DNA of 64,000 bases from Candidatus Zixiibacteriota bacterium (GTDB lineage Bacteria; Zixibacteria; MSB-5A5; GN15; FEB-12): assembly GCA_035380245.1 (NCBI GenBank), contig DAOSXA010000004.1, forward strand, positions 13,421 through 77,420, given 5' to 3'. Below are positions 1 to 64,000 of this stretch, piece after piece. The number at the start of each line of letters is the position of its first letter. The stretch's first letter is position 1. Position numbers and translations under genes: made by a program. The notes beneath the pieces were generated by a model, which was not told where the DNA came from, searched no databases, and worked only from the letters and a program-made list of their open reading frames with translations.

Positions 1-1
1 C

Positions 2-1735
2 ATCAATCCCCGTCAACCTGTCGCCAACAACACCGCCGCTCAATCGGCCTCCAACGGCGATCTTCTTACCACCTCGACCGGCTTCGTTCTCATTCGAGTT
101 CTTAGTGCGACCGGCTTCAATATCTATGAAATGGACACCTATGGCTCGCCGATCGCCTCACCGATCGAGGTCTATCCCTCGGCTCCCGATGAGATTTTAC
201 CTTATATGGCGGCAGCCACAATTGGCGACAACACCTATGCCATTACCTGGCTGTCCGATCCGGGGACATTTTCGAACGATATCTTCACGCTGGGATACGA
301 GATTGGCGTAGGAGAGTTATTTACCGCCCAACGAGTGCATGACGACATCGGTGCGACCCAAAACTTCCCGGTAGTAGCCTTCGACGGATCCGGAACAGCC
401 CTCGTTGCCTGGATTGACTACCGTGAATCATCGAACGGCGATGTCTACGGCCAGCGTTATGATGTCTCCGGTAATCCGGTGGGCGTGAATTTTAAGATAA
501 GTCAAAGCGATCCCGGTGAGGGCAATTGCAGCCAGCTTGAAATCGTATCGAATGAAAACGGCCGGCTGGTTGCCGTCTGGGTGAAACGACAGGGATTGGG
601 CTATCGTTCTGTTGTGGGCCGAGTTCTTGACGGGGAAGACTTTGTCCCTAACGGCAATGAGTTCCTGGTATACGCGGGCGAAACCAGTTTGAGTTATTAT
701 TGGCCGGACGTCGGCGTGGCTCAGGACGGATCGTTTGCGGTGGTATATCGTAATCGCGACGAAGATGAAATCTGTAATGTATTCATGCAGCGTTTCAACT
801 CCGCAATAGTTAAAATCGGAAGCGCCGAACAGGTAAACAGTTCAGTCGGTTATGAAATAGGACTGGGCATGGACGGGCTGTCGTTCCTCCTCTCTCCTCG
901 AATTGCGATGCGTTCCGATGGCTCCTGTGCTGTAACCTGGATCGAGGGACAAGAAAGCAGTTGGCCCTGGGACGCCTATTACATAATGGGACGATTCTAC
1001 GATTCTCAGGGTATTGCCGGCGGCAGTGATTTTACCGTCAGCGATGACATGTTCGGAGTGGTCAGTTCATCCAATGAGGAAATACCGCCTGATATTGCCG
1101 TCGATGATAACGGCAACTACGCTTTTGCCTGGACCGGCGGCTATAATTCAGAATACTATGGTCTCTGGGCTCGGGTGTACGATGCTTCGGGAACTGCTTT
1201 GAGCGATCAGTTCCGTTATTTCGAATATGATGAAGTCAATTACAATCCCAGCGCTCGTATCTGTCCCGGTGTCGCGGGTGAATTCGTGGGAGTCTGGTAC
1301 ACGGTCGGTGATGAGGATGAAAATACCTTTGCTCAGCGTTTTTCCGTTAGCGGTAGAATAATGGGTGAGCCTATCGAAGTATCGGCAGATCCCACCGGCG
1401 CCGTTCAATCTTATCCCACTCTGGCATCGTTCAATGGAAATTTCCTCTTCACCTGGGAAGACCAGCGAGCGGGGAATCTGAACAACGATATATACGCCAG
1501 TTATAAAACATACGGCGCCTTTGTAACCGTATGCGCCGATATCAACGGCGATTCCTCCGGTCCGGATGTGACAGACCTGGTATACCTCGTCGATTATATG
1601 TTCCAGCAGGGACCGGCCCCGATTTACATACCGGTCTGTGATGTCGACGGCAACGGTTCGGGACCGGACATTGCCGACCTCGTGTACCTGGTTAATTACA
1701 TGTTCACCGGCGGCCCTGACCTCCAATGTCCTTGA
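2..1735 (+). CDS. Secreted repeat protein, 5' partial (reading frame open to the window edge). It has about 7 degenerate 50-55 aa repeats followed by a C-terminal dockerin-like double repeat.
   Basis: Frame 2 has no stop from nt 2, so the listed ATG at 131 is probably internal. Recurring motif of the type hhVW-x-D/R-x(3-6)-hYGQRF/Y-x-x-G-x-x-G-x-x-F/I-x-V. The tail is DINGDSSGPDVTDLVYLVDYMF...DVDGNGSGPDIADLVYLVNYMFTGGP. Confidence 0.75.
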   Translation: MNPRQPVANNTAAQSASNGDLLTTSTGFVLIRVLSATGFNIYEMDTYGSPIASPIEVYPSAPDEILPYMAAATIGDNTYAITWLSDPGTFSNDIFTLGYEIGVGELFTAQRVHDDIGATQNFPVVAFDGSGTALVAWIDYRESSNGDVYGQRYDVSGNPVGVNFKISQSDPGEGNCSQLEIVSNENGRLVAVWVKRQGLGYRSVVGRVLDGEDFVPNGNEFLVYAGETSLSYYWPDVGVAQDGSFAVVYRNRDEDEICNVFMQRFNSAIVKIGSAEQVNSSVGYEIGLGMDGLSFLLSPRIAMRSDGSCAVTWIEGQESSWPWDAYYIMGRFYDSQGIAGGSDFTVSDDMFGVVSSSNEEIPPDIAVDDNGNYAFAWTGGYNSEYYGLWARVYDASGTALSDQFRYFEYDEVNYNPSARICPGVAGEFVGVWYTVGDEDENTFAQRFSVSGRIMGEPIEVSADPTGAVQSYPTLASFNGNFLFTWEDQRAGNLNNDIYASYKTYGAFVTVCADINGDSSGPDVTDLVYLVDYMFQQGPAPIYIPVCDVDGNGSGPDIADLVYLVNYMFTGGPDLQCP

Positions 1736-1767
1736 GCGCCGCTGTTCGATAGAACATAAAGACTTAT

Positions 1768-1797
1768 AGCGGGCTCTTCTGAGCCCGCTTTCCTTTG
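1768..1797 (+). terminator. Rho-independent terminator candidate after the dockerin protein
   Basis: Hairpin agcgggctc-ttct-gagcccgct followed by a T-rich tract (ttccttt). Confidence 0.6.
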
Positions 1798-1840
1798 GCT
1801 CTCGGAGAACTTGTCCCGCTTTTGCCCTCTGTCCATTACC

Positions 1841-1869
1841 TTGACTTGAAACCACCCAGGCGCTATATT
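1841..1869 (+). promoter_or_regulatory. Sigma70-like promoter for tRNA-Leu
   Basis: TTGACT (1841-1846), 17-nt spacer, TATATT (1864-1869). The tRNA 5' end lies 16 nt downstream. Confidence 0.6.
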
Positions 1870-1884
1870 CGGCCCGCAAAACAA

Positions 1885-1966
1885 GCGAAAGTGGTGGAAT
1901 TGGTAGACACGCTGGATTTAGGATCCAGTTCCGCAAGGAATGGGGGTTCGAGTCCCCCCTTTCGCA
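1885..1966 (+). tRNA. tRNA-Leu (anticodon TAG), class II with a long variable arm; no encoded CCA
   Basis: Manual fold: acceptor GCGAAAG/CTTTCGC; anticodon stem CTGGA/TCCAG with loop TTTAGGA; variable-arm stem ttcc/ggaa; T-arm GGGGG-TTCGAGT-CCCCC. Confidence 0.9.
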
Positions 1967-2076
1967 ATAAATATCGACCCGGGCACAGAACTATTCCTGA
2001 CCCGGTTGTATTGCTTGATAAGAACAAGACGGTGCGGCCGATTGAGCCGCGACACAAGACATAACTGGAGTATGAA

Positions 2077-3345
2077 GTGAAATCCGAAGTCAAGGAAACT
2101 GAAGGCCTCCTCCGCGAGGTGACCGTTCAGATCCCGGTCGAAGCCGTAAACAGCGAGATGGAGAAGCAGTTTGCCCAACTTCGCAAGGAAGTCACCCTTA
2201 AGGGATTCCGCAAGGGCAAGGCCCCGATGGACCGGATCAAGGGGATGTACGAACAACAGGTCAAGGCCGAAGTAGTCGAGGAATTGATCCGCAAGACCTA
2301 TCCCGATGCCGTGCGGGAGCATCAACTTCGGGTTGCCTCACACCCCACCGTAACCGAGGCCGATTTCGATGACTCCGGGGCATTCATATACACCGCCCAG
2401 GTAGAAGTGTTTCCGGAAATCGGCAACATCGTCTACAACGATCTCAAGGTGAAGCTGCCGAAAATCGAGGTCAAAGACGAGGATGTAGACGAGTTCGTCG
2501 ATGCCATGCGCAAGGGCGCCGCGGAACTGCGTGTAGTCAATCGCGAAGTACAGGAAAGCGATGTGGTCGTCGCCGACCTGAAAAAACTCCTCGATCCGCA
2601 GTTGATTCTCGACTCGGACCTTTATGAGGACGAAGAGATCGACCTCGAGAACGCCGCCACCGTGAACGAATTCCGCGACAACCTCCAGGGCATGAAGTCC
2701 GGTGAAAGCAAGGATATCGAGGTGGTCTATCCCGAGGACTACCCGGACGAGAAATTCGCAGGCGCTTCCATCAAATACAACGTCACGGTAAAAAATGTCA
2801 AAGAGCGGATTCTTCCGGAGATCAACGATGATTTCGCCAAAATGACCGGTCAGGCGGAAACCGTGCTGGAACTTCGGATAAAAATCCGTGAGGAATTGAA
2901 AAACCGTATCGACAAGAACCATGATCGCAACAAGCGCGGCCAGCTAATTGAGCAGATGTGCACCCAGAACGAGATTCCGGTTCCGGGCGGCCTGGTCGAA
3001 AGTTATCTCGATAAGGTGGTTGAGGATTTCAAACGCCGGTACAGTGAAATCGACGAAACCAAACTGCGCGACAACTACCGATCGGTCGGAGAACGCACAA
3101 TTCGCTGGAACATGATCCTGCAAAAGCTTGCCCAGCAAGAAAATATTGAAGTTTTGCCCTCTGATGTCGAAAATCGGATTAAGATGTTTGCCGACAACTA
3201 CCAGATGAGCGTCGAAGAAGCCAAGCAGGCTCTGGCGAACGCCGGTACAATCGACGACATCAAGGACTCCATTACGGAGGAAAAAGTTCTCGATTTCCTG
3301 GTCGGAAAAGCAACGGTGGAACACACCGAGCCGAATAAGGGCTGA
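2077..3345 (+). CDS. tig: Trigger factor (GTG start)
   Basis: 422 aa. The N-terminus (VKETEGLLREVTVQIPVEAV...FRKGKAP) is typical of trigger factor, and it sits in the conserved tig-clpP-clpX synteny. Confidence 0.92.
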   Translation: MKSEVKETEGLLREVTVQIPVEAVNSEMEKQFAQLRKEVTLKGFRKGKAPMDRIKGMYEQQVKAEVVEELIRKTYPDAVREHQLRVASHPTVTEADFDDSGAFIYTAQVEVFPEIGNIVYNDLKVKLPKIEVKDEDVDEFVDAMRKGAAELRVVNREVQESDVVVADLKKLLDPQLILDSDLYEDEEIDLENAATVNEFRDNLQGMKSGESKDIEVVYPEDYPDEKFAGASIKYNVTVKNVKERILPEINDDFAKMTGQAETVLELRIKIREELKNRIDKNHDRNKRGQLIEQMCTQNEIPVPGGLVESYLDKVVEDFKRRYSEIDETKLRDNYRSVGERTIRWNMILQKLAQQENIEVLPSDVENRIKMFADNYQMSVEEAKQALANAGTIDDIKDSITEEKVLDFLVGKATVEHTEPNKG

Positions 3346-3397
3346 GAGAACAACCGAACCGGATAACAAGGATTCGTTAGATATCGAGTGAGGTTTT

Positions 3398-4012
3398 ATG
3401 GACGACAAGCTTTTGAATAACTACCTGGTGCCAATGGTGGTCGAACAGACCGGCCGGGGCGAGCGGGCTTACGACATATTCTCGCGACTGCTCAAGGACC
3501 GGATCATCTTCATCGGTTCACCGATCGATGATCAAGTGGCCAACCTGGTGATCGCCCAGATGCTCTTCCTCGAAGCGGAAGACCCCGAGAAAGATATTTT
3601 CGTGTATATCAACTCACCGGGTGGTTCGGTAACGGCCGGCATGGCGATTTACGACACGATGCAGTTCATCAAGCCGGATGTCACCACCACTTGTATGGGT
3701 ATCGCCGCCTCCATGGGCGCTTTCCTGCTCACGGCAGGAACCAAAGGAAAACGGGCCGCCCTGCCGAACAGCCGCGTGATGATTCACCAGCCGCTGGCCG
3801 GCACTCAGGGACAGGTTTCCGATATCGTCATTATGACCGAGGAGTTCAGCCGAACCAAGAAGCGCCTGAACGACCTCCTCGTCCACCACACCGGACAACC
3901 GTTGGAACGAATTGAAAAAGACACCGACCGGAACTTCTTCATGTCACCGGAAGAGGCTAAGGAATACGGCATCATTGATAAGGTGTACGAGTTCCAGCGC
4001 CAGGAAAAATAG
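3398..4012 (+). CDS. clpP: ATP-dependent Clp protease proteolytic subunit
   Basis: [19 protein letters not shown]...[21 protein letters not shown]...MIHQP. Confidence 0.97.
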
Positions 4013-4064
4013 TCGGAGTAATAATGGCTCCCGTCACGACGGCGGGAGTCGGGAATAGGATCTC

Positions 4065-5342
4065 ATGCCCCGAGACACCGATCAATCCAGGGTGCCGCGC
4101 CGTTGTTCATTCTGCGGCAAACCGGCCGGACAGGTACGCCGGCTCTTTTCCGGTTATGAGTCGTTTATCTGTGACGAGTGCGTTGAACTGTGCAGTGATC
4201 TGCTCCACAACGCTCCCGAATCAGCTACCCCCGAGACAATCGGGGTACCGCCGACTCCGGCTGAAATCAAGAATTTCCTCGACCAGTATGTAATAGGTCA
4301 GGAACATGCCAAACGAACTGTCGCGGTAGCCGTTTATAACCACTACAAACGGATCAACTCCCAGTTCGAGGCGAAACTTGCCGGTCATAAGGCCGATGCC
4401 GACGATGTCGAACTCGAGAAATCCAACATTCTTATGCTCGGACCGACCGGAACCGGTAAAACCCTGATCGCCCGCACCCTGGCCAAATTCCTCAAGGTAC
4501 CGTTCACCATTGCCGACGCCACGGTGCTCACCGAGGCAGGTTATGTCGGCGAGGATGTCGAAAACATCCTGGTGCGCCTTTTCCAGGCGGCTAATTTCAG
4601 CCAGCAAAAAACCGAACGCGGCATTATCTACATCGACGAACTGGACAAAATCGCCCGCAAGGACGGCAATCCCTCGATTACCCGCGATGTCTCCGGCGAA
4701 GGCGTTCAACAGGGTCTGCTCAAAATCCTCGAAGGCACCGTCGCCAATATCCCTCCCAAAGGGGGACGCAAACATCCGGAACAGGCGTTCGTGCAGATCA
4801 ACACCAGCAATATCCTGTTCATCTGCGGCGGAGCTTTCGATGGTCTCGATAAAATTATCGCTCGTCGCATGGGGCGCAATGTGGTCGGGTTCGAGGCCGA
4901 GAAGACCTATATCAACGACAGCTCCCCGGATATTTACGACCATGTCCTGCCGGTCGATCTGATCAACTTCGGTCTGATCCCGGAATTGGTCGGGCGTATC
5001 CCGGTCTCAGCCGCATTGAAACCGCTCTCGGAAGAAGCTCTCCTCAGCATTCTCACCGAGCCGAAAAACGCCCTTACCAAGCAGTATGCCAAGCTGCTCG
5101 AGATGGAAGGGATCAAGCTGAAATTCGATAAGGCCGCCCTGAAAGCAGCCGTCGAGATCGCTCAGGAGCGTAAAACCGGCGCTCGCGCTCTGCGTTCTAT
5201 CTTCGAATCGGCCATGCTGGACATTATGTACGATGCGCCGTCGATGCCCGAGACAGCCGAGATTGTTATCACGGCCGCCACGATCAAAAACGGCAAAAAG
5301 CCCAAGATCATAACCCATTCTGAAAAGAAGAAGGCCGGTTGA
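4065..5342 (+). CDS. clpX: ATP-dependent Clp protease ATP-binding subunit ClpX
   Basis: N-terminal zinc-binding CSFCGK...CDEC, Walker A GPTGTGKT, and IYIDELDKI. Confidence 0.97.
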
Positions 5343-5374
5343 TTTTCAAGTCGACCACGGCTTAAAACGTCAAA

Positions 5375-5408
5375 GCCGTCCGCCTGAACCGGCGGGCGGC
5401 TTTTTTAA
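5375..5408 (+). terminator. Rho-independent terminator after clpX
   Basis: agccgtccgcc-tgaacc-ggcgggcggct followed by TTTTTT. Confidence 0.8.
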
Positions 5409-5478
5409 TAAGCTCCCACGAACAGTTCGCAAGTTAACGTTGGCCCCGGGTTGTATAACTCATATATTGACGGGACTT

Positions 5479-6804
5479 ATGAAGATTTTAACCAGGTACA
5501 TACTCCGCGAACATATTGGGCCGTTCATATTCGCCTTCCTTACGATTACCTTCCTGCTGGTGATCGACCTGGTTCCTAAAATCGTCGACAACGTCATCGA
5601 CAAAGACCTCGAATTGAGTGTGGTTCTTGAGTTGATCGCTCTCAACCTGGCCTGGATGCTGGCATTGTCGGTACCGATGTCGGTACTGGTGGCCACGTTG
5701 ATGGCCTTCGGGCGTCTCGGTGGTGATTTCGAAATCACCGCCATCAAAGCTTCCGGCATCAACCTTCTGCGGGTGATCTTCCCCCTGATGATTGCCGCAG
5801 GCGTGATTATGGTCGGGATGATTCAGTTCAACGACCGCATCCTCCCGGACCTGAACAAACGGGCGCGTCTGCTGTGGGGAGATATTTCCGCGATGCGCCC
5901 CACCCTAGTTTTTCGTTCCGGAGCGTTTATCACCGACCTGCCCGGCTTCCTGGTATTGATCGATAAGATCGACCATACCACCTCACGAGTGGAGGGAGTC
6001 CATATAACCGAGACGAAAGACCGCGAAAAGCCGCGCATTATCACGGCCAAATACGGCTTTCTGGAAATGACCGAACACAACACCAACATGCGTTTTACCC
6101 TTTACAACGGCGAAATCCATTCGCTGGACCTCAAGGATCCGGCGAATTACCGCAGGGTTGATTTCCAGAATTACGTCATCAATGTTTCCGATGCCCGCGA
6201 TGAACTGGTTCGTTCCGAAAGCGAACACCGTAACGACCGCGAGATGGGCATCGCCGACATGCAGGCCAAAGTCGATGCCGCCGCGGAATCAATGAATCCC
6301 TTTCGCGAGCAAATCAATTCATCCATAGCTGCCCGCGTCGATCTGATCCTGTCCGACACCCTCATCTATAACGGACCCGAGACCGATGACAGCACTCAGG
6401 CTTACCAGCACGTTCGCGATCAGGCGGCTCTGCTCTCTCGCCTGGTCGAACGTTCCGAAACACACATCCAGGGACAGGCCAAAACGGTCAGCAAATACGA
6501 TCTGGAGATTTATAAAAAATACGCCCTGCCGGCGGCCTCGGTAGCCTTCATCCTGATCGGCGCCCCGCTCGGCATCATGGCTCGCAAGGGCGGCATGGGA
6601 GTGGCGATCGCCATCTCTATCGTCTTGTTCATTCTCTACTGGGCATTCCTCATCGGCGGCGAGGACCTGGCCGACCGGCGGCTGATGTCGCCGTTCTGGG
6701 CAATGTGGGCGGCGAATTTCCTGATGTCCGCTATTGGATTGTATCTGATATTCATAGTTGTCACCGAGCGCCCGTTGCTGTTGTTTAGCAACATAAAGAA
6801 ATGA
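5479..6804 (+). CDS. LptF/LptG-family (YjgP/YjgQ) permease
   Basis: MKILTRYILREHIGPF... is a typical family N-terminus, with a TM-rich N-terminal region and C-terminal TM segments flanking a soluble domain. I prefer the ATG at 5479 over the listed TTG at 5440. Confidence 0.8.
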   Translation: MKILTRYILREHIGPFIFAFLTITFLLVIDLVPKIVDNVIDKDLELSVVLELIALNLAWMLALSVPMSVLVATLMAFGRLGGDFEITAIKASGINLLRVIFPLMIAAGVIMVGMIQFNDRILPDLNKRARLLWGDISAMRPTLVFRSGAFITDLPGFLVLIDKIDHTTSRVEGVHITETKDREKPRIITAKYGFLEMTEHNTNMRFTLYNGEIHSLDLKDPANYRRVDFQNYVINVSDARDELVRSESEHRNDREMGIADMQAKVDAAAESMNPFREQINSSIAARVDLILSDTLIYNGPETDDSTQAYQHVRDQAALLSRLVERSETHIQGQAKTVSKYDLEIYKKYALPAASVAFILIGAPLGIMARKGGMGVAIAISIVLFILYWAFLIGGEDLADRRLMSPFWAMWAANFLMSAIGLYLIFIVVTERPLLLFSNIKK

Positions 6805-7892
6805 CGCCGATGATAAAGAAACTCGACCGTTACCTCATAAAAGCTTTCCTGTCCTCACTGACTGTCGTGACTCTGGCGGTTGGCCTGACGATTATCGTCA
6901 TTAATGCCGTCGAGGAATTGCAGGATTTCATCGACCACGATGTTCCGCTGCTTTCGATCCTGGAGTATTACTTCTACTTCGGCGGCTGGGTGATCAAATC
7001 GTTCATGCCGATGTTCGTGCTCCTGGCGACTCTTTTCTCGATATCGATTCTCGCCCGACGTAACGAGATTCTCGCCATGAAAGCCTGCGGACGGTCATTG
7101 TATCGCCTGACAGCGCCGATTCTGTTGATGTCGATACTTATCGCCGCCGGCCATTTTTATTACAACGAATACGTTTTCCCTCCCGCCAATCAACGACGAG
7201 TCGAAATTAAGGAATTCGTGATCGAGAAACGCTCGCGACAGGCGATCAACCGCGTAAGTAACATCTACCGGCAAATCTCCAAGGGATATTTCTACACCAT
7301 CGCGGTCTTTAACGTCGATCGCGGCGAGGGATCCGATATAAGAATCTACAAAGCTGAAGGCGGTCGCATTAGCGAGATCACCACTGCCCCCAAAATCGAG
7401 TATGTTGATCACCGCTGGATAGCAACCGATGCCGTCGTACGCACTTTCGACCCGAAACGAGGCGAATCGTACCACGAACAGGCGGTTTTAATCCTCGATG
7501 ATATCAAGGAAAAACCGACTGATTTCAGCAAGCGGATCGGTAAACCGGAAGACATGGGTTACGACGAACTCAAGGACTATATCGAACTGATGAAACGAAC
7601 CGGCGGCCCCTACGCTCGCGAGGCGGTCGATCTGAAGGTAAAAATCTCTTATCCGATCTCGTCCTGCATCGTCGTTTTACTTTCGATCCCGTTCGCCTCT
7701 AATCCGCGGCGCGGCGGGATTGCCGTCTCGATAGCCGTGGGCGCCGGCATTTCTCTGGCGTATTTCGTACTGTTCCGTACTCTTCAGTCGGCCGGATATA
7801 GTGAGAAAATACCTCAGGAGCTGGCTGTCTGGGGTGTCAACGGTCTCTTTTTTATCATTGGCCTGACTTCATTGATTGCAGCAAGGAAATAG
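6801..7892 (+). CDS. LptF/LptG-family permease (second of the pair)
   Basis: LDRYLIKAFLSSL... Its start overlaps the stop of the upstream paralogue by 4 nt. Confidence 0.8.
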   Translation: MTPMIKKLDRYLIKAFLSSLTVVTLAVGLTIIVINAVEELQDFIDHDVPLLSILEYYFYFGGWVIKSFMPMFVLLATLFSISILARRNEILAMKACGRSLYRLTAPILLMSILIAAGHFYYNEYVFPPANQRRVEIKEFVIEKRSRQAINRVSNIYRQISKGYFYTIAVFNVDRGEGSDIRIYKAEGGRISEITTAPKIEYVDHRWIATDAVVRTFDPKRGESYHEQAVLILDDIKEKPTDFSKRIGKPEDMGYDELKDYIELMKRTGGPYAREAVDLKVKISYPISSCIVVLLSIPFASNPRRGGIAVSIAVGAGISLAYFVLFRTLQSAGYSEKIPQELAVWGVNGLFFIIGLTSLIAARK

Positions 7893-7894
7893 CA

Positions 7895-8674
7895 TTGCCT
7901 GACCATAACCACGAAAAAAACCGCAAAGCCTGGAACGAGATAGTCCGAATCCATTACGACCATCCCGACTATTGCCTCGATGAATTCCTCCGAGGCTGGT
8001 CCAGCCTTAAACCAATCGAACTGGATGCGCTGGGGGACGTCAACAACAAGACCCTCCTTCATTTAATGTGTCAGTTCGGAATGGACAGCCTTTGTTGGGC
8101 GCGCAGAGGTGCAAAAGTCACCGGAGTCGATATCTCGGACGATTCCATTGAGCTGGCCCGCAAACTGGCCGCCAAAACACACCTTAAAGCCGAATTTATC
8201 CGATCGGACGTGCTCGACCTGATCGGCAAAATCGACTCCCGATTCGATATCGTTTTTATGTCGCACGGTGTCCTCACCTGGCTGTCCGACATGAACAAAC
8301 TTGCCAGGGTCGTAGCGCACTACCTGAAACCGGGCGGGATATTTTTTGTGGTCGACGGTCACCCTATCACCGCCCTTTATGAAACCGAGGATGTCGGTTA
8401 TCTCGATAAGAAACCGGTGACTTATTCCGGCGAAACCGATTATTGTGACCGCGACTATGTAATTCAGTCCGATCTGGTGGAATTCCAGCATCCGATAGGT
8501 GAGATCGTGAACAGCTTCATCGGAGCCGGACTGCGAATTGTCGAGCTTAACGAGTATGATAAGGGCTATTATGCCGTTCGAGCCGACTGGATCAAGCGGG
8601 ACAGCTATTGGTATCCGCCGGACGGCCCGCCCCGCTATCCCCTGTTGTTCTCACTCAAGGCGGTGAAACCCTGA
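7895..8674 (+). CDS. Class I SAM-dependent methyltransferase (TTG start)
   Basis: The segment LLHLMCQFGMDSLCWARRGAKVTGVDIS matches motif I, and FDIVFMSHGVLTWL matches a post-I motif. Confidence 0.7.
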   Translation: MPDHNHEKNRKAWNEIVRIHYDHPDYCLDEFLRGWSSLKPIELDALGDVNNKTLLHLMCQFGMDSLCWARRGAKVTGVDISDDSIELARKLAAKTHLKAEFIRSDVLDLIGKIDSRFDIVFMSHGVLTWLSDMNKLARVVAHYLKPGGIFFVVDGHPITALYETEDVGYLDKKPVTYSGETDYCDRDYVIQSDLVEFQHPIGEIVNSFIGAGLRIVELNEYDKGYYAVRADWIKRDSYWYPPDGPPRYPLLFSLKAVKP

Positions 8675-8702
8675 GACATATCGAGTTAATCAATAATAGC
8701 CA

Positions 8703-8742
8703 TAAAAATAGGGTGGTGCCGCAGCATCACCCTATCGTTTTT
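8703..8742. terminator. Bidirectional terminator hairpin between convergent genes
   Basis: atagggtggtgc-cgca-gcatcaccctat is flanked by an A-run upstream and a T-run downstream, so it works on both strands. Confidence 0.7.
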
Positions 8743-8758
8743 CCATCTTAAACTAGGC

Positions 8759-11184
<2,426 letters not shown>

Positions 11185-11243
11185 TTCATGATCTCCTTAA
11201 GAAAACCACCGATGAGGGGAAAAGATGGCTGGACGGACGGAGA

Positions 11244-12218
11244 CTAATCGTAGTCGACCTCCGAAGAATCACCCACATTGAGCACCTGTGAAGTCCCTTT
11301 CACGGTGGTATTCATCCCGACCAGGGAACGTTCGATCACGGCATTGTCGATACTGGCTCCGGTCGAGATAATTGAATTCTTGATAATACAGCGGTGCACC
11401 TCGGCGCCGTCGGCAATCGACACGTACGGTCCAATCACCGATTCGGACACTTTCGCCCCCGGAGCGATGTACACCGGCGGAACGATTGTCACTCCTTCAG
11501 GGGGAGAAGTCGGAGGCAGTTTCATCAGAAAATGACGATTAGTCGCCAACACCGCTTCTTTTTTACCGCAGTCGTACCACTGCTTCACTTCAAAAGCCCG
11601 GAAACGAGCACCGTTGTCGATCATCGTTTCGAGGGCATCGGTGAGCTGTATCTCTCCCCGGGTTCGGCGACCGGATACGACCAGGTCGTTAAGAGCCTGT
11701 TTAAGCTCGGAGGAATCATAGAAATAATAAAGACCGATCAAAGCCAGATTGGTCCTGGGTTCGGCTGGTTTCTCCTGCAGGCTTACGACCATGCCGTCCT
11801 TGACTTCGGCCACTCCGAATCGTTGGGGATCATCGACCTGTCGCACTCCCAGGATATTCTCTTTATGTCTGATCAGTTCCTTCAGGTCGCATTCGACAAT
11901 CGTATCCCCAAGAATAACGAGCACCGGGCCGTCGCCGACATGGAGTAATCCCTGCTGTACGGCATAACCAAGTCCGAGAAGGCGATCCTGCCAGACAAAA
12001 GTCGCCTTGAAGTCGTAATTTTCCTCGACGAACTGCCGAATCTGACTCCCCTTATGGCCAATAACGAAAATAACTTCTTCGGGATTTAAGGCCAGAAGCG
12101 GGTCCAGCACATAGGACAAAATAGTCTTCTCCGCAACGCGAAGAAGCGGCTTCGGCTTTGACAATGTGTGCGGCCGCAGGCGTGTCCCGACACCGGCCAC
12201 CGGAATTATAACTTTCAC
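11244..12218 (-). CDS. Sugar-phosphate nucleotidyltransferase with a C-terminal left-handed beta-helix
   Basis: MKVIIPVAGVGTRLRPHTLSKPKPLL is the NTP-transferase signature. The C-terminal hexapeptide-like repeats include IGPYVSIADGAEVHRCIIKNSII. Confidence 0.85.
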   Translation of the reverse strand: MKVIIPVAGVGTRLRPHTLSKPKPLLRVAEKTILSYVLDPLLALNPEEVIFVIGHKGSQIRQFVEENYDFKATFVWQDRLLGLGYAVQQGLLHVGDGPVLVILGDTIVECDLKELIRHKENILGVRQVDDPQRFGVAEVKDGMVVSLQEKPAEPRTNLALIGLYYFYDSSELKQALNDLVVSGRRTRGEIQLTDALETMIDNGARFRAFEVKQWYDCGKKEAVLATNRHFLMKLPPTSPPEGVTIVPPVYIAPGAKVSESVIGPYVSIADGAEVHRCIIKNSIISTGASIDNAVIERSLVGMNTTVKGTSQVLNVGDSSEVDYD

Positions 12219-12301
12219 GATATACCCTTCCGCTTAGCTCGCCCCATTTTAGATGATCGCCTGCGGCGTATCAAGGTTTATTTGACTTTTTACGAGATAT
12301 G

Positions 12302-13297
12302 CTACAAACCCATCCAAAGAGTATCGGATTTTCCGTTGGGCGCCGCGATCAGACCGACTACCCCCGGCTCATTCGGCCTCATGGCTCGTCCCCAGGCAAC
12401 CGTAATCGGAAATCCGGTTCCCATGCCCGGTCTCTCCTGCAATCCCACCGGTGTCGGCATATCGCTCTCAACGGCGCTGTTGCAAAGAGCGGTCATCTCA
12501 CCGATATCGAGCGTTGAATCTTTTGCTATAACAAAGAACTCAAAACGAGTCCAGATCGAATCAAGAGGATAAATCGCCGTTGCCTGTAATTCCACCGGTA
12601 TTCTCGAAAATTCACCGATCGGTGAGGCTTCGTAGGCCGGATAATAACCCATCCAGGCCAACAGCGCCTGGTTCACCGGCTCCAGCGACTGCAAACGCAC
12701 TGTCGAAGGCTCCTTGTCGAGGAGTGCTTTCAGATATTTGTCGGTCAGGTATTCCCGGCCGAACCGCTGCTGTAGTTCGTTACCGAACAGGAAATAACGC
12801 ACGACGCGGCAGGCTTCATCGAGATCCTCGAAATCCCGCACCACCTGATCAATCGCCGCCATTGCTGCCATCCCTTCGCTCCAGGTATCGAACAATCGAC
12901 TTATCTCACTCAACTTGTCGTCGTCCGGATCCGCAAAAGCAGCCAGACGGTAATATCCCGCCGCTTGCAGATAAAACTGAATACCCCGAGCGGAAAGCCG
13001 CTCCGCCTTGTCTTCGAACCGACGGCCGACCTGCCTTATCACCCGATGCCATTTTTCGTTCTCCAACAGATCCGGATGCACCATGTACAGATCAGCAAAG
13101 TTGTCCACGATCAGATCGTACATCACGAGTTGGCCGTCCTCGATCTTCTGCAGCAACTCAATCGCTCGGTCGGGGAATCCGTCCGGATTAGCCACCAGAT
13201 CATAGGGCGGTTGGTCGATCTCAGATTTGGAATCGTTGGAACAACCGATAAAAACTGCCAGACAGGCAACCGCTAAAAATAAAAGAAAGGATCGCAT
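12302..13297 (-). CDS. Hypothetical lipoprotein
   Basis: Signal peptide with lipobox MRSFLLFLAVACLAVFIGC. I recognise no family. Confidence 0.6.
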   Translation of the reverse strand: MRSFLLFLAVACLAVFIGCSNDSKSEIDQPPYDLVANPDGFPDRAIELLQKIEDGQLVMYDLIVDNFADLYMVHPDLLENEKWHRVIRQVGRRFEDKAERLSARGIQFYLQAAGYYRLAAFADPDDDKLSEISRLFDTWSEGMAAMAAIDQVVRDFEDLDEACRVVRYFLFGNELQQRFGREYLTDKYLKALLDKEPSTVRLQSLEPVNQALLAWMGYYPAYEASPIGEFSRIPVELQATAIYPLDSIWTRFEFFVIAKDSTLDIGEMTALCNSAVESDMPTPVGLQERPGMGTGFPITVAWGRAMRPNEPGVVGLIAAPNGKSDTLWMGL

Positions 13298-13390
13298 ATA
13301 TATTCCTCGTTCGGATATTCCATCAAGTTGTCGACCTCAACCACGGCCGGTGAATCCATATAAGATAATACAAAGCAGTCGATTTGGGGA

Positions 13391-14026
13391 TCAGAAAAGA
13401 TATCGAAATGAGCCGACCCAGTCCTCAATCAGGAACTGCACCCGCCCGATCAGCAGCGAAACACGACCCATTACGGTATAGCCGAAATGAGCACCGAAAG
13501 AGATCATGATAAACCAGATGCCGACTTTTGCCGTCACCCCCAGGGCGCCGGTGTGCTCCTTGGAGAAATAGAAGTAGATCAGGGTGGAGATGACACCAAC
13601 CACCACGATAATCGCCAGCATCGCCGCTCCGAATCCACCACCGCCGCCAAGAGGCATCATCGTTGCCCGCATCTGCGGCAAGACTAATCCATGAAGTTGC
13701 GAAGTCAGGAAGATTCCCGAAGTCACTCCCATCACGAACGCCAGCGAGGTCCTTGCAATCCAGGTATAGTTTTTGGTAAAGCGGGCAAACATCAGAAAAC
13801 CCAAAATCCCCGGAATGATCAGGGTCCATTTGCCGCCGATCATCGGAACCCAAAGCTGTTGCACGATTACCGTATCCCAGATCAAACCGACATAATACCC
13901 GGCCGAAAGCCCGGCGAATATATGCTCGGCGATCTTGTAGAACGGATTATCCTTATACATGAAACTGAACAGAGCCAGCGTCACGAAGGCTATCACCCAG
14001 ATTTCGAAAATCTCCCAGCCGTTCAT
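13391..14026 (-). CDS. Uncharacterised polytopic membrane protein (about 6 TM, 211 aa), gene 4 of the four-gene operon
   Basis: I prefer the start MNGWEIFEIWVIAF..., whose ATG forms an ATGA overlap with the upstream stop. The listed longer ORF (to 14308) would overlap the upstream gene by 280 nt. Confidence 0.65.
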   Translation of the reverse strand: MNGWEIFEIWVIAFVTLALFSFMYKDNPFYKIAEHIFAGLSAGYYVGLIWDTVIVQQLWVPMIGGKWTLIIPGILGFLMFARFTKNYTWIARTSLAFVMGVTSGIFLTSQLHGLVLPQMRATMMPLGGGGGFGAAMLAIIVVVGVISTLIYFYFSKEHTGALGVTAKVGIWFIMISFGAHFGYTVMGRVSLLIGRVQFLIEDWVGSFRYLF

Positions 14027-14859
14027 GCGCCAATCCTCCGCTTGTGGCGTCCCGACAGGAAGAAACCCAGATTGCCCAGAATCACCAGACCGATAATCAA
14101 CAGGTGCACCAGTGACTGTGCTCCCATACCGATCACGGCCGAGCCGCGCTTTTCGACCAACTGCTCGTATTCGGCCGCACCCTTCATTCCGCCCAGCAGT
14201 CCCACGAACTGCCCCGCTCCAACGAAGGCGTAGTATTTCGGCGCCGAAACAGCCGTCGTACCGCAGCCGATCGGCACCCCGTACTGGGCATTGACGATTG
14301 ACACCCAATAGTCGGCGGTGGCGTTGTCGGCCACTTCCATAATGAACGAAATCTGCTCGTAGTTAACGATCGAATCCATCATCGGCAGTTCCGCCAGCAG
14401 TGTCCCGCTGTTGTCGGTCGGAAAGATCGACTCTATCGAGATCCCCATCCCGGATAACACCGCCACATAATTGGCCTTGTATCCGAGATTGACAAAATCT
14501 TCACCATAGATTTTGTCGTATTCCGGAGCGATTTCGCGGGTTACGGTCTCGGCCATCGACGGTCCCCCCAGGGGTATATTCGACAGCGTAATGACCTTGA
14601 TATCTTTGCGCCAGAAATGATGCAGGGCTGCGCGGGTCATCGGTTCACATTCGGCGATAGTCGACGGATAATAATCGAACACACACATCACGGTGCAGGA
14701 ATCCGGCAGTGCCTCGATAGCGTCAAAAAGCATCTGCGCTTCGGGCGTGGTGTTGATCGGGAAATCAGCCGGGAAGATAAACGGAATGATCACCGCCAGT
14801 CCCACCATCAGGTAGACCCAGCGCCGATCCATCTTCTCCATACGTTCCCAGAACGTCAT
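14023..14859 (-). CDS. Uncharacterised bitopic membrane protein (TM, soluble domain of about 220 aa, TM), gene 3 of the operon
   Basis: I prefer the start MTFWERMEKMDRRWVYLMVGLAVIIPF, 4 nt after the upstream stop. C-terminal TM is LVHLLIIGLVILGNLGFFL. Confidence 0.65.
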   Translation of the reverse strand: MTFWERMEKMDRRWVYLMVGLAVIIPFIFPADFPINTTPEAQMLFDAIEALPDSCTVMCVFDYYPSTIAECEPMTRAALHHFWRKDIKVITLSNIPLGGPSMAETVTREIAPEYDKIYGEDFVNLGYKANYVAVLSGMGISIESIFPTDNSGTLLAELPMMDSIVNYEQISFIMEVADNATADYWVSIVNAQYGVPIGCGTTAVSAPKYYAFVGAGQFVGLLGGMKGAAEYEQLVEKRGSAVIGMGAQSLVHLLIIGLVILGNLGFFLSGRHKRRIGA

Positions 14860-14863
14860 GCGA

Positions 14864-15541
14864 TCAGCCCTTCCCCATGTAAGTACGCTCGATGCCAAGG
14901 ATGATGCGAAGCGACATTGAAGCCGCGCCCAGCGCCGCGCCGATAATGATACCGCGCTGCACCGCCAGGTTGGCGCCGTTCATGATGTAAGTATTCAGGA
15001 AGTTCGGGATATCCCCCGGGAAGAGATTCAGAAACGCTTCGCCCATGGGAACCCGCCAGAGCATAACCACCGTAGCGGTCAGCAGCAGGATAGTTGATTC
15101 CGCGGTACGCGCCCGGAAAGCACGATAAGCGGCCGAGGCGATATAAAAAGCCAGGGTGGCGAACATGGTCGCCATCATCGGGGAATCGAGATTGAGAAAG
15201 AGCCAGTCATAGATCGAACCGGAACCACGTCCGAACAGAGAAGCCCAGCTTTCGGGCGCCCACTTGGCCGGCCAAACGGCCGGAATCGCCATGGCAAAAA
15301 TCGAGATCAGCGTCAGTACGCGGTAACCCCAGCCCTCACGACGCGATCGCACCGCCGACCAGTTGACCCGCGTGATCGAGACTACTCCCAACAGCAGAGT
15401 GAAACCGCCGACAATCGTCAGCCAGACAGTTAACTCCTGCGAGATGTCACCGATGAACGTCCCCTCACGGAAAAAAAACGAAATCACCAGCGCCAGACCG
15501 GCGATAAACGCTACTGCTACGGGAACGGTGGTCTTGAGCAT
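14864..15541 (-). CDS. Uncharacterised polytopic membrane protein (225 aa), gene 2 of the operon
   Basis: MLKTTVPVAVAFIAGLALVISFFF... with multiple hydrophobic spans. It starts 12 nt after the upstream stop. Confidence 0.65.
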   Translation of the reverse strand: MLKTTVPVAVAFIAGLALVISFFFREGTFIGDISQELTVWLTIVGGFTLLLGVVSITRVNWSAVRSRREGWGYRVLTLISIFAMAIPAVWPAKWAPESWASLFGRGSGSIYDWLFLNLDSPMMATMFATLAFYIASAAYRAFRARTAESTILLLTATVVMLWRVPMGEAFLNLFPGDIPNFLNTYIMNGANLAVQRGIIIGAALGAASMSLRIILGIERTYMGKG

Positions 15542-15553
15542 AAATCAGTATCC

Positions 15554-16441
15554 CTAAACGACCTTAAACCAGCCGGTGAAGAAATCTCCGTATCCGAAAG
15601 TTACCAGAATCACCCCGATAATGATCATAATGGCGATCAGCATTTTGACAAAATCCTGTCCCTTAAGCCCGCCCAGCATGATCGGCTCCTTGGACAGATA
15701 AGCGGAGGCGGCGTAAAGCTCCTCCCCCATCAGGGTGTAGTCACAGGCGGCAATGAAAAACGGCAATTGCTCCGGACGAGCGGTCCCGGCAATCTGAATC
15801 GATCCGGCCGCATTGCCGGTCTCGGCCAGAAGCAGCGACTCGGCAAAAAACGCTCCCATGTAGATATTGGTAGCCGGTCGCTCACGCATCATATATCCGT
15901 TGACGTTGGCCGTGAAAGCGAACTGCTCACCCGCCACGTAACGAACCATATCCTTGTCGAAGGCGTCCTTTTTCCCCTGTTCGATATAGGCTTGCTCGAC
16001 CACTTCCTGCCCTGCCGCCAACACCAGCGGATAACGCACCGGAACCATCAACGGCGTCTCGTACTGAGCCGTGATTCTGGCCACTCGTCCGAGAATGGAA
16101 ATCCCGGCAATCGTCTCGATTTCATCAAGCTCGGAAATGCCCGGGATAAACAACACCGGTCGGCCCATTTCGGTCGCTCGACCGACTGCTTCCTCAACTG
16201 CCTCCAGTCCCGGGATTTTACGCAGGAACAGGGTTTTACCCTGCCGAGCCCAGCGGGTATAAAGAAGCACGGCGCTGGAGAATATCAACACCAGCACCAT
16301 TGCGTTAATGCGATCGAATCGAAATACCGACGGAGCAGCCTGTTCCGCCTGCGCCCAAACGGAACTATAAGAAAAGACGATCAGCCCTGTGGACAGCAGT
16401 CGAAAGGCTGGTCGTTTGAGTTTGTCGATGCTCTTGATCAC
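15554..16441 (-). CDS. Uncharacterised membrane protein (N-terminal hydrophobic or signal segment, TM, soluble domain of about 230 aa, C-terminal TM), gene 1 of the operon
   Basis: Favoured start is GTG at 16441 (VIKSIDKLKRPAFRLLSTGLIVFSYSSVWAQA). Alternatives are ATG at 16510 or the listed 16570. The start is uncertain. Confidence 0.55.
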   Translation of the reverse strand: MIKSIDKLKRPAFRLLSTGLIVFSYSSVWAQAEQAAPSVFRFDRINAMVLVLIFSSAVLLYTRWARQGKTLFLRKIPGLEAVEEAVGRATEMGRPVLFIPGISELDEIETIAGISILGRVARITAQYETPLMVPVRYPLVLAAGQEVVEQAYIEQGKKDAFDKDMVRYVAGEQFAFTANVNGYMMRERPATNIYMGAFFAESLLLAETGNAAGSIQIAGTARPEQLPFFIAACDYTLMGEELYAASAYLSKEPIMLGGLKGQDFVKMLIAIMIIIGVILVTFGYGDFFTGWFKVV

Positions 16442-16446
16442 GCGGC

Positions 16447-16474
16447 AATATACTCTCTGAGGCCTCAAAGTCAA
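16447..16474 (-). promoter_or_regulatory. Sigma70-like promoter for the four-gene membrane operon
   Basis: Minus strand reads TTGACT (16474-16469), 16-nt spacer, TATATT (16452-16447). Only 5 nt separate the -10 from the GTG at 16441, which implies a leaderless transcript if that start is used. Confidence 0.45.
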
Positions 16475-16603
16475 CGTCTTTGGTAGGTCGAGGTCCGGCG
16501 TCCGGGGCATGTCAAGGTGCCGGTACGCCCGGCTGTCCACGAAACCCTTACTATGTTGCGGGCGACACAAGGCCGTCCGCTACGCGGAGATTGGGACGCG
16601 TTG

Positions 16604-16628
16604 TCGCGTAGCGGCGGGGCTTGTCTCC
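16604..16628. repeat. Short interspersed repeat, copy 1 (cgcgtaGcggcggggcttgtctcc)
   Basis: Near-identical 23-24 nt string also at 25803-25828. It includes a GTAG/GTAA head. Confidence 0.6.
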
Positions 16629-16704
16629 GACGTACCGGGATGAATCGATGCTCCCCCGGCAACAACCGTTCAAAGGACGGACCAACCTCTCAATCGTTTA
16701 GTCG

Positions 16705-16748
16705 CGAAAAAACCAAAGAAAAGGGCAGGTCCGAAGACCTGCCCTTTG
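16705..16748 (-). terminator. Rho-independent terminator of the giant T9SS-cargo gene
   Basis: Minus strand: aagggcaggtc-ttcg-gacctgccctt followed by tttctttggtttttt. Confidence 0.8.
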
Positions 16749-16770
16749 GAGTATTCTCTGTTAAGAGAAG

Positions 16771-19700
16771 TTACTTCATCAGAATCATCTTCCGCGTCTG
16801 GTTGTCGTTACCGGCATTGATGCGGTAGAAGTAAACACCCGAAGTAACCAGGTTGCCGTTCTCATCGGCGCCGTTCCATTCAACCTCATGGGTGCCGGCG
16901 GAGAAGACGCCGTCAGCCAGGGTGATAACCTTCTGGCCCATGATGTTGAACACGCTCAGTTCGACCTGACCGGCAGTGGTCAGGGTGAAGCTGATCGACG
17001 TGGTCGGGTTGAACGGGTTCGGGTAGTTCTGAGCGAGCGTGAAGCCGCCCGGAATCGGAGCACCACTGGTCAGGCTGGACAGAGCCACCCGGGCGCCGCC
17101 GCCGATGTAGGTGATCTCTTCTTCAACGGACGTGCCGTTGACCTTAATCGTCAACTGGTCGTCGCTCTGCGGATAGGACTCGAAGTCGACGTCATAGCCG
17201 TAGACCGGAGTAAACTTCAGCAAACCGCCGGAGTAGACACCGGAACCGCAGAGGATACCGTCCTCGGTGAAGACCTCGATCTTCGAACCGTTGGCCAGTT
17301 CCGCGCCATCGAGCTTGATCCCCGCACCGTAGACGTTCATCCAGTCACGGGAAGCAGTGATTTCACGGTCGGCCGAGGCCAGCGAAGTGACATTGCTCTT
17401 CACGGGCATAGGAGCATCGTCATAATAGAGCATGTCGGCCGTTGAGGACTTGACCCAGTAACCGAAGGTCGGATACAGATCGGTCAGGGTATTATGAAGC
17501 GGGTCGCCCGGGACATAATCCATAGCGCCGCCGTCATAGCCGTATGTCACCAGCAGATTCTCCATGATCGAGGCGAAACCGTCTTCGACCGGCATGGAGT
17601 AATCGGGCCAGTAGCTGACCAGGTTCCAGCCGCTGTAGATCTGGATGTAGTCGTTGGGGCTGATTACGCCGCCACAGATTTCGAAAGTGATCGGGCAGCT
17701 CAGACGGAACCAATAGCCATGGTAGAAATCGACATCTTCGAGAGTCGAGAACTGCGGCAGGCTCGGATCATAAGTGAGACCGTCCTGATCGAAGCTCAGG
17801 ATCACGTCGATGCATCCGGCGTAATCACTGATGAAGCTCTCGATGTCGCTACTGAAGGCCACATTCCAGGAAATCAGATTCCAACCCTCGGACAGTTCGT
17901 ACGTAACGCAGCTTTCGGCCACGAAATCACAAACCTGGTAGACATCACCGTTCTCGGTCCAGGTGATCGTCGGGTCGGTGGCAACCACTACCTCGTTGAC
18001 GGAGAAAGTGATCACGTCGCCTTCGACGGCGCCTTCATCCACATCGAGCGTATACATATCGTCGTGGTAAATGTTCATCATTCCGAACGAGCCGTCTTCT
18101 TTCACCACGGCCTTACCACACAGCACGCCGTCCGGATCGTAAGCCTTGATAATGTCGCCCGATACCATCGGCACGCCCTCGAGCATCGGCTCGTTGCAGT
18201 ACGCGACGATCCAGGCATCGGTCGGCATCACGACCTCGTTATCGAGGACGTAAATGGTCATGTAATATGTGTTGGTGCGATTGCACACATCGGTAACGGT
18301 CAGGGTTACGGTGTATTCACCGTATGCCTCGAAGGTGTACAGCGGCTCGAAGTCGCTCGAAGTTCCACCGTCGCCGAAATCCCAGGCATAAGTGAGATCG
18401 CTGCCAGTCGAGGTATTCGTGAAGACCGGGCTGAACGGCATCATACCGGTGTCGGTGTCAACCAGGAATTCGGCCAACGGGGCCGGCGTATAGTCGATCA
18501 CGAAGCTCTGAGTCTCAGAGACCTCATGACAACCGTTAGCGGCCGTAATGGTCGCGATATAGGTACCGGCAGTGTCCGGCGTGAAGCAGAGCTGGCCGTC
18601 GGTCCAGGTGAAACCGTCACTGACAGTCACGCTGGTGGCGTTTTCAACCGAAACACCGAGGCAAACTTCCTCAGCGGAGCACAGCGTGACGGAAACGGGA
18701 TCGGTTACACCGATAATCGGTTCTGCCATGAGACTGATATTGAAGGCCACGTCGCAGGTGACATCGCCGCAGATATTGGTCGCCGTAACAGTAACCGTGG
18801 TTTCACCCGCAACTTCCGGAGTGAAGCACAACATGCCGCCGTCCCAGGCACCCACCGAAGTGGTAACTTCATCGGCGCCGGTGATCGTCAGCTCGATACA
18901 AACCTCGCCAAGCTCACAAAGCTCGACATTGACCGGCTCGGCCGGGCAATTGATCACAGCCATCGGGCATTCCTGAGCCGTGATGGTGAACTGACAGGTG
19001 TCGTTGCCGCAGTCGTTGCCGATGATCAACGTAATCGGATACTCGCCCGCAGTCGGAGCGGTATAGCAGAATTCATCGGTCTCTTTATTGAACCGGGCCG
19101 TGAGGCCGTCGGTTCCAACGATAACTTCACTATAGCTGTAGCCGAAGACGCTTTCGATCGTCACCGGCAGACAAACCTCATCTTCGCTGAGGTAGGTCGA
19201 GAAATTATCGAGGCACGTAACGACAGGGACATCGCCCATGGTAACCTCGACCGTGATACCATCACAGGAGGCATTGCCGCAGTCGGAACTGGCCGCAACG
19301 TTGAAAACGTATGTACCGGAAACTTCGGGAGTAAAGCACAGCGAGTTGTTCTCCCAGGTGCCGGCCACATCACCGGTCACCGTGACATCGGTCGCACCGG
19401 TAATTTCAAGCGGAATGCATGCCGTCACATCATCAGCACACAGAGCGACTGAGAACGGCTCGGTCGGGCAAACGATCTCGGGCGCGCCGCCCACGGACAC
19501 TACGACCGTGAACTCACAGGTGGTCTGGCCGCAGTCGTTGTCGGCAGTCACCGTAACCGGGTAGCTACCGGCTTCAGCGGGCGTGAACGAGAAAACGCCA
19601 TCAGCCCAGGCGCCCACGCTGGTTAACACCGAAGTGGCGCCCTCAATCGGAACACTAACATCGACCTGACCCAATTCACAGAGGAACACCTCAACCGTGC

Positions 19701-21105
19701 TTGGATCCGGGCAGGTTATGACCGGCGGTTCGGCAATCGTAACGTTGACCGTTATGATGCATCCATCGGAACCGCAGTCGCCGGTGGCCGTAACATCAAA
19801 GACGTATGAACCGCTCGTATCGGCCGCAAAACAAAGCTTATCGTCAGCCCAGGTAGCGCCGTCAACCGTCACATCGGAAGCATCGGTAATAACGAGATCG
19901 ACACATACATCCTGCGCACCGCAAATGGTAACTTCAGCCGCTTCTTCGGGGCAAATGACCTGCGGCGTCGGGTTGACGGTGAACTTAACCGCAACCGACT
20001 GAGGTGAGTTGGGGGCATCGGCCAGCACATTGATGGCGGTGGTGTAGACACCCGCCATGAGACTGCCGGCACTAACCGTTACGTTGACGGTCCCCTCGGT
20101 GGTGCCGCTGGTCGGATCAACGGTCAACCAGTCAGCATTCTCGCTAACGGTGAAATCGAGCGGGCAGGCATCGGAACGGACGGTGAAGTAATTAGCCTCA
20201 GGGGTATCTCCCTCACAGGCTTCGAAGAACAGCGTATCGATGCTCATGACCAGGTTGGCCGCCGGAGCTGCATTCAGCGTAAAAGCATCCGCCAGGGTCA
20301 ACGAGACTTCGCCGTACGAAACGTTCAGATCGTACAAACCGGCGGCGGAACCGCACGGGAAATTGAACAGAACACTCAACTGCGTGTCACTTGACGCAAT
20401 AACCGAAGTAGCCGTAAACACGCCACCCAGGTTAACTACCGGGGTTTCAGAGAGAAAAGCCGTATTCTCACCGACGATCGTGAAAGTCTGACCCGTCAAA
20501 CCCTCGGTTGAACTGTTCGGAGTGATACTGACCAGAGAAGCCTCAACCGGCTTGCTGTCGATGTAATAGCAGTGCGGACCGTCCCAGGTCGGGAAAACAT
20601 CCGTTGAGACCGCGGCCCATTTCCAAATACCCGACGGCGGATACCAGGCCGAGTCCAAACAGACCGTCTTGCCTGCATCGGAAGCATTCAGAGGACCGAT
20701 ACCGATAGTGGCATAGACAACATCGGTTCCGGCCGGAACGCCCGAACCAAACATCTTGAAACCACCGATACCAACCGTATCGGCGCCGGCGCCGTCGGAA
20801 TTATTCGTAAAGAAGACGCCGCCGTCAAAGTAGTTACGTCCGATCGCACCGGTCGTATCGACCGATACCGAATTCCAGGTGGCTCCATCCTCGGAATAAA
20901 TGCGATATCCATTGGTGATACCGGCCAGGACATCGGAGCCGTTGGTGAATCTCAGGTAGAATGTGATATCGGTACCGGAAAGCAGAACTTCATCATCAAC
21001 GGTACTGACACCATCGACCGATTCAAGTGAGATGCTCTGAGCGTTGACTAATCCAACACTACAGAAGAGCATCATGGCAAGAATGAAGAGAGTCCTAAAC
21101 CTCAT
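16771..21105 (-). CDS. Giant secreted protein (about 1444 aa): signal peptide, Ig-like regions, six Cys-rich repeats of about 80 aa, a PKD domain, and a T9SS type-A C-terminal sorting domain
   Basis: I prefer the start [23 protein letters not shown], with a GGAGG 8 nt upstream. PKD signature is [11 protein letters not shown]...YTVTLTVTD. The C-terminus is [17 protein letters not shown]...SGVYFYRI.... Confidence 0.85.
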
Positions 21106-21630
21106 TCTCGTGACCTCCATAGTTACTAAGTGTTAATGATGTAATTTTTCTCGACACATATAAAACGGGATGGACATACCACATCCCGAGCAGTCTCACT
21201 GCCTGTTTATTCTTAGAATGAATCGTCGCTTTTTCAGTCGCCAAGGTCTAGCTTCCTCAATACAAAAAAACCAGGAACGCAACCTCTACCCGTACCAGAC
21301 CGGCAATGTTAGACCAGAAAAAGCGTTTGGTTTATCCAACTCTTTTTCTAAACCAGTTTGTTAGACCATGAGAAGTAAGTTGTAGATACCCCCCCTTAGA
21401 AGGATATCAGTTCAACTATACACGCCGTCAATATACCCGTTTATGGCCTATTGTCAAGGCTTTAGAGCCATTTCAGATTTCCCTGTAGCCTCCGGAGAGC
21501 TTTTCCACTCACAAATTGCCGGGAACCCCTTTGATCCTGCATGTTAAGCAATTGAAAAACAACAAGAAAACTATAGGATGAATCCCTGTGCAGCCTTTCA
21601 GCAGATTTTGCGCCTTGGTTACAGCCTCCC

Positions 21631-22635
21631 TCAGAAATTCATTCCGATCCCCAATCCGATACGGTACGTAGTATTGTTAATTTCATGCGGGATATTGGAA
21701 ATCTTCGTCCCCGCTTCTACCGTAACATCCTCACCGACAGCCTCATCGTAATAAGTCTCATCCTCGTACCAGGTCTGAACCTGCTTGCCGGTGGCATGAA
21801 GCCAGAGCAGTTCGGCCGACAGCTCTATATAAGGGGTTGACGGCCCCCTGGTTTTGAATTCGTATCGACCTGCCAATGAACCGATTACAGCGATACCTTC
21901 AGGGCTGCCCTCGGCCGTTTTTCCTCGGAGAACATGGTCGTCCAGATCGGAGGCAAACAAACGCGAAACCAGCACTTGCGGTTGTGCCTGCAGCATCGAT
22001 GAGGGTTTATAAATCGCCCGCGCCCCGATAAACGGCATCTTGTAGGTAACCTCATAATGTCCGACTTTCCCGTCCGAGGCATAATTCACCCATTCACTCC
22101 CTTCCCACTGACGAAGGCTCAGACCGATAATATCCTGCTTGATCTTGACATACCTGAAACCCATCACAACCCCGATCAGTCCTTTTGGCGATTTGACCAC
22201 CTTACGGCCGATCAATCCCTGCAACATTATGAAATCATGCTCGACATCGCTCTCGGAATAACTCCAGAGAACCTCTTCGTGGGTATACGGATTGGTTTCC
22301 CAGTCGGAATCCTTCATAGCATCACCGGGATCGGAGACATTGAGACTCGCTTCCGCCTCGACAAAATAAAATCCTTCGGATTCGAAGCGATTATTGATCC
22401 CGATCCGAAGCGTGGGATAAATCCCATCCAGCGGGAATTCGAGCTTACTCCGGCCGCGTACGATCACGGTATCATTGCCGTAAAGAGCGTAATAGGCGAA
22501 GTTGATTTCATAGTCGTGATATCCACTCTGCCAGGAAATTGAGGGGGTCAATTGAAAATCTATTGTAGCTTCGGCGGAAACCGATCCGGTCGCCATCAGA
22601 ACCAGGAAAGCCAGAGATACGATCGTTTTTTTCAT
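21631..22635 (-). CDS. Omptin-family (peptidase A26-like) outer-membrane beta-barrel protease
   Basis: Signal peptide ...GSVSAEA and a C-terminal GIGMNF. My recalled alignment to OmpT pairs GDAMKDSDWET with GNMVDQDWMD, YKMPFIGARAIY with FKMPYIGLTGSY, and SDLDDH with SDNDEH (catalytic Asp/His pair). Confidence 0.6.
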   Translation of the reverse strand: MKKTIVSLAFLVLMATGSVSAEATIDFQLTPSISWQSGYHDYEINFAYYALYGNDTVIVRGRSKLEFPLDGIYPTLRIGINNRFESEGFYFVEAEASLNVSDPGDAMKDSDWETNPYTHEEVLWSYSESDVEHDFIMLQGLIGRKVVKSPKGLIGVVMGFRYVKIKQDIIGLSLRQWEGSEWVNYASDGKVGHYEVTYKMPFIGARAIYKPSSMLQAQPQVLVSRLFASDLDDHVLRGKTAEGSPEGIAVIGSLAGRYEFKTRGPSTPYIELSAELLWLHATGKQVQTWYEDETYYDEAVGEDVTVEAGTKISNIPHEINNTTYRIGLGIGMNF

Positions 22636-22811
22636 GAGAGCGGATCCCCAATCAATAATGCTGTTGTTTTTCGTTGATATATTTTAGAGCGACAACACGA
22701 CAAAGTCAAATAACGTTTGTCCGGATCATCGCCTCGGATTCCACCCGCCGCTATGAGTTGCGACATCTTCTCCATGAGAGAGCGCGGATTGTTGATTGGT
22801 TTGAGACGAAG

Positions 22812-23900
22812 TTACCGTGGTATTTTTTCGCCGGTCATGGCCTCGATTTCGTCAAGGAGGGCCTTTTCCAGCTCATCTTCTTTTGTGTACGCAATAACCT
22901 CACCCTTCTTAATGAGGGTGCCTTTGCCGACTCCCCCCGCAATACCGACATCGGCCGCCCGGGCCTCACCGGGTCCGTTTACGGCACAACCCATCACGGC
23001 CACTTTCAAGGGGGTTTTGATATGACGTGTCTTGGCGGTAATCGATTCGGCCAGTGGAATCAAGTCGATTTGACAGCGTCCGCAGGTGGGACAGCTTATA
23101 ACCTCTACCCCGTCGGGCTTCAGGTTGCAGGCAGCCAATATCTGTTTGCCGATGCGCGGCTCGTGAATCGGATCGGCCGTCAGTGAGACCCGAATGGTAT
23201 CGCCGATACCGGTGAGCAGAAGCGCCCCGATCCCTACTGAAGATTTAATGGTCCCCGGTTCGAGAATGCCCGCTTCGGTAATGCCGAGATGCAGCGGGTA
23301 ATCACATTTTTCGGCCAGAATATGATAAGCCCAAAACGCCACAGTCGGTGAGGTTGACTTGACCGAAATTATTATATCCCGGAAATCCATATCCTCCAGC
23401 ACGGCGGCTTCGCGCAACGCCGCTTCGGCGAACGCCCGAGGATCGTCATGACCGTATTGCTTCAGCAGATCCTTGGGAAGCGACCCGGAATTGACGCCGA
23501 TCCGGATCGGAACCTCGGCCTCCCCGGCCGCCCTGGTTACCTCGCGGACTTTCCATTCCTCACCGATATTGCCGGGATTGATTCTAATTTTGTCAAAACC
23601 GGCCTCGATTGCCGCCAGGGCCAGCTTATAATGAAAATGGATATCGGCCACGAGCGGACCGGTCGTTTGTTCGCGGATCGCCTTAAGACAACGCGCCGCT
23701 TCCTGGTTGAGTACCGACAGGCGAACGATCTCGGCTCCGGCCTCAAAAAGTTGTTTGATCTGTTTCACCGTCGCCGCGATATCTCGGGTGTCGGAGGTCG
23801 TCATGGACTGCACCGTCACCGGGAAACCACCGCCGATGATCAGATCACCGACCTTAACTGCGCGGCTCTCGCGCCGCTTAACGGGATAGTTTATTTCCAT
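22812..23900 (-). CDS. ispG: 4-hydroxy-3-methylbut-2-en-1-yl diphosphate synthase
   Basis: RRESRAVKVGDLIIGGGFPVTVQSMT...ISCPTCGRC...VMGCAVNGPGE. Confidence 0.95.
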   Translation of the reverse strand: MEINYPVKRRESRAVKVGDLIIGGGFPVTVQSMTTSDTRDIAATVKQIKQLFEAGAEIVRLSVLNQEAARCLKAIREQTTGPLVADIHFHYKLALAAIEAGFDKIRINPGNIGEEWKVREVTRAAGEAEVPIRIGVNSGSLPKDLLKQYGHDDPRAFAEAALREAAVLEDMDFRDIIISVKSTSPTVAFWAYHILAEKCDYPLHLGITEAGILEPGTIKSSVGIGALLLTGIGDTIRVSLTADPIHEPRIGKQILAACNLKPDGVEVISCPTCGRCQIDLIPLAESITAKTRHIKTPLKVAVMGCAVNGPGEARAADVGIAGGVGKGTLIKKGEVIAYTKEDELEKALLDEIEAMTGEKIPR

Positions 23901-23987
23901 TTAGCTCTTTGTTCTCTTGACCGGAGTCACATGAAAAACGTAGTTTAGATAGTTTTACGCAGACAAGCAACCGGAAGATGGACGAAT

Positions 23988-24374
23988 TTGATCTGGCTAA
24001 AAAAACTTTCAATTATAGTGATCCTGCTGATAGCTCTCGGGATCTATTTTGGTAATCGCCATCTTAATCGGCAACGATTCACCGATGCCGGTCAAAAAAA
24101 CGCCCTGGTCACCGCTCAGGCCTGGGTCGCAACCGCCACCTATCGCAATAATCCGGAACGTTACACCGAGTTCCGCGATTCCCTGCTGACGGCATCCGGC
24201 ATATCCGCCGAAGATCTTCGCGATTATCTGAACAAGTATCAGGAAGAACCGGAGAAATACTACTACTTCACCAGGATGGTTAAATACTACGTGGATTCAC
24301 TGACCAGTCCCTTGCTGGAACAAAGCGATATCGACCTCGATTCGCTCGAAGCTGCCGAGTCTGAAAATCCCTGA
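23988..24374 (+). CDS. Hypothetical membrane-anchored protein (TTG start)
   Basis: One N-terminal TM (LSIIVILLIALGIYF) followed by a hydrophilic domain. I recognise no family. Confidence 0.45.
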   Translation: MIWLKKLSIIVILLIALGIYFGNRHLNRQRFTDAGQKNALVTAQAWVATATYRNNPERYTEFRDSLLTASGISAEDLRDYLNKYQEEPEKYYYFTRMVKYYVDSLTSPLLEQSDIDLDSLEAAESENP

Positions 24375-24529
24375 ACTCCGTCGGAAGGGCAGCCCCCTGG
24401 TAATTCCCCAACTTCCAACCGTCATGCAGGCGACACGAGGCCGCCCGCCACGCATGGAAAAAAGTCTAAGTCATAGAACGTATAGCTACGGGACTTATCT
24501 CTGCTGTAATGAAGTGCTTTTCGGGAGAG

Positions 24530-24931
24530 CTAGTCCGCCTCATCCGCCGCTTCAAAGGCGTTCGGGTAATGTTCCAGACGACCGTCGATAAAAGTAATCA
24601 CATCGAACCGTAAATCGCAGTCGCTCAGGCTTTTCTCGATCACATAAGCCTGCGCCGCTCGCGTCAGGTTGATCGTCTTTTTCACATCCACCCGCTCCGC
24701 CGGATGGCCGAACGAAACATCCCGCACGGATTTAACCTCTACGAAAACAACCTGCTTCCCCTTGCGAGCGATCAGATCAATCTCATAGCGGCCGGAACGC
24801 CAGTTGGCGGCGAGAATATCAAAACCGTGTTGCTTCAGATATTCGGACGCTAGTTTTTCGTATTTCTGCCAGGATTTAAGAGGCTTGTTGGTGGAGGACT
24901 CTCGATAATCAGAACAAGACATACTGATCAA
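24530..24931 (-). CDS. yraN: YraN-family (UPF0102) endonuclease
   Basis: YLKQHGFDILAANWRSGRYEIDLIA...VVFVEVKS. Confidence 0.85.
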   Translation of the reverse strand: MISMSCSDYRESSTNKPLKSWQKYEKLASEYLKQHGFDILAANWRSGRYEIDLIARKGKQVVFVEVKSVRDVSFGHPAERVDVKKTINLTRAAQAYVIEKSLSDCDLRFDVITFIDGRLEHYPNAFEAADEAD

Positions 24932-25595
24932 CCAGCTCCGCCACCGGTTTGAACGACCGGCGATGGATTTCGCAGGGACCGTGTTCGCGCAGTTCCTCTA
25001 AATGAGCCCTGGTCGGATAACCCTTATGCTGAGCGAAACTGAACGAAGGATACAGCGTCTGATAACGATCCATGATCCGGTCACGCGTTACCTTGGCCAC
25101 GATCGACGCTGCCGAGATCGACGCACAGAGAGCATCACCGCCAACGATGGCATACTGCGGCTGGGTCATTTTGGGAATCGTGAAGGTTCCGTCGACCAGC
25201 AGAAAATCAGGATTAGGCTGAAGGTCCTGGACCGCTTTACGCATCGCCATCAGCGAGGCTTTGAGGATGTTCATTTTATCGATACATTCGTTGTCGATAA
25301 TCCCCACCGCACAGGGCAGTTCGAGATCGGCGATCTGCTCGAAAATTATCTCACGCCGCTTGGGCGAAAGTTTCTTGGAATCGGTCAATCCCTCGATTTT
25401 AAGATCGGGCGGCATGATTACGGCGGCGGCGACAACCGGCCCGGCCAGCGGTCCCCGACCAACTTCATCAACGCCGCAGATGGCGCTGAATCCCTTGTCC
25501 GTCAGCATCTGCTCGATATTGGCGTACATCTCGGCCATCAGCTTAGGATCTGCTTTCATCGCTCGCCTCATGGTTGAATTATGCCCACCGCTCAT
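24909..25595 (-). CDS. rnhB: Ribonuclease HII
   Basis: ICGVDEVGRGPLAGPVVAAAVIM...DSKKLSPKRRE. The exact start is uncertain. Confidence 0.92.
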   Translation of the reverse strand: MSGGHNSTMRRAMKADPKLMAEMYANIEQMLTDKGFSAICGVDEVGRGPLAGPVVAAAVIMPPDLKIEGLTDSKKLSPKRREIIFEQIADLELPCAVGIIDNECIDKMNILKASLMAMRKAVQDLQPNPDFLLVDGTFTIPKMTQPQYAIVGGDALCASISAASIVAKVTRDRIMDRYQTLYPSFSFAQHKGYPTRAHLEELREHGPCEIHRRSFKPVAELVDQYVLF

Positions 25596-25802
25596 AAACG
25601 GTGCAAGTTAATGTTTCCCTATTGACCTAGTCGGCCGCCAAAAAGGCTTTTATTAGCGCTTTTTGCGGCTATATTGGGTCAAATTAGCGGACTTCCAACG
25701 GCTTTGTCGAAATCTCGCGGCCCAAACCTTGATCCCCCACCCGAGCGGTGAGGCACCTGGTACCGGGGATTTGATAAATTGTGTACGAGGATTGAATCAT
25801 TC

Positions 25803-25828
25803 ACCGCGTAACGGCGGGGCTTGTCTCC
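25803..25828. repeat. Short interspersed repeat, copy 2 (cgcgtaAcggcggggcttgtctcc)
   Basis: Matches 16604-16628. It lies in the rnhB/rsmD divergent intergenic region. Confidence 0.6.
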
Positions 25829-25864
25829 ACCGCGACCGAACATAAGATTGAGAAGTGCCCAGGC

Positions 25865-26458
25865 ATGGCAAAAAGAGACGACGACAACGATTTCGAATTC
25901 CGTATCATCGCCGGTGAGCTCAAGGGCAAACTCATCCGCGCCCCCAAGCTGGCCGGTACCCGTCCGCCGCTCAGCCGGATGCGCAAGTCGATCTTCGACT
26001 TCCTCAATCCATATCTCATCGGAGCGAATTATCTCGATCTTTTCAGCGGTACCGGCTCCTACCTGTTCGAAGCGGTCAGTCGTGGTGTCGATCAGGCTAC
26101 CGGAGTTGAACTGGACGAACGACTGGTCGAATCGATCAATCATCACGCCGAGCAGTTCGGCGTCGCCGACCGGTTGCTTTGTCTTCAGGCCGATGTTTTC
26201 GAGGCGATTTCCGACTTCGCCGTCACCGGCCGGTTGTTCGACATTGTCATGATCGCCCCGCCGCAATACCGGGGAGTCATCGACCAAACTATGCAGGCCC
26301 TCGCGGACCATCGCATTGTCCGCGATGATGCTCTCATTCTCTGCCAGCACGACACCTCCGAAACGAGTAAAATAAACTTCGGCTCCTGGCCGATCCTGCA
26401 GCAGCGCAAATACGGCAACACCACCTACACGATCCTGTCCCCTTCCGAGCCCAAATGA
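25865..26458 (+). CDS. rsmD: 16S rRNA (guanine966-N2)-methyltransferase RsmD
   Basis: RIIAGELKGKLIRAPK...TRPPLSRMRKSIFDFL...LDLFSGTGSYLFEAVSRG...APPQY. Confidence 0.88.
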   Translation: MAKRDDDNDFEFRIIAGELKGKLIRAPKLAGTRPPLSRMRKSIFDFLNPYLIGANYLDLFSGTGSYLFEAVSRGVDQATGVELDERLVESINHHAEQFGVADRLLCLQADVFEAISDFAVTGRLFDIVMIAPPQYRGVIDQTMQALADHRIVRDDALILCQHDTSETSKINFGSWPILQQRKYGNTTYTILSPSEPK

Positions 26459-26519
26459 GCCACGATTCGAGCGAGAGCAAGCGTCTGGCCGACCCGTCCA
26501 CGGGTGGGGATTAGCAGTG

Positions 26520-26575
26520 GTAGGTCGGGTTCCGGAGTGAGCGCTGGCGAAGCCCCGTGAACGCAGAAACCCGAC
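26520..26575 (+). repeat. GTAG-headed REP-like hairpin (variant)
   Basis: GTAGGTCGGGTT...AAACCCGAC has the same head and architecture as the REPs flanking the RAYT gene. Degenerate copies of other hairpin modules follow at about 26650-26800. Confidence 0.55.
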
Positions 26576-26830
26576 AAATTTCGGATAAACCCATCATTCC
26601 CGGCTATCAGATTCCCTCTACTGGAAACCTAAGGCAAACCTCGATCAACCCATCTTCCTTCATGTGGGCGGCCGACATCCTCGTCTGACCAATAAATCCG
26701 CGCCGGTTCAAAGACGGACCTACGGCACGGTGATTCAAACTTCCCACCATAGAGGTGCGGCACCAAAGCTACCTATGTCTGGTTTGTACAAGGGCGGATC
26801 CGTCTTCGAATTCACCCGGCCCACGTCACC

Positions 26831-26865
26831 CCAAAAGAAAAAGGGCGCCCGATTAAGAGCGCCCG
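26831..26865 (-). terminator. Rho-independent terminator after rplS
   Basis: Minus strand: gggcgc-tcttaatcgg-gcgccc followed by tttttctttt. Confidence 0.75.
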
Positions 26866-26886
26866 TGAATGGCAAATTGAAGTTAG

Positions 26887-27396
26887 TTACTCTTCCTTTT
26901 TACCTTCTTCTTCAGCCGGAGTTTCCTCAGCCTTGGCCTCTTCGACCGGGGCCTGGGGAGCTGCTTCCTCAACTTTTTCGGTCACGGTTTCAGCCACCTC
27001 TGCGGTAACTTCACCGTCGCTGATACGTTTCAGAGTCTCGCGCTCTTCGGCATCCATAATCTGCTCTTTAATACGAGCGGATTTGCCGGTCAGCTCACGA
27101 AGGTAGTAGAGCTTGGCGCGACGAACCTTACCGGCTCTGATTTTCTCGATTTTGGCTATGTTCGGCGAGCAAAGCGGGAAAACACGCTCGACGCCGATGC
27201 CGGAAGAGATTTTGCGCACGGTGACAGTAGCCCCGGTACCGCTGCCGCGGCGACCGATCACTGTCCCCTGGAAAACCTGAATACGCTCTTTGTCGCCCTC
27301 TTTAATTTTGTAGTGGACCTTAAGCGTATCGCCCGAGCTGAACGGGGGGATATCTTCCCGCATGAAGCTCTTTTCGATTTGGGCTATACGTTTCAT
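26887..27396 (-). CDS. rplS: 50S ribosomal protein L19 with an acidic C-terminal extension of about 50 aa
   Basis: [29 protein letters not shown]...SPNIAKIE, followed by an E/A/V-rich tail. Confidence 0.95.
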
Positions 27397-27418
27397 TGGC
27401 TAACCCTTTCTATATCGA

Positions 27419-28177
27419 TCAATGTTCTTTTTTTCTCGTCTTGTTCAACAGGGCCCGCTCCTCAGCGGTCAGTTCCTGCTTTTCCAACAGGTCCGGGCGA
27501 TTGGCCGCACATTTGAGCAGGGCCGCCTCGCGCCGAAACCGTTCAATCTCCTTGTGGTTGCCGTTTACCAGCGGCTCCGGAACTTTCAGCCCGGCATACT
27601 CGACCGGTTTGGTGTAAACCGGCCAGCCCAGCGTGGATTCCATGTGTGAGTCGTTGATAGCCGACTCGAAATTCCCCAGCACCCCCGGAATCAAGCGTGC
27701 GGTGCAGTCGACAATCACTGCCGCTGCCGGTTCACCGCCGGAAAGGGTGTAATCGCCGATCGAGATCTCTTCGATGTCGTACAAATCCAGCAGCCGTTCA
27801 TCAACGCCCAGATAATGGCCGCAGATGATCGTCAGCCGGTCCAGAAGCGACATCTTCACCGCTTCATGCTGAGTCAGCGGTGTTCCCGCCGCCGAGGTCA
27901 ACAACAGGCGCCGGTTCTCACCCGACGCGACCGCCTTATCGCGCGGTTGCCACCCCAGGCTTTGCAGACAACGATCGAGCGGCTCCAGTTTGAGCACCAT
28001 CCCGCCGCCGCCGCCGTACGGGGTGTCATCAACCGTGTGATGACGGTCCGTGGCGAAATCACGGAGATTGATTATTTCTATTTCAAAGAGCTGCTTCTCC
28101 AGCGCTTTGCCGATCAACGACTGCCGCAATGACAGGGCAAAGTAATCCGGAAAAAGCGTTACTATCTCATACTTCAT
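27419..28177 (-). CDS. trmD: tRNA (guanine37-N1)-methyltransferase
   Basis: MKYEIVTLFPDYF...VDDTPYGGGGGMVLK...LSGGEPAA. Confidence 0.95.
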   Translation of the reverse strand: MKYEIVTLFPDYFALSLRQSLIGKALEKQLFEIEIINLRDFATDRHHTVDDTPYGGGGGMVLKLEPLDRCLQSLGWQPRDKAVASGENRRLLLTSAAGTPLTQHEAVKMSLLDRLTIICGHYLGVDERLLDLYDIEEISIGDYTLSGGEPAAAVIVDCTARLIPGVLGNFESAINDSHMESTLGWPVYTKPVEYAGLKVPEPLVNGNHKEIERFRREAALLKCAANRPDLLEKQELTAEERALLNKTRKKEH

Positions 28178-28188
28178 CGACCGAGCCT

Positions 28189-28710
28189 TCAGGCCGTTTC
28201 CACCAGACCGGCCGCATCAATCACGATTTTCTTCGTTCTCACATCAACGTGCTTCACGAACTTCCGAACCGCCGCTATTGACAGCCTGCGGCCGTCGCTC
28301 GCCGCGATCCGATAAACATCGTTGGCCGGGTATTGCTCCACCGATTCAACGACACCTATCTTTTCACCGTTCGTCTCGTCGACCACCTCGCAATCGACCA
28401 GCTCATGCAGGTAATGACTGCCCTCGGGCAGATCCACCAACTCGTCCGAGACAACACCCAGTTCGAGATTGGTCAGCAGTCGAGCCTGTTCCGGATTCTC
28501 GATTCCCTCGAATCGCAGCACCGGTCGCCCCGATACGATTCGGGACGAGACGATATTCAGCTTTTGCCATCCCTGGCGATTGTGGACATGAATCGTTTTC
28601 ATGCCCACGAAACGCTCCGGGAAGTCGGTTTGGGGCGTGACGAAAATCTCACCGTTCACGCCGCGGGGTCGGCCGAGTCGACCGATCACCACCATTTCGT
28701 CCTGGGACAC
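28189..28710 (-). CDS. rimM: 16S rRNA processing protein RimM
   Basis: VIGRLGRPRGVNGEIFV...PLUS PRC-barrel-like C-terminus, in the conserved operon position. Confidence 0.9.
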   Translation of the reverse strand: MSQDEMVVIGRLGRPRGVNGEIFVTPQTDFPERFVGMKTIHVHNRQGWQKLNIVSSRIVSGRPVLRFEGIENPEQARLLTNLELGVVSDELVDLPEGSHYLHELVDCEVVDETNGEKIGVVESVEQYPANDVYRIAASDGRRLSIAAVRKFVKHVDVRTKKIVIDAAGLVETA

Positions 28711-28713
28711 CGT

Positions 28714-28944
28714 CTATTCCAGAATCTCCAGCACGGCGCGCTTGCCCTGACGGGCAGCGGCGGCGGCGAGCAGGGTCCGAATCGACTTGGCCGTCTGGCC
28801 CTGTTTGCCGATCACTTTGCCGAGGTCCGGCTGCGCGACACGCAGTTCATAAACGGTCGTCCGGCTGCCTTCAACTTCCTTAACATCCACTTGGTCCGGA
28901 TTGTCCACGAGGTACTTGACGATCAGTTCGATGAATTCCTTCAT
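28714..28944 (-). CDS. KH-domain RNA-binding protein (YlqC/UPF0109 family)
   Basis: 76 aa, with [20 protein letters not shown] (GXXG KH motif), located between rpsP and rimM. Confidence 0.88.
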
Positions 28945-29053
28945 TGCCAGGGCCCTTTCTGATTATCCGTTGAGAAGGAGATACCGTGTTCCATTCAAAA
29001 TTCGTTTGTGAACGGCGTCCTGCGACGCCGGTGGATTATCCGCAATCGGGTCG

Positions 29054-29551
29054 TTACTCTCCGGAGCCTTCCGCCGCCGCTTCACCGGCTTCTTCCGCCG
29101 GCGCCTCGGCCGCCTGGGCCGCTTCTTCCTTAGCCTTGGCCGCCGCTTCGGCCGCCTTGGCTTTTTCTTCAGCTTCCTTAGCCGCCGCTTCCGCTTTAGC
29201 CAGAGCCGCCTTCTTCATCTGACGCGTCTTCTTCGGACGCTCTTTGATCGTGGTCTTGATTTCGACCGTCGACACATCCTGTCCCTTCTTCAGCATCTCG
29301 TATTTGGTGAGAAAACCGATCTGGGACAAAAGCGCGTGGACCGTGTTCGACGGCTGCGCGCCGTCGTTGAACCATTTCACCAGCTTGTCTTCGAAGACAT
29401 GAATCTCGGCCGGCTTGGTAATCGGATTATAGGTGCCAAGATTCTCCAGATACTTACCGTCACGGGCGCGACGTGAATCGATCGCCACGATCCGGTAGAA
29501 CGGGCGTTTCTTAGCTCCCATACGGCGAAGTCTTACATGTACAGCCAACAA
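29054..29551 (-). CDS. rpsP: 30S ribosomal protein S16 with an Ala/Glu/Lys-rich C-terminal extension of about 55 aa
   Basis: VRLRRMGAKKRPFYRIVAIDSRRARDGKYLE, followed by a tail KKAALAKAEAAAKEAEEKAKAAEAAAKAKEEAAQAAE.... Confidence 0.95.
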   Translation of the reverse strand: MLAVHVRLRRMGAKKRPFYRIVAIDSRRARDGKYLENLGTYNPITKPAEIHVFEDKLVKWFNDGAQPSNTVHALLSQIGFLTKYEMLKKGQDVSTVEIKTTIKERPKKTRQMKKAALAKAEAAAKEAEEKAKAAEAAAKAKEEAAQAAEAPAEEAGEAAAEGSGE

Positions 29552-29574
29552 ATCCTCCGTTACTTCTGTCCGGG

Positions 29575-30897
29575 TCAGAAGGGCATGAGCCCTTTCGGAA
29601 GACCTCGGAACTTCTTTTTATTCATATTCTGAAACATTTTTTGCATCGCAAAGAACTGCTTGAGCAACTGGTTGACCGACTGGACTGAGTTCCCCGACCC
29701 CGCCGCTATACGGCGTTTGCGGGATCCATCGATCATCACCGGGTTGCGTCGCTCCTGGACAGTCATCGACTTGATGATCGCCACCATCCGCTCCATGTCG
29801 CGTTCATCCACTTTGATTCCCTTGAGCATTTTACCGGCGCCCGGGATCATACCCAGCAGCGATTCGAGCGGACCCATCTTTTTAAGCTGCTCCATCTGGC
29901 TCAGAAAATCCTCGAAGTCGAATTTGGCCTTGAGAATCTTCTCCTGCATCTTCGCGGCCTCTTTGGCGTCGATCGTCTCCTGAGCCTTTTCGACCAGCGA
30001 GACGATATCCCCCATACCGAGAATGCGCGATGCCATCCGCTCGGGATGGAACGGCTCCAACTCGGGGAGCTTTTCGCCCACTGAGGCCATCTTGATCGGG
30101 CAGCCCGTTACATGACGGATCGACAGCGCCGCGCCGCCTCGGGCATCGCCGTCGAGCTTCGACAGCACCACCCCGGTGACGGAGAGACGCTTGTGGAACT
30201 CATCGGCCACTTTAACCGCATCCTGACCGGTCATGGCATCGGCCACAAGCAGCAGTTCATCCGGAGGAGCCACTTTCTTGAGCTCCTCCAATTCGTTCAT
30301 CAACTCATCGTCTATATGCAACCGTCCGGCGGTGTCGATCAGAACCAGATCAATGAAATTCTTCTCGGCGTACTTGATCGCCTGACGGGCGATTTCCGGT
30401 GGCTTGGTGTTTTCGACGTGGAAATGCGGGACGTCGATCTGGTCGGCCAGCACCTTGAGCTGCTTGACCGCGGCCGGGCGATAGATATCGCAGGCGACCA
30501 CCATCGGCTTCTTGTTTTTGCGCTTGGCCCAGAGAGCGAGCTTGGCGGTCAGAGTGGTTTTACCCGAGCCCTGAAGACCGCAGACGGCGTAAACCGTGGG
30601 GGACTTGTCGATCGGATGCAGCGGTTCGGCTTTGCCGCCGAGGAGCGCAACCAGCTCGTCGTGGACGATCTTGATCACGTGCTGACCGGGGTCGATCGAC
30701 TGAAGGACTTCGACGCCGACCGCTTTGGCCTCGACTGCCTTGATGAAGTCTTTGGCGACTTTGTAATTGACGTCCGCTTCGAGGAGCGCGCGACGGACCT
30801 CGCGCATGGAGTCCTGGATGTTCTTCTCCGTCAGGCGACCGGCGCCTCGGAGTTTCTTGAAGACCACATCCAGTTTTTCAGACAGCGAGCTAAACAT
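29575..30897 (-). CDS. ffh: Signal recognition particle protein Ffh
   Basis: GLQGSGKTT...DTAGRL...M-domain with MGPLESLLGMIPG. Confidence 0.97.
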   Translation of the reverse strand: MFSSLSEKLDVVFKKLRGAGRLTEKNIQDSMREVRRALLEADVNYKVAKDFIKAVEAKAVGVEVLQSIDPGQHVIKIVHDELVALLGGKAEPLHPIDKSPTVYAVCGLQGSGKTTLTAKLALWAKRKNKKPMVVACDIYRPAAVKQLKVLADQIDVPHFHVENTKPPEIARQAIKYAEKNFIDLVLIDTAGRLHIDDELMNELEELKKVAPPDELLLVADAMTGQDAVKVADEFHKRLSVTGVVLSKLDGDARGGAALSIRHVTGCPIKMASVGEKLPELEPFHPERMASRILGMGDIVSLVEKAQETIDAKEAAKMQEKILKAKFDFEDFLSQMEQLKKMGPLESLLGMIPGAGKMLKGIKVDERDMERMVAIIKSMTVQERRNPVMIDGSRKRRIAAGSGNSVQSVNQLLKQFFAMQKMFQNMNKKKFRGLPKGLMPF

Positions 30898-31250
30898 CGT
30901 TTCCTCGAAATTTCATCCAACACAAAACGGCCAACTATTGGCCAGACCTCTCCATCGCGGTCTGGGCAACCTGGAGCTCCTGGGAGCCTATCCACCTGTC
31001 CAGCCGCACTGGAGCCTGTAAATATAATGGTTGGCTTTAGTTTGGCAAGCAGTTTATCCACATTTTGGCAGCGTCGCGTAAGGGGATCCGAATTTTCCAT
31101 AACAGTATATATCCCTTCCCCTTATAGAGAATTGGGTTCGTTTTGCGTATTTTTGTTTTGGGGTAACAGAAGCTGTAGTGATTGCGGCCGCGGGGTCCGC
31201 TCGGTGATTGATTTCCAAGGTTTGTGGTGCTGTCCTGTTCATACAAGAGA

Positions 31251-31606
31251 GGATTGAGACAGGATTGTGCGCAGGATTTGTGAAGGAAGTGGAGGGGCGA
31301 GCGAAGGGGCCGCTGGTGTCCACAATCTCGGCCCGATCCCGTTGTAGGTCGAAATCCCCTGCCCGCCGCAGGCGGGTCGCAAAGCGAGGTTTCGACATTC
31401 AATTCACTCCCCGAAATCTCCTTTTGGGAGGATTGAGACAGGATTGTGCGCAGGATTTGTGGAGGAGTTGGAGGGGCGAGCGAAGGGGCCGCTGGTGTCC
31501 ACAATCTCGGCCCGATCCCGTTGTAGGTCGAAATCCCCTGCCCGCCGCAGGCGGGTCGCGAAGCGAGGTTTCGACATTCAATTCACTCCCCGAAATCTCC
31601 TTTTGG
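31251..31606 (+). repeat. Tandem direct duplication, 2 copies of about 179 bp. Each copy contains one GTAG-REP plus the last 7 codons and stop of the RAYT gene.
   Basis: Copy 1 spans 31251-31429 and copy 2 spans 31430-31606, near-identical with a few substitutions clustered around offset 30-40. REPs lie at 31344-31396 and 31523-31575. Confidence 0.9.
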
Positions 31607-32110
31607 ATCGATACTCCCAGACACACCCCAGGTCTCGTCGTAAACACCAAGGTCGACAAACATCTTGAATGAGGAGTACCGCCAGGCAGAAGCTCGATCG
31701 GCGTGGCCGTGCTTCACGGCATTATAGTGGACGTAGTCGAAGTGGCGGTTCAGATCCTCTTGATCTCGTATGACGTGGTCCCAGAATCGGTTCTGCCACA
31801 CCTTACCGGCCTTGACACCAACCCTTTTGCGATACAACGACGAAAAGGAGAGCTTCCAGCGACGGCTCAGACTGGAAACGTCGTGATTGAGGGGATCGAC
31901 CACCATATGAACGTGATCCGGGAGAATAGCCCATGCCATTAGAAGCCATTTCCCGTCACGGGACAGTTTCTGCCACGCCGCGTGGATCAGATCGGCATTG
32001 TCAACGAGGATTGGGTTACGTTTCTCGACAACGTGGGACAAGAAGTAAACCTGTTCTTTCCCTTTGTAACGTCGGATATTGGTCACGGCGGAATGTAGCA
32101 AGTCGGGCAA
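31583..32110 (-). mobile_element. REP-associated tyrosine transposase (RAYT; IS200/IS605-like Y1 HUH transposase), 175 aa
   Basis: HUH motif PDHVHMVV; catalytic-Tyr region YVHYNAVKHGHA; N-terminal YFLSHVV strand. It is flanked by inverted REPs at 31523-31575 and 32160-32213. Confidence 0.8.
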
Positions 32111-32159
32111 ACAAGATCAACGGTTTGTCGAACCTCGGGGGGGCCGTATTCAGGGGATT

Positions 32160-32213
32160 GTCGAAACCTCGCTTCGCGAGTCCCGCCTCGTGGGACCAGG
32201 GGTTTCGACCTAC
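32160..32213 (-). repeat. GTAG-headed REP hairpin, inverted relative to the copies at 31344 and 31523
   Basis: Minus strand reads GTAGGTCGAAACCCCTGGTCCCACGAGGCGGGACTCGCGAAGCGAGGTTTCGAC. It sits 50 nt upstream of the RAYT start. Confidence 0.8.
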
Positions 32214-32597
32214 AGGGCTCCTCGCACCGTTCGACGGTTCCAAGCCCCCCTCACATTCCCTACAAGCTCTGTGAAAAATCCGATGTGAGCCCATGATGTA
32301 GAGAAGCAGACCGGGAGGTCAGCCGCCCGCGAGATGCGAAATATGCAAAACGAACCCATTTCGCCGTAAGCCGAAAACATCTATCAGGTTCGGGCGGAGG
32401 TGCGAATTCGCATTGTGGATAATTCGGCCGAGAGATTGCCTTTTCACATAGCTCCTCACAAAGACAGTGGTTGAGCCATTGCCATTGGAAGCGCGACTTA
32501 TCGGTCAAACGGCCCGGAGTTTGCCCCGGTTTTTCATACAGAAAACCAGGGCCGATCCAAAAATCATAATCTCCCCATTGGCGTCATCGGTTCAAGC

Positions 32598-33020
32598 TCA
32601 ACCCTGGGTACTAGAAGAATAATAATGCAGACTGGATAAAAACAAACCAAGCCCGATCGCCAGATAAATCGGCGAGAGGTAAAGACGGGAAATGGGAGAA
32701 TGCCGAAGGCCGTAGCCCATCACCACCATGATAACGATAATCAAATAGCTACGCCAACTCTGGAAGGCGAACAGACATACCCGTTCACGGTCGGTCGCCT
32801 GGGTCAGGAGTCGGATTTTGTTTTTGCGCACGAGCCTCAGAAAACCGAACCGATAAACCACTAAGCCGACCGCCGCCCCGATCGTCACCGGTACAATCCA
32901 GGCCGTCTCCTCCATCGTCAGCCAATGCGCCGCTACTACGCAAAGCATAATCCCGACCGCGGACCAGACCATCCCGGCCAGCACCGGAAGCAGCTTCTTG
33001 TTCACCGAAGGCGACTTCAT
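32598..33020 (-). CDS. Small hypothetical membrane protein (about 4 TM)
   Basis: Four hydrophobic spans. I recognise no family. Confidence 0.5.
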   Translation of the reverse strand: MKSPSVNKKLLPVLAGMVWSAVGIMLCVVAAHWLTMEETAWIVPVTIGAAVGLVVYRFGFLRLVRKNKIRLLTQATDRERVCLFAFQSWRSYLIIVIMVVMGYGLRHSPISRLYLSPIYLAIGLGLFLSSLHYYSSSTQG

Positions 33021-33181
33021 ACGACCTCAAATTAAGAAGCAACCTCGCCGGATCATATATGTTTTTTTGACCGCTTGTGGCTCTCCGGCCAGGTTGCTCT
33101 CCGGAAGAATCAACGGATATCGTTAAACCCAAACGGCGTCTCAAACGTCCTATCGGCAACTTCAGCAACCAGGGAGTATAA

Positions 33182-34081
33182 ATGACAACGACCAGCCCCG
33201 TCATCCTGCTCTTGACTTTAACGGCTCTTGCCGTTCACGCCCAACAACCAGATTTCCAACATCTGACCGGTCCTTATCTCGGACAAACACCACCGGGAAC
33301 GACCCCACAGGTCTTTGCCGAAGGACTCATCGATCCCGATTTACACGGTTGTCCCGTCTTCACACCCGATGGACTCGAGGTCTACTGGAAGCCTATGAAC
33401 AACGAACATGTGCTGTGCTCACGAACGGTCGACGGCCATTGGACGGCGCCGACACCCATCGAGTTTCCCCATCGGTTTGATAACTCCGATGCCCCGATCC
33501 TGTCGGTCGATGGAATCCGCCTTTATTTTGTATCGACCGAACCGATGAATATCGCCGACAACATCCGGGAACATGTCTGGTTCAGCGACCGAAACGAGAA
33601 TGGCTGGGGAACACCAACGCCGGCAGGAAACAATATCAACCGGATGGGCGTACATTGGCAAACATCCGTGGCCGCCAACGGCGATCTGTATTTCCATTCG
33701 CTCAATTCAGGCGGTGGAGATATTTTCTCCTCGAGTTTTATTGACGACGCCTGGGCTGTCCCCGAAGCCCTCGGGGCGACCGTCAACGCAGCCACCTACG
33801 AACACGCACCGTTTATCGCACCCGACCAGAGCTACCTCATCTTTTCACGGGTCGATTTTTCCTCGGAGGACAAAGGCGCCGATCTGTTCATCAGCTTCCG
33901 CAAGCCGAACGGTGAATGGGGCCTGGCTCGTCCCATGACCGAGCTCAACAAACCGGGAATCAACGAGACGGCGCCGAACGTAACACGCGATGGGAAATAC
34001 TTGTTCTTTCTTAGCAACACTGCCAACGGCCTGAGCGCGCACTGGGTCAGCACGGCCGTGATCGATCGCTACCGTTCCTGA
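33182..34081 (+). CDS. Secreted TolB-like / PD40 (WD40-like) beta-propeller repeat protein
   Basis: Signal peptide ...LTALAVHAQQ. Periodic motifs are LYFVS, LYFHS, LIFSR and LFFLSN. Confidence 0.5.
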   Translation: MTTTSPVILLLTLTALAVHAQQPDFQHLTGPYLGQTPPGTTPQVFAEGLIDPDLHGCPVFTPDGLEVYWKPMNNEHVLCSRTVDGHWTAPTPIEFPHRFDNSDAPILSVDGIRLYFVSTEPMNIADNIREHVWFSDRNENGWGTPTPAGNNINRMGVHWQTSVAANGDLYFHSLNSGGGDIFSSSFIDDAWAVPEALGATVNAATYEHAPFIAPDQSYLIFSRVDFSSEDKGADLFISFRKPNGEWGLARPMTELNKPGINETAPNVTRDGKYLFFLSNTANGLSAHWVSTAVIDRYRS

Positions 34082-34170
34082 TCGGCGAACACCGCACCGC
34101 CACTCCGGCTTGACACCGTAGTCGCAACACTGTACTTTGCTGCGTCCGATAACTCCTGTCAGGACGGAAG

Positions 34171-35346
34171 ATGAGCAGACTTGTCCTCAAGCCCAAAGAA
34201 GACTACCGAATTCGCACCGGTCATCTCTGGGTTTTCAGTAACGAAATCGCGCGGGTAGAAGAGGCTCCCGGTTCGGGCGAGATTGTCGATGTGACCGACT
34301 CCCGAGGCGGTTTTTTAGGATGTGCCTATTACAATCGCCATACCCTCATTGCCGCCCGCCTGCTGACCTCACATCACGAGGAAATCGACACCGCTTTTAT
34401 CGAGCAACGCCTGCGTCGCGCTCTACGCTACCGCGAAGAGATGCTGGATTCGTTGCGTTCATTTCGCACCGTCTATTCTGAAAGTGATTTTCTTCCCGGT
34501 CTGATCGTCGACAAATACGAGAACATTCTAGTTGTACAACTGCTCACTCTCGGTATGGAACGACTGCGAAGCCGGATTATCGAGGCACTCCATCGGGTTT
34601 TCCAGCCCGCGGGCATCGTTCTGCGATGTGACTCTCCTTTTCGCGAACTCGAAGGCCTGCCTGTCGAGGCCACTTCCGTTGTGGCTGGAACCGTACCGGA
34701 TATGGTGGTTATCGAGGAAGCCGGTGCGCGTTTTATCGTGGATACCATGCAGGGACAGAAAACCGGCTTTTTCTTCGATCAACGTGATGCCCGCGCTGCC
34801 GTACGCCGGCTCGCTCGGAATCGACGCGTGCTCGATTGTTTCAGTTTCACCGGCGGATTCTCGATCAACTGCGCTTTCGGAGGCGCCACCGAAGTGCTCG
34901 CGGTCGACCGCTCATCCCCCGCTCTCGACATCCTGAACGATAACGCTCGCTTGAACGGTGTCGAGAAAATCGTTTCCACACGGCAGGGCAATTGCCTTGA
35001 CATCCTTCGCGACCTGAATGAGCGCAAGGAGCGGTTCGACCTGGTCATCCTCGATCCGCCGGCCTTTATCAAATCAAAAAGCCGTCTTAAAACCGGAATG
35101 GCCGGCTATCGCGACATCAATCGCCTTGCCGCGCGTTTGTTGGCGCCCGAGGGAATTCTGGCTACTTTTAGCTGCTCGCAGAATCTCAATATCGATCAGT
35201 TCTCCAAAATTCTTTTTCAGGCCGCTCGCAGTTCGGGCCGGAGGTTCCGCATCATTAGCTCCCTGACCCAGGCCGTCGACCACCCTGTCCTCCAGGCTAT
35301 GCCGGAGACTCAGTATCTCAAAGGCCTTATCCTCCAGGCTCTGTGA
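34171..35346 (+). CDS. Class I SAM-dependent rRNA (cytosine-C5) methyltransferase, RlmI-like (PUA plus methyltransferase domains)
   Basis: LKPKEDYRIRTGHLWVFSNEI (PUA-like N-terminus), QKTGFFFDQRDAR, LDCFSFTGGFS, ILDPPAF. Confidence 0.85.
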   Translation: MSRLVLKPKEDYRIRTGHLWVFSNEIARVEEAPGSGEIVDVTDSRGGFLGCAYYNRHTLIAARLLTSHHEEIDTAFIEQRLRRALRYREEMLDSLRSFRTVYSESDFLPGLIVDKYENILVVQLLTLGMERLRSRIIEALHRVFQPAGIVLRCDSPFRELEGLPVEATSVVAGTVPDMVVIEEAGARFIVDTMQGQKTGFFFDQRDARAAVRRLARNRRVLDCFSFTGGFSINCAFGGATEVLAVDRSSPALDILNDNARLNGVEKIVSTRQGNCLDILRDLNERKERFDLVILDPPAFIKSKSRLKTGMAGYRDINRLAARLLAPEGILATFSCSQNLNIDQFSKILFQAARSSGRRFRIISSLTQAVDHPVLQAMPETQYLKGLILQAL

Positions 35347-35504
35347 CCCACTTCGTCGGGATGGTTGAAAAAGGTGTACGCCCGGAGTTTCGAGAAAACA
35401 CAATAGTAACACGAGCGACACGAAGCCGCTCGCTACGCAAGATCATGATTTTACTGCGTGCTCCGGGATTTCGTACCCGATACGATGGATACAACAAATG
35501 GGAT

Positions 35505-35540
35505 ACAAAAACGAAGGCTGGAGCGGGTGCTCCAGCCTTT
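35505..35540 (-). terminator. Terminator hairpin between convergent genes (best fit for the minus-strand SWIB gene)
   Basis: aaggctggagc-gggt-gctccagcctt. The minus-strand reading is followed by cgtttttgt. Confidence 0.65.
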
Positions 35541-35605
35541 CACGGTGTCGTTCTATGACGTCAACAGTCCGGCGTGTGGCGGTCCGGACCTAAAATGGGT
35601 CTCGC

Positions 35606-36163
35606 CTATTTCATATGCTTGGAGACCAGCTTGGTCATCTCAAACATTGAGACCTGCTTCTTGCCGCCGAAGATTTTCTTCAGCTTTTCGTCGGCATTGA
35701 TCATGCGCTTGTTAGCCGTATCCTGAAGCCCGTTCTTCTTGATGTATTCCCAGAGCTTCTTGGTGACTTCAGTGCGCGGGATTGCCTTAGTGCCTACGAT
35801 AGCGCCCAGGTCAGCAGACAGCTCCATCGGACGCATAAAAGCCGGATTCGGCTTACGTTTAGACGCTGTCTTTTTCTTAGGCGCGGCTTTTTTCGCAGCA
35901 GGCTTCTTCGCAGCGGCCTTTTTCTTGGGAGCGGCCTTCTTGGCAGCCGGCTTCTTCGCAGCGGCCTTCTTCTTCGGAGCGGCCTTCTTCGGAGCAGCCT
36001 TCTTAACCGTGGTCTTCTTCGGCGCGACCTTCTTGGTCGTGACCTTCTTCTTCGGTGCAGCCTTCTTAGCCGTGGTCTTCTTCGGGGCAGCCTTCTTGGC
36101 CGTGGTCTTCTTCGGAGCGGCCTTCTTCTTGGCCGGCGCCTTCTTCTTCGCTACGGGCATCAT
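35606..36163 (-). CDS. Lys/Ala-rich histone-H1-like repeat region fused to a C-terminal SWIB/MDM2 domain
   Basis: I prefer the start at the ATGATG, with an AAGGAG 3-6 nt upstream. The N-terminal region of about 100 aa is made of (A/T)KK(A/P)APKK repeats. The C-terminus is AFMRPMELSADLGAIVG...PRTEVTKKLWEYIKKNGLQD...INADEKLKKIFG...VSMFEMTKLVSKHM. Confidence 0.85.
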   Translation of the reverse strand: MMPVAKKKAPAKKKAAPKKTTAKKAAPKKTTAKKAAPKKKVTTKKVAPKKTTVKKAAPKKAAPKKKAAAKKPAAKKAAPKKKAAAKKPAAKKAAPKKKTASKRKPNPAFMRPMELSADLGAIVGTKAIPRTEVTKKLWEYIKKNGLQDTANKRMINADEKLKKIFGGKKQVSMFEMTKLVSKHMK

Positions 36164-36371
36164 GTGCTCCTTTGTAACATTAGGTCGTTGGTTAGTTTTA
36201 TTATGTACTCTTTTGTCTTCGTTAGGCAATCTATAGACAAATCAAATCAAGAATGAGCTACGCGTCCCGATCCAACCGAGCGAAATCTACCGGAGTTTGA
36301 AACTCTATTGCAACAAAAAAAAGTTTTTATGAAGTCATTTTGTCTATGAAAAAGAGACAATGTCAAACGGG

Positions 36372-37577
36372 CTAGATAAGATCGGGGCGCTCCAGTCGGA
36401 ACACCGGTGCTTCGGCAGGGCAACCGAGCCGGAACGGGAACCAATGACCGACTCCGGCCGAGGTGAAAAGCCGGTTATCACCGATACGATAATGCCCCCA
36501 GAGATAGCTTCCTCCGAAGAAACGTTCGAAGACAGAACGTCCCGCGAAGCCTATCTGACCACCGTGGGTGTGACCGGCCAGTGTGAGATCGACACCTAGG
36601 CGTGCCGCCGGTTCGAAGACGTAAGGGCGATGGCTCATCAGAATCGTGAATGTTCCCTCGGGGACTCCATCCAGAGTCTGCACCAGAGAATCGACGAAGA
36701 AACTCTCTCCGACATTGCTCATCGAGCGGGGATCATCGAGTCCCGCGATCGCCAGCGGGACATTATTGGCGTTGACCATGACAGTCTGATTGATCAAGAG
36801 CGGTACCGGGGAGGCATCGAAAATGCGAATGACTTTTTTTACCCCTCGGAAATACTCGTGATTGCCGAGAGTAGCATAAACGCCGAAACGCGGGTGCAGA
36901 CCGTCGAACATCCGAAGAGCCTCGGGGAGCATTTCGAGTTCATCGGAGACATCCCCCGAGACAAGCACCAGATCCGGTTGGAACTGCTCGGCCTCGGTCA
37001 GGACCTGTTCCAAGGTGTGGAGATTGACATAGTGTCCCAGATGAATGTCGGAAAGATGCAGCAACCGGAGACCCGCAAGCGGCGGCGGCAGTGTAGCAAA
37101 AGCGAGAGGTTCCTCGTAAACTTTCACCGAACCGAGAGCCTGGGCGACACCGGTGACCGACATCCCGACAGTTGCGGCCGGAAGGATCAACGCCGTAGTT
37201 CTGAGAAAAGCACGCCGGTTGGTGTTGAGTTTGTCCGGGACAGCGGTTTTAATCCTGCGTGCGATGAAATCAGCAAGGGAATCGGTCAGATGGAGAATCC
37301 CGGAAATCGGCAGAGCGATCATAAGGGCCACTTCGAGAACGAACACCAGCACTGCCGCCAGCGAAGCGGCATCCGACAACCAGGTCAGCGAGAACCAGGC
37401 TCCCACACCCCAGAGAGCTACGAAAACTATCCCGGCCAGGGGCAGCGACCAGGATGAGCGCCGCATCCAGGTCCGTCGCCACCAGGGCCGATTGAGGGCA
37501 TAAAGCAACAGCACCTGCAAACCACCCACAACCAGAATGGCAATAGTGGAGAATATAATCGGGAAAAGCTCTCGCAT
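36372..37577 (-). CDS. Membrane-anchored metallophosphoesterase (YaeI/YkuE-like)
   Basis: N-terminal TMs, then LLHLSDIHLGH, SGDVSDE, GNHEY, AGHTHGGQI. Confidence 0.85.
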   Translation of the reverse strand: MRELFPIIFSTIAILVVGGLQVLLLYALNRPWWRRTWMRRSSWSLPLAGIVFVALWGVGAWFSLTWLSDAASLAAVLVFVLEVALMIALPISGILHLTDSLADFIARRIKTAVPDKLNTNRRAFLRTTALILPAATVGMSVTGVAQALGSVKVYEEPLAFATLPPPLAGLRLLHLSDIHLGHYVNLHTLEQVLTEAEQFQPDLVLVSGDVSDELEMLPEALRMFDGLHPRFGVYATLGNHEYFRGVKKVIRIFDASPVPLLINQTVMVNANNVPLAIAGLDDPRSMSNVGESFFVDSLVQTLDGVPEGTFTILMSHRPYVFEPAARLGVDLTLAGHTHGGQIGFAGRSVFERFFGGSYLWGHYRIGDNRLFTSAGVGHWFPFRLGCPAEAPVFRLERPDLI

Positions 37578-37663
37578 GGTCTCCTGGGTTCCTCGATCAG
37601 TTTATACGCGCCGAGACGGAAATCTATCGCTTTTTTCGCACTGCTTGTCCCTGCGCCTTTTCT

Positions 37664-39262
37664 TTATTTACGCCAGGTGGCCGGTCTGAGGACGATCAGG
37701 ACCGTGAAAATTTCGAGGCGACCAAGGAGCATCGAAACCACCAGGATCCATTTCCCGGGGATCGGAATCCAGGAGTAATTCTCAACCGCTCCGACACCGG
37801 ACAAACCAGGGCCGATGTTTCCGATGGTGGCGATCGAGGCTGCTACGGCGGTGGTCAAATCAGGCACGAAAAGGGTCATCAGGATAGCGACCAGGGCGAA
37901 TAGACCGACAAACAAAATCGAGAAGGAAACTATGTTGATTGACATCTTGTCATCGACTGCGCTCGATCCGATCTTCAAGGGAGCCACCAGACGCGGGAAG
38001 GTCAGCTTGCGCAGTTCGTTTATGGCCATCTTGAACACTACCATGATACGAATCATCTTCATGCCGCCACCCGTAGAACCGGCACAGCCGCCGAAGAACA
38101 TCAGCACGATCATGAGAATACGAAGGAAATCCGGCCAGATGTCGAAATCGGTAGTGGCAAAACCAGTGGTAGTAGTGATGGAGAGAACCTGAAAAGTCGC
38201 CTCACGGACCGTACCGTAAACAGTCGTATATTTAGACGCGTGTAATTGGTGATGATCAATAAACTCCTCGGCGGTCAGTTGGTGGTGCCGCCAGTGATCG
38301 GAGGCCTCCTTGACCGGTTTCGGTCCGCCGAAGTACAAAACAGCCGAGACCAGAACGATCGCGACCAGGATCACCCCGGTGTAGAAACGAAATTCACGGT
38401 TGTCGGTCATAGCGCGGATATCACCCCGGAGAGCCTTGAAATGCAGTACGAAATTTACCCCGGCAAGAAACATGAAGAGACTGATAATCCAGGTGATCCA
38501 GTCGGACTCGAAGCCGGCGACAGAAGCGTTACGGGTGGAAAATCCCCCGGTGGCCATAGTCGCGAACGAATGACAGATCGCCTCAAACCAGTCCATTCCG
38601 GCAATCATGAGCAGCCCTGTCTCTACGGCGGTAAGCAGACAATAAACACCCCAGAGAATCGAGGCGGTATGGGTCAGACGTGGACCGAGTTTATCTTTGG
38701 AGGGACCGGGGACTTCGCCGCGAAACATTTGGTAACCGGAAACACCCATGGCCGGGAAGATCGCCAGAGCGAGAGTGATGATCCCCATGCCGCCAAGCCA
38801 GTGGGTCAACGCACGTAAAAACAGAAGCGAGCGCGGGACGGCCTCGATGTCGGTCAGAATCGAGGCGCCGGTAGTGGTAAAGCCGGACATGACTTCGAAA
38901 AAAGAATCGGTAAAGGCCAGCATGAAACCGTTGCTGTCGGGCGGCCGGACTTCCATAAAATAGAGGCAGAACGGAATTGATGAAATGAGTGTAAGCATCA
39001 TCCAGCCGATCGTCACCACGGCATAGCCCTCTTTGGTACCCTGCAATTCACGGGCGCTCCGGAACAGCCAGGCGACAGCCGTTCCGAAAATCAGCGAGAA
39101 AGCGATGGCGATCACGAATCCGAGTGTCTCCGGACGGCCGAACGCCTGCAACAGACCAAGAGACCGGTCATCGTAGAAAGCGATGGCAAGCGGGACAATC
39201 AAAACCAGTCCCATAACCTGCATGAGCTTGCCTGTGGCCAGCGCCACTGCGGTCTTATGCAT
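37664..39262 (-). CDS. trkH: TrkH/KtrB-family potassium uptake membrane subunit
   Basis: Four selectivity-filter-like motifs: FTTTGAS, ATGGFS, TTTGFAT, GSTGGGMK. Confidence 0.9.
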   Translation of the reverse strand: MHKTAVALATGKLMQVMGLVLIVPLAIAFYDDRSLGLLQAFGRPETLGFVIAIAFSLIFGTAVAWLFRSARELQGTKEGYAVVTIGWMMLTLISSIPFCLYFMEVRPPDSNGFMLAFTDSFFEVMSGFTTTGASILTDIEAVPRSLLFLRALTHWLGGMGIITLALAIFPAMGVSGYQMFRGEVPGPSKDKLGPRLTHTASILWGVYCLLTAVETGLLMIAGMDWFEAICHSFATMATGGFSTRNASVAGFESDWITWIISLFMFLAGVNFVLHFKALRGDIRAMTDNREFRFYTGVILVAIVLVSAVLYFGGPKPVKEASDHWRHHQLTAEEFIDHHQLHASKYTTVYGTVREATFQVLSITTTTGFATTDFDIWPDFLRILMIVLMFFGGCAGSTGGGMKMIRIMVVFKMAINELRKLTFPRLVAPLKIGSSAVDDKMSINIVSFSILFVGLFALVAILMTLFVPDLTTAVAASIATIGNIGPGLSGVGAVENYSWIPIPGKWILVVSMLLGRLEIFTVLIVLRPATWRK

Positions 39263-39265
39263 GGA

Positions 39266-40618
39266 TCATCCCCGAGCCTTGAAGAGTTTCGAGATCGCCC
39301 CCAGGTTTTTATGACGGGTGATCATAATGACATGGTCGTCGGCTTCGATTACGGTGTCGCCGCCCGGAAGGATCATTCGGTCCTGGCGTACGATGATGCC
39401 CACAATAGACCCACGCTTGAGTTTCGATGCCAGCTTACGGATTTGCATGCCGGCGACATCGCTGGTTGGGCTGACGTTGAACCGGACCGCCTCGATATCA
39501 ACATCATGCAGCCTCACAACCGCTCCGATCTGTCCGCGTGAGATGATTTCCAGAATTTCGCGAGCGGTGGTAAGACGAGGATTGAGAACATGGTCAATAC
39601 CGATCGAATGGAAAAGAGCATCGTGCTGGTTGTCGGTGGTGGTGGCAATTACCTCGTGAGCCCCCTCGACTTTAGCCAGCAGGGTCGAGAGCATGTTGTA
39701 TTCGGCGGCGTTGGAGCTGGCGATGAAAAAGGAAGCAGACTCGATGTTGATTTCACGGAGAATGTCGGCCTGGGTACAATCGCCGTGGATGACCTGGACC
39801 GTTTCGAACTGGGCGGCTATTTCTTCGGCATGTTTGAGATTGGGATCGACCAGAATGACATTATTGTCGGTCTTATCGAGAGCCAGAGCCAGTTCGGCCG
39901 TGGCATAGGAATCACCACTGACGACTATCTTGCGGCGCTTTTTGTGTTCGAAACCCATCATCTGCAGGAAGCGCGGCAATGATTCGCGCGGGAAAAGCGA
40001 ATAAACGATATCGCCGGGAAGAATCTCGGTGGAGCCGTCGGGGATCATCCCTTCCCCGGCTCTGACGAGAGCGGCAAACAAAACGATATGCGGATTTATT
40101 TCCTGTCTGATTTGCAGCGGAGTTTTACCGGCAATCTCCATATTCTCGCGGACGCGGTAACCGCGAAGTAAAATCCGGCCTTCTTCAAAATCAGCCGACT
40201 CGACGGCATGGGGTGTCTCGACAAACTGGAGGATGTTGTCCACCAGAACTTTCTCAGGGTGAATCACGGAGGTGATACCGATTTTGCTGAGTGAGGCGCT
40301 GTCGTTGTTGAACTCGCGGTTGCGAATACGAGCGATACGGCGGGGAACCTCATATTGAGCCGCAATGGCGCACACGACCATGTTAACCTCGTCGTTCGGC
40401 GTCACGGCCAGCACCATGTCGGCTTCCGGAAGACCTGCCTCATGGAGCACCGCCGGTGAACTCCCCGATCCGTTAATGATCTGAAGGTCTAATTTCTCCG
40501 AGATCTCACGGCAGAGATTGGCGTCCAACTCGACCAGTGACAGATGATGTTTATCTCTAAGCAGATGATCGGCTAGCGAATAACCAACTACACCGCCGCC
40601 AACAATGACAATTCTCAT
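39266..40618 (-). CDS. trkA: Trk system potassium uptake protein TrkA (double RCK)
   Basis: MRIVIVGGGVVGYSLA... and a second Rossmann motif KIVVSGDSYATAELA. It ends 3 nt upstream of trkH. Confidence 0.92.
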   Translation of the reverse strand: MRIVIVGGGVVGYSLADHLLRDKHHLSLVELDANLCREISEKLDLQIINGSGSSPAVLHEAGLPEADMVLAVTPNDEVNMVVCAIAAQYEVPRRIARIRNREFNNDSASLSKIGITSVIHPEKVLVDNILQFVETPHAVESADFEEGRILLRGYRVRENMEIAGKTPLQIRQEINPHIVLFAALVRAGEGMIPDGSTEILPGDIVYSLFPRESLPRFLQMMGFEHKKRRKIVVSGDSYATAELALALDKTDNNVILVDPNLKHAEEIAAQFETVQVIHGDCTQADILREINIESASFFIASSNAAEYNMLSTLLAKVEGAHEVIATTTDNQHDALFHSIGIDHVLNPRLTTAREILEIISRGQIGAVVRLHDVDIEAVRFNVSPTSDVAGMQIRKLASKLKRGSIVGIIVRQDRMILPGGDTVIEADDHVIMITRHKNLGAISKLFKARG

Positions 40619-40741
40619 AACTCGCGCTGATTCCGTTTTTTTTGGGCTCGGCTTCCTTTTTCAGCGACAAAATGCAGGCGATAGACCGGGCTTGGCAACC
40701 ATTTAATCGGGAAGACGACTTCTCGGACAAAATCACGTTCA

Positions 40742-40774
40742 CAAGAAAGGGCCGGAGTCATCGACTCCGGCCCC
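40742..40774 (-). terminator. Rho-independent terminator after the M32 carboxypeptidase gene
   Basis: Minus strand: gggccggagtc-gat-gactccggccc followed by tttcttgt. Confidence 0.7.
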
Positions 40775-40795
40775 ATAAAAACCATGATACCCGGA

Positions 40796-42310
40796 TTAGA
40801 ATCCGTAAATGTCCGAGTACTTGGCGTACATATAGTCAACCAGCGGTTTGTACGACAGCTCCTGACCGGTAACCCGTTTCAACAGCTCGGGCGCCCGATA
40901 GCGGGTACCGTGCTGATGAATGTTCACCCGGAGCCATTCGCGCAGTTTGAGAAGCTCGCCCCGCTCGAATTGCTCGTACAGGTCGGGCATATCTTCGAGA
41001 GCCTTGGCGAAGAACTGAGCCGACATCAGATTGCCCAGGCTGTAGGTCGGGAAATAACCGATAAGACCACTCGACCAATGGACATCCTGGAGACAACCGT
41101 TGCTGTCGGAATCGATTTCGATGCCGAAGTATTTCTTGAAACGACTGTTCCATTCACTCGAAACATCGGCCGGTTTGAGATCGCCCCGGATCATCGCCCG
41201 TTCCAGTTCGAAGCGCAAAAGAATATGCAGGTTGTATGTAGCCTCGTCCGCCTCGACGCGAATGAAAGAGGGGGTGACGTTGTTGATCGCAGCGTAAAAA
41301 TCCTCGATCTTGACACCGCTGAGACTGTCCCTGAAAATCCTTTGCGCCTGCGGGAAGAAATAGCGCCAGAACGGCAAAGAACGACCAATCTGGTTTTCCC
41401 ACATCCGGGACTGCGATTCATGCACCCCCAGTGAAGCCGATTCGCCGGCCGGAAGACCGAAATAGTCCTTCTTGTTCAAACCCATTTCATACAGCCCGTG
41501 ACCGGCCTCGTGCATAATACCGAACAGGGCATCGTTGAGCCGTTTCGGATTGTAGCGAGTAGTGATGCGGGTGTCGCCGGGGCCCAGACCGGTACAGAAC
41601 GGGTGGGTCGTTATATCAAGGCGACCGGCGGTGAAGCTGTACCCCATCGCCTGAGCTACGGACTCACCGAAAACCCGCTGGAGATTGACATCATAATCAC
41701 GCTCGACAATCGAAACATCGGGGCGTTTCGGGGCGTCTTTGATTTTCCCGAGCAGTTCGACCAGCTCCTTACGAAGTCCCTCAAAGGTATCGGCGACGAC
41801 ATCGACAGTCATACCCTTCTCGTAGTTGTCGAGCAGCGCGTTGTAGGGCTCACCTTCGTAGCCAAAAGCCTCGGCTTTGCGAATGGTAAGATTCAGAACC
41901 TTTTCAAGCCAGGGCTGGAAGGCTTTGAAATTATTGGCGGCTCGCGCGCGAACCCATTCACTCTGAGCAAGGGTGGTCGTCTTCGACATTTCCTCGACCA
42001 GATCCTTGGGCAGCTTGGTTGCCTTATCGTAGTCGTAGCGGGTTTCGCGGATATTGGCGGCTTCGATGCTGCCGCTGTCCTTCATGAGTTCGGACTGCTC
42101 CAGTTCGGCAAGAAGATCACCGATTTTGGGATCGGTGAAGCGCTCGTGCACCAGGCCGGAAAGGAGAGAAAGCTGGTCGGCGCGTATCTGGGCGCCTTCG
42201 GGCGGCATGTGGGTGCGCTCATCCCAGCCAAGCACTCCCGCAGCCGAAGCCAGTACGGCGATTTCGCGAATGCTCTCGATCAGTTTTTTATAGCTGTCTT
42301 GTGCGGACAT
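40796..42310 (-). CDS. Carboxypeptidase Taq-like metallopeptidase (family M32)
   Basis: HEAGHGLYE; TTHPFCTGLGPGDTRITTRY; 504 aa. Confidence 0.9.
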   Translation of the reverse strand: MSAQDSYKKLIESIREIAVLASAAGVLGWDERTHMPPEGAQIRADQLSLLSGLVHERFTDPKIGDLLAELEQSELMKDSGSIEAANIRETRYDYDKATKLPKDLVEEMSKTTTLAQSEWVRARAANNFKAFQPWLEKVLNLTIRKAEAFGYEGEPYNALLDNYEKGMTVDVVADTFEGLRKELVELLGKIKDAPKRPDVSIVERDYDVNLQRVFGESVAQAMGYSFTAGRLDITTHPFCTGLGPGDTRITTRYNPKRLNDALFGIMHEAGHGLYEMGLNKKDYFGLPAGESASLGVHESQSRMWENQIGRSLPFWRYFFPQAQRIFRDSLSGVKIEDFYAAINNVTPSFIRVEADEATYNLHILLRFELERAMIRGDLKPADVSSEWNSRFKKYFGIEIDSDSNGCLQDVHWSSGLIGYFPTYSLGNLMSAQFFAKALEDMPDLYEQFERGELLKLREWLRVNIHQHGTRYRAPELLKRVTGQELSYKPLVDYMYAKYSDIYGF

Positions 42311-42505
42311 GTTTGCTCCTTAGTCTATGTACAGGATTCCTTTATCACACTCCTAATCTGAACGGCTAAGATATGTAAAAGTTGCGGCAGAAACAACCAT
42401 CGTCACAAATTGAGTATCGAATCTCATGCCGGTTCGAAATCCTTTGGAAATCAGAGTCGTCGCGCCTTATATTCGACCCGGATCGTCTTTTCACGGAGGA
42501 AAACA

Positions 42506-43366
42506 GTGGCTAACGATAGAATAAAAAAAGCCGACGCCTTAATCGATAAGCAATTCAATGTCCTCGATCACGGCTTTGTCCGGCTGATTGACTATATGGG
42601 TTCCGATGCCGCCATCGTTCAGGCGGCGCGCGTGAGTTACGGAGCCGGTACCAAGAAGGTTTCTCAGGATCGCGGTTTGATTCGCTACCTGATGCGCAAC
42701 CGGCATACTTCGCCGTTCGAGATGGTCGAATTCAAATTTCATGTCAAACTCCCGATTTTTGTCGCCCGGCAATGGATCCGCCATCGCACCGCCAACGTCA
42801 ACGAGTTAAGCGGCCGTTATTCAGTGATGAAAGAAGAATTTTACATCCCGAACGAAGCCCATATCGGTTCCCAGGCGAAAGACAACAAACAAGGCCGAAC
42901 CTTTGATGAAGTTCCCGCCGGTTTGAAAGCCAGGTTCGTCGACTGGCTCAATCAGACTCAGGGATCGAATTATGCTCGGTATCATGAACTGGTCGAGGAC
43001 GGCCTCGCCCGCGAACTGGCCCGGATCAACCTGCCGCTTTCACTTTACACTGAGTGGTATTGGAAAATCGACCTGCACAACCTGTTCCATTTCCTGCGCT
43101 TGCGACTCGATAAACATGCCCAGTTGGAAATTCGGCTGTACGCCGAGGTAATGACCAAAATGGTGAAAGCGGTCTGTCCGCTAGCTTATGAAGCGTTCGA
43201 GGATTACATTCTCAACGCCGCGTCGTTTTCGGCTCAGGAATTAACGGTACTTAAACCGGCCCTTGCAGCGGTTGAAACTACGGAAGAGGCACTTGTCGAA
43301 CAGGGTCTCTCCAAACGCGAGGCGGCGGAGTTGATCGATAAGCTGGAGCGAATAAAAAAGCTCTAG
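42506..43366 (+). CDS. thyX: FAD-dependent thymidylate synthase ThyX
   Basis: I prefer the GTG at 42506, with a GGAGGA 6 nt upstream. RNRHTSPFE and the RHRTANVNELSGRY ThyX motif. Confidence 0.9.
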   Translation: MANDRIKKADALIDKQFNVLDHGFVRLIDYMGSDAAIVQAARVSYGAGTKKVSQDRGLIRYLMRNRHTSPFEMVEFKFHVKLPIFVARQWIRHRTANVNELSGRYSVMKEEFYIPNEAHIGSQAKDNKQGRTFDEVPAGLKARFVDWLNQTQGSNYARYHELVEDGLARELARINLPLSLYTEWYWKIDLHNLFHFLRLRLDKHAQLEIRLYAEVMTKMVKAVCPLAYEAFEDYILNAASFSAQELTVLKPALAAVETTEEALVEQGLSKREAAELIDKLERIKKL

Positions 43367-43439
43367 CGGATTATTTCGTAAGGGGCTTTTGACAATTCCA
43401 GGTAGTCGGAGGATCGCACGGGCCCCCCGGGCTACACGA

Positions 43440-44564
43440 TTAAGAGCCTTGACCTCGCGTAGTGAACTCGGCCGTAGCGGCCGTCACCCCGTTAATCATC
43501 AGGTCTATCTTATGCTTCCCGGGATGATGTTTGCGCGTGGAATGATCCCTGAGAGATAGCGAAGTAACCAGTTCTAACTTCCCCCCGGCGGGAAGTTCTT
43601 TCTCCGACCATTTGAATACCTTGAGACCGCTGCGACCGTTGGGGCGAGCATAAGTCACACGGTAATCGATAACGATGCGCTGGGACTTGCGCGCAGCAGA
43701 CGACAGAATCAAAGTCAGGCCGATTTTCGCTCCTATAATCGGATCGGCGGGAGATAAATCGAAGCGCTCTACTTTAACGCGGGGATTGGGAGTGAATCCC
43801 AACAGCTCAAACACCGGGGGATAGCCGGTCTTTATCAGGGTGCGACAGCCGTGTTTGATGATCCAGTCGGTACGCGGGGAATTGTCTTTTTGCCAGCACA
43901 GGGCAGTTGCAATCGCCCGATCGGGATGGTCGCGGGAGATGTCGTTGAGGTTGTTGGCCACGGCCTTGCGCACGTAGAGCGAGGGATCATCGCGAAGCAG
44001 GTCAATCAATTCGATCACCGGTCCCGGATCCTCGCGAAAGGCCTCTATATGTGCCACCCATACACCGCGCGGCCGGGAGCCCTCGGCGGCGAGACGGCGG
44101 ACGTGCTCGTTCTTGTCGCGGGCCCAGCGAGTCATGATCTTCAGGGCGCGTTCAGGATTAGCTTTGACGAACGACCGGACCGCAAACTCGCTCGAACCGT
44201 GCTTGGTTAGCTCCCTCAGAGTTTTCATGCCCAGATCGAAATGCCCTCTCCCCCTTTCCTCGACCACACGGGTGAGAATCCAATTCCCGAAACCTCGGAG
44301 TTTTGGAGCCAGTTTGACAATAATCGCAGCCGTTTGTTTGAAATCGAGCGGGAGACGAGAGCCCAGACAATTGGCAATGCGATCAATACGCTGTTTGAGT
44401 TCGAGTGTCTGAAACGACTTATCGAATACCTCATCTATAAAACTGTCTCGAGAGAATTTGCTATAAACAGCGGCGATCTCATCGGCGAATCGCTCCACCA
44501 GTCTCCGGTTGACTTCATCTTTCCAGAGACCGGTGGAGTCGTTCTTAATGTCGCTTGAGGACAT
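43440..44564 (-). CDS. DNA alkylation repair protein (COG4335/YhaZ-like HEAT-repeat family)
   Basis: EFAVRSFV...DKNEHVRRLAAEGSRPRGVW...YVRKAVANNLNDISRDHP, recalled family signature. Confidence 0.65.
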   Translation of the reverse strand: MSSSDIKNDSTGLWKDEVNRRLVERFADEIAAVYSKFSRDSFIDEVFDKSFQTLELKQRIDRIANCLGSRLPLDFKQTAAIIVKLAPKLRGFGNWILTRVVEERGRGHFDLGMKTLRELTKHGSSEFAVRSFVKANPERALKIMTRWARDKNEHVRRLAAEGSRPRGVWVAHIEAFREDPGPVIELIDLLRDDPSLYVRKAVANNLNDISRDHPDRAIATALCWQKDNSPRTDWIIKHGCRTLIKTGYPPVFELLGFTPNPRVKVERFDLSPADPIIGAKIGLTLILSSAARKSQRIVIDYRVTYARPNGRSGLKVFKWSEKELPAGGKLELVTSLSLRDHSTRKHHPGKHKIDLMINGVTAATAEFTTRGQGS

Positions 44565-44569
44565 ACCTC

Positions 44570-46384
44570 TTAGCTGATTTCCTTAACCAGCTTCACGAAT
44601 TCATCGACATCGGCCACGGCGCGACGGCAGGCATCGAGCCAGAAATCCTCGCGAGTCAGGTCAACCCCGAGATGTTTGCGAGCCAGTTGTTCGCAGGTCA
44701 TGCTGCCGGTGTCGGCCAGGAGCGCCCGGTATTTATCGGCGAACGCCGCGCCTTCCTTGTGGGCCCGGTCGTAGACGCCGCCTGCGAAAAGGAAACCGAA
44801 CGTGTACGGGAAATTGTAATAAGGCAGACCGGACAAATAGAAGTGCAGCTTGGTGGCCCAGAACTGCGGATGGTAACCGTCCTTGTCGAGCAGTGAACCA
44901 AAAGCCCGCTCCTGAGCCGAGGTCATTATCTCACTCAGCTTATCGGGACCGGATACCCCCTCGCGGCGGGCTTCGTAAAGGTCCCGCTCGAAGAGATAAC
45001 GGCAGTGCAAATCACAGAACATGGTATAGGCGGCCTGGAGCTTCTGTTCGATCAACAGGATTCTTTCCATCGGCTCGGTGGTCTGTTTCAGAGCGGCATC
45101 CATAGTGAGCGTCTCGGAAAAGATCGAGGCGGTTTCGGCCAGACACATGGGATAGCCGCCCGCGAAAGCCGGGTGATCTTTCAGAACATGATGATGATAA
45201 GCGTGTCCCAGTTCGTGCGAGAGGGTGAGTAAATTCTCGAACGTCCCGGAATAGGTCATGAAAATACGCGACTCCTTGACCGGTCCCATACCGGCACACC
45301 AGCCGCCGCCGGCTTTACCGGGACGGTTCTCAGCCTCGACCCAGCGCTTGTCCAGAGCCATGCGGAAAAAATCCGCCATGTCGTCCGAGAAGCCTCGGGC
45401 GTGATCGACAATCAGGTTGCCGGCATCTTCGAAGCTGTAGAGCTTGTCGGCTTTACCGCAGGGTGCGAACTGGTCGTACCAGGAGAATTTATCGATTCCG
45501 AGGAGTCGCTTCTTGGCATCTATGTATGGCTTGAGTTGCGGCGTTACCTCAGCCACCACCCGCCACATGGTATCGAGTGTCTTTTTCTTCAAACGGCCTA
45601 TTTGAAGAGCCTCGACCAGCGGTGACTCCCAGCCGCGTTTGGTGTGCAGCGTCAGCCGGAAGCCGGCAATAGCGTTCAGCATCATGGCCGTCTGGTTAAT
45701 GTAGGGCTTCCAGCCTTCGTACATTTTCTCGAACGCCTGCTGCCGCACGGCGCGGTCGGCATCGGACATCTTGGTGGCGATTTGCCCCATGGAAATTTTC
45801 TCGGTCTTCTTGCCGACCTTGAAATCCACTTTTATGTCGCCGGCCGTTTTGTCGTAAAGCCGGTTCCAGGCATGGAGACCGTCCACGGCAAGATCGAGCG
45901 CCAATTGTTCCTGTTCGAGCGGCAGCTTCGAGCGAGCGATAGTACGCAGTTCATCGAGATAGAAAACGATTCCGCTCATACGCGGCTCGGTCATGAGTTT
46001 TTTCCAGTTGGTGTCGCTCTGACGTAAAGATACCGCTTCGAGTTGTGAAAGCAGTTTCTTCCAGCGCGTAGCGAACACATCGCCTTCGGCCGCAATGGCA
46101 TGAGCCGGGGTATCATCGACGTTTTGACAAACAAGACAGCCGGCCAGGGCCTCGATCAGTTGGATATTCTCCTCGAGTGACTGAAGCAACTCGATCATAT
46201 CGGCCCAACGCGTGACGGCGTCCTGGTTTTTAAGGTCCGGCAGATCGGAGAATAGCTTCTCAGCTCGCTTGAGTGAGCGGTCGGTTTTCTCGCGGTGTTT
46301 CTTGAATTCGGGTGAAGTACTGCCACCGGGGAATATGGAATCGAGGTCCCAAGTGGGTGCCGGGGGAATTTTATTCGCAGACAT
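44570..46384 (-). CDS. pepF: Oligoendopeptidase F-like metallopeptidase (family M3B)
   Basis: 604 aa, with HELGHAYHH as the zinc motif. Confidence 0.88.
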   Translation of the reverse strand: MSANKIPPAPTWDLDSIFPGGSTSPEFKKHREKTDRSLKRAEKLFSDLPDLKNQDAVTRWADMIELLQSLEENIQLIEALAGCLVCQNVDDTPAHAIAAEGDVFATRWKKLLSQLEAVSLRQSDTNWKKLMTEPRMSGIVFYLDELRTIARSKLPLEQEQLALDLAVDGLHAWNRLYDKTAGDIKVDFKVGKKTEKISMGQIATKMSDADRAVRQQAFEKMYEGWKPYINQTAMMLNAIAGFRLTLHTKRGWESPLVEALQIGRLKKKTLDTMWRVVAEVTPQLKPYIDAKKRLLGIDKFSWYDQFAPCGKADKLYSFEDAGNLIVDHARGFSDDMADFFRMALDKRWVEAENRPGKAGGGWCAGMGPVKESRIFMTYSGTFENLLTLSHELGHAYHHHVLKDHPAFAGGYPMCLAETASIFSETLTMDAALKQTTEPMERILLIEQKLQAAYTMFCDLHCRYLFERDLYEARREGVSGPDKLSEIMTSAQERAFGSLLDKDGYHPQFWATKLHFYLSGLPYYNFPYTFGFLFAGGVYDRAHKEGAAFADKYRALLADTGSMTCEQLARKHLGVDLTREDFWLDACRRAVADVDEFVKLVKEIS

Positions 46385-46582
46385 GACTCTCTCCGCAAGT
46401 TGTAGCGTTTCTGAATTGCTGGTCTAAAATACTCAATTCCAATCCGCGCCGCAAGCCTTCCGACCATCCGGACCTGATACAAGACGCATTTTATCGCAAA
46501 ATATGAGACTCACCGGCAGGAACGTTGATAAGGAGGTCTCCTACCAGATATTTTAGCGTCTCATGTCGCCCCGGCAATCAGG

Positions 46583-46855
46583 TTAGGTCAGGTCGCTTGC
46601 AACCTGACATTGTAGGGCACGTCTCCCCGAGACGTGCCGAATAATAATGATATGGGGCAGATGAGGACATCTGCCGCCCACTTCCCACCCGAGGGGTGGG
46701 CACAAAAATCGATACAAATTGTAGGTCGAAACTCCTGTCCGCCGAAGGCGGATCGCGAAGCGAAGTTTCGACTCCTGTTAACGTTTGCAAACTTCCCACC
46801 CGAGGGGTGGGGCACCGGACATCTGCCGCCCACTTCCCACCCGAGGGGTGGGCAC
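46583..46855. repeat. Mosaic cluster of at least 7 REP-type hairpin modules in the pepF/cstA divergent intergenic region
   Basis: The modules include TTAGGTCAGGTCGCTTGCAACCTGAC, TGTAGGGCACGTCTCCCCGAGACGTGCC, GGGGCAGATGAGGACATCTGCCGCCC, three copies of CCCACCCGAGGGGTGGG, and a GTAGGTCGAAAC...GTTTCGAC REP at 46721-46772. Confidence 0.85.
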
Positions 46856-46954
46856 CGAAAAAAATGAAGATGTGTTCCCGCTTTCGGGCGTGTTGAAAAA
46901 AACCTTTCGGCGGTCATGATCGAGGCATAGATTGTCGAGGACAATCAACGGGAT

Positions 46955-48703
46955 ATGGGGTCTTCGATGAATGTACTCGTCTATTTTCTTCTGGCTTTAA
47001 TCGCTTATGCCCTCGCTTTCCGCTTCTACGGCAAATTCATAGCGAGATCTTTCGGCGAAAAAGACGACCGTCCGACACCGGCGGTCGAAATCAACGACGG
47101 CAAGGATTTTGTCCCAACACGACCATCGGTGCTGTTCGCCCATCATTATTCGACCATCGCCGGCGCAGGCCCGATTGTCGGACCAACCCTGGGTATTCTC
47201 TACGGTGTCGGTCCGGCCTGGTTGTGGGTAGTGCTGGGAGCGATATTTTTCGGCGCGGTGCATGACTTCTCGGCGCTGTTTTCGTCTATTCGCGAACGCG
47301 GTTCGAGCATGGCTGAAATCGCACGAAAATCACTGGGACCTTCGGGTTTTACTCTCTTCATTATCTTCACGATCATGTTGATCGTTCTGGTTACAGCAGC
47401 GTTCCTGTCGTTGACGGCAGTTTCTTTGACTTCGCTCTACCCGCTCGACAGCCTCGGCCTGGATCAGTCGCAAACGATGCTGCGCACGATGGTCAAGGAC
47501 GGCCAGACGTTCGGAATTATCGGCGGTATCGCCTCATCGTCGGTGATCGTCATCACGGCTCTCGCTCCCCTGCTGGGTTTTCTGGTTACAAAAAAGAACC
47601 TGCCCACGCCGGTGGCGTTTTTGTTCGCGGCCGCGATTTGTATCGTGTCGATCTGGGCCGGTTTCAGAATGCCGCTTTCGCTGGCCCCGGTGGTCTGGAT
47701 GATCGTCATCTCGATTTACACCTTTTTCTCGTGTGAAGCTCCCGTGTGGCTGATTTTACAACCACGCGATTTCGTGAACGTCCAGATTCTCTACGCCGGT
47801 ATGATAGCAATGATCCTGGGGGTAGTAATCGGCGGATTCAACGGATTGACCGTCAATGCGCCGGTGTCGAATATAGCAGTCGGTTCAGCCAAAATGGGAC
47901 CGGTCTGGCCGTTCCTGTTTATCACCATCGCCTGTGGAGCGATTTCGGGATTTCATGCCCTGGTTTCCGGCGGGACTTCATCGAAGCAACTGGCCAAAGA
48001 ATCACAGGCTCTGACGGTCGGCTACGGCGGGATGCTTCTCGAAAGCCTCCTGGCGGTACTGGTACTGGTCGTTATTGGGTCATCGCTGGATTTTAGCGAA
48101 TACATCGCGATTGCCTGGCCTGAGGGAGCAAGCGGCAATCCGATTTTGGCATTTGCGCTCTCGATGGGGCATCTGATGCACAACACATTAGGCATTTCGA
48201 TGGCGTTTGGATCGGTGATGGGGATTTTAATCGTCGAGGGTTTCCTGATAACGACGCTCGATTCGGCCGTGCGCCTCAATCGCTACCTGTTCGAGGAGTT
48301 GTGGAACAACCTGTTTGACGAAACACCCTGGTTCATGAAGACGTTCTGGTTCAACTCCGGACTGGCGGTTGTGTTGATGTTTTCCATTGCCTACAGCGGC
48401 GGCTACAAAGCCATCTGGCCGGTGTTCGGATCAACCAACCAATTACTGGCGGCCATTACTTTGATCGCGGTATCGGTCTGGTTACATCGGGCCGGACGCA
48501 AGAGCTGGTTTACATTGATACCGGCGGTGGTGATGCTCGTAACGACCATCGCAGCCCTGATCTATAAGCTGTTTTATGAATATATCCCGGACGGCAAATT
48601 TATTCTCATTGCGACTGATATTGTGTTGCTGGTGCTTTCGGTGGGAGTAATTCGACTGTCCTGGCGTCAGTACGGTAAGGCTGCGGTTAAGACGACTTCG
48701 TAG
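46955..48703 (+). CDS. cstA: Carbon starvation protein A (peptide/pyruvate transporter family)
   Basis: FAHHYSTIAGAGPIVGPTLG..., about 16 TM, 582 aa. Confidence 0.9.
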   Translation: MGSSMNVLVYFLLALIAYALAFRFYGKFIARSFGEKDDRPTPAVEINDGKDFVPTRPSVLFAHHYSTIAGAGPIVGPTLGILYGVGPAWLWVVLGAIFFGAVHDFSALFSSIRERGSSMAEIARKSLGPSGFTLFIIFTIMLIVLVTAAFLSLTAVSLTSLYPLDSLGLDQSQTMLRTMVKDGQTFGIIGGIASSSVIVITALAPLLGFLVTKKNLPTPVAFLFAAAICIVSIWAGFRMPLSLAPVVWMIVISIYTFFSCEAPVWLILQPRDFVNVQILYAGMIAMILGVVIGGFNGLTVNAPVSNIAVGSAKMGPVWPFLFITIACGAISGFHALVSGGTSSKQLAKESQALTVGYGGMLLESLLAVLVLVVIGSSLDFSEYIAIAWPEGASGNPILAFALSMGHLMHNTLGISMAFGSVMGILIVEGFLITTLDSAVRLNRYLFEELWNNLFDETPWFMKTFWFNSGLAVVLMFSIAYSGGYKAIWPVFGSTNQLLAAITLIAVSVWLHRAGRKSWFTLIPAVVMLVTTIAALIYKLFYEYIPDGKFILIATDIVLLVLSVGVIRLSWRQYGKAAVKTTS

Positions 48704-48821
48704 ACATTTCTCGAGTCATCGCAAAACACTCTAATTTCTTGAGATCGATCTAAGGTACGACCGGTCTGCCTGCCGATAATTGTAACAGAAGCAGCACTGT
48801 CCCCAACGCCCTGAGAGGAGT

Positions 48822-49655
48822 ATGTCCATGAACACCAATAAGATTCTCTGTTTAGCCTTTTGCGGTCTGGCGTTGCTGGCAATCTGGCCTGTCGGCTGTG
48901 GTGACGATGACGACAATCCCTCCTCCAGCACCAATCCGGCCGATACCGCCCGGCACGACACAACCTATCTGTCCAACCATCTCAGCGCCGATGACTTCGC
49001 TTTGATTCCCGACACGGTTGTCCGCGAGGCTCGTTCGACCTGGCATGTCTTTTACGGCCACACCTCTCACGGCGGGCAGGTTATGACCGGTCTTGACCTG
49101 CTATATTCCGAGGATACTATTTTTCACCAGCCGTACATACAGGAGTACAGCGATGATCTCGGCTATGACAGCGATACTTCCTGGGTGCTGCCGACGCGGT
49201 CTTATTTGGACAGCCACAGCGAATGCAACATGGTTATGTGGTCCTGGTGCGGCGGAGCCTCGGAGAACAGCGAGAACGGAATTAACGTCTATCTGAACGC
49301 GATGAACGCTCTTGAACTAGCTTATCCGAATGTAACGTTCGTCTATATGACCGGGCACCTCGACGGCACCGGCGTGGACGGCAATCTATATGCCCGCAAC
49401 AATCAGATCCGCGCCTATTGCGAGGCGAACAACAAGATATTATTCGACTTCGCCGACATCGAGAGCTATGACCCGAACGGCACTTACTACCCCGATGAAA
49501 CCGATGCCTGTAACTGGTGCTACGACTGGTGTGAGTCGTTCTCCTGCGAAACCTGCAGTTGTGCACATTCACATTGCTTCAACTGCTATCGCAAGGGGAA
49601 GGCTTTCTGGTGGCTGATGGCTCGCCTGACCGGTTGGGACGGCATGGCACCGTAG
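48822..49655 (+). CDS. Hypothetical lipoprotein with a Cys-dense C-terminal segment
   Basis: Lipobox LAIWPVGC followed by a poly-Asp linker. There are 8 Cys in 26 residues (DACNWCYDWCESFSCETCSCAHSHCFNC). Confidence 0.6.
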   Translation: MSMNTNKILCLAFCGLALLAIWPVGCGDDDDNPSSSTNPADTARHDTTYLSNHLSADDFALIPDTVVREARSTWHVFYGHTSHGGQVMTGLDLLYSEDTIFHQPYIQEYSDDLGYDSDTSWVLPTRSYLDSHSECNMVMWSWCGGASENSENGINVYLNAMNALELAYPNVTFVYMTGHLDGTGVDGNLYARNNQIRAYCEANNKILFDFADIESYDPNGTYYPDETDACNWCYDWCESFSCETCSCAHSHCFNCYRKGKAFWWLMARLTGWDGMAP

Positions 49656-49674
49656 GGAGAACGTTTAATTTTGA

Positions 49675-49787
49675 TTATCTCAGGGCAGGTTCGAAGACGG
49701 ACCTGCCCTTTGCTTGTCCGTGGGCGGCAGACGTCCTCGTCTGCCCCGTATCACGATTCCTTGGCACGTCTCGGAGAGAGACGTGCC
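49675..49787 (+). repeat. Composite three-hairpin repeat, copy B1 (113 bp)
   Basis: ttatctcaGGGCAGGTTCGAAGACGGACCTGCCC...GGGCGGCAGACGTCCTCGTCTGCCCC...GGCACGTCTCGGAGAGAGACGTGCC. It is near-identical to 52132-52240. Confidence 0.9.
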
Positions 49788-49821
49788 GTATGCTTGTGCG
49801 ACACGTCAGTGGCGATTCGGA

Positions 49822-52080
49822 TCAGTGTAGTATGCTGATGTAAAAAACCCCGCCGGTGTCAAATGATGTTGTGGTAACGGCTGTCTGGTCCCTGCCGACT
49901 ACAACGAGGTTGGTCTTCCCGAGGCCGCGTATCTGCAGTCCGCCGCCAACCTGAACCAGAGCACGATCCTGATCTATAAATTCCAAGAAACGGAAGGCAT
50001 GGGTGGGCCCACCGAAAAAAACGGTCACCCGGAACATCTCACCGGGCACGACGTGGTAGATACGGATGTTCTCTGTGGTCTCATGTGGCGGAACGAATGA
50101 CGACCCACCCCATGAGTAGTTTCTTATGAGAAACGTAGCGGCCTTGGAGCTAGTTCCAGGCGAAGTATTTTCGTCCGTACGGCGGGAGCGCAGAGTGATC
50201 TCAACCGGTTTGAGTGAATTGGCTCGTATCTTGTTTACAATAAACGCCACCGAATCATATCCCCGTCGCCAGACGTGCAGGATGAGTGAGTCTCCCATCA
50301 GCGAGCAGGGCAATCGGAAACGGCCTTCCTTGTCCGTTTTGACTCGGTTTCCGGTGTTCTGTAGAATTATTTTTGCTCCCGAAACTGGTTTATCTTTGGC
50401 TCCATCGTAAACTTGTCCAATAATGCCCGGTTCCGGAAAGGGAAGCCTTCTGATCCGCTTGTCATATTGATCACACCTGGCAGTGTCATGTCCCGTGCTC
50501 ATCTTTACATCAAAGGCGAGTATACTGTCTTTTGCCAGATCGACGTTCTCCCAGACGACAGTATTGTAATGCGGTCTCGATACCGTCACAGTGTAGCGCC
50601 CTTGCGGGATCGGCTTCACCATCGGGTTCCATTGGGCAGACTTGTTGAAGTTGTCGCCTACGATACTCACATCTGTCGAATCCAGCACATTCACTGTGGA
50701 GGGGTCAGTGATCTTAACATAGATGATGCCCTTAGGTAGGGTATCTATGTAGTACATGGGCGGAATCGTAATTTCAGGCATGATGACTTTTGCCGATGGG
50801 GGAAGCTGAAGTTTATTTGTCGTGTCTGATCTGGAGGATTGGGCTGATGATGCGAATACCCCATCCTGAAGGGACTGCACCTCGAACGTCGCCCAAGTGT
50901 GACCGTGTCCGAAAGGAGCACATACAGTGTCTGGAAGCCTCGCTATGTCGTGAAACAATTCGGTGCGGCCGAGAATGTCGTAACGTGCGCCGATAAATCT
51001 CGCGAAGTCACGCCATGCCGGCTGGTCGGAGAAGCTTTCGACCAATACAGGACCCGGGCCGTGCCGGAAGCTCCAACGGTCGGCCGGGCTGAGGAGTTGT
51101 CCCCGATTAACCGGTACAGTGTAATAATCCTCTGTTATTATACCTTTCCTCCCGAGGTTGTTTCGATAGATCCTAACGACAAGACATTCCAAAGATTCGT
51201 CCGGCGAAATTGCTGTATCTTGCCAGTAGTAGAAGCGGAAGTCCTTTTGCTCCCGTTTATGCGACTTGTTCACGTCGTAGGCATATACCGGCCCGTCTGG
51301 GGGGGTCACTCTGATTTCGTACCAATCCGCATCCATCGGTGTTATAAACGAGAATCGCCCTCTTTCATCCGTAAGCGTACTACACGGCGGGGGCAACAGG
51401 ACGTCTACCGAGTAGGGGCTGAAGTGTTTCTTATGACCTCTTTGGATCAGTTCACTAAGAGTAAGATATCGCATCGAGACAGCAGTGTTTTCGATACCCT
51501 GGCCAGTCGCCAAGTCCAGCACCTTCCCATGTATCTTACCATCCTGCAGCCAGGGGATTGATCCTTCCTCGACTTCTGACTGCCAGAAGGCGGTATCAGA
51601 TTCACGGTTCCATACAAGGACTACAACCACCTTAGAATCTTTTCTGACTGAGAACGAGCCTTGCCACGCCTCTTCTATACCATCAACGCTTACGGTCAAG
51701 CTAATTTCACCAACTGGAATCCATCGTCCTTTCCAGATAAAAGCCGCTGGGCCATCGAACTGCTCTTTATTGTTCTGATCAACTGTTACATGAGCGGAGA
51801 ACAATTCATACATGTCACACTCGTCCAGAACCTGGACACAGACCAGTCCGACACTTTGACGTTCGTCTTGTACCATATACTCACGCAGCAGTGTCGCTCG
51901 ATTTCGTACGTTCCCGGGACCAAGTTGAGGAACGTTTTCTTTGGTATGTGGAGGATTATTAGCTTGCGAACAATCACCGTAGTAGTGTTCATCGCGTTCG
52001 GCGTTGGCGACGGCAGCAAGGGCAATTAAGAACAGGATGAAGATATATCTGACGGTACTCAAAGGTACTCCTCCCTTCAT
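49822..52080 (-). CDS. Hypothetical secreted protein (752 aa) with carboxypeptidase-regulatory-like (CarbopepD_reg) beta-sandwich segments
   Basis: Signal peptide ...AAVANAE. Segments such as GQVYDGAKDKPVSGAKIILQNTGNRVKTDKEGRFRL and GKVLDLATGQGIENTAVSM resemble that domain. Confidence 0.6.
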   Translation of the reverse strand: MKGGVPLSTVRYIFILFLIALAAVANAERDEHYYGDCSQANNPPHTKENVPQLGPGNVRNRATLLREYMVQDERQSVGLVCVQVLDECDMYELFSAHVTVDQNNKEQFDGPAAFIWKGRWIPVGEISLTVSVDGIEEAWQGSFSVRKDSKVVVVLVWNRESDTAFWQSEVEEGSIPWLQDGKIHGKVLDLATGQGIENTAVSMRYLTLSELIQRGHKKHFSPYSVDVLLPPPCSTLTDERGRFSFITPMDADWYEIRVTPPDGPVYAYDVNKSHKREQKDFRFYYWQDTAISPDESLECLVVRIYRNNLGRKGIITEDYYTVPVNRGQLLSPADRWSFRHGPGPVLVESFSDQPAWRDFARFIGARYDILGRTELFHDIARLPDTVCAPFGHGHTWATFEVQSLQDGVFASSAQSSRSDTTNKLQLPPSAKVIMPEITIPPMYYIDTLPKGIIYVKITDPSTVNVLDSTDVSIVGDNFNKSAQWNPMVKPIPQGRYTVTVSRPHYNTVVWENVDLAKDSILAFDVKMSTGHDTARCDQYDKRIRRLPFPEPGIIGQVYDGAKDKPVSGAKIILQNTGNRVKTDKEGRFRLPCSLMGDSLILHVWRRGYDSVAFIVNKIRANSLKPVEITLRSRRTDENTSPGTSSKAATFLIRNYSWGGSSFVPPHETTENIRIYHVVPGEMFRVTVFFGGPTHAFRFLEFIDQDRALVQVGGGLQIRGLGKTNLVVVGRDQTAVTTTSFDTGGVFYISILH

Positions 52081-52131
52081 GCAGGTAGAACCTATATTCA
52101 GACTCCCGACCTAGGTGAATTGTTTAATCCC

Positions 52132-52240
52132 TTATCTCAGGGCAGGTTCGAAGACGGACCTGCCCTTTGCTTGTCCGTGGGCGGCAGACTCGTCTGCCCC
52201 GTATCACGATTCTTTGGCACGTCTCGGAGAGAGACGTGCC
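52132..52240 (+). repeat. Composite three-hairpin repeat, copy B2 (109 bp), in direct orientation to B1
   Basis: It has the same three hairpins in the same order, with a 4-nt indel in the loop of hairpin 2. It is followed by an inverted GTAGGTCCGGTTGCTTGCAACCTGAC module. Confidence 0.9.
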
Positions 52241-52307
52241 ACAGTGTCAGGTTGCAAGCAACCGGACCTACTAAAGATCGCTTCCTTCAATGTTCGTCCG
52301 CGCTATG

Positions 52308-53765
52308 CTACACGTCCGGGGCCTCGAATTTCCGCACCCAGCGGCTGTAGAGGTACATACCGATCGCTGATGCAATACCTATCGCCGCAAACTGATACCA
52401 TAACTCGTACGGCTTGTAGGCGGCCCAGAGTACATCCGTCACCTGCTGGTGCGAGGTGCCGGTCAGCTCAACCAGCTTGTTCATCGCCTCCGGCCGGGCG
52501 ACATCGGTGATGTTGTAATTTTTCGACAGGTAGTCCAGGGCAAGGTTGGCCTTGTCGCCGTAATTATCGTAGACATGCCCGGCAAAAAGCGATCCGACCG
52601 CCCAGCCTATCCCCTGCGGGATGTTGGCGTAGCCCATGTACAGCCCCTTCTTCCCCTCCGGAGCGATGACGCCGAGATACTCATTCATTTTAGGGGAGGA
52701 CATCATCTCACCGACCGAGAAGGTCAGGATGCCGAGCAGGCAAAACAGCCCGGCGGTAGTAAAACCGGCCATGACCAGACCGACCGAGGAGATAACAATG
52801 CCCCAGAAAATCGAAGTTACTCTTCGCATACGGCGCACCAAATAAGAGACGAAAATAACGGCAATAACGATCAGGCCGGCGTTGGCATTGATGAGCCATT
52901 CCTGTGAAATCTGCGGGGCGCGGGGCGAGTTGGCATGAAGCATCCATTCCGGCAAACCCAGAGTTTTAACCAGACCCGAGGAGTTGGTCCAGTCGACGAT
53001 GAAGTTCGGCAACATGTCAAACAACTGCATGAACATGAGCCAGAAACCGGACATGATCAGGATGAACCAAAACAACCGCAGGTCGAAGATGTTCTTGAGC
53101 GTGACCCAGAAGACTTGAAAGGGATTCCCTACTTGTTCTCCTCCCGGCTCCGGGTCCTTGTAGGTAAAGAGCATAAACAGGTTGAGCGACACGATAACAG
53201 CACAGCCATAGAATACCACCGGCCACGACCACCCGTACAGGTAATGGGCCAGAGGCGGGCCGAGAAAGCCGCCGATGTTGACCAGCATATAGAATGTTCC
53301 CCAACCGACTGAGGAGTTCTTCTTGGTCAGGGTTTGACACATAGTCCCCTGAACACCCGGTTTGAAAATAGCGGTGCCGAGTGCCAGGGTACAGCAACCG
53401 ATGAAGAACGGCCAGAATTCACGCTGCGTGGCCATCAGAATGTATCCGAGAGCCTTGATAAACACCGAAGCCGCGATGGTTTTCTTGTAACCGTAGCGGT
53501 CGGCGAAACCGCCCGAGAACATGGGCGTAATCGACTGAAAAATTGCCCACCAGAAAAAGATGATCCCCTTATCAATCTGGGAAAAATGCAAACCTCCAAT
53601 CTCATCGGCCTGGGCGATGTAGATCGGGATAACGACACGAACACCGTAGTAGGCCAGGCGTTCGAGCATTTCCATAACGTTGACCATCCAGAACGGTCGA
53701 CTCAACGAACCCAGTTGGGTTAAAAGGTTCTCATGCGATGATGCGGCCGGGGAAGTTGCTGCCAT
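52308..53765 (-). CDS. MFS transporter, proton-dependent oligopeptide transporter (POT/PTR2)-like
   Basis: The MEMLERLAYYGVRVVIPIYI motif resembles the POT ExxERFxYYG signature. GGFADRYGYKKTI. About 12 or more TM. Confidence 0.7.
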   Translation of the reverse strand: MAATSPAASSHENLLTQLGSLSRPFWMVNVMEMLERLAYYGVRVVIPIYIAQADEIGGLHFSQIDKGIIFFWWAIFQSITPMFSGGFADRYGYKKTIAASVFIKALGYILMATQREFWPFFIGCCTLALGTAIFKPGVQGTMCQTLTKKNSSVGWGTFYMLVNIGGFLGPPLAHYLYGWSWPVVFYGCAVIVSLNLFMLFTYKDPEPGGEQVGNPFQVFWVTLKNIFDLRLFWFILIMSGFWLMFMQLFDMLPNFIVDWTNSSGLVKTLGLPEWMLHANSPRAPQISQEWLINANAGLIVIAVIFVSYLVRRMRRVTSIFWGIVISSVGLVMAGFTTAGLFCLLGILTFSVGEMMSSPKMNEYLGVIAPEGKKGLYMGYANIPQGIGWAVGSLFAGHVYDNYGDKANLALDYLSKNYNITDVARPEAMNKLVELTGTSHQQVTDVLWAAYKPYELWYQFAAIGIASAIGMYLYSRWVRKFEAPDV

Positions 53766-53918
53766 AGGTATTCCTTATTGTTTAGTACGCTTCACACCCA
53801 AGTAAACGGGGGGCAGAGGCCGCGTCAACTGCTGATTGCACCTTGACAGATCAATCGATTCCACTATTTTATGATAAATCTTCTCTTCGTTCTTACCTGA
53901 ACAAATCGGAGGTGTGCG

Positions 53919-56900
53919 GTGAAAAATATCCCCAAAGGACTACTCTTAATTACAGCATTACTGTTGCTATCGTCAGCGATCCTGGCTCGATCGTATGCCG
54001 AAGCACCGGTCGACAGCCGTGATCTGGACAATACTACGTACATCGACGGCAACAACATACTGATGTTCGTTACCAACCACGGCAGTTTCGGCCGTGACTT
54101 GGATGATGTTTTCGGATATGACGCCGGTACCTTCTACCCCTACGTGGACATCGGCAGCATAGAAGACGGAAGCCTGAGTAACTATGTTCTCTATGCCGCA
54201 GGTATATGGCTTGGCGGTAAAATCGCCGGAGATACCCGTCTTGCTATCGCCGAATACAACGATGAGTACGTCCCGGGGCCGATGAGCGGCGGCACTTATA
54301 TGCCCGATTCACCTGAGTTCCACACCTATAAGCTCTACTCCGACTCTTTGGCTGATAATCCAAACGATGACTACAACAACTGGCCGGTAGCACAGGGAGC
54401 ACCGGTTGACAGTCTTGGCAATCCGGCTATGATCGGCAATCAGCTCACCTGGTCGGTGTTTAACGATGCCAATCCGTCTGAGCATTTGAACAATGCCGGT
54501 GAAACCGCTCCGCTCGGAGTGGAAATCAGGCATACCACATTCACCTTCGAAACGGACAATGCCCTGAACTCGGTGATTTTCCACCGGTGGGTGCTGGTCA
54601 ATAAAGGTGATCAGGATATAAGCGATTTCTATTTTTCGCTCTGGACCGATCCGGACCTTGGCGAATACACCGACGATCTGGTTGGTTGCGACACCCTGCT
54701 TCAACTAGGTTTTTGTTATAACGCCGACAACAATGATGCCAACCATTACGGGAGCACTCCCCCCTGCATTGGTTTCCAGATGTTGCAATCCCCGATGATA
54801 TATACCGGAAACATGGATGATACCGTGCGTATGTGGGGAAGAACCTGGCCGGGTTATATCAACATCGGCATAACGTCGTTCAATAAGTATATCAATGGAA
54901 CTGATCCTAACTCTGCAGAAGAGTCATATAACTACATGCAGGGTTTGCTTGCCGACGGTTCCCCTTACATATATAACGGCCAGGAGTTGAGGTACGTGGC
55001 GAGCGGCGATCCGGTAGCCGGAACCGGCGATCTGGACTTCGATCCGGCTGATCGAAGGATGATGCTTGGCGCGGGACCGATCTCGTTCAGTCCGGGTGAC
55101 AGCACTGAAGTCTATACCGCTATGATAGTAGCACGCGGGTCGGACCGGTTGACCTCAATCAACCTGGTGAAAGCCGCCACGACCGAAGTTCAGCAGGTTT
55201 ACGAAAACGACTTCGAGTCAAGCGAACCGCCTATCGACGATCCGTTCCTGGTTGAATTTGACTATGACGAAAACAGCATGGAGTTGGCCTGGAGTGAAGC
55301 CCCGGTGGGACCGAGCGGATACGATTTTCAGGGCTTCCGACTCAAAATGCAAACCGATTCGGGTTATTCCGAGTTCGCTGAGTTCGACATCGCCGACGGC
55401 CTGACTGTGTTCGTGGATGAAGTGTGGGATCCGACAACTGGAACAACCGTCATCGATACGGTCTTCCTGGGTTCCGACAATGGCCTGACCTATGCCCTGA
55501 GCCTGCCGGACAAACCGTTTTCTCATGAACCGTGGATGCCGGGAGAGATTCATCGCTTCCAGCTTGAACGGCTCTACTGGAATCCGAACGGATCGACGGG
55601 GACAAAGCTGTACGCTTCGGTGTTCAACTATAGTATTACCATCGTTTCGGGTTTGCGGCGGGAAGTTCCCGCCCAATATCCAACCATCCAGGCGGCCGTG
55701 GATGAAGCTGTCTACACCGATACGGTCGTGGTTGCCCCCGGTATTTACTACGAACACGACATTACGGTTGACAAAGCAGTGCCGGTGATCGGCGAAACGG
55801 GCGATCCCGCGGATGTCGTGGTTGATGCTGAAGGACTGGGACGCGGCTTCATTTTGGGTGACGTTTCCACTCTGATGACGCGTCTGCTCGGCTTGACGAT
55901 CATTCACGGACAAACTACGCGCGACGGTCTCGGACCGGTGGGGGGAGGCATTTACGCCGGGATGGCCAATATCCGCAATTGTACCTTTACGGAAAATGTT
56001 GCCGACAGCGGCGCGGCGCTCAGGATTGTCTGGGGTCAGGTCGACAGTTGCCGGTTTTTCGACAATACTGCCTCCGGGGGAGGAGCTGTCTACAATGTAT
56101 CACAGGCCGTCCAGATTACCAACTCCGTATTCGCCGGCAATCAGGCTGATGCAGGCGGCGCGGTCCACGGCTACAGCGTTGATATTCACAACTGTACGTT
56201 CGTCAACAACACCGCGGAGTTGGGTGCGGTGATCTATGCCGCCCATCCCCTCAGCTTCTATATGGACAAGTCGATCGTGGTCGCCAACACCGCCGAGGTA
56301 ATGATTCAGACCACTTCGACCGATCCGGGACAGCGGCTCAGTTGCAACGATTTCTACGGCAACAGCGGAGTTATGTGGCCGGGCGCAACCGAGGACGACA
56401 TCACAACTTCCGGTAACCTCTCGGCCGACCCGCAATTCTGCGATCCCGAAAACCGCAACTTCAGTTTGCGCGGCTATTCGTTCTGTCTGCCGGACGGCAA
56501 TGCGTGTGACACCTTGATTGGAGCCCTTGACGAAGGCTGCGCCGGAGTAAAGGTATTGATGGAACCAGGCGTTCTTCCAATTTTCTACGCCAATGCCGTA
56601 GAACCGATGACGCTGCACGTTTACCTGGGCGATATCTCAGACGGCGCACCGGTTTCCGAGATTAATGCGGGCTCGTTCATCCTGAACGGAACCTTCCTGC
56701 CCGAAGCAACGGAATATGTCTCCGGCATTCCGGACTTCGAGGGTGAAGTGCTGGATCTGCAATTCAACATGGCGAGTTTCATTCATGCGTTCGGTTATTT
56801 CACCGGTGTTATCGACACTACCTATTCGCTGACCGGCAACTGGCTTACCGGCGATGAGATTACCTACAGCGGCCCGGTGGTTTTGCTCGGTCGTGTTCCG

Positions 56901-57107
56901 GGTGATGTAACCGCCGATGGCGTTGTTGACATTTCCGACCTGGTTGGACTAGCCGCGTTCACATTCCAGCAAGGCAGGCGACCGAAGGATCTGATGGCTG
57001 CCGACTTGAACTGCTCGGGAGAAATTGACATCAGTGACGTGGTAATGCTGGTTGAGTTCATGTTCAACGGCGGTACGGCACCAGAACCATGTCCGAACGA
57101 CCAATGA
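53919..57107 (+). CDS. Large secreted protein (1062 aa) with a right-handed beta-helix (Pmp/pectate-lyase-like) repeat region and a C-terminal dockerin-like double repeat
   Basis: GTG start with a GGAGG upstream and a signal peptide. Repeats include GGGIYAG...NCTFTENVADSGAAL...FFDNTASGGGAVYN...VFAGNQADAGGAVHG...NCTFVNNTAELGAVIYA. The tail is GDVTADGVVDISDLVGL...DLNCSGEIDISDVVMLVEFMFNGG. Confidence 0.8.
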   Translation: MKNIPKGLLLITALLLLSSAILARSYAEAPVDSRDLDNTTYIDGNNILMFVTNHGSFGRDLDDVFGYDAGTFYPYVDIGSIEDGSLSNYVLYAAGIWLGGKIAGDTRLAIAEYNDEYVPGPMSGGTYMPDSPEFHTYKLYSDSLADNPNDDYNNWPVAQGAPVDSLGNPAMIGNQLTWSVFNDANPSEHLNNAGETAPLGVEIRHTTFTFETDNALNSVIFHRWVLVNKGDQDISDFYFSLWTDPDLGEYTDDLVGCDTLLQLGFCYNADNNDANHYGSTPPCIGFQMLQSPMIYTGNMDDTVRMWGRTWPGYINIGITSFNKYINGTDPNSAEESYNYMQGLLADGSPYIYNGQELRYVASGDPVAGTGDLDFDPADRRMMLGAGPISFSPGDSTEVYTAMIVARGSDRLTSINLVKAATTEVQQVYENDFESSEPPIDDPFLVEFDYDENSMELAWSEAPVGPSGYDFQGFRLKMQTDSGYSEFAEFDIADGLTVFVDEVWDPTTGTTVIDTVFLGSDNGLTYALSLPDKPFSHEPWMPGEIHRFQLERLYWNPNGSTGTKLYASVFNYSITIVSGLRREVPAQYPTIQAAVDEAVYTDTVVVAPGIYYEHDITVDKAVPVIGETGDPADVVVDAEGLGRGFILGDVSTLMTRLLGLTIIHGQTTRDGLGPVGGGIYAGMANIRNCTFTENVADSGAALRIVWGQVDSCRFFDNTASGGGAVYNVSQAVQITNSVFAGNQADAGGAVHGYSVDIHNCTFVNNTAELGAVIYAAHPLSFYMDKSIVVANTAEVMIQTTSTDPGQRLSCNDFYGNSGVMWPGATEDDITTSGNLSADPQFCDPENRNFSLRGYSFCLPDGNACDTLIGALDEGCAGVKVLMEPGVLPIFYANAVEPMTLHVYLGDISDGAPVSEINAGSFILNGTFLPEATEYVSGIPDFEGEVLDLQFNMASFIHAFGYFTGVIDTTYSLTGNWLTGDEITYSGPVVLLGRVPGDVTADGVVDISDLVGLAAFTFQQGRRPKDLMAADLNCSGEIDISDVVMLVEFMFNGGTAPEPCPNDQ

Positions 57108-57132
57108 TCCGATTGGAGATATTCTTGATTTG

Positions 57133-57164
57133 TAGGGCGCCCAATTTGGCGCCCTATTTCTTTG
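57133..57164 (+). terminator. Rho-independent terminator (GTAG-headed hairpin)
   Basis: tGTAGGGCGCC-caattt-GGCGCCCTA followed by tttcttt. Confidence 0.75.
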
Positions 57165-57465
57165 GGTTAAAACAACTTAACTATAAAAAGCGGAGAAAGA
57201 TGTTGCAATTGATACTAAGCTGGACTATTATTAATGGTTGTGCTGTAATAGGAATGCTTTTGCGGCGGGTGTCGTAGTGCGACATCAATGCGCCTTTTTA
57301 TCTTTTGGCGGCCACTAGCGCCAGGGCGTCTCTTTGTCCCGGTCAGCCGCGAAGCATAAGTGTCTGCACGTTGACAGACAAAGGATTAACGGATGACTCA
57401 ATTCTGTACGTCAATAGCCGGGACCGGTACCGCCGGATTGAGTCACATTATTGGTTGTATCTTAG

Positions 57466-60018
57466 ATGAACTTCAAAGTACCAAATGCTATCGTTTGGAG
57501 CGCGCCGTTGGGCGTTATCTTGGGTGGCCTGGTCGGGTATCTCTGGCCGGACATCAGCGGCTGGGCCGCATTTCTCTACGTTGGGGAGCTGTTCTTAGGG
57601 GGATTGAGACTTCTGGTTATTCCGTTGGTCGTAGCTTCGGTAGTCACGGGGCTGGCGGCATTACGGAACACACAAAAAGCCGGTAAAGCCCTGGCGCTGA
57701 CGTTAGGGTATTTCATCGGCACTACTCTGTTGGCAACGATACTGGGGATTCTGGTCGTTTCGATCATGTCGCCGGGATTTGCCCTGGCCGGTTATCAAGG
57801 TGTCGTTGACTCACAGATCCATTCGATGCAGACCGCCAACTCAGCCAATATGATCGGGGTTGCGCTGCAGTCACTGTTCCCGACCGACTGGGGCACGGCT
57901 GCCCGGGGGCAATATCTCGGGATCATCATCCTGTCCATGATATTCGGAATGGTCCTGGCTACGATGGGTTCGCGCCAGCGTTCCGTGGCGGATACCTTCC
58001 GGGGCATCAACGAAGCCCTGCTGCGTCTTTTCCGCCTGGTGATCTGGGCCACCCCGGTGGGTTTGTTTTTCGTAACTGCGTCAACAATGTCCTCGGGAAC
58101 CGAATCGCTGGCCAATATAGCCGAACTCGGATATTTTCTGATCGCCTTCACGGTCGGCCTGGCTCTGCATATTTTTGTTATCCTGCCGCTCATCCTGCAT
58201 TTCTTTGGCGGCAAGAACGTTTTCGAGTATTACCACAATCTTTTACCGGCGATCAGCGGCGCCCTTTCGAGCGGTTCTTCAGCGGCTACCCTGCCGATCA
58301 CTTATAGTTGTGTTGTCGATCGTAACGCGATCAGCCATCGAGCGGCTTCAATGGCCCTGCCAATGGGCAGTTGTCTGAATTTCGACGGTGCAGCGATGTT
58401 CTCGGTAATGGCGGTGATTTTCGCTGCCCAGGCGGCTGAATTCTCGCTTTCGTTCGGTAACTATTTGTTCATTCTGGTCGCAGCGTTGGGGATATCGTTC
58501 CTAACGGCCGGGATGCCGATAATGGCCATGGTCGGAGCGGTGTTGACAGCTACGGCAATCGGACTCCCCGACCGTGGTCTGGCGGTTTTGGGATTGCTTT
58601 TACCGCTGCAATGGTTGACCGTTCGCGGCAGTGCCTTAATGAGCATTCTGTCCGATTCTATCGGCGCCGCGGTAATTGCCAAACAACTCGGCGAACGTAT
58701 CGATACTCGAAGAAGCCGGGAGGACTATTCACAGTCACGCGGACGCGATGACCGTCGCAGTTATTCACGGGACAACCGCGACAGTCGCGATTCTCGTGAT
58801 CGACGCAGTGCTCGCGACAGCCGTACCGACCGCGATCCTCGGAGTCGACGCGATGATGGTAATCGCGACGATCGCCGGAGCAGCCGCGGACGATCCGGTG
58901 ATTTCGATCGACGGAGCCGGGATCGCCAAAGTGAACGTGAAGAACGCAGTGGGCGACCGCAGAAAATGGATGAAAGCCGCGACCGCACCGACCGCCCGGG
59001 ACGTCGGCCTCAGGAGCGGTCTGGCCAGTCACCGTTTGCAATAAGAGCGGAATCAGCCGCACGTCAACCGGAGCTGGAATCGCCCGCAGCGCCGATGACA
59101 ACCGTCGACACCGAGAAGGAATCCACACCAAAGAACGAAAAACAGGATTCCCCCGCCGCTCCGATCCATTACGGTCGGAAACGGAGCCACCATGGTCGGG
59201 TAGGCAAGCCGGAGCAACAGGAAAATCCTAAAGATGAGGGTAAGTCCAAAGAATCCAGCCCGGAGCCGAGATCAAAATCGGGACGAAGTAATCCCGGTCG
59301 ACGCGCCGAAACAAAGCCGATAGCGGCTGAGAGCCCCAAACCGTCAAAAGAAGACAAGGATGTGGAGCCGGATGATATCGCCAACCGGACGGTTCAACGC
59401 GAGCGAGCCAAGGTGGCGGCTCAGTTAGCGGCAATGAAGCAGGCCGAAGAATTAAGCCGAGCTGCTCTCAAAGCGGCAGAACGCGTGACGGCGAAAATCG
59501 AACAGCGGGAGCAGGAAGCTGCCGAGGAAAAAGCTGAAATCGAGGCTATTTCTTCCAGAGCGGTACAGATCGACTACGTCTCGGATGAGAATCCGGAAAA
59601 ACCAACGACGGAGCTCGTTTCCGAATCAGTAACGGAAACAACCGAGACGGAACGGGAAAAACCGGAATCGAAACTGCCGAAGCAACCGACGGCGGAAGAA
59701 TCCGAGAACGAGATTAAAGCTGAGAAAGCGGAAGAACCCGATCGGTCGGCACAGGAACCGGTAACCGAAGCGAAGATCGATGAAGAACCTCGGTCTGCAT
59801 CCGATGAGGAAGTAGACACTGAGGATGACGACGAACCGGATATCCAGTACGGACGTCCCCGACGCAATCGCGGTAATATCCGAAACGGCGAGGAAACATC
59901 CGACGACAATGACAACGGAGAGACCAACGTGGCGGTGATGGATGAGCCCAAACCGCTCGATGATTTCTCGAACGAGAATATGTCGTTCGGCCGCACCCGG
60001 AAAAAACGGACACGTTAA
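57466..60018 (+). CDS. Dicarboxylate/amino acid:cation symporter (DAACS, GltP-like; about 410 aa) fused to a highly charged low-complexity C-terminal tail of about 440 aa
   Basis: The transporter part has LLVIPLVVASVVTGLAAL, SSGSSAATLPITY and NFDGAAMF. The tail begins near nt 58700 with SRDNRDSRDSRDRRSARDSRTDRDPRSRRDDGNRDDRR.... It is a single uninterrupted ORF. Confidence 0.85.
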   Translation: MNFKVPNAIVWSAPLGVILGGLVGYLWPDISGWAAFLYVGELFLGGLRLLVIPLVVASVVTGLAALRNTQKAGKALALTLGYFIGTTLLATILGILVVSIMSPGFALAGYQGVVDSQIHSMQTANSANMIGVALQSLFPTDWGTAARGQYLGIIILSMIFGMVLATMGSRQRSVADTFRGINEALLRLFRLVIWATPVGLFFVTASTMSSGTESLANIAELGYFLIAFTVGLALHIFVILPLILHFFGGKNVFEYYHNLLPAISGALSSGSSAATLPITYSCVVDRNAISHRAASMALPMGSCLNFDGAAMFSVMAVIFAAQAAEFSLSFGNYLFILVAALGISFLTAGMPIMAMVGAVLTATAIGLPDRGLAVLGLLLPLQWLTVRGSALMSILSDSIGAAVIAKQLGERIDTRRSREDYSQSRGRDDRRSYSRDNRDSRDSRDRRSARDSRTDRDPRSRRDDGNRDDRRSSRGRSGDFDRRSRDRQSEREERSGRPQKMDESRDRTDRPGRRPQERSGQSPFAIRAESAARQPELESPAAPMTTVDTEKESTPKNEKQDSPAAPIHYGRKRSHHGRVGKPEQQENPKDEGKSKESSPEPRSKSGRSNPGRRAETKPIAAESPKPSKEDKDVEPDDIANRTVQRERAKVAAQLAAMKQAEELSRAALKAAERVTAKIEQREQEAAEEKAEIEAISSRAVQIDYVSDENPEKPTTELVSESVTETTETEREKPESKLPKQPTAEESENEIKAEKAEEPDRSAQEPVTEAKIDEEPRSASDEEVDTEDDDEPDIQYGRPRRNRGNIRNGEETSDDNDNGETNVAVMDEPKPLDDFSNENMSFGRTRKKRTR

Positions 60019-60040
60019 GACTGTCCATCGAGTCGATATT

Positions 60041-60079
60041 GACCCGGTTGCGAAAAATACGCAACCGGGTCTTTCTTGC
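60041..60079 (+). terminator. Rho-independent terminator after the DAACS fusion gene
   Basis: gacccggttgcg-aaaaata-cgcaaccgggtc followed by tttctt. Confidence 0.75.
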
Positions 60080-60175
60080 AGGGAACTTATTGGCTGTTAT
60101 CTCGATATTACCTGTAGGAAAAACAATTGACCCGGCCCGTGCGGGAAGGTTAGATTTGTCTCAACGGAGAAGGAT

Positions 60176-61045
60176 ATGAACAGCCTTAAAGTCGCCATAA
60201 TGATGATCGCCCTGATGGCCCTGTTCGTGGCTGTGGGCTATGTCGTAGGCGGCCGGAGCGGTATGGTTATCGCCCTGGTTTTCGCTATGGTGATGAATTT
60301 CTTCAGCTATTGGTATTCCGACAAGGTTGTACTAAAACTCTACCGAGCTCGAGAAATCCAGGAGCAGGAACACCCGCGCCTGTATCGAGTAGTGAAACGA
60401 GTAACCACGACAGCGATGATACCGATGCCGAAAGTTTGTATCGTACCGAGCAAGGCTCCAAATGCCTTTGCCACCGGACGTAACATGAACCATGCCGCGG
60501 TCGCTGTTACCGAGGGTATGCTGGAGATTCTGAATGAAGAAGAGCTTGAGGGTGTGATTGGTCACGAAGTGGCTCATATCCTCAATAAAGATATGCTAAT
60601 AGGCACGATCGCAGCAACTTTCGCCGGCGCTATCGGCATCCTGGCGAGCATCGCCCGCTGGGGAGCGATATTCGGCGGCTACGGCCGGAGCGATGAACGC
60701 AACGGCGGCGCGATCGGTCTTTTAGCCGCAGCTATCGTAGCGCCACTCATGGCGATGGTTATCCAGATGGCTATCTCGCGACAGCGGGAATACAAAGCCG
60801 ACCGCGTCAGCGGTCTTATGACCGGCAAACCGCTCGCGCTCGCCTCGGCTCTGGAAAAACTTCATCGTTCCCCCAACCGACGAGCTTTCGCGGGTAACCG
60901 GGCAACGGCGAATCTTATGATCGTCAATCCACTCTCGGGACGCGGTATTGCTTCCTGGTTCTCGACCCACCCGCCGCTCGAAAAACGCATTGAGAGACTT
61001 CAAGAACTGGCCAAGGAGGCCCCGTACCAGAGCTATGTCAGATAA
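60176..61045 (+). CDS. htpX: Zinc metalloprotease HtpX (M48)
   Basis: HEVAHI motif, four TM, EYKADR. Confidence 0.92.
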   Translation: MNSLKVAIMMIALMALFVAVGYVVGGRSGMVIALVFAMVMNFFSYWYSDKVVLKLYRAREIQEQEHPRLYRVVKRVTTTAMIPMPKVCIVPSKAPNAFATGRNMNHAAVAVTEGMLEILNEEELEGVIGHEVAHILNKDMLIGTIAATFAGAIGILASIARWGAIFGGYGRSDERNGGAIGLLAAAIVAPLMAMVIQMAISRQREYKADRVSGLMTGKPLALASALEKLHRSPNRRAFAGNRATANLMIVNPLSGRGIASWFSTHPPLEKRIERLQELAKEAPYQSYVR

Positions 61046-61099
61046 CTTATCGGACGACCCCTCAGACTTTCCTGAACGAATCAAGGGAGTGAGGCCCTG

Positions 61100-62443
61100 A
61101 TGGACAACGCTCCCTTGATTCAGATCGTAGCGATCCTGTTGTTGATCTGCGCCAACGGCTTCTTTGCCATGTCGGAGTTTTCCATCATTGCCAGTCGGCG
61201 CTCGCGGCTTCGGCAACAGGCGGAAGACGGCCGTCCCGGGGCCGAAGCGGCCGAGAAACTCAACCGCAAACCGGATGAATTCCTGGCCACGATTCAAATA
61301 GGCATTACTCTGGTCGGAACGCTGGCCGGTGTAACGGGCGGCGCTACAATCGTGGAATGGCTCCGGAAAATACTCACCGTCAGTTCGATCCCGGCCGTAG
61401 CAGGTGCGGCCAAATCGCTTTCGGTGGTGATCGTAACAATCCTGATAACGGTCTCGACCGTGACACTCGGGGAACTGGTGCCGAAATATATCGCACTTTC
61501 CAATCCCGAGCGTTATGCCCGCTGGATCGCCCGACCGATCACGATTTTTACCCAGATCAGCCTGATTTTTGCCCGACTGCTCAGCGCCGTATCCAATTTC
61601 ATTCTCAAGATTCTCGGGGTGAAACACAATCCGGCACGCTCTGCGGTATCCGAAGACGAAATCAACCTGATGATCTTCGAAGGACGCGAAAAGGGTGTGT
61701 TCGATGAGACCGAGGAACGACTGATAAAATCGGTGTTCGATTTCGCCGACTCACCGGTCAGCCGCGCCATGACCCCCCGTACCGATGTGGTCGGGATCGA
61801 CATCGCCCTCGAACCGGCCCAGATGTTGCGGAAAGTGGTCGAAAACGGCTATAGCCGCTATCCGGTTTATCAGGACACGATCGACAACGTTGTCGGTATT
61901 TTGTATGCCAAAGACCTGCTGGAGCAGGAGCTCAACACATCGGCTATCGTAATGGCCGATCTGATCCGCAAGCCAACCTTCGTGCCGGAATCGATGCCTC
62001 TTTCGGCGCTGCTGTCCAAATTCCGAAGACATAAAGGGCGAGTCGCGATCGTCCTGGATGAATTCGGAGGCACGGCCGGAATAGTCTGCCTGCAGGATAT
62101 TATCGAGGAACTGGTGGGTGAAATACAGGACGAGGACGACAAAGACCCGCCCGAGTTGGTCAAACATTCCGACAACGTTGCCTATGCCGACGGCTCGGTC
62201 TGGCCGGGAGCAATCAATGAGTTAATGCACTGCCGTCTGCCCGAGGCGGACCATGATACTTTAGCGGGACTGATTATCGAGACTATGGGACGTCTGCCGG
62301 AGAAAGGGGACTCGATAGTTATCGCCGACATGAACATCACCGTGCTGGTATTGGAGCATCGCCGGGTGGCGCGACTCAAACTGGAACGAATCAACAAAAG
62401 CAACGACAACGGCGCCAACGGGAAAGGCAACGGCCGTTCATGA
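61100..62443 (+). CDS. CNNM/TlyC/CorB-family membrane protein (DUF21, CBS pair, CorC_HlyC domains)
   Basis: NGFFAMSEFSIIASRRSRL, MTPRTDVVGI, DEFGGTAGIVCLQDIIEELVGEI. Confidence 0.88.
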   Translation: MDNAPLIQIVAILLLICANGFFAMSEFSIIASRRSRLRQQAEDGRPGAEAAEKLNRKPDEFLATIQIGITLVGTLAGVTGGATIVEWLRKILTVSSIPAVAGAAKSLSVVIVTILITVSTVTLGELVPKYIALSNPERYARWIARPITIFTQISLIFARLLSAVSNFILKILGVKHNPARSAVSEDEINLMIFEGREKGVFDETEERLIKSVFDFADSPVSRAMTPRTDVVGIDIALEPAQMLRKVVENGYSRYPVYQDTIDNVVGILYAKDLLEQELNTSAIVMADLIRKPTFVPESMPLSALLSKFRRHKGRVAIVLDEFGGTAGIVCLQDIIEELVGEIQDEDDKDPPELVKHSDNVAYADGSVWPGAINELMHCRLPEADHDTLAGLIIETMGRLPEKGDSIVIADMNITVLVLEHRRVARLKLERINKSNDNGANGKGNGRS

Positions 62444-63108
62444 GAAGTTTTTTCAACGCCCCGATGCGCTGGTTACGCAGTCTTTACGACTGGGTGCTGA
62501 GCTGGGGTAAGAGTCGCTACGGCCTTCCGGCGCTGTTTCTTTTATCGTTAGCGGAGGCATCCTTCTTCCCCGTTCCGCCCGATGCCCTGCTGATCGCTCT
62601 CTGCATGGGGTCTCATACCCGCTGGAAACGATTCGCGCTGGTTTGTTCTATCGGCTCGATTATCGGCGGCGTGATCGGGTATTTGATTGGATTACTGGCG
62701 TTCGATTTGATCGGTGAATGGATGCTTAATATCACCGCCTCCATCTCCGGCACCGATCCGCAGCAGTTGCTCGACACCGCTCGTTACTGGTTTAACGAAA
62801 AACAGGTGATGGGCATGCACGTAGGCGCCTGGGCGGTTGGGATTGCGGGCTTTACACCGATCCCCTACAAAGTATTTACGATCGCAGCCGGTTTCTTCGA
62901 AATGGCTTTTATCCCGTTCCTGGTCGCCTCGGCCATTAGTCGCTCGCTCAGATTCTTCGTGGTGGGGGGGATTATCGGGTTGCTTTACAAACGCTACGGC
63001 GACCGGATTCAGGATTTTATCGACAAGTATTTCAACCTCTTGGCGCTGGCTTTCGTGGTTTTACTGGTGCTGGGATTTGTCGCAATAGGTTCGATGGGTG
63101 GGGAGTAA
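62440..63108 (+). CDS. YqaA/DedA-like (VTT domain) membrane protein
   Basis: EASFFPVPPDALLIAL..., FTPIPYKVFTIAAG. Its start overlaps the upstream stop by 4 nt. Confidence 0.75.
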   Translation: MRSFFNAPMRWLRSLYDWVLSWGKSRYGLPALFLLSLAEASFFPVPPDALLIALCMGSHTRWKRFALVCSIGSIIGGVIGYLIGLLAFDLIGEWMLNITASISGTDPQQLLDTARYWFNEKQVMGMHVGAWAVGIAGFTPIPYKVFTIAAGFFEMAFIPFLVASAISRSLRFFVVGGIIGLLYKRYGDRIQDFIDKYFNLLALAFVVLLVLGFVAIGSMGGE

Positions 63109-63130
63109 TTACTCCGACCTCTTTATTTTC

Positions 63131-63158
63131 TTGACTAAATCTCGATAATCCGTATAAT
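63131..63158 (+). promoter_or_regulatory. Near-consensus sigma70 promoter for tRNA-Glu
   Basis: TTGACT (63131-63136), 16-nt spacer, TATAAT (63153-63158). Confidence 0.65.
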
Positions 63159-63194
63159 AGGCGGCGTTCGAACCATTCGAACGCACATAACAAT

Positions 63195-63267
63195 GACCCC
63201 ATCGTCCAGTGGCCTAGGACGGCGCCCTTTCACGGCGCAAACACGGGTTCGACTCCCGTTGGGGTCA
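63195..63267 (+). tRNA. tRNA-Glu (anticodon TTC)
   Basis: Manual fold: acceptor GACCCCA/TGGGGTC; D-arm GTCC-AGTGGCCTA-GGAC; anticodon stem GCGCC/GGCGC with loop CTTTCAC; T-arm ACGGG-TTCGACT-CCCGT. Confidence 0.9.
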
Positions 63268-63400
63268 TTTTATTTTTGCAACATCCTGCTTTTTTAGGGG
63301 ATTCCAAGTTGTGATGCCTTACAGGCTTGCCTTAAAGGCTAGATCAATATATCATGGAAAACAATTGTATGTACTTACCTGCTGAAGAGGATACCTTGAC

Positions 63401-64000
63401 ATGAGACTAATGACCATTGCGCTGACCCTGATAACAGCGACTATTCTTATTATGTCCGCCTGTGGCGACAGCGACAAATCAAGCAATCCCGTCATAACTA
63501 AGGATTTCAAAACCGGTGATCCGTCCGAGTACGATGTGGAGAGTAGCTCACCGATAACGGTCCGGGACAGCATCAGCGGCTTTGACTTCGAATTTCCCGA
63601 AGGCGGATACGGCAGCCTGACCGTGGCCCCGATCACCTCCGGCCCGACAGCTCCTTATGCCGGTGAGGGTTTTAGCATCAGCTACAGCGGCGCCAATCGT
63701 GTCATGGTTCATATTCCGAAAGAAGATGCCTATTGCGTGCTGCTGATGGGCTACGGGACATCGTACGGCAGCCGTGATGATCGCGACGAGGACGACTGGC
63801 GCGCGCTGGCCGAGACGGGCTCAACCGACGATGAGGCCGTATTCGAATTGCTCCTGCCGGTCATTTCTCTTACCGGGCGGCAGTCAACTTCAGCCGCCGA
63901 CCATGACGGTTTCACTTATCATTGGATATCAAAAATACCCTCCGGCAGCAGTGATGCCGTAAAGCTGGAAGCGATTAAGACACAGGCCAACGAGTTTATC
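63401..64000 (+). CDS. Hypothetical lipoprotein, 3' partial (open to the window end; not in the supplied ORF track)
   Basis: ATG at 63401. MRLMTIALTLITATILIMSAC gives a lipobox. I translated 200 codons by hand without finding a stop. Confidence 0.6.
   Translation, partial: MRLMTIALTLITATILIMSACGDSDKSSNPVITKDFKTGDPSEYDVESSSPITVRDSISGFDFEFPEGGYGSLTVAPITSGPTAPYAGEGFSISYSGANRVMVHIPKEDAYCVLLMGYGTSYGSRDDRDEDDWRALAETGSTDDEAVFELLLPVISLTGRQSTSAADHDGFTYHWISKIPSGSSDAVKLEAIKTQANEFI

Follow-up and report, generated by a model that had tools for sequence, protein, structure and literature searches.

A long, charge-segregated disordered tail with a position-locked terminal motif on an SLC1-type carrier of Zixibacteria

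In trimeric BetP and in OpuA, gating runs through electrostatic contacts of charged cytoplasmic tails, and in BetP, ProP and OpuA salt-sensitive contacts of the extension with anionic lipid or with neighbouring protomers regulate activity. To our knowledge, bacteria seldom have long disordered regions that are conserved, and secondary carriers almost never do. In the ABC transporter Rv1747, clustering is brought about by a disordered region. Mixed-charge repeats of Arg and Asp are reported to be self-cohesive and to condense in a length-dependent manner (10.1101/771592).

The window analysed here is a stretch of 64,000 nucleotides of a Candidatus Zixiibacteriota contig (DAOSXA010000004.1), and one of its genes encodes a carrier with a 440-aa disordered tail. 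The carrier is like SLC1/DAACS proteins (EAAT1-3, ASCT2, GltPh; PF00375, TC 2.A.23) in core sequence, fold and the HP1 sequence SSAATLP, and by homology it is expected to be trimeric with a cytoplasmic C-terminus; it differs from them in the tail and in the ligands of TM7, HP2 and TM8, which are largely replaced. With BetP, ProP and OpuA it shares the arrangement of a transporter (trimeric in BetP) bearing an Arg-rich C-terminal extension. Those transporter families are unrelated to SLC1, however, and BetP senses through a helix of ~45-55 aa compared with a disordered tether of 300-490 aa here; their tails are without an acidic block, repeated [FYW]GR+ motifs or a position-locked terminal peptide. 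The C-terminal domain of RNase E and the Rv1747 module resemble the tail as long, charge-patterned, membrane-attached disordered regions that carry short conserved interaction segments and are capable of multivalent clustering, but they share no sequence homology with it, and the host of the window tail is a secondary carrier. No FHA domains or phospho-dependent logic were evident in the window tail, unlike Rv1747, and neither RNA-binding motifs nor motifs for degradosome partners turned up in it. The arginine-enriched mixed-charge domains (RD/RE/RS repeats) of eukaryotic nuclear-speckle proteins are similar in composition to aa 411-520 of the window protein, where RD and RS are interleaved; the similarity is compositional and not one of descent, and the tail is prokaryotic and membrane-tethered, has no RRM and belongs to a family in which the Arg preference is not universal.

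What is new is a long conserved disordered tail on a carrier of a known kind. Among the papers searched, none combined Zixibacteria with intrinsic disorder, and a search for C-terminal extension and disorder found nothing mentioning DAACS. The tail joins conserved blocks of charge to low-complexity spacers that can evolve and closes with a terminal peptide that is nearly invariant and fixed in position, and its host family has a very well understood structure and mechanism. Tail and core are both open to heterologous expression, and together they make a tractable system for how disordered tails regulate or organise prokaryotic membrane transporters.

The tail-bearing gene, its neighbours and its carrier core

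The complete ORF (57466-60018) encoded 850 aa, an SLC1/DAACS carrier followed by the C-terminal disordered tail; it lies on the + strand, as do the features within it, the terminator-like hairpin and the two downstream genes described below. Its start codon was backed by the N-terminus MNFKVP, which is common to the orthologue P0002. The sequence-only reading had described a transporter core that runs into a tail without a stop, with a frameshift or misassembly as the danger. The fusion proved real: the ORF listing contained no stop codon at the core-to-tail junction, and contigs from four independent metagenome samples agreed over nucleotides 57300-60300, where a depth-33 contig and the low-depth contigs of three other samples were identical (0 substitutions, 0 indels).

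An intrinsic-terminator-like hairpin, with 9 GC pairs in its 12-bp stem and a T-rich stretch behind it, was found directly 3′ of the stop codon (60041-60071), and a second hairpin was present near the gene at 57132-57157, which together suggest that the tail-bearing gene is its own transcription unit. Downstream of it lay genes for an M48 (HtpX-type) membrane protease (60176-61045; Pfam Peptidase_M48) and for a CNNM/CBS/CorC_HlyC protein, a CorC-type divalent-cation transporter by Pfam (61100-62443). The HtpX and then the CNNM gene followed directly in all 13 of 13 tail-bearing loci, and the genes upstream varied between loci. None of the loci of tail-less homologues had HtpX, and L023 alone had a distant CNNM match, about 3 kb downstream. 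Because the tail-bearing gene ends in a terminator of its own and htpX has a separate promoter-like site, this synteny may be historical rather than functional.

Pfam SDF (PF00375) matched aa 14-406 (57505-58683) at E 2.3e-74, scoring 251 bits where the cut-off is 27.9, and EAAT1 matched the core at E 5e-59. The AF2 core (pLDDT 70-95) agreed with the SLC1 fold, which comprises 8 TM helices and two re-entrant hairpins; its best Foldseek matches were EAAT3, ASCT2, EAAT1 and GltPh, with a target-normalised TM-score of up to 0.84. The serine-rich HP1 motif was present as SSGSSAATLP (aa 268-277; canonical SSSAATLP).

The core had previously been called normal-looking, a description that did not survive alignment of its ligand sites. 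In TM7, the canonical NMDGT was replaced by NFDGA (aa 305-309; 58378-58392); the family alignment gave SFSAL at this site in P0002, and the remaining tail-bearing members mostly retained N[ML][ND]GT. In TM8, the HMMER alignment to EAAT1 and the family table placed QWLTVRGSALMSILSD (aa 382-397; 58609-58656) at the position of DWxLDRxRTxxNVxGD, with V386, S389, A390 and S393 in place of the canonical D, R, T and N, respectively. DRxRT..N thus became VRGSA..S, and the full pattern D-R-x-R-T-x-x-N-x-x-x-D read V-R-G-S-A-L-M-S-I-L-S-D, the last D alone being kept. The TM8 residues replaced here are the ligands of the substrate alpha-amino group, the side-chain carboxylate and Na+ (Na1). Across TM7, HP2 (GxPxAG) and TM8, the window protein and its closest orthologue had other residues at most of the canonical positions that bind substrate and ions. 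As the canonical ligands are largely replaced, the window protein is probably not a Na+/H+-coupled acidic amino-acid transporter. Automatic pipelines label the tail-bearing genes "dicarboxylate/amino acid:cation symporter", which is probably wrong on both substrate and coupling for the window protein and P0002. The ancestral core resembles a glutamate transporter, and in the window lineage a carrier may be turning into a non-canonical carrier or an anchor with its tail retained.

Layout and conservation of the tail

Ordinary prokaryotic DAACS members in the data set ended within about 10-40 residues of TM8. The window tail comprised 440 aa (aa 411-850; 58696-60015) and opened with an Arg-rich mixed-charge block (aa 411-520; 58696-59025) of 35% R, 19% D and 16% S that contained 19 RS/SR and 19 RD/DR dipeptides; the fraction of charged residues was 0.60, the net charge per residue +0.11 and pLDDT below 50. 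Comparison with P0002 revealed a conserved island, SPFAIR...ELESPAAP (aa 522-545; 59029-59100), the SPF of which was also found in P0005, P0007 and P0028. A mid-tail aromatic-basic motif, YGRKR (aa 569-573; 59170-59184), had homologous [YF]GR[KR] motifs at a comparable tail position in most family members. It was followed by a long alpha-helix (aa 636-699; 59371-59562) predicted by AF2 at pLDDT 81-93. This helix showed weak heptad periodicity, with 13 of 19 a/d positions hydrophobic when Ala was counted, so it is possibly a coiled coil; it was confined to the subfamily of the window protein, P0002 and P0005. The charge profile then showed an acidic block (aa 700-794; 59563-59847) with a net charge of about -25. 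The second aromatic-basic motif, YGRPRR (aa 795-800; 59848-59865), was conserved in relatives, where its counterparts were FGVRNRARR in P0002, FGGRSRRRR in P0005 and YGRSRFRR in P0007 and P0028. The tail ended in a C-terminal island, DDFSNENMSFGRTRKKRTR (aa 831-850; 59956-60015), which contains the position-locked terminal motif, in the window protein FGRTRKKRTR from aa 841 (59986-60015). Three matches to [FYW]GR.[KR] occurred in the tail, where composition-preserving shuffles gave 0.012 expected (P about 5e-6). The sequence-only reading had picked out the RS/RD tract, a coiled-coil-like A/E/K stretch followed by an acidic tract, and three basic motifs; all of these reappeared here, the stretch as the AF2 helix ahead of the acidic block and the motifs (aa 569, 795 and 841) within a few bases of where it had placed them.

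The tail can be placed in the cytoplasm because SLC1 C-termini are cytoplasmic. AlphaFold modelled it as disordered: pLDDT was below 50 throughout the tail apart from the helix at aa 636-699. AF2 also gave a helix at aa 414-430, after TM8, and a short one at aa 526-530. The terminal motif had pLDDT below 50, and no tail motif was docked on the monomeric core in the AF2 model. A second AlphaFold model, of a subfamily-B protein with a 6-sequence alignment, had a mean pLDDT of 36, too low to be informative. Charge segregation (SCD) relative to shuffled tails gave z = -6.2 for the window tail and -9 to -15 for most members, and in every member a net-positive N-terminal half of the tail passed into a net-negative C-terminal half. 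The tail is thus a charge-segregated tether with a few strongly conserved short linear motifs.

Approximately 20 orthologues carried tails of 295-486 aa, all of them in Zixibacteria-type MAGs. They shared the order Arg-rich mixed-charge block, mid [YF]GR+, acidic block and terminal [WFY]-G-R-x-K-[RK]-[KR]-[KR], and orthologues at 26-47% core identity retained the same order of elements. The G and R of the terminal motif were invariant in 17 of 17 unique members and its aromatic residue lay 10-11 residues from the C-terminus, a distance that was fixed although tail length differs by nearly 200 aa. Between the window protein and P0002, synonymous sites were saturated (pS about 0.7), which makes dN/dS not meaningful, and pN was compared with pS instead: pN was below pS along the whole tail. 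The helix (68% identical) had a pN of 0.23 and aa 831-850 (78% identical) a pN of 0.19, against 0.35 for the core. The tail and its [YF]GRxR-type motifs are thus conserved in relatives, a point on which the earlier reading had made its case depend.

A tail-only profile searched against 1.84 billion representative proteins returned 12 matches, all in the same SDF-linked family, with no stand-alone tail and no other host domain among them; the claim that such a tail is very unusual on a secondary transporter holds accordingly, and the search for the tail or its motif on other proteins led back to this family only. Among GTDB species representatives, the pattern for the tail pair of the window protein and P0002 hit 340 sites with no true relative, so that the subfamily-A tail has no detectable relative in any representative. 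Among the 2,525 ORFs in 628 kb, covering the window and about 560 kb of related loci, no other real ORF carried the terminal motif, an extra match in L019 being an antisense artefact inside a 703-aa gene. Judged by comparative sequence analysis, the tail is a genuine lineage-restricted functional module and not translated junk, since its layout and near-invariant end motif are conserved in ~20 relatives and it has no other host. The tail-bearing members are orthologues from one phylum, and their conservation alone cannot separate the candidate functions.

Candidate functions of the tail

The wording "scaffold, localisation signal or regulatory module", with which the sequence-only reading had left the tail's role, is too broad to test; within it, the data point towards a docking and regulatory module made up of short motifs, without choosing among partners. 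That the tail is a tethered docking and regulatory module is our leading proposal, held tentatively and at somewhat under an even chance. The terminal peptide, an acidic run followed by [WFY]-G-R-x-K-[RK]-[KR]-[KR], and one or two internal copies would dock into a defined site, acidic or aromatic-binding, that could belong to the cytoplasmic face of the protein's own trimer, to a neighbouring trimer or to another protein. HtpX and CNNM, whose genes are always adjacent, are the obvious candidates for such a partner. A docking motif is preferred to bulk charge because of the invariant G and R, the fixed distance to the C-terminus and the excess over chance. The Arg-rich and acidic blocks would attract each other, so that ionic strength (K+, Mg2+) would influence how far the motifs reach, how available they are and any association of tails. 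Each trimer would bear three tails, a multivalent assembly that could cluster or gate the carrier. In the window lineage, where the canonical amino-acid and Na+ site appears to be lost, the tail is longest and the helix has been gained, tail function is probably no longer tied to glutamate or aspartate transport. Against a docking and regulatory role stand the possibly historical synteny, the AF2 model, in which no tail motif met the monomeric core, and the tether of 300-490 aa, a length that greatly exceeds those of the autoregulatory transporter tails known so far.

An electrostatic sensor of osmolarity or ionic strength of the BetP/OpuA type, in which the aromatic-polybasic motifs and the Arg-rich block would bind anionic lipid, phosphatidylglycerol (PG) or cardiolipin, at low ionic strength and let go of it when K+ or Mg2+ is high, switching the carrier without any protein partner, is a serious competitor that we nevertheless consider unlikely. 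An aromatic residue with 4-5 K/R is a typical interfacial binder of anionic lipid, and glutamate is the main K+ counter-ion in osmoadaptation. The charge-segregated layout, the glutamate transporter-like ancestral core and the ion-homeostasis genes nearby (CNNM at every locus, a TrkA-domain channel in L004) suit such a sensor, as do the precedents of the Arg-rich C-terminal domain of BetP, which binds cardiolipin, and of OpuA, which is gated by electrostatic protein-membrane contacts. Generic lipid binding, however, leaves the invariant G-R and the exact C-terminal spacing (17/17) unexplained, and neither a tail 6-10 times longer than those of BetP or ProP nor its retention where the substrate and Na+ site has been dismantled would be accounted for. 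The same basic elements could instead bind polyanions: RNA, DNA or polyphosphate would be held by the Arg-rich block together with Tat-like [YF]GR(K/R)n motifs, either tethering nucleic acid or polyphosphate to the membrane or forming RNA-containing condensates as with the C-terminal domain of RNase E; this we judge quite improbable. The basic block is 35% Arg with R:K 43:7 and many RS/RD dipeptides, its motifs look like arginine-rich RNA-binding peptides (a resemblance only), and the sequences came from activated-sludge and digester metagenomes, settings in which polyphosphate metabolism is common. Yet the whole tail is net negative (-0.02 per residue, with -32 in its C-terminal half), and the preference for Arg is not universal, Lys being roughly as frequent as Arg in the basic block of several subfamily-B members. 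The likeness to RS proteins, RNase E and Rho drawn in the sequence-only reading was borne out in composition but not in descent, as Pfam, the tail profile and PDB gave no RNA-binding domain and linked the tail by homology to none of RNase E, Rho and SR proteins.

The neighbourhood raises the further thought that the tail and its C-terminal motif start regulated degradation or clipping by HtpX or FtsH. Both proteases work on the cytoplasmic parts of membrane proteins, and an unstructured tail is required for FtsH to begin; the M48/HtpX gene adjoins in 13/13 loci and the terminal motif is position-locked, like C-terminal degrons. A degron, on the other hand, needs no 300-490 residues, no conserved order of charge blocks and no internal motif copies, and the transcription units appear separate, which leaves a proteolytic handle very unlikely. 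Non-functional read-through, a fusion artefact or a misassembly producing low-complexity junk would fit the composition and the want of domain matches. With identical, indel-free sequence in independent samples, a frame open over 295-486 codons in ~20 divergent orthologues, a conserved motif order, an invariant G/R in the terminal motif and pN < pS, this explanation is essentially refuted and keeps next to no probability.

The docking and regulatory reading differs from a bolder proposal to which we assign a low probability, in which the window-lineage carrier would have ceased to be a coupled transporter and would mainly be the trimeric membrane anchor of a prokaryotic mixed-charge condensate or hub. 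Salt-tunable clustering at the inner membrane would be driven by the Arg/Asp/Ser block together with the acidic one, and the position-locked peptide [WFY]GRxK(K/R)3 would recruit a specific client, possibly the neighbouring HtpX protease or CNNM Mg2+ transporter. If true, bacteria would have a way of organising membranes that has not been described in them before.

Rejected identities and low complexity

The tail gave no match to Pfam or NCBIfam, or to PDB sequences, at E<=1. Several identities were considered and rejected. A eukaryotic SR-protein RS domain does not fit a tail in which 19 RS/SR are equalled by RD/DR, which has no RRM and whose host is a membrane carrier. An RNase E-type C-terminal scaffold was set aside, as the tail profile found SDF-linked tails alone (1.84e9 proteins) with no PDB or Pfam match, and a fusion with a pre-existing gene was rejected for want of any stand-alone or otherwise-attached tail homologue in that search. 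The Pfam WGR domain, which is folded and about 80 aa long, did not match. For the AT-hook (PF02178) there was no Pfam match at E<=1, and Pro stood at +3 in only 7 of 17 members; a GRP core was present in the internal YGRPRR, and the window terminal motif was FGRTRKKR. No DNA tandem repeats were found in the window tail, so its low complexity is not a recent expansion of the microsatellite type. The P0002 tail bears five DQRRDGRP repeats.

Carrier core and conserved tail

The tail-bearing carrier ORF (57466-60018, + strand) was a single uninterrupted frame of 850 aa. Pfam assigned aa 14-406 to the SDF domain (PF00375; E 2.3e-74) and the remainder of the ORF after the carrier core was a 440-aa tail (58696-60015, + strand) with no match in Pfam, NCBIfam or PDB sequences. 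The region 57300-60300 was identical, with 0 substitutions and 0 indels, in a depth-33 contig from one activated-sludge run and likewise unchanged in low-depth contigs of three other samples. As the contigs of the four samples reproduced this region exactly, core-tail read-through was upheld, and frameshift and misassembly were ruled out as far as assemblies can show.

Every tract quoted in the sequence-only reading was located in the ORF: an R/D/S block (aa 411-520; Arg 35%, Asp 19%, Ser 16%, with 19 RS/SR and 19 RD/DR dipeptides), an A/E/K stretch followed by an acidic block and, on inspection of the tail, three [YF]GRxR motifs at aa 569, 795 and 841. Three matches to [FYW]GR.[KR] were observed compared to 0.012 expected from 200,000 tail shuffles (P ~5e-6). 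The suggested RD/RS or RNase E type proved to be a resemblance in composition only, as RS domain, AT-hook and RNase E-type scaffold identities failed wherever they could be tested. Coding-strand AT skew was strongly positive (0.3-0.5) over the tail (58650-60000) a consequence of its purine-rich codons for Arg, Asp, Glu and Lys. Long ORFs that lie antisense or in another frame of this stretch (for example 58658-59131 and 59574-59996, - strand) are most likely by-products of tail composition.

Homologues of 696-900 aa, likewise long-tailed, came up in an initial protein search. A profile made from seven tails, with the carrier core excluded, gave 12 matches at E<=1e-3 among 1.84 billion representative proteins; all were tailed SDF carriers or contig-edge fragments of such, and neither a stand-alone tail nor another host domain was found. 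Scanning of GTDB species genomes with an alignment of subfamily B, one of the tail-bearing subfamilies, revealed ten further long-tailed genes, nine of them complete and one (L008) ended by its contig end, all in MAGs labelled Zixibacteria or 'uncultured Ignavibacteriales'. The latter label, also on the record of the subfamily-B protein P0008, was that of loci L008, L011, L013, L014 and L018, all with a Zixibacteria-type tail-bearing gene and synteny; these automatically binned genomes may be taxonomically mislabelled. The long tail was missing from other paralogues in Zixibacteria and from homologues in other phyla, which were ordinary proteins of ~400-530 aa.

The 17 unique members had one layout in common in tails of 295-486 aa: a first half of net positive charge (+7 to +28), mostly rich in Arg, then in most members a [YF]GR[KR] motif at mid-tail, and a net negative second half (-12 to -54) followed by a terminal basic peptide. 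Charge segregation relative to shuffled tails gave z = -6.2 for the window protein and -9 to -15 for most members. The terminal peptide, [W/F/Y]-G-R-x-K-[RK]-[KR]-[KR]-x-x-[RKQ], is the most striking feature of the tail. Its G and R were invariant (17/17), its aromatic residue lay 10 or 11 residues from the C-terminus in every member despite the range of tail lengths, and an acidic run preceded it. None of the other genuine ORFs in a set of 2,525, drawn from 628 kb that comprised the window and related loci, carried the motif, whose occurrence on other proteins had been raised. The tail is real, selected, lineage-specific and disordered; its charge blocks and short motifs are conserved, and it is found only on the SDF carrier. 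That it is junk or an artefact is extremely improbable.

Alignment of the window protein's tail with that of its closest orthologue, P0002 (syntenic locus L001), revealed conserved islands between variable spacers, namely SPFxIR...SPAAP, a 35-aa helical segment, DYVxSDE and DFSxENxSFGRxxKKRTR. At the codon level pN was below pS in every segment, and the helix (pN 0.23) and last 20 residues (0.19) were better conserved than the core (0.35), although synonymous sites were saturated and pN/pS ratios are merely indicative. The basic block of P0002 (aa ~473-512; L001 ~11330-11480) contained five tandem copies of DQRRDGRP, which suggests that the Arg-rich block grows through repeat expansion; no DNA tandem repeat was found in this block of the window. 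The subfamily-B tails (P0003, P0004, P0008, P0009, P0024-P0026; L007-L018) had no long helix. They had in common the short motifs E[IV]PKFPxxILxxL and F[SA]RLDxM[VI]MG, both predicted helical with low model confidence.

Predicted structure and altered transport site

An AlphaFold2 model built with a 23-sequence alignment gave a confident SLC1 core (pLDDT 70-95), for which Foldseek returned EAAT3, ASCT2, EAAT1 and GltPh (target-normalised TM-score up to 0.84). The tail was mostly predicted disordered (pLDDT <50) except for a helix at aa 636-699 (pLDDT 81-93), confined to the window/P0002/P0005 subfamily, and a short turn at SPFAIR; no tail motif docked on the monomeric core. The proposed coiled-coil-like A/E/K stretch held as a long helix, with a weak heptad pattern (13/19 a/d positions hydrophobic, Ala counted), and a three-stranded coiled coil beneath the trimer is possible. 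SLC1 C-termini are cytoplasmic, as established from GltPh and EAAT structures, which places this tail in the cytoplasm.

The HMM, fold and HP1 motif identified the protein as SLC1/DAACS, but the defining ligand motifs of coupled acidic amino-acid transporters were absent. The core had been described as normal-looking, which did not hold for TM7, HP2 or TM8. TM7 (58378-58392, + strand, aa 305-309) had NFDGA in place of NMDGT, and family alignment showed GMPIMAM in HP2 where the canonical sequence is GIPQAGL. In TM8 (58609-58656, + strand, aa 382-397), QWLTVRGSALMSILSD aligned to DWLLDRFRTMVNVLGD of EAAT1. Val386 occupies the place of the Asp binding the substrate amino group, and Ser389 that of the Arg binding the side-chain carboxylate, roles known from established SLC1 structural work; the Thr and Asn after that Arg are Ala390 and Ser393. 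P0002 was still more divergent (SFSAL; GYGVIAI; EWLISRGAAIVH). The DRxR[TA]..N core of TM8 was retained by all other tail-bearing members. Most of them also had an NMDGT-like motif in TM7 and the last Asp of TM8, and loss of the canonical ligands is thus a derived state of the window/P0002 lineage. For this gene, the usual annotation (glutamate/aspartate or dicarboxylate symporter) is probably incorrect.

With the neighbouring HtpX taken as a clock, the core/HtpX identity ratio of the window-P0002 pair (0.47/0.74 = 0.63) was the lowest among pairs of comparable HtpX identity; the remaining pairs in which HtpX was at least 0.69 identical had ratios of 0.71-1.16. This would fit an altered or relaxed constraint on the core. 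These two proteins also carried the longest tails of the family. The Zixibacteria-clade core was closer in sequence to animal EAAT/ASCT carriers (E ~1e-59 to 1e-43) than to archaeal GltPh/GltTk (E ~1e-30 to 1e-24), and a mollusc EAAT-like protein was among its nearest database homologues.

Gene neighbourhood and proposed role of the tail

A sequence scan located terminator-like hairpins on both sides of the gene (57132-57157 and 60041-60071) and promoter-like sites upstream of it and of htpX, so the gene looks monocistronic. Genes for an M48/HtpX protease (60176-61045 in the window) and a CNNM-CBS-CorC protein (61100-62443) lay immediately downstream in 13/13 tail-bearing loci (L001-L005, L007, L009-L014 and L018), often followed by a VTT/DedA gene; the downstream stretch in the window is 60176-63108. 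Among the tail-less SDF homologue loci fetched there was no HtpX, and CNNM had a distant match in L023 only, ~3 kb downstream.

The exact positional lock of the terminal peptide and its invariant G-R point to a defined recognition site and not to bulk electrostatics, and a tethered-ligand model is tentatively favoured. The terminal peptide and internal copies would dock on the carrier trimer, a neighbouring trimer or a partner; synteny makes HtpX and CNNM candidate partners. The opposite charge blocks would give salt-dependent compaction and self-association of the tether, with multivalency from three tails per trimer. Arg/Asp repeats cohere with one another (10.1101/771592), and a disordered region clusters the bacterial transporter Rv1747, a precedent for transporter clustering. 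Charged tails regulate BetP and OpuA electrostatically (10.1101/2022.06.02.493408; PMC10906006), a precedent for such regulation here. That the tail is purely a lipid-binding ionic-strength sensor is rather unlikely. Binding of RNA, DNA or polyphosphate is doubtful, as the tail is net negative and its Arg preference is not universal in the family, and a proteolytic handle for HtpX or FtsH is slightly less probable again.

No description of a comparable tail was found in the literature searched. The tail-bearing carrier, which comes from uncultured organisms, would surprise specialists in bacterial disordered proteins or SLC1 carriers and is testable by heterologous expression.

The genes upstream varied among tail-bearing loci. 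That of the window (53919-57107, + strand) encoded a secreted-looking protein of 1,062 aa with beta-helix, DUF5123 and weak dockerin-type matches, and a 1,066-aa counterpart lay upstream of the L001 orthologue.
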